From the NCBI GenBank assembly GCA_964549615.1, contig CAZJVP010000015.1, positions 1-14,174 on the forward strand: a stretch of 14,174 bases of DNA. Reading direction: 5' to 3'. The position numbers and the translations under genes were made by a program. This document shows, piece by piece, positions 1 to 14,174 of the stretch. The stretch is from an uncultured Thermococci archaeon (GTDB lineage Archaea; CAYQAE01; CAYVLA01). The notes under the pieces were generated by a model that was not told the DNA's origin, did no database searches, and saw only the letters and a program-made list of their open reading frames with translations. Position 1 is the stretch's first letter, and each line of letters begins with the position of its first letter.

Positions 1-2
1 TG

Positions 3-455
3 GCAAAAAGGTATGTTGAGGAGAAGGGATCCGACCTCGTCGATCGGATATACTCAAAGGCCGAGACTGGCAGCCTCCGGATCGCATTCTCGGTCTGGAA
101 TGTGGGGGAGGTCTTGGGCGTTCTCGACAGATACCGGATACAGAAGCATCTGTCGGAGCCACAGTTTGAGAAATCATTCCGGAACCTGATCCTAGAATCC
201 ATAAAGATGATAAGACTCGGCTCCCTCATCGTGCACCCGGTGACCAGCGACACCCTTGTGGATTCCTGGGTCGTTGTTCTGGACTCCCACATCTACCAAG
301 GCGATGCGCTGCAGATCGCTAGCGCAAGAGCCCTGGGATGCGATCTTCTCTTGGCAGCCGATGCGGAGCTTATAAAGGCCGCGAGGTCAGCCGGGCTGCG
401 GGCCTTCGATGTGGAATCGGAGGCCAACAAGGTTAACGAGGCCCTACCGGATTGA
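3..455 (+). CDS. vapC: PIN-domain protein (VapC-like type II toxin), 5'-truncated by the window edge
   Basis: The frame of ORF 102..455 is open back to base 3 and reads AKRYVEEKGSDLVDRIY...FSVWNVGEV. This matches the KRYxxExGS segment that follows the first Asp in archaeal PIN proteins. The later acidic motifs GDALQIASA and LLAADAELIKAA are present. The first catalytic Asp and any antitoxin would lie upstream of the window. Confidence 0.85.
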   Translation, partial: AKRYVEEKGSDLVDRIYSKAETGSLRIAFSVWNVGEVLGVLDRYRIQKHLSEPQFEKSFRNLILESIKMIRLGSLIVHPVTSDTLVDSWVVVLDSHIYQGDALQIASARALGCDLLLAADAELIKAARSAGLRAFDVESEANKVNEALPD

Positions 456-733
456 CGCTCACCGCTAGCCTTTCTCCCATACCTTGTCAAGGATGCGGGT
501 ATTGGTGCTGACTGCCTAGAGCTGCCATACGTGCAACACCATTCGGGAGATGTCCCAAATGGGCAAGTTTCGAACAGCGGTGATTGCGAGACTTGTGCTG
601 GTTGGCAGCTGAAACTCAAATGAGCAACGGCATCGCCGTTGATCGCTGGTCGAACGGCGTCACAAGCTGCATGTATCGCCGCGGCTGTGTCGCTGACTCA
701 ACTCCCCAAAAAGCCCAGTCCGTTCTTTCTTGC

Positions 734-1633
734 CTACGGGGAGGATCGCTTCTGCTTCAGTTCGAAGATGTAGGCAAATTTCCTCCGATCGGCCGGAAGG
801 ATGGATTCAAGGATCCTCTCCACCTCCTCCCTCGTCGCCCCGCTTGCGATGGTCATCCCCTCGAGTACGGCGAACCATGCGTTGGTGACTCCGATCTCGC
901 GCAGACGCTTTCCACATCCTCTGGCATGGATTTTGCCCATCTCTTGGTGATAGAGCGTGAGAAGCGCCGGGTTCCTGCGGACGATTTCCTCTATCTCCTG
1001 CCAGTGTTCGTCGCGGCTGCGCTGGCTTCTGAGGTAGGACCTGAGCCTGTCGGCATCCCCCAGTCTTCTCTCCCTTTCCGAGAACGGCAGGGATGTGATG
1101 ATTCCGTATCTCGCCTTGGCTTCCCCGTAGGCATCATCCAGACCTCTGCGGATCCCTCCTCCGAAGATGATGGATTTCCGCGTAAGGATGCTGTCGTAGG
1201 TAATCCTGTCTCTGAAGGGCAAGAGGACGGCATCAACCAGGGCGGGCAAGGGAGGTCCGATAACCTCTTCAAATGGACTGATGAGCCCTAGAACACCATA
1301 CGCCTTCGGCACCCGGCCTGCCTCAAGGAAGATAGCATGGGCCTTGAGGTAACGCAGGACGAAGAACCTCCCCCTAACAAAGTGCTTCCAGCTGCTGACG
1401 ATCTCAAGCTCATCTGGCGGGAATTTGGAGCGACTTGCCTCAACGAACGAATCGATTAAGCCGGGCTGCTCGTAGAGCCTGCTTCGAATCCTATCGATCT
1501 CGCGGAGAGGAAACCGTGCAACATCCCGCGCGGAACCCATGCCGGGCACGATGTTGAGCGTCCTGTTGACGTGGGCAATCAGGGCGTGGTAAAGCTTGTA
1601 GAACAGCTCAACCTCTTCCTTCTCCAGATTCAT
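734..1633 (-). CDS. Conserved hypothetical protein (about 299 aa)
   Basis: ORF 734..1702. The first 23 codons look non-protein-like, so the ATG at 1633 (MNLEKEEVELFYKLY...) is preferred. Composition is that of a soluble globular protein. No catalytic motif recognised. Confidence 0.8.
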   Translation of the reverse strand: MNLEKEEVELFYKLYHALIAHVNRTLNIVPGMGSARDVARFPLREIDRIRSRLYEQPGLIDSFVEASRSKFPPDELEIVSSWKHFVRGRFFVLRYLKAHAIFLEAGRVPKAYGVLGLISPFEEVIGPPLPALVDAVLLPFRDRITYDSILTRKSIIFGGGIRRGLDDAYGEAKARYGIITSLPFSERERRLGDADRLRSYLRSQRSRDEHWQEIEEIVRRNPALLTLYHQEMGKIHARGCGKRLREIGVTNAWFAVLEGMTIASGATREEVERILESILPADRRKFAYIFELKQKRSSP

Positions 1634-1760
1634 CCAGCGCACCCGTAGCCCGATGTTGCAGACCGTGCATCGGCATGCGTCGTCGGCGGCCGGCGCTGGC
1701 ATGAAGGAGATGGCTGGCGTTCCGATGCGGCCATGCGCTCAGTGCCCGTTGGTTGGCACC

Positions 1761-1775
1761 TTATTTAGGTTTTGC
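1761..1775 (-). promoter_or_regulatory. Putative archaeal BRE/TATA promoter for the 734..1633 gene
   Basis: The minus strand reads GCAAAACCTAAATAA, an AT-rich patch in GC-rich sequence with a purine-rich BRE-like stretch before TAAATA. Confidence 0.5.
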
Positions 1776-2452
1776 CCACGCACCACACCACGCACACGCC
1801 CGCGCCCCCCTAGGCCCGGGGCCGGACCAGATCCTCCTCTGGGACCGGGACGCGTGCAGGACCGCTCCCTCCATGTGAAGCGATCCCCCGGCCGGCAGTA
1901 CCCGTTCGAGGGGAACGTTTCAGCTCACCAGAATCCTTGAGGCGGAGGCATCATGCACGAAGCATTCCCTCACCTCTGTGGAGCTTCCTCAGCTTGACCC
2001 ACCTTCCGGGCCTGACGGCGGCTAGGAGAGGGCGTTCCGAGGAGCTAGCCTCCCGCGTTGAGCTTGCTCGAAGGAGTGCCAAACCGTTTCTGCCATGTTT
2101 GCTCAAAGCCGATGGGCCCATCAGCCTCAACGAGATCAAGGGTCGCGTGGCGGCGAAGGCCGTTCGGCATCGGACCATGTGTCACATAACCCCTAGCTCA
2201 GACTCAGGGCAAATGGCATATTGGCTGCCTTCGGCTTCGAGGACATCTTATGCCCTATGAAGCTGGGCTTTCAGGAGATCTCTTGAAGAGTGAAACAGGC
2301 TCGGCAAGCAAAAAGGGGAAGAAGCTCATTTGGTGGCACTCACCTAAAGATCCGTGTAGTCTGAAGGTTGTTGGGCTGCAGAACGGGTCGGGCGGTGGGT
2401 CGGTGAGTGAGGGCTCCGGCTACTCGGGCGAGCAGGCAGGCAGGCCCATAGG

Positions 2453-2460
2453 TTTATATT
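2453..2460 (+). promoter_or_regulatory. Putative TATA box for the paralog pair
   Basis: TTTATATT lies about 25-30 nt upstream of the in-frame GTG (2483) and TTG (2489), consistent with a leaderless or short-leader transcript. Confidence 0.6.
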
Positions 2461-2482
2461 TTCCGTGGGGCAACTCGTCGTC

Positions 2483-3727
2483 GTGGCCTTGACCCCAGCG
2501 AGCAAGTTCGCACTCCTGCTGCTGTCGTTTGTCGTAGGCTTGGCGGCGTCCTCTGCGAAGGTCGATCCGACCAGCGGCCTGATTCGGGTTGTATGCATCG
2601 GTGAGTCCTACTACCCCGAGACGCGGCTGCCGATCATACTTACGGCTGACCCGAGGATAAGATACCAGCCCATCCCGGCGAACTGGTATGAGTCGACCTT
2701 CGCAGCCGTCGGGGGATCCAAGGCCGATGTCTACAAGTTCATGCGCCAGTACCTGCCCCGGAGCTACGAACGCCTTCTGGAAGCCTACGACGTCCTCCTG
2801 CTTTCCGACTTCGAGGTGGACATCATCACTGGGGAGCAGTTCGTCTGGATGGAGAGATCGTGCAGGGAGGACGGGATGGGCCTCGGGAAGTACGAGATGA
2901 ACTGGGATCCCGCCCATTTCTCGACCTTTCCCATCTTCGTGGCTTCCGCGGTCTACAAGGCCTTTCCTGCCGACCTGCAGGAGGGGAAGCTCATACCTAA
3001 GCCGCTAAGCGGCATATACGCGGCCCCGGTTCCGGAAACTGGCCGTGTCCACCCCATGTTGGACCTCCCTGGCATGAAGAACTACCAGGTCCTGGTTTCG
3101 GGCGACTATGGGTACGAGAACCCGAGACCGGGATCGACGGTTGTAGCAAGGTTCTTGCCGAGAAGCGAGGAGGCGATGATAATCTGGACGTACGGGAAGG
3201 GCCGGTCTTTGACCTGTCTGCCCGGCCATGACAAGATCGACGGTGCTGCGCTGGCCCAGTGGCCGTACGCGCTCGATTTTTGGATAAACCAGATGTGGTA
3301 CCTCGCCGGTCTCGAGATCCCGAAGGATGTGGAGCTGGTGCACCAGCTAAGGGAGAAATCCTTGGCCTATTCGTCCGAGCGAGGCCTGACGGCAGCGGTG
3401 ATCGAGTTCGTGGAGAAGTTCGGTGTCTCGACTGGGAAGCTTTTCGACCATCTCGCCGAGGTGGACGGAGTCAAGAAAGCGGCCGATCGCCTATACCTTG
3501 AGGAGAGGTACGAGGAGAGCCTGGACAAGTTGGGGGAGGCCTTCGAGGGGTTAAAGGCGGTCTCGGCGGAGTCGGTCGTGATGAAGGAGAAGGCGCTCTT
3601 CTGGATCTACGTCGCGGAGTGGTTTACCGTGATGGGGACCTTCGTTCTCACCGGCTTCATCCTGTGGACGTTGATGGTCAGACGGCGGCTCTACAGGGAA
3701 GTGAGAGTGACGAGGTCGGGCAAGTAG
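2483..3727 (+). CDS. Secreted, C-terminally membrane-anchored protein with class I glutamine amidotransferase-like (DUF1355-like) ectodomain; paralog 1
   Basis: ORF 2465..3727; start uncertain (2465, 2483 or 2489). It has a signal peptide (KFALLLLSFVVGLAASSA), a PRSYERLLEAYDVLLLSD...QFVWM segment and WTYGKGRS, reminiscent of GATase1-like folds. A helical stalk, a TM helix and a basic tail MVRRRLYREV follow. Confidence 0.85.
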   Translation: MALTPASKFALLLLSFVVGLAASSAKVDPTSGLIRVVCIGESYYPETRLPIILTADPRIRYQPIPANWYESTFAAVGGSKADVYKFMRQYLPRSYERLLEAYDVLLLSDFEVDIITGEQFVWMERSCREDGMGLGKYEMNWDPAHFSTFPIFVASAVYKAFPADLQEGKLIPKPLSGIYAAPVPETGRVHPMLDLPGMKNYQVLVSGDYGYENPRPGSTVVARFLPRSEEAMIIWTYGKGRSLTCLPGHDKIDGAALAQWPYALDFWINQMWYLAGLEIPKDVELVHQLREKSLAYSSERGLTAAVIEFVEKFGVSTGKLFDHLAEVDGVKKAADRLYLEERYEESLDKLGEAFEGLKAVSAESVVMKEKALFWIYVAEWFTVMGTFVLTGFILWTLMVRRRLYREVRVTRSGK

Positions 3728-3788
3728 TGGCGTCGGCTCGCGGTCCTCCGGCTATGGCGGGCACGACTCCGAGAAGGACAAGCGGCCA

Positions 3789-3795
3789 AGGTGAT
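3789..3795 (+). promoter_or_regulatory. Shine-Dalgarno sequence AGGTGAT
   Basis: Archaeal-type SD ending 6 nt before the in-frame TTG at 3802. Confidence 0.6.
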
Positions 3796-3801
3796 CGCGT
3801 C

Positions 3802-5043
3802 TTGAATGCTGGGAAGTTTGCCGTTTTCATGTGGATTGCGACTGCTCTGCTCTGGACGGCGTCCGGGGCCGAGCGCATCGATCTGATCCTCATAGGGCAT
3901 GTCGTGTCCTCGTACAACCCGGTAACCCTCTTCCTGGATCCCGATCCATCGGTCAGGTACACTCTGGTTCCAACGAGCGGATACTACGCCGTGCCGCTGG
4001 GCGACGAGGAGGCAAAGCGATACGTGAAACAGTACTTCCCCAGAACCTATGAGGCTCTCACCAGTTACGAGTTCATCATGTACTCGATCCCGTACGTGGT
4101 GCCTCTGACGGCGAAACAGATCTCGTGGCTGAAAACCGCCGTGGAGGCCGGCGATTGCTCGGCCCTCACCGATCAGGGCGGACTTCGGATGGACGTGCAA
4201 TATGCGGAGTTCTGGGTCTCGTGCGGCATGAGCAGCCTCTTCGCGAATGATGCGGAGCAAGTCCTGCGAACGGGGAGGGTGCCGTATTCCAATGCCAGGT
4301 GGCGCTTGAGGGTACTTCGTGACGCCCCCAAACAGGTGTTGCTGCCCCTTGTTCCGCTGGGGCTTGAACAGATCCCCGCTCTGGGCCTTTTCTACGTCGT
4401 TCCGAAGGAGGGTTCGATCGCGCTGGCTGAGGCCGTAGGCACGTTCACAGACATTCCGGGCTCACCCACGAGCGCACCGTGGCTTCTGTACTACGAGTAC
4501 GGCAAGGGCTTTACTTGGACCCTGTGTGACAACTTCGTTAATCCCTTCTGGTGTGGCATGTACTACGGCAGGGTGGAGGGGGACCTTCAGACGGACGTCT
4601 TGATGAACATCATCTGGCCCAGCGTCGGCTGGCAGCTGCCCGCGGACGCGGCGCAGGTCCACAGGATGCGCATCGGGTTCCGGGACTACATAGCGAAGAG
4701 ATCCCTGCAGGTGGGCCTGATAGAGTTCGTCGATAGGCTTGGGGCCAACCTAGTCCCGGCCGAGAACCTCATAGCCCGCGCGGACCGGGCGAAGGGCGAG
4801 GCGGAGGAACTGTATCTTGACCAGAACTACGACGACTCCTCGGCGCAGCTCTCGCAAGCCTTTGATTGGCTCCAGGAAGCGGCCGAGGTTGCCTTGAAGC
4901 AGAAGAACAGGGCTTTGATGTGGATCTTCGTGATCGAGTGGACCTCCGTGACGGGCACGCTCATGGTCTGCGGGTTTGTGCTCTACAGCCTCATGGTTAG
5001 AAGGCGTTACTACAGACAGGTGGGAACCACGCGGATTCTTTGA
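3802..5043 (+). CDS. Secreted, C-terminally membrane-anchored protein, paralog 2 (about 413 aa)
   Basis: Within ORF 3619..5043. The TTG at 3802 has an SD and begins a signal peptide (KFAVFMWIATALLWTASGA). It aligns by eye with paralog 1: DPSVRY/DPRIRY, QYFPRTYE/QYLPRSYE, YGKG/YGKG, QVHRMR/LVHQLR, IEFVD/IEFVE, LMVRRRYYRQV/LMVRRRLYREV. Confidence 0.85.
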   Translation: MNAGKFAVFMWIATALLWTASGAERIDLILIGHVVSSYNPVTLFLDPDPSVRYTLVPTSGYYAVPLGDEEAKRYVKQYFPRTYEALTSYEFIMYSIPYVVPLTAKQISWLKTAVEAGDCSALTDQGGLRMDVQYAEFWVSCGMSSLFANDAEQVLRTGRVPYSNARWRLRVLRDAPKQVLLPLVPLGLEQIPALGLFYVVPKEGSIALAEAVGTFTDIPGSPTSAPWLLYYEYGKGFTWTLCDNFVNPFWCGMYYGRVEGDLQTDVLMNIIWPSVGWQLPADAAQVHRMRIGFRDYIAKRSLQVGLIEFVDRLGANLVPAENLIARADRAKGEAEELYLDQNYDDSSAQLSQAFDWLQEAAEVALKQKNRALMWIFVIEWTSVTGTLMVCGFVLYSLMVRRRYYRQVGTTRIL

Positions 5044-5128
5044 GGCCCTGGGCTCTTTCCGACGGGATTTCTTGGGAAGCCCTGCGCTCGGCTGCAAGCT
5101 GGGTGAAGGCTGTGTGCGATTTCCGACC

Positions 5129-5138
5129 GTAATATACT
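5129..5138 (+). promoter_or_regulatory. Possible TATA-like element upstream of the flavin oxidoreductase
   Basis: GTAATATACT is an AT-rich patch in the 5044..5266 gap, flanked by the inverted pentamer CGACC/GGTCG. A GGAGG SD lies at 5253..5257. Confidence 0.35.
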
Positions 5139-5266
5139 TGAGGGTCGACCGCGGCACGCCCACCTGATGGTGCGGGCTTGGACAAATCGCATCGAGGGGG
5201 AATGGCTCCTTCGGTGCGGAGGTCCGGAGATACCGAGTGGCATAGCGGTTTTGGAGGGATGCGACG

Positions 5267-6238
5267 TTGAGAATCCTTGAGAAAGTGAATGTCGGTAGTC
5301 TCGTTCTCAAGAACCGGATCGTCATGCCGCCGATGAACACGGAACTGGCGACGGAGGCTGGAGGGGTCACGCCGGAGATGATCCAGCATTACTGCGCGAG
5401 GGCTCCGTGGGTGGGGATGGTCATGGTCGAGCACACATACGTTATGCCTGACGGGCGTCTTTCCCCGAAACAGCCAGGGATCCACAGGGATGAACTCATG
5501 GGCGGGTTGGCCAAGCTCGCGCATGCAGTGAAGGACTGCGGGGCGCCGATAGGGATCCAGATAAACCATGCCGGCTTGAGGTGCGATCCCGCGCTGATCG
5601 GGAAGCAGCCGGTCGGTCCCTCAGCCAAGGAGGGTGGTAGGGAACTGGCGGTCCGGGAGATCCGGAACATAACCGACGCCTTCGGCAAGGCGGCGGCTCG
5701 GGCCGTTCGATGCGGTTTCGACGTGGTCGAGGTGCATGGGGCTCACGGTTTCTTGCTGTGCGAGTTCGCCTCCCCTCTGGCAAATAGCCGAACCGACGGA
5801 TACGGCGGCAGCCTGGAAAACAGGATGCGATTTCCTCTGGAGGTTGTGAGGAGGGTGAGGAAGGAAACCGAGTCCCGGGCCCAGCTTTGGTACAGGCTTG
5901 GGGCGGACGACCGGACGCCAGGCGGAAACACGGTCAAGGAGGGGGCGAGGATGGCGAAGATGCTTGCCGAGGAGGGGGTGGACGTTCTGGACGTCTCCGG
6001 TGGCATGTGCGGGTCCAGGCCCGAAGGCCTGAAGGGGCCCGGCTACTTCGCATACGCGGCTAAGGCAGTGAAGGATGCCACAGGCCTGCCGGTCGTGGCG
6101 GTGGGCGGAATCACCACCCCTCAGGAAGCCGAGGAGGTGTTGACGAGGTGGGGGGTCGACCTGGTGGCGGTGGGCAGGGCCATCCTCAAGGATCCGCTTT
6201 GGGGGAAGAAGGCGATGGAACTTTCGGCGGGCGCGTAG
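5267..6238 (+). CDS. NADH:flavin oxidoreductase, Old Yellow Enzyme family (single TIM-barrel domain)
   Basis: Motifs LKNRIVMPPM, IQINHAG, GFDVVEVHGAHGFLL, SPLANSRTDGYGGSLENRMRFPLEV, VAVGGI and DLVAVGRAILKDP. TTG start with GGAGG 9 nt upstream. Confidence 0.95.
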   Translation: MRILEKVNVGSLVLKNRIVMPPMNTELATEAGGVTPEMIQHYCARAPWVGMVMVEHTYVMPDGRLSPKQPGIHRDELMGGLAKLAHAVKDCGAPIGIQINHAGLRCDPALIGKQPVGPSAKEGGRELAVREIRNITDAFGKAAARAVRCGFDVVEVHGAHGFLLCEFASPLANSRTDGYGGSLENRMRFPLEVVRRVRKETESRAQLWYRLGADDRTPGGNTVKEGARMAKMLAEEGVDVLDVSGGMCGSRPEGLKGPGYFAYAAKAVKDATGLPVVAVGGITTPQEAEEVLTRWGVDLVAVGRAILKDPLWGKKAMELSAGA

Positions 6239-6246
6239 CGCTACGC
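6233..6246. repeat. Perfect 14-bp palindrome GCGTAGCGCTACGC over the oxidoreductase stop codon
   Basis: Read directly; the sequence is its own reverse complement. Confidence 0.8.
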
Positions 6247-6290
6247 AGGGTGAGACGGTGCGTCGCAGGGAAGGACAGGGGCATGAGGGC

Positions 6291-8849
6291 ATGTTGAGCG
6301 TCAGGCATGGGCTTCTCCTTGGGCTCGCCTTGCTTGCCTTTCAGGTCGCGGCCGGTCAACCGAGCCAAGTGCACATGACTTGGCAATCGGATCCGAGATA
6401 CTCGATCACGATAAGCTGGAGGACCTCGTCGGAGCGTCCTAGCGTTGTGGAGTACGGAACCGACGCAAGCTACGGATTCAGGGCGGAGGGGATCCCCGCG
6501 CAGGTTCACCACGTAATGCTGCAGGGCCTAAGGCCTGGGACCCTCTATCACTTCAGATGTGGTTCGGAGGGTGAATGGAGCCAGGACCTCACCTTTCAGA
6601 CCGCGCCGGAGGACGAGAGCCAGGGCTTCACCTTCGTGGCGCTCGGGGACTCGCGGACGAACTGGGACGTCTGGGGCAGGTGCGCCGAGGCGGTTCTCCA
6701 GACCGATCCGGCCTTCGTCCTGCACACGGGCGATCTTGTCGAAAACGGAGGCCAGCAGTCGGAATGGGACATCTGGTTTCTGAAGGCCGAGTCGCTGCTG
6801 AGCAGGAAGGTCATGATGCCGGTCCTCGGCAACCACGAGGGGAACCATCCCAAGTACTACGAACAGTTTGCGCTGCCGAACGTGGAGGACTGGTACTCGT
6901 TCGACTACGGCTGCGTGCACTTCATCGGACTTTCGACCGAGAAGTCGATGACCGGGGCGCAGCGGGCCTGGCTGGAGCAGGATCTTGCCTCGACGAACGC
7001 GACTTGGAAGATCGTCTTCTACCACAGGCCCATGTACAGCTCGGACGGCCATGGCTGCGAGAGACCGGTCTACGAGGCATGGGGGGATCTGCTCGACAAG
7101 TACCACGTCGACTTGGTGTTCAACGGCCATGACCACACGTACGAGAGGACCTATCCGATGTACGGCGACTGGTTGGCTGATTCGCCTGAGAACGGGACGA
7201 TACACATCGTAACGGGGGGTGCTGGCGCGCCGCTTGGCCGTCTGGTGTCCCGGGGGCCGTGGTGCGCGTCGTTCGTGCCTTATTACCACTTCCTCTTGGT
7301 CACGGTCAACCAGACCGACCTAAAGGTCGAGGCAAGGTTCTTCAACCAGACGGTCTTCGACGAGCTGCGAATTTCCAAGGCAAGGCTTCCGGACCTCAGG
7401 GCGGAGTCGGCTGTAACAGTTCCTGCGTTTCCGGTTCCAGGCGTGGACGCCCAGATCATGCTCACCATGGTGAACTCTGGGAAGAGCGCCAGCGGGGAAT
7501 GTGGCGTGGAGATCGCGATCGACGGCGCGTTGCTGTCCGTCGTCCGGCTCGGGCCGATTCCTGCAGGGGGGTCCGTGCCCATTAACCTGGTTTGGCGCCC
7601 GACGATCAGCGGGGTCCACAACCTCACCGTCAGGGTCGACCCTGACGGCGAGGTGGGTGAGGGACTGGGGGAGGCCAACAACGAGATGAGCTTGGCCATC
7701 CTCGTGTCGAGCCCGAAGCCGGACCTCTTGGTGGAGAGCGTCGACAGCAGCGCGCTGATGCCGACCTTGGGCGAGACCATCCGGTTCGTGGTTGATCTGA
7801 AGAACAGAGGCACGGCAGCCTCGGGGCCGTTCGGAGTAGAGGTGCGCCTCAACGACGTCGCCCTGAACCACACCGTCTTGCACCAAGGATTGCAGCCCGG
7901 CGAGACCAGGCGGTTGGACTTTTCGTGGCAGGTTTCTTGGGGCGACTGGAACCTCAGCGTCGTACTGGATCCCGAGGGTCGGGTGGACGAGCTTTTCGAG
8001 GACAACAACGTCATGGACGCGGCTTTCCGGTTCAGGGATCTGTGCAAGTGGGGACCGGCGTACCTGCCGCAGGGCTTCGTCAAGGGCGAGCCCGTCATCA
8101 TATACTACAACACATCCGAGGGACGGATACCCCCCGCCTCCAGCACATGCGTGGTCGTGTGGGGCATGAACGGGTGGAAGAAGCCGCCGGCTCAGTTGGC
8201 GCCGCCGGGGACCACGACGCGGACGATGTTCGAGACCCCCATGCAGAGGGTCTCGGGCGATCTGTGGTTTGCGGTTCTGCCGACCGCGGAGGGCATGGAC
8301 TGGATCGACCTGAAATTCGAGGATCGCCAGATGCTCGCCAAGGTCTTCGACGACAACAACGGCTCCAACTGGATCGTTCCCTGCGCGGATTGGGTAAGGT
8401 CAAGGCTCGACGAGTTCCTGCTAGCCATATCGGACGCAGAGGCCGTGGGCGTTGATGTGGCCGGCTACCGCGCACTGGCCGAACAGGCTAGCCTTACCCT
8501 CTCGGCGGGGCGGCCCACCGAGGCCCTGAAGCTGATCCACGATGCGGTCGATCGATGCCGGTCGGATGAGTGCCGGGCCCTCTTCGAGACGGCGAGTCGC
8601 GAGTACCTTGAGGCCGTGGCGGAGGGATTGGAAATCCCAAGGGCCCAAAGCTACCTGAACGCCGCGAGGGCTCAGATGGAATCTGGCAACTTCTCCGGAT
8701 CCAAGCACTGGAGCCTGCTCGTGCTGGGCCTGATCCAGGAGGCGCGGGCGAAGATCCCGGAAGGTGTTTCCCCCGCGGCCGCCCTGGGGGCTTTGAGTCT
8801 GCTCCTGTGGAGGAAGCGGGCAAGCTGGGGCAGCCGCAGGGAACATTGA
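6291..8849 (+). CDS. Secreted multidomain metallophosphoesterase (purple-acid-phosphatase-like FN3 N-domain + calcineurin-like phosphoesterase + 2 CARDB + CBM-like module + helical stalk + C-terminal anchor)
   Basis: The signal peptide starts at ATG 6291 (MLSVRHGLLLGLALLAFQVAAG). The N-domain has PSQVHMT...ISWRT...VEYG...HHVMLQGLRPGTLYHFRCG. Metal motifs are GDSR, GDLV, GNHE, YHRPMYS and GHDHTYER. The C-terminus is IPE + hydrophobic stretch + RKR. Confidence 0.92.
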   Translation: MLSVRHGLLLGLALLAFQVAAGQPSQVHMTWQSDPRYSITISWRTSSERPSVVEYGTDASYGFRAEGIPAQVHHVMLQGLRPGTLYHFRCGSEGEWSQDLTFQTAPEDESQGFTFVALGDSRTNWDVWGRCAEAVLQTDPAFVLHTGDLVENGGQQSEWDIWFLKAESLLSRKVMMPVLGNHEGNHPKYYEQFALPNVEDWYSFDYGCVHFIGLSTEKSMTGAQRAWLEQDLASTNATWKIVFYHRPMYSSDGHGCERPVYEAWGDLLDKYHVDLVFNGHDHTYERTYPMYGDWLADSPENGTIHIVTGGAGAPLGRLVSRGPWCASFVPYYHFLLVTVNQTDLKVEARFFNQTVFDELRISKARLPDLRAESAVTVPAFPVPGVDAQIMLTMVNSGKSASGECGVEIAIDGALLSVVRLGPIPAGGSVPINLVWRPTISGVHNLTVRVDPDGEVGEGLGEANNEMSLAILVSSPKPDLLVESVDSSALMPTLGETIRFVVDLKNRGTAASGPFGVEVRLNDVALNHTVLHQGLQPGETRRLDFSWQVSWGDWNLSVVLDPEGRVDELFEDNNVMDAAFRFRDLCKWGPAYLPQGFVKGEPVIIYYNTSEGRIPPASSTCVVVWGMNGWKKPPAQLAPPGTTTRTMFETPMQRVSGDLWFAVLPTAEGMDWIDLKFEDRQMLAKVFDDNNGSNWIVPCADWVRSRLDEFLLAISDAEAVGVDVAGYRALAEQASLTLSAGRPTEALKLIHDAVDRCRSDECRALFETASREYLEAVAEGLEIPRAQSYLNAARAQMESGNFSGSKHWSLLVLGLIQEARAKIPEGVSPAAALGALSLLLWRKRASWGSRREH
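7386..8033 (+). repeat. Two tandem CARDB (Ig-like) domains within the phosphoesterase
   Basis: Unit 1 (from 7386): LPDL...VNSG..ASG...W...G..NLTVRVDPDGEVGE...NN. Unit 2 (from 7716): KPDL...KNRG..ASG...W...G..NLSVVLDPEGRVDE..EDNN. Confidence 0.85.
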
Positions 8850-8890
8850 TAACCTCCGCCGACTAGCCGGTAAGCGGTTGGGCGGGAAAC

Positions 8891-9421
8891 ATGGCGCGCC
8901 TCGAGGAAGCAGAGCGGATCTTCAGGCACATCCGCAGGAGATACGACAAGAACCCCGAGGACGAGTGGCGCATACTGGTTGGGCGGGATTCGGCGGGGCG
9001 GCTCACGCAGCTCATCGCGGATTCGACTCACACCTGGCAGATCAAGGGCGAGATGGTCGCTCCCGGAAGGTTTGCCGGGGTCGGCTTGAGGTTGCCGGGA
9101 GTCAGGAGCGAGGATTTGCTTGAGATCGAGGGCCCCTTCTATGGCTGGAGGCCGCTGACCAGAAGCATGGTGATGGAGATCCTGAGGGGTGGCTCCGGCC
9201 CGAGTTTGGAGAGCCTGATATCGATCCCCCGTGCCTCAACGAAGATGGCCACCAAGCTTGCCCTATCCACCGGTGCCCTCATCGAGGGGCCGATAGTCCA
9301 TTCAGCTAGCCCGATCTCGGCGATATCGAGCAAGCAGGAGGATCTTGAAGTCATGTTGAACAGGGGCCTGGACAAGCTCATGCTTAGGAAATTCCCGGAG
9401 ACCCGCTACGCTTATGGTTGA
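8891..9421 (+). CDS. Conserved archaeal hypothetical protein (176 aa)
   Basis: The ORF fills the gap between neighbours and has a clean ATG. The motifs NPEDEWRILVGRD and SSKQEDLE..L...LDKL....FPE....YG recall an uncharacterised euryarchaeal family (from memory, not verified). Confidence 0.8.
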   Translation: MARLEEAERIFRHIRRRYDKNPEDEWRILVGRDSAGRLTQLIADSTHTWQIKGEMVAPGRFAGVGLRLPGVRSEDLLEIEGPFYGWRPLTRSMVMEILRGGSGPSLESLISIPRASTKMATKLALSTGALIEGPIVHSASPISAISSKQEDLEVMLNRGLDKLMLRKFPETRYAYG

Positions 9422-9479
9422 AACCTCGCGGCCCCAGACACGCGTCATACATTTCAATCCCTAATGAGCGTGGGATACG

Positions 9480-10544
9480 TTGAAGAACAAGCATCTGGAC
9501 GTGCGGTCGCTGGACGGGTCTACGGAGGTCTACGCAGCGAGGGAGCGAGGCTACTTCCCAGTAGTTCTGAGGACCGGTCCAAGAGAGGCGGTCGCGGCCA
9601 TCCGGGGAGGCGCGGGACACATCGGGATCCGAGGCAGACTGGAGATCATCCGCACGGCGGACTCGGGCCGGACCTGGTCCCAGCCCGTGGTCGCCGCCCA
9701 GAGCGAGTGGGATGACCGGAACCCGTCGTTGGGCATGGCCTTGGACGGCACGATGGTCCTTGCTTACCACCACCAGGGCAACTATGACGAGAAGGGTGAC
9801 CTAAGAGCGGGCGACAAGGTGGACACCCTGATCCGGACATCGAAAGACTTGGGCAGGACTTGGAGCGAGGCATTCCCACTCAGCTTCACGCCGCTGAGAG
9901 GCCGATCCCCCTATGGCAGGATGCTGAACCTGGGTAAGGACCTCCTGATGCCGATCTACGGGGCTCCCCCTGGAAGGCCTCTGACCGAGCGCTCGGCGAG
10001 CTACATACTTCGGTCAAGGGACGGAAGGACCTGGGGGGACGTCTCCCTGGTGGCGCGGGAGATGAACGAGACCTCCTTGATCTGCCTTCCGGACGGGGAA
10101 CTCCTCGCACTGATGAGGTCCGAGAAGCACCACCCGGACTCGTTGTATTCGGCCCGATCTCCCGACGGCGGCCGGACCTGGTCGGACCCCGTCAGGGTCA
10201 CGGCGGATTCCGAGCATCCAGGCGATGTCATCCTTCTTTCGAACGGTTGGCTTCTCTTGGCCTTCGGGCACAGGCACCCGCCCTTCGGCGTTCAGGGGCT
10301 CGTCAGCACCGACTGGGGCCGGACCTGGGCCGAGGACTTCAGGCTCATCTTCACCGACGACCGGCCGGGCTCCGACTGCGGCTATCCCAGCCTTGCGGTC
10401 TTCGCGGACGGGACCTTGCTGGTGATGTACTACTCGGCCGGGGATCACATGGATTCCCGCAGGCTTGACGGTGCCTTCGCGAAGGCCCTCCTTTTCGATG
10501 AGGACGAGTTGATAGCTGCACTTCGGAAAGGCGGTCTCAAGTAG
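9480..10544 (+). CDS. BNR/Asp-box repeat sialidase-fold (GH33-like) beta-propeller protein, apparently cytoplasmic
   Basis: Five Asp-boxes: TADSGRTW, SKDLGRTW, SRDGRTW, SPDGGRTW and STDWGRTW. It also has DDRNP, NETS, LMRSE and DCGYPS motifs. TTG start; no signal peptide. Confidence 0.9.
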   Translation: MKNKHLDVRSLDGSTEVYAARERGYFPVVLRTGPREAVAAIRGGAGHIGIRGRLEIIRTADSGRTWSQPVVAAQSEWDDRNPSLGMALDGTMVLAYHHQGNYDEKGDLRAGDKVDTLIRTSKDLGRTWSEAFPLSFTPLRGRSPYGRMLNLGKDLLMPIYGAPPGRPLTERSASYILRSRDGRTWGDVSLVAREMNETSLICLPDGELLALMRSEKHHPDSLYSARSPDGGRTWSDPVRVTADSEHPGDVILLSNGWLLLAFGHRHPPFGVQGLVSTDWGRTWAEDFRLIFTDDRPGSDCGYPSLAVFADGTLLVMYYSAGDHMDSRRLDGAFAKALLFDEDELIAALRKGGLK

Positions 10545-10549
10545 CTGGG

Positions 10550-10595
10550 GCATCCCTCGGCGGATGCAAGGCTGGCCCGGATCTGAAGATCGGGC
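10550..10595. terminator. Two adjacent GC hairpins between convergent genes
   Basis: GCATCC-ctcggc-GGATGC (10550..10567) and GCCC-g-GATCT-ga-AGATC-GGGC (10575..10595). There is no U-tract, so terminator function is uncertain. Confidence 0.35.
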
Positions 10596-10596
10596 A

Positions 10597-12681
10597 TCAG
10601 GCAAGGACTATCCTGTTCATCTGCCCGTGGGTGCCTATCTCCTCCATGAGCTCACGGTTATGGGTGACTATGAGGACCTGGGCTACCGTCCGCAACCCCG
10701 CGATCGTCCGAGCAAGGGCACGGACGTTAGCCTCGTCGAGGTACTCGGTCGGTTCGTCCAGTATCAGGAAGCTGGGGACGCGTTGGGCTTCGGATCCCTG
10801 GGGCCCGCCGGGCATCTTCTGCGCAACGTGGGAGAGCGCGATCCGAAGGGCTAGCCCGGCCATCACCCTCTCGCCGACCGATAGCGCCCTCGAGGGAAGC
10901 TGGGCGCCCGACTCCGTCTCGGCGATGACGTCGTAGTCCTGCGTGAGTTCGATGCGTTTGATCATCCCGCCTGAGTAGATGCTGGAAAAGAGGGCCTGGG
11001 TCTCGGCGGCAACAGATGGAAGGATCTTCCTGCGCGCATAGGGCCCGATGTTGTTGAACGCCCATCTGATGTCCCTGATCATCTCAAGCTCTCTTGCCAG
11101 GCGCGCGTGCTTCTCCTCCGCGGCTTTGAGTGCGGCCTTCTTCATCTGCTGTTCGGCCAGCCTCTCCATGAGCACGGGGATCTCCGCCTCCAGCCTCTGC
11201 AGGATCTGTTTGTTGGCAAGGTACCGTCCCTTGGCCTCGGCCAAGGCCTGGTCGGGTCCGGCGGCGGTGGGGACGGTCCTCTCCAGCTCCTGGAGGAGCT
11301 GGGTCTCCCTCTCAAGGGCCTTCTCCAGTTCCCTCTTCTGCTGGACATATGATCCGAGCTCGGCCTCGAGCTCCTCCTTGGATACCTTTAGGCCCGAGTT
11401 CTGCGCCTCGGCGTCCGAGATCTCCTTGGCTAGGTCCTCGAGCTGGGCGCGCAGCCTTGCCGCGCGGGATTTGGAGGCCTCGTCGGATTGCTCGAACCTG
11501 CGGAGATCGATTCTGCGCTTCTCGATGGCCTCTTGGAGTTCCCTGATCTTGGCGTCCAACGCCCTTCGGGTCTCCCTTGCATGCTCGGGGAGGAGTTCGG
11601 ACCCGCATATGGGACAGACCGTCTGCCCCTTTGCCTCCATCTGCGCGAAGGACGTGATGAGGGCCTTGCGGGACTCAAGCTCAGCTTCAAGTCTGAGGAC
11701 CTCGGATTTGAGCTCCTCCAGAACGGCTTGCCCCCTCGCTATCTCCTCGTCCACCCTCGAGATCCTGTCCATGAGTGCCTTCTGCTCGTCCTTCAGCGAG
11801 TCGATCCTTGTCTCCCGGCGCCTCAGCTCGGCTTCGATCTCCAGCAGCCTGTCGTTGAGGGATTCCGTCTTCTGCTCCAGTTGGAGGAGTTGATCCCTCA
11901 TGTTCTGCACTTTCTCGGACTGGGCGGCCTTTGATCGCTCTAGCTGGATGAGGTCCCCTGCAGGTTCGGCCACCCCCGCCAGGGCCCCGAGCTTCTTCTC
12001 CGCCTCACGGATCTCGCCTTCGATCCTGATCTTCTCCTCCATGCGTTGCGAGAGTTCCGAAGAGACGGAGAGAAGGTTGTCCAGCTCGGCCTTCGCCCTG
12101 ATCAGTTCCTCCCTCGCCAAGACGGCCTGCTTCTCCAGGTCGGACTCGGCCTTCCTCAGGTCCCTCCAGGCGTCCTCGAAGACCCCAAAGCCGATCATGC
12201 GGTCGATCTCGCGCTCCCTCTCCTTGCCTGCTTCAAGCAGTGCCCTGATCTCGCCCTGCCTGATGTAGCAGGAATTGCTGTAGGAGCTGTGGCTGAGCCC
12301 CACCAGCCTCAAGATCTCCTCGTCGACCTTGGCCTTTCTGTTTGAGATCTCGACCCCGTCCTTGGTGAGACGGGCGGCGGCCGTTGAGGCACCCGTCTGG
12401 CCCTTGCTGATCTGCCGGAAGACGGTCAGAGCCCTGGTCTGGGAGTCCTCCTGCACGCTGAAGCTCAACGACACGGAGGCAAGGCTTTCGCCCAACCTTA
12501 CGAGAGGCTCAAGGCCAGGACGTCCCGAAACCGAGCCGTAAAAAGCGAACTCGATCGCCTCAAGGATTGAGGTCTTTCCGGAGCCGTTTGGGCCCTGCAG
12601 CACGTTTATCCCGGGTGAGAGATCGATCTCCTTGGCTTTGAAGTTCTTGAAGTTCTGGAGCGAAAGGTGGGTGAGGATCAT
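10597..12681 (-). CDS. rad50: Rad50/SbcC-like SMC-family ATPase with zinc hook (694 aa)
   Basis: N-terminal LQNFKNF, Walker A GPNGSGKTS, Q-loop YIRQGEI, long coiled coils and a central CPICG hook. The C-head has the signature LSVGER, Walker B/D-loop LILDEPTEYLD and H-loop IVTHN. Orthology to canonical Rad50 is uncertain because no mre11 is adjacent. Confidence 0.88.
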   Translation of the reverse strand: MILTHLSLQNFKNFKAKEIDLSPGINVLQGPNGSGKTSILEAIEFAFYGSVSGRPGLEPLVRLGESLASVSLSFSVQEDSQTRALTVFRQISKGQTGASTAAARLTKDGVEISNRKAKVDEEILRLVGLSHSSYSNSCYIRQGEIRALLEAGKEREREIDRMIGFGVFEDAWRDLRKAESDLEKQAVLAREELIRAKAELDNLLSVSSELSQRMEEKIRIEGEIREAEKKLGALAGVAEPAGDLIQLERSKAAQSEKVQNMRDQLLQLEQKTESLNDRLLEIEAELRRRETRIDSLKDEQKALMDRISRVDEEIARGQAVLEELKSEVLRLEAELESRKALITSFAQMEAKGQTVCPICGSELLPEHARETRRALDAKIRELQEAIEKRRIDLRRFEQSDEASKSRAARLRAQLEDLAKEISDAEAQNSGLKVSKEELEAELGSYVQQKRELEKALERETQLLQELERTVPTAAGPDQALAEAKGRYLANKQILQRLEAEIPVLMERLAEQQMKKAALKAAEEKHARLARELEMIRDIRWAFNNIGPYARRKILPSVAAETQALFSSIYSGGMIKRIELTQDYDVIAETESGAQLPSRALSVGERVMAGLALRIALSHVAQKMPGGPQGSEAQRVPSFLILDEPTEYLDEANVRALARTIAGLRTVAQVLIVTHNRELMEEIGTHGQMNRIVLA

Positions 12682-12950
12682 GCCCCCTCCTCTCCCCTCT
12701 TGATGCTCTGCTTCAGCGACTCAAGCAGCTTGTCCTCGATATCCGGTTCCTTCACGTACGGTGGCTTCCTCGGCGTGGGTCCTGCCGTTTCTGCCTCCTT
12801 CCTCTTGGCCTCGCTCTCCATGGCTCCCCTTAGAAGCTTCTTGGCGGCCTCCACGAGGCCGTCAAGCTCCTTGGGCTCGTACTTGGACGAGAAATTCTCC
12901 CTTAGGAAGGACTCCAGAATGGCGTATATGTCCGGGGCTTCCTCGGGCAT
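12678..12950 (-). CDS. Small helical protein (90 aa), translationally coupled to the Rad50-like gene
   Basis: ATG at 12950 (MPEEAPDIYAILESFLRENF...) within ORF 12678..13061, with AGGGAG just upstream and a TATA box about 31 nt upstream. Its TGA overlaps the ATPase ATG (ATGA), and a GAGGAGG SD for the ATPase sits in its last codons. It shows amphipathic helical patterning. Confidence 0.8.
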   Translation of the reverse strand: MPEEAPDIYAILESFLRENFSSKYEPKELDGLVEAAKKLLRGAMESEAKRKEAETAGPTPRKPPYVKEPDIEDKLLESLKQSIKRGEEGA

Positions 12951-12980
12951 GGGCGGCTCCCTAACCTGTGTGTTGTGGGG

Positions 12981-12995
12981 CTTAAAGCCTTTTCC
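12981..12995 (-). promoter_or_regulatory. BRE/TATA promoter of the small-ORF/Rad50-like operon
   Basis: The minus strand reads GGAAAAGGCTTTAAG, a purine-rich BRE followed by TTTAAG. Confidence 0.7.
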
Positions 12996-13060
12996 GGCTT
13001 GTGGTGCTGGGCGCGGGGTGTCTCGGCCTGCGCTCGGCAGTGGGCGGAAAAGCGAGCACA

Positions 13061-14140
13061 CTACTTCCAGTAGCTCTTCACGAGCTCGATGTAGCGGCAG
13101 TAGTTCTTGAACGAGATGTCGCTGGACACGCAGTGGTCGACGCTGGGTATGTATCCGCCGTCCTCAAGCAGGAAAGGCAGCTTCGAGTTAACCTCCTCCT
13201 CCAGCGCCCGGCCGCCCTTGGCGACCGCCCTCTTGTCTATGTTGCCGATCAGGATCAGCCTGTGCCCGTACTGCTTGCGGAGCTTGACCGCATCCTCGTT
13301 GCTTGCGACCTCGAGCGGATAGAGGCAGTTGACACCTGCCTCGAGGAAGCAGGGCGTGATGGCATCGTTGTTCCCGTCGCTATCCACCATGATGACGTCG
13401 ATGCCATTCTCCCTCAAGAACCGGGTGATCTTCTTGTAACCCGGGAGCATGAACTTCCGCCACTGTGCCGGCGATATGTGGGGTCCGCTGTGATAGGCCA
13501 TGTCCTCCCATATCGTTGCGAAGTCTATCCTCGCCTCGGCTACGGCCTTCCTCGCGACCTCGACCTGGAAGTCCGCAAGGAAGTCGAAGAGCTCCTTGAC
13601 GAAGTCGGGGTAGCGGAACATCATCACGACAAGGCCCTTGAGGCCGATCATGTTCCTAGCGTTGCCGAAAATCCCGGGGAAGCCTATGCCCACCGGGCGG
13701 TCGACCTCCTCGTAGTACTGCATGAGCTCCGGCCCCCAGTTCTTCGGGTACCTTCTCATGTCCGTCGGATCGTAGCGGTCCCGGATCTTCTCGAAGTCCT
13801 CCGGCGTTTTGACGCCGAACTCTGTGAACTGCGGCATGCTTGTGCCGGATTTGAGGGACTTGGCCACCCACCTGAGGCCGGCTCCCTTCGTCTCCGTGAT
13901 CACGTACCTTTCGTCCTCGTACAGCGTCCTGGTGACGTAGCTGGGGATAGGACCGAAGTCCAGCGGCACGCCTTCCCGCTTGTCGAAGCCGAAGTAGTCG
14001 TAGTGGTTAACGTCGTGGCCCAGTCCTTCCCCGCGCCACCGGTTGAGAGTCTCTTGCCAGAAGCCGAGCCATTCATAGAAGGGCGGCCGATCTGTCTCCT
14101 CGAAGTGCATGCATGCGTTGAACCTTTCCCGAGCGTTCAT
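13061..14140 (-). CDS. Uroporphyrinogen decarboxylase / MtaA-CmuA methyltransferase superfamily protein
   Basis: Motifs MNARERF...FEETDRPP, WEDMAYHSGPHISPAQWRKFMLPGYKKI, VDSDGN, LEAGVNCLYPLE, LIGNID and GGYIPSVDHCV are typical of the URO-D-like TIM barrel. It is not a canonical HemE because there is no RQAGRY motif. Confidence 0.9.
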   Translation of the reverse strand: MNARERFNACMHFEETDRPPFYEWLGFWQETLNRWRGEGLGHDVNHYDYFGFDKREGVPLDFGPIPSYVTRTLYEDERYVITETKGAGLRWVAKSLKSGTSMPQFTEFGVKTPEDFEKIRDRYDPTDMRRYPKNWGPELMQYYEEVDRPVGIGFPGIFGNARNMIGLKGLVVMMFRYPDFVKELFDFLADFQVEVARKAVAEARIDFATIWEDMAYHSGPHISPAQWRKFMLPGYKKITRFLRENGIDVIMVDSDGNNDAITPCFLEAGVNCLYPLEVASNEDAVKLRKQYGHRLILIGNIDKRAVAKGGRALEEEVNSKLPFLLEDGGYIPSVDHCVSSDISFKNYCRYIELVKSYWK

Positions 14141-14174
14141 GATAACACGCAGGGCCGTGCTGTATCCAGCTCAG

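Follow-up and report, generated by a model that had tools for sequence, protein, structure and literature searches.

A conserved 90-residue helical protein coupled to a second Rad50-like motor in a hot-spring archaeon: a possible natural nuclease-free repair machine

Mre11-Rad50 has been studied as one unit, and the roles of Rad50 on DNA, namely clamping, tethering and end sensing, are therefore hard to separate from those of the nuclease. The locus analysed here, located on a stretch of 14,174 nucleotides (the window), raises the question of what a Rad50-type ATPase might do when the gene in front of it encodes a helical protein of 90 residues and not a nuclease. The ATPase gene (694 aa; 10597..12681, minus strand) was assigned from its translation and a match to Pfam SMC_N (1.3e-25). 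It is preceded on the same strand by a small open reading frame (ORF) of 90 aa at 12678..12950, with its ATG at 12950 and its TGA at 12680-12678. The two genes overlap in an ATGA, where the ATG of the ATPase (12681-12679) shares letters with the small-ORF stop, and this stop overlaps or abuts the ATPase start in all 13 loci that were read. A BRE/TATA-like element (12981..12995, minus strand; coding-strand sequence GGAAAAGGCTTTAAG) is found 30 nt before the small-ORF ATG; judged by the archaeal BRE/TATA consensus, it is a putative promoter. The element is the sole conserved block 5′ of the small ORF in five of five genome loci, at 24-30 nt before the ATG, and a regular expression for it matches in seven of eight metagenome loci. 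Small ORF and ATPase thus make up a conserved unit that is coupled in translation and has a promoter-like element to itself, and no nuclease gene lies within this two-gene unit. A gene similar to URO-D/MtaA (13061-14140, minus strand) is the upstream neighbour and a BNR-repeat gene (9480-10544, plus strand) the convergent one. The original prediction of a self-contained pair (ORF, ATGA overlap, ATPase and BRE/TATA-like element), bounded by unrelated metabolic genes, thus describes the locus correctly.

The ATPase carries the complete set of motifs expected of its class, as seen in a family sample of 15 members with 49-100% identity. Invariant in 15/15 are the Walker A motif GPNGSGKT (residues 30-37; 12571..12594), the residues C356, P357 and C359 of the zinc hook CPIC (residues 356-359; 11605..11616), the residues L639, L641, D642 and E643 of the Walker B motif LILDE (residues 639-643; 10753..10767) as well as Q142 of the Q-loop and H674 of the H-loop. 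In the ABC signature SVGE (residues 601-604; 10870..10881; all motifs on the minus strand), S601, G603 and E604 never vary and V602 hardly does. [quoted passage not shown] In the AF2 model (pLDDT 81.0), an antiparallel coiled coil is formed by residues of about 168-351 and 365-568, with CPIC at the apex between both long helices. Pfam Rad50_zn_hook gives 22.0 bits, slightly below its cut-off of 24.3, and Pfam finds no match to SMC_hinge, the place of which is taken by the zinc hook. A profile search of the PDB returned Rad50 heads with 157 bits (archaeal, 5f3w/3aux) and 121 bits and SMC with about 46 bits, and ranks 1-4 of a Foldseek search with the model are Rad50 (best 7zr1 and 5dny). By sequence and fold, the ATPase is closer to Rad50 than to SMC, RecN, RecF or MukB. 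Its NCBIfam Rad50 score of 159.5 bits falls short of the equivalog cut-off of 700 bits, which does not discriminate in these lineages since the mre11-linked canonical Rad50 of the same genome (164.4 bits) and a Bathyarchaeia Rad50 (224.5 bits) also score far below it. Judged by sequence, the protein is a Rad50-type ATPase with a zinc hook and intact catalytic motifs, just as had been predicted.

Several known systems resemble this motor in part. An SMC-kleisin complex was considered and rejected, as the zinc hook stands in place of SMC_hinge and the small protein has three helices and no winged helix. Another relative is arcadin-4 (Rkd4), the genomic context of which is the crenactin cluster. 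The ATPase reaches 115.1 bits with the arcadin-4 model against a cut-off of 860 bits (NCBIfam NF053563). What both would have in common is a derivation from Rad50 and no nuclease role, a Rad50 origin of arcadin-4 being proposed in the passages of PMC9389158 that deal with it. In the same passages, ASRP (coalescin ClsN, Sph1/2) is described as a group of archaeal SMC-superfamily proteins of about 600 aa that carry a zinc hook but lack a nuclease partner, and as distinct from Rad50 (PMC9389158). The ATPase is likewise archaeal, zinc-hooked and without a nuclease gene beside it, and the ASRP model covers nearly its full length. However, it scores 118.1 bits with this model against a cut-off of 300 bits (NCBIfam NF045487), its family is closest to Rad50, and a small partner gene is not mentioned in those passages.

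The small ORF could be a mere upstream open frame or a decaying remnant, and it matches no family in Pfam, NCBIfam or PADLOC. This reading is already contradicted by the conservation data and is highly improbable: the dN/dS of the closest pair (G000 vs L014) is 0.10, 14 columns are invariant over 13 sequences with 41-88% identity, the promoter-like element keeps its distance before the ATG, the ORF is present in 13/13 loci, and a helical fold is predicted with confidence. Its AF2 model (mean pLDDT 75.7) comprises a helix at residues 8-20, a loop, a helix at 26-55, a disordered Pro-rich linker at 56-70 and a further helix at 71-89, which agrees with the helix-loop-helix, linker and second helix originally read from the translation. 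The invariant residues I8, I11, L12 and F15 make up a single hydrophobic face of helix 1. The protein is net acidic, acidic residues outnumbering basic ones in 11/11 members checked, and Pfam and NCBIfam detect in it neither a metallophosphoesterase (Metallophos) nor a capping domain.

Directly upstream of the ATPase, a homologue of the small ORF is present in 13/13 orthologous loci with upstream sequence, made up of five of five genome loci and eight of eight metagenome loci; in a ninth metagenome locus (L052), the sequence stops 84 nt upstream. In four of four genomes of one Brockarchaeota family, the flanking genes are syntenic. The known distribution of the pair is narrow, comprising one family of uncultured Brockarchaeota from hot springs. 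Conservation of the pair in relatives, on which the original prediction had made itself depend, is therefore found. A full-length mre11 in this position, which would have marked the ORF as a deletion remnant, occurs at none of the 13 orthologous loci.

The position of the small gene is also that of mre11 in related operons. The original prediction had raised the question of a separate canonical locus in the same genome; such a locus, mre11 (444 aa) and rad50 (890 aa), is present on contig C101, and searches with three different Mre11 queries found this one locus only and no second Mre11-like gene in the genome, which is rated 99.5% complete. The canonical archaeal Mre11-Rad50, such as that of Methanocaldococcus jannaschii and Pyrococcus furiosus (PDB 5f3w, 3av0, 3qku), is the closest match of the ATPase by sequence and fold and has the same head motifs, antiparallel coil, CxxC hook and operon layout, in which the partner gene is immediately upstream and overlaps the ATPase start. 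In contrast, the partner here has 90 aa and no metallophosphoesterase domain, the coil is shorter (694 aa vs 890 aa for the Rad50 of the same genome, with 27% identity over part of the length only), and the ATPase family forms its own clade, coexisting with the canonical locus. In a quick tree, this family (9 rows, support 100) stands apart from 28 canonical archaeal Rad50 rows, that of its own genome included, and its sister group, with support 97, consists of Asgard ATPases some 430 aa long, although this relation joins two long stems (1.17 and 1.29) and may reflect long-branch attraction. These short, uncharacterised Rad50-like ATPases of Thor-, Hermod- and Promethearchaeota (loci L032-L040) are also the best non-orthologous database matches (about 150 bits) and share the operon layout. 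They keep, however, a Mre11-like nuclease, the gene of which (357-364 aa) ends at the ATPase start in 9/9 loci, whereas the Brockarchaeota family has none. Conversely, the Asgard proteins have a far shorter coil and no CxxC hook in 7/7 checked, whereas the Brockarchaeota family retains the hook. As mre11 likewise precedes rad50 in a Bathyarchaeia rad50 locus and in the canonical locus of the same genome, the placement of the small gene in the mre11 slot, which the original prediction had claimed, is well supported. Going by gene content, the complex would be nuclease-free in vivo, and a nuclease, the canonical Mre11 included, could be recruited in trans.

Whether the small protein also descends from Mre11 is a separate matter. 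The original prediction took its first half for the helix-loop-helix by which Mre11 binds Rad50. In hhalign, residues 15-45 align with the C-terminal helix-loop-helix (Rad50-binding) of Bathyarchaeia Mre11 with P 0.0033 (0.0099 when trimmed), at a probability of just 4-10%. The score of 22.7 was reached by none of 150 column shuffles (mean 13.5, maximum 22.4) and the reversed profile scored 12.2; the location of the match means little by itself, since 52 of the 150 shuffles land in the Mre11 C-terminal region too. When 36,543 six-frame ORFs of the genome were searched with an HMM of the Bathyarchaeia Rad50-binding region, the small protein was missed and the top match was an unrelated binding protein. 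Comparison with the Mre11-like C-termini of the Asgard sister clade (hhalign scores 11.7-13.2) and with the Mre11 of G004 gave noise, and the C-terminal helix alone matched nothing in Mre11. A second hhalign match, of 11 residues (P 0.026-0.043), is to the canonical Mre11 of the same genome. It falls on the very end of the C-terminus, past helix 3 of the Rad50-binding region, and conflicts with the Bathyarchaeia mapping. Of the predicted domain assignment, the above-shuffle match persists, whereas the HMM, the Asgard comparison and the conflicting mappings speak against it, so that descent from the Mre11 helix-loop-helix is weakly suggested by the sequence comparison.

A possible, if doubtful, alternative is that a helical adaptor unrelated to Mre11 was newly recruited as a dedicated partner of this Rad50 paralogue and displaced mre11, acting as a kleisin-like bridge from neck to cap, as a regulator of the ATPase cycle or as a recruiter of a different effector. 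A hairpin, a disordered linker and a second conserved helix would suit such a two-site bridge, and the lack of likeness to the sister-clade C-termini fits it as well. The searches point the same way: 10 homologues of 90-129 aa were found in 5.8 billion clusters, a profile search of 1.84 billion representatives gave only six true matches (85-104 aa) with Mre11 absent from the results, and neither these collections nor the PDB sequences contain a detectable relative outside the family itself. By fold, Foldseek returned nothing at E <= 0.001 and VIA-align a best Z of 6.2, all of them generic helical hairpins. Such failures of homology detection say little, however, as the Rad50-binding region is very divergent even among true Mre11 families, and the slot, the overlap with the ATPase start and the weak Bathyarchaeia profile match all count against an unrelated origin. 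The 11-residue match bears on another reading, in which the canonical Mre11 serves the ATPase in trans and the small protein has a modulating role, either competing with the Mre11 tail for one or both Rad50s or imitating it there. The pattern D-h-[YF]-x-h-x-E-S-F occurs exactly twice in the 4.19 million residues of the six-frame ORFs, once in the small protein (helix 1) and once in the canonical Mre11 (C-terminal tail), with 0.03 occurrences expected from composition for a pattern that was written after both sites had been seen. We consider this reading quite improbable: the motif is short and defined post hoc, the tail lies beyond the part of Mre11 to which the Rad50-binding helices of Bathyarchaeia align, and the tight translational coupling to its own ATPase favours a dedicated partner.

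The closest published parallel is the bacterial defence system Lamassu, in which a SMC/Rad50-like ATPase, LmuB, is likewise preceded by a small subunit, LmuC. According to the passages of PMC12663957 concerned with it, the proposed ancestor of the long type of LmuC is the C-terminal domain with which SbcD/Mre11 binds Rad50, once split from the nuclease, which is the same evolutionary logic; the LmuC gene is located just before LmuB, and one clade has lost the effector domain. A Lamassu-like defence module at our locus, with an LmuB-type ATPase, an LmuC-type subunit and an effector LmuA that was lost or is encoded elsewhere, would be in line with this proposal. The PADLOC LmuB model PDLC03859 matches the ATPase over its full length with 147 bits, and solved LmuB structures are among its fold matches at rank 14. 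We nevertheless regard such a module as improbable. The model is unspecific, another SMC-like protein of the genome scoring 130 bits, and Rad50 is the top match by sequence and by fold; the quick tree contains no LmuB sequences. The host is an archaeon, an effector gene is absent, and the chromosomal context is conserved: the neighbours, a URO-D-like and a BNR gene, recur in relatives, and the gene order is kept in all four family genomes, unlike in a variable defence island. GC is uniform along the contig (0.56-0.64), and the sister clade is coupled to a Mre11-like nuclease. LmuC of the short type is described in those passages as globular and DNA-binding (PMC12663957), in contrast to the acidic three-helix protein found here.

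For an association of the two gene products, complex prediction gave ipSAE values of 0.60, 0.60 and 0.61, compared with 0.00 for the best of three controls. Of 80 solved complexes, 58 reach the ipSAE mark, as do 2 of 110 mismatched pairs, but only 7 of the 80 and both mismatches do so at 0.60 or under. At least 75% of the contacts agree between runs, and the pLDDT of the partner is at least 61. These models speak, if weakly, for binding of the small protein to the ATPase, and the invariant hydrophobic face of helix 1 and the high conservation of ATPase residues 136-180 point the same way.

The explanation that we favour, and to which we give about an even chance as a whole, sees in the pair a paralogue of the Mre11-Rad50 operon that is specific to one Brockarchaeota family. 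The gene of a 90-aa all-helical protein would stand in place of the nuclease gene, as its substitute or as what is left of it, and the product would be a non-cutting DNA-binding complex. In this proposal, small protein and ATPase would associate stoichiometrically. The conserved amphipathic N-terminal hairpin of the small protein may pack on the head-proximal coiled coil in the way of the Mre11 helix-loop-helix, and the flexible linker and the second conserved helix could reach a second site, on the partner head, on another small-protein copy or on a different factor. Dimerisation would be brought about by ATP-engaged heads and the zinc hook. DNA would then be bound, clamped or tethered but not cut, so that the complex might serve as a sensor or organiser of DNA ends or DNA bridges and not as a resection nuclease. 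A more specific version, which we hold to be possible but clearly more speculative, is a natural Mre11 minus its nuclease: a duplicated or acquired mre11-rad50 operon would have kept only the Rad50-binding helices of Mre11, as a subunit that closes or gates the head-proximal coil and that might, in the manner of a minimal kleisin, extend to the second head. Such a complex would be a chromosomal, non-nucleolytic tether or clamp and an evolutionary intermediate between repair Rad50 and organisers of the SMC type, and would parallel, in archaea, the proposed origin of LmuC from SbcD.

The immediate reach of these results is limited by the restriction to a narrow, uncultured hot-spring family of Brockarchaeota. 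If the partner is the Rad50-binding domain of Mre11, it would provide independent support for the route proposed for Lamassu, with nuclease and binding domain split and the ATPase put to a new role, and would place this route in an archaeal housekeeping context as well. Beside arcadin-4 and ASRP/coalescin, the ATPase would represent a third kind of nuclease-free archaeal relative of Rad50, and one with a defined small subunit. A conserved natural complex in which the Rad50 motor and hook are accompanied by no more than a helical partner of 90 residues would offer separation of function ready-made. In this hot-spring archaeon, the second Rad50-like motor and its conserved helical protein may thus constitute a natural nuclease-free repair machine.

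The two genes lie on the minus strand of contig C15, which makes up the entire window and belongs to an archaeal genome of 3.2 Mb with a completeness rating of 99.5%; source records of the small protein's close homologues carry the name Candidatus Brockarchaeota. By translation, the small ORF (12950 to 12678) encodes 90 aa and the ATPase ORF (12681-10597) 694 aa, and the TGA of the former shares bases with the ATG of the latter in an ATGA overlap. According to Pfam and NCBIfam, the pair is flanked upstream by a URO-D/MtaA-like gene of the same orientation and on its other side by a BNR-repeat gene in convergent orientation. The two-gene unit had been described accurately in the original prediction. 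The sole conserved block upstream of the small ORF, GAAA..CTTTAAG, is found 24-30 nt 5' of the ATG in all five genome loci and is matched in seven of eight metagenome loci. Compared with the BRE/TATA consensus of archaeal promoters, this block fits a promoter whose transcript would have a very short leader or none. Since the surroundings of the pair are syntenic in all four genomes of the family and GC content is even along the contig, the pair looks like vertically inherited chromosomal content rather than a mobile island. The stretch or part of it is also present in two hot-spring metagenome DNA runs, and in no RNA run listed.

Two other genes of the window are described here in their own right. 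The URO-D-family protein encoded at 13061-14140 (minus strand, 359 aa) resembles MtaA/CmuA methyltransferases only weakly (52 bits vs. a 235-bit cut-off), shares 74-85% identity with its counterparts in two relatives and adjoins the pair in three of the four family genomes. Passages of the Brockarchaeota genome paper describe these organisms as being without MtaA and suggest that an undescribed protein may take its role, for which the gene at 13061-14140 could be a candidate. On the plus strand, positions 6258-8849 encode an 863-aa protein with a purple-acid-phosphatase-type metallophosphoesterase and CARDB domains. It is unrelated to Mre11 and is the least conserved member of the syntenic block (53% identity in G001, a genome of the same genus, and no match in the G002 and G003 loci).

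Ten homologues of the small protein (90-129 aa) were recovered from 5.8 billion clusters, and six true matches of 85-104 aa came up when 1.84 billion representatives were searched with a profile. A seventh (1191 aa) was rejected as a spurious Cys-rich repeat protein with DUF285 that aligned solely via a repeated short motif. Whole-genome searches detected the small protein in three other genomes of the same family at 44-51% identity, and neither in the single sister-family genome nor in 35 other archaea. A match in G024, another genome compared, was taken as chance (E 0.002; two in-frame TAA codons within the 420-aa frame). Across genome contigs, a search for related loci with the small protein gave one true relative only, L014. 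The known range of the pair is restricted to one uncultured family. The original prediction had left it to relatives whether the small ORF is kept beside the ATPase, and it is: its homologue immediately precedes the ATPase orthologue in five of five genome loci and in all eight metagenome loci with upstream sequence (hmmsearch E 1.5e-47 to 4.5e-23; a ninth, ending 84 nt upstream, was left out of this count). The small-ORF stop and the ATPase start overlap or abut at every locus read, and a full-length mre11 at the orthologous position, which would make the ORF a deletion remnant, occurs at none of the 13 loci. The dN/dS ratio is 0.10 for the closest pair and 0.16-0.49 for more distant pairs where dS was computable, four pairs being too saturated to estimate. 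No Pfam, NCBIfam or PADLOC family matches the small protein. The gene pair is genuine and conserved, and it is extremely improbable that the small ORF is a non-gene.

The ATPase matches Pfam SMC_N (1.3e-25) and scores 22.0 bits with the Rad50 zinc-hook model, slightly below the cut-off of 24.3 bits; its hook motif, CPIC, is located at residues 356-359. In its family of 15 members (682-706 aa, 49-100% identity), Walker A, Q-loop, signature motif (as SVGE), Walker B, H-loop and the C-P-x-C hook are invariant. The AF2 model (pLDDT 81.0) has a Rad50-type head, with long helices 168-351 and 365-568 converging at the hook. Among solved structures, archaeal Rad50 heads are closest in sequence (157 and 121 bits, with SMC at ~46), and in fold the Rad50 proteins of Chaetomium and Methanocaldococcus, followed by SMC5/6, MukB and Lamassu LmuB. 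With the NCBIfam Rad50 equivalog models the ATPase reaches 159.5 bits vs. a 700-bit cut-off, which does not discriminate in this lineage because the genome's own mre11-linked Rad50 scores just 164.4 bits.

As to a separate canonical locus, likewise raised in the original prediction, one is present on contig C101 of the same genome, where a canonical mre11 (444 aa, Metallophos) overlaps a canonical rad50 (890 aa). Queries with the genome's own Mre11, a Bathyarchaeia Mre11 and an Asgard Mre11-like protein detected no Mre11-like locus beyond C101; the window ATPase is an extra Rad50-type protein in this genome. The genome also encodes an SMC with hinge on C32 and a further SMC-like protein on C2. 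The former (L008, 7415-11659) is a short SMC of 985 aa, and the ScpA/ScpB position after it is taken by two genes (254 and 179 aa) for which Pfam gives no match. At the latter locus (L009, ~9384-13985), a 624-aa SMC-like ATPase scores 120.8 bits with the ASRP model and 130 bits with the LmuB model; it is preceded by an HFX_2341_N/Csa3-like plus HTH regulator, and a 572-aa family-less protein is encoded after it. The locus on C2 could belong to a defence system or one of ASRP type.

A quick maximum-likelihood tree was calculated from 58 SMC-superfamily rows, including 28 canonical archaeal Rad50 rows. The nine rows of the ATPase family form a clade (support 100) that appears as sister to Asgard ATPases of ~430 aa (support 97), a join of two long stems that needs a careful tree. 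Both clades stand apart from the 28 canonical rows, the genome's own Rad50 included. The tree agrees with the database search, in which these Asgard ATPases were the best non-orthologous matches. The 696-aa Bathyarchaeia Rad50 P0035 was dropped as nearest outgroup, as the tree groups it with the canonical Rad50s. At nine of nine Asgard loci, a Mre11-like gene of 357-364 aa with nuclease motifs ends at the ATPase start (two of the nine genes are cut by contig ends), and the start of the 696-aa Bathyarchaeia Rad50 is overlapped by a 397-aa mre11. Because mre11 is found there in every related operon examined, from Asgard archaea and Bathyarchaeia alike, the small gene occupies its exact place. 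The Asgard loci themselves (L032-L040, from Thor-, Hermod- and Promethearchaeota) encode Rad50-like ATPases whose coiled coil is very short and which lack the CxxC hook (absent from all seven checked), each coupled by a 4-nt overlap to its Mre11-like nuclease. This arrangement looks like a 'mini Mre11-Rad50', of which no description was met in the literature searched.

Mre11 contacts Rad50 via a C-terminal helix-loop-helix (PMC7752040), and the first half of the small protein had been proposed to have this pattern. In the AF2 model (pLDDT 75.7), helix 8-20, a loop and helix 26-55 are followed by a disordered stretch (56-70) and a third helix (71-89). The invariant residues I8, I11, L12 and F15 share one face of helix 1, and helix 3 carries E72, L75, S78 and L79; as a whole, the protein is net acidic. 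In an hhalign comparison with 48 Bathyarchaeia Mre11 sequences, residues 15-45 were aligned to the C-terminal region (P 0.0033; score 26.5, and 22.7 after trimming). None of 150 column shuffles reached 22.7 (maximum 22.4) and the reversed profile scored 12.2; a third of the shuffles likewise fell in the Mre11 helical tail. Against this match stand an hhalign probability of just 4-10%, noise in comparisons with the Asgard sister Mre11-like C-termini and the Mre11 of genome G004, and an HMM of the Bathyarchaeia Mre11 C-terminus that missed both the small protein and the canonical Mre11 among 36,543 six-frame ORFs of the genome, its top match being a periplasmic-binding-type protein. In addition, where the genome's own Mre11 matches, it does so through an 11-residue motif of its extreme tail, after the third helix by global alignment, and this placement therefore conflicts with the Bathyarchaeia mapping. 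The C-terminal helix alone gave noise with three Mre11 alignments in hhalign. The Foldseek check envisaged originally came back empty for the PDB at E <= 0.001, and no usable match was obtained from the ESM Atlas. VIA-align against 48,161 chains found generic helical hairpins only (best Z 6.2, under the tool's meaningful level for helical models), and with the family profile nothing but designed helical proteins and p97 fragments came up among PDB sequences (E >= 0.015). Homology to the Rad50-binding domain of Mre11 is plausible, the positional argument being far stronger than the sequence argument.

The tail of the canonical Mre11 (C101, 19634-20998, minus strand) contains KDLYSVAESFY, which resembles PDIYAILESFL in helix 1 of the small protein. 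In the genome's six-frame ORFs, a class pattern for both, written post hoc, has these two occurrences only, vs. 0.03 expected; the likeness may reflect chance, mimicry or common descent.

Complex formation, for which modelling had also been suggested, was predicted in one job from the full ATPase and the small protein, each with its own family alignment. The ipSAE values were 0.60, 0.60 and 0.61, with 0.00 for each of three controls; at least 75% of contacts agreed between runs and the partner pLDDT was at least 61. The verdict was 'weak support': in the calibration, 58 of 80 solved complexes and 2 of 110 mismatched pairs attained the mark, with only 7 of those 80 and both mismatches at 0.60 or less. 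With the conserved translational coupling supplying the prior, the small protein probably binds the ATPase. ATPase residues 136-180, from the Q-loop into the coiled-coil base, are as conserved as the catalytic motifs, which is compatible with, and not diagnostic of, an interface in this region.

What is conserved here is an operon that pairs a small helical protein with an intact Rad50-type ATPase bearing a hook and that encodes no nuclease. In the proposed mechanism, the amphipathic hairpin of the small protein would bind the ATPase, most likely at the head-proximal coiled coil, while its linker and second helix would touch a second site; the complex would then bind or tether DNA in an ATP- and hook-dependent manner without cutting. 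Behind this central claim stand the position of the small gene, a profile match that is weak and a complex score that is weak as well. The observation behind the original prediction was borne out and its interpretation partly supported. To the alternative that the small protein is an adaptor unrelated to Mre11, we give a smaller but appreciable chance. It might also be a modulator acting with the canonical Mre11-Rad50 encoded on C101, yet its tight translational coupling is to its own ATPase, and we regard this role as quite improbable.

The closest published parallel is Lamassu, in which the long LmuC is reported to resemble the SbcC-binding C-terminal domain of SbcD, to have arisen by split of the nuclease from that domain and to be encoded directly before LmuB, with one clade having lost the effector domain (PMC12663957). 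The window pair follows the same logic, with a small subunit just ahead of the ATPase. In contrast to Lamassu, it comes from an archaeal chromosome, is syntenic and has no effector, and the ATPase resembles Rad50 more closely than it does solved LmuB; that it is a Lamassu-like module without effector seems unlikely, if slightly less so than the modulator role. Nuclease-free Rad50 relatives are already known from archaea as arcadin-4 and the ASRP/coalescin family (PMC9389158). Unlike these, the window ATPase stays below the cut-offs of both family models (115 bits vs. 860 for arcadin-4, 118 bits vs. 300 for ASRP). A literature search, covering mostly less than full texts, yielded no stand-alone Rad50-binding-domain protein of Mre11 and no archaeal Rad50 paralogue paired with a small partner, and the main text of the Brockarchaeota genome paper has no mention of Rad50, Mre11, SMC or 'DNA repair'. 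The pair is a Rad50 paralogue whose Mre11 slot carries a mini-partner, and, should its mode of binding be confirmed, nature would have supplied a clean test case.
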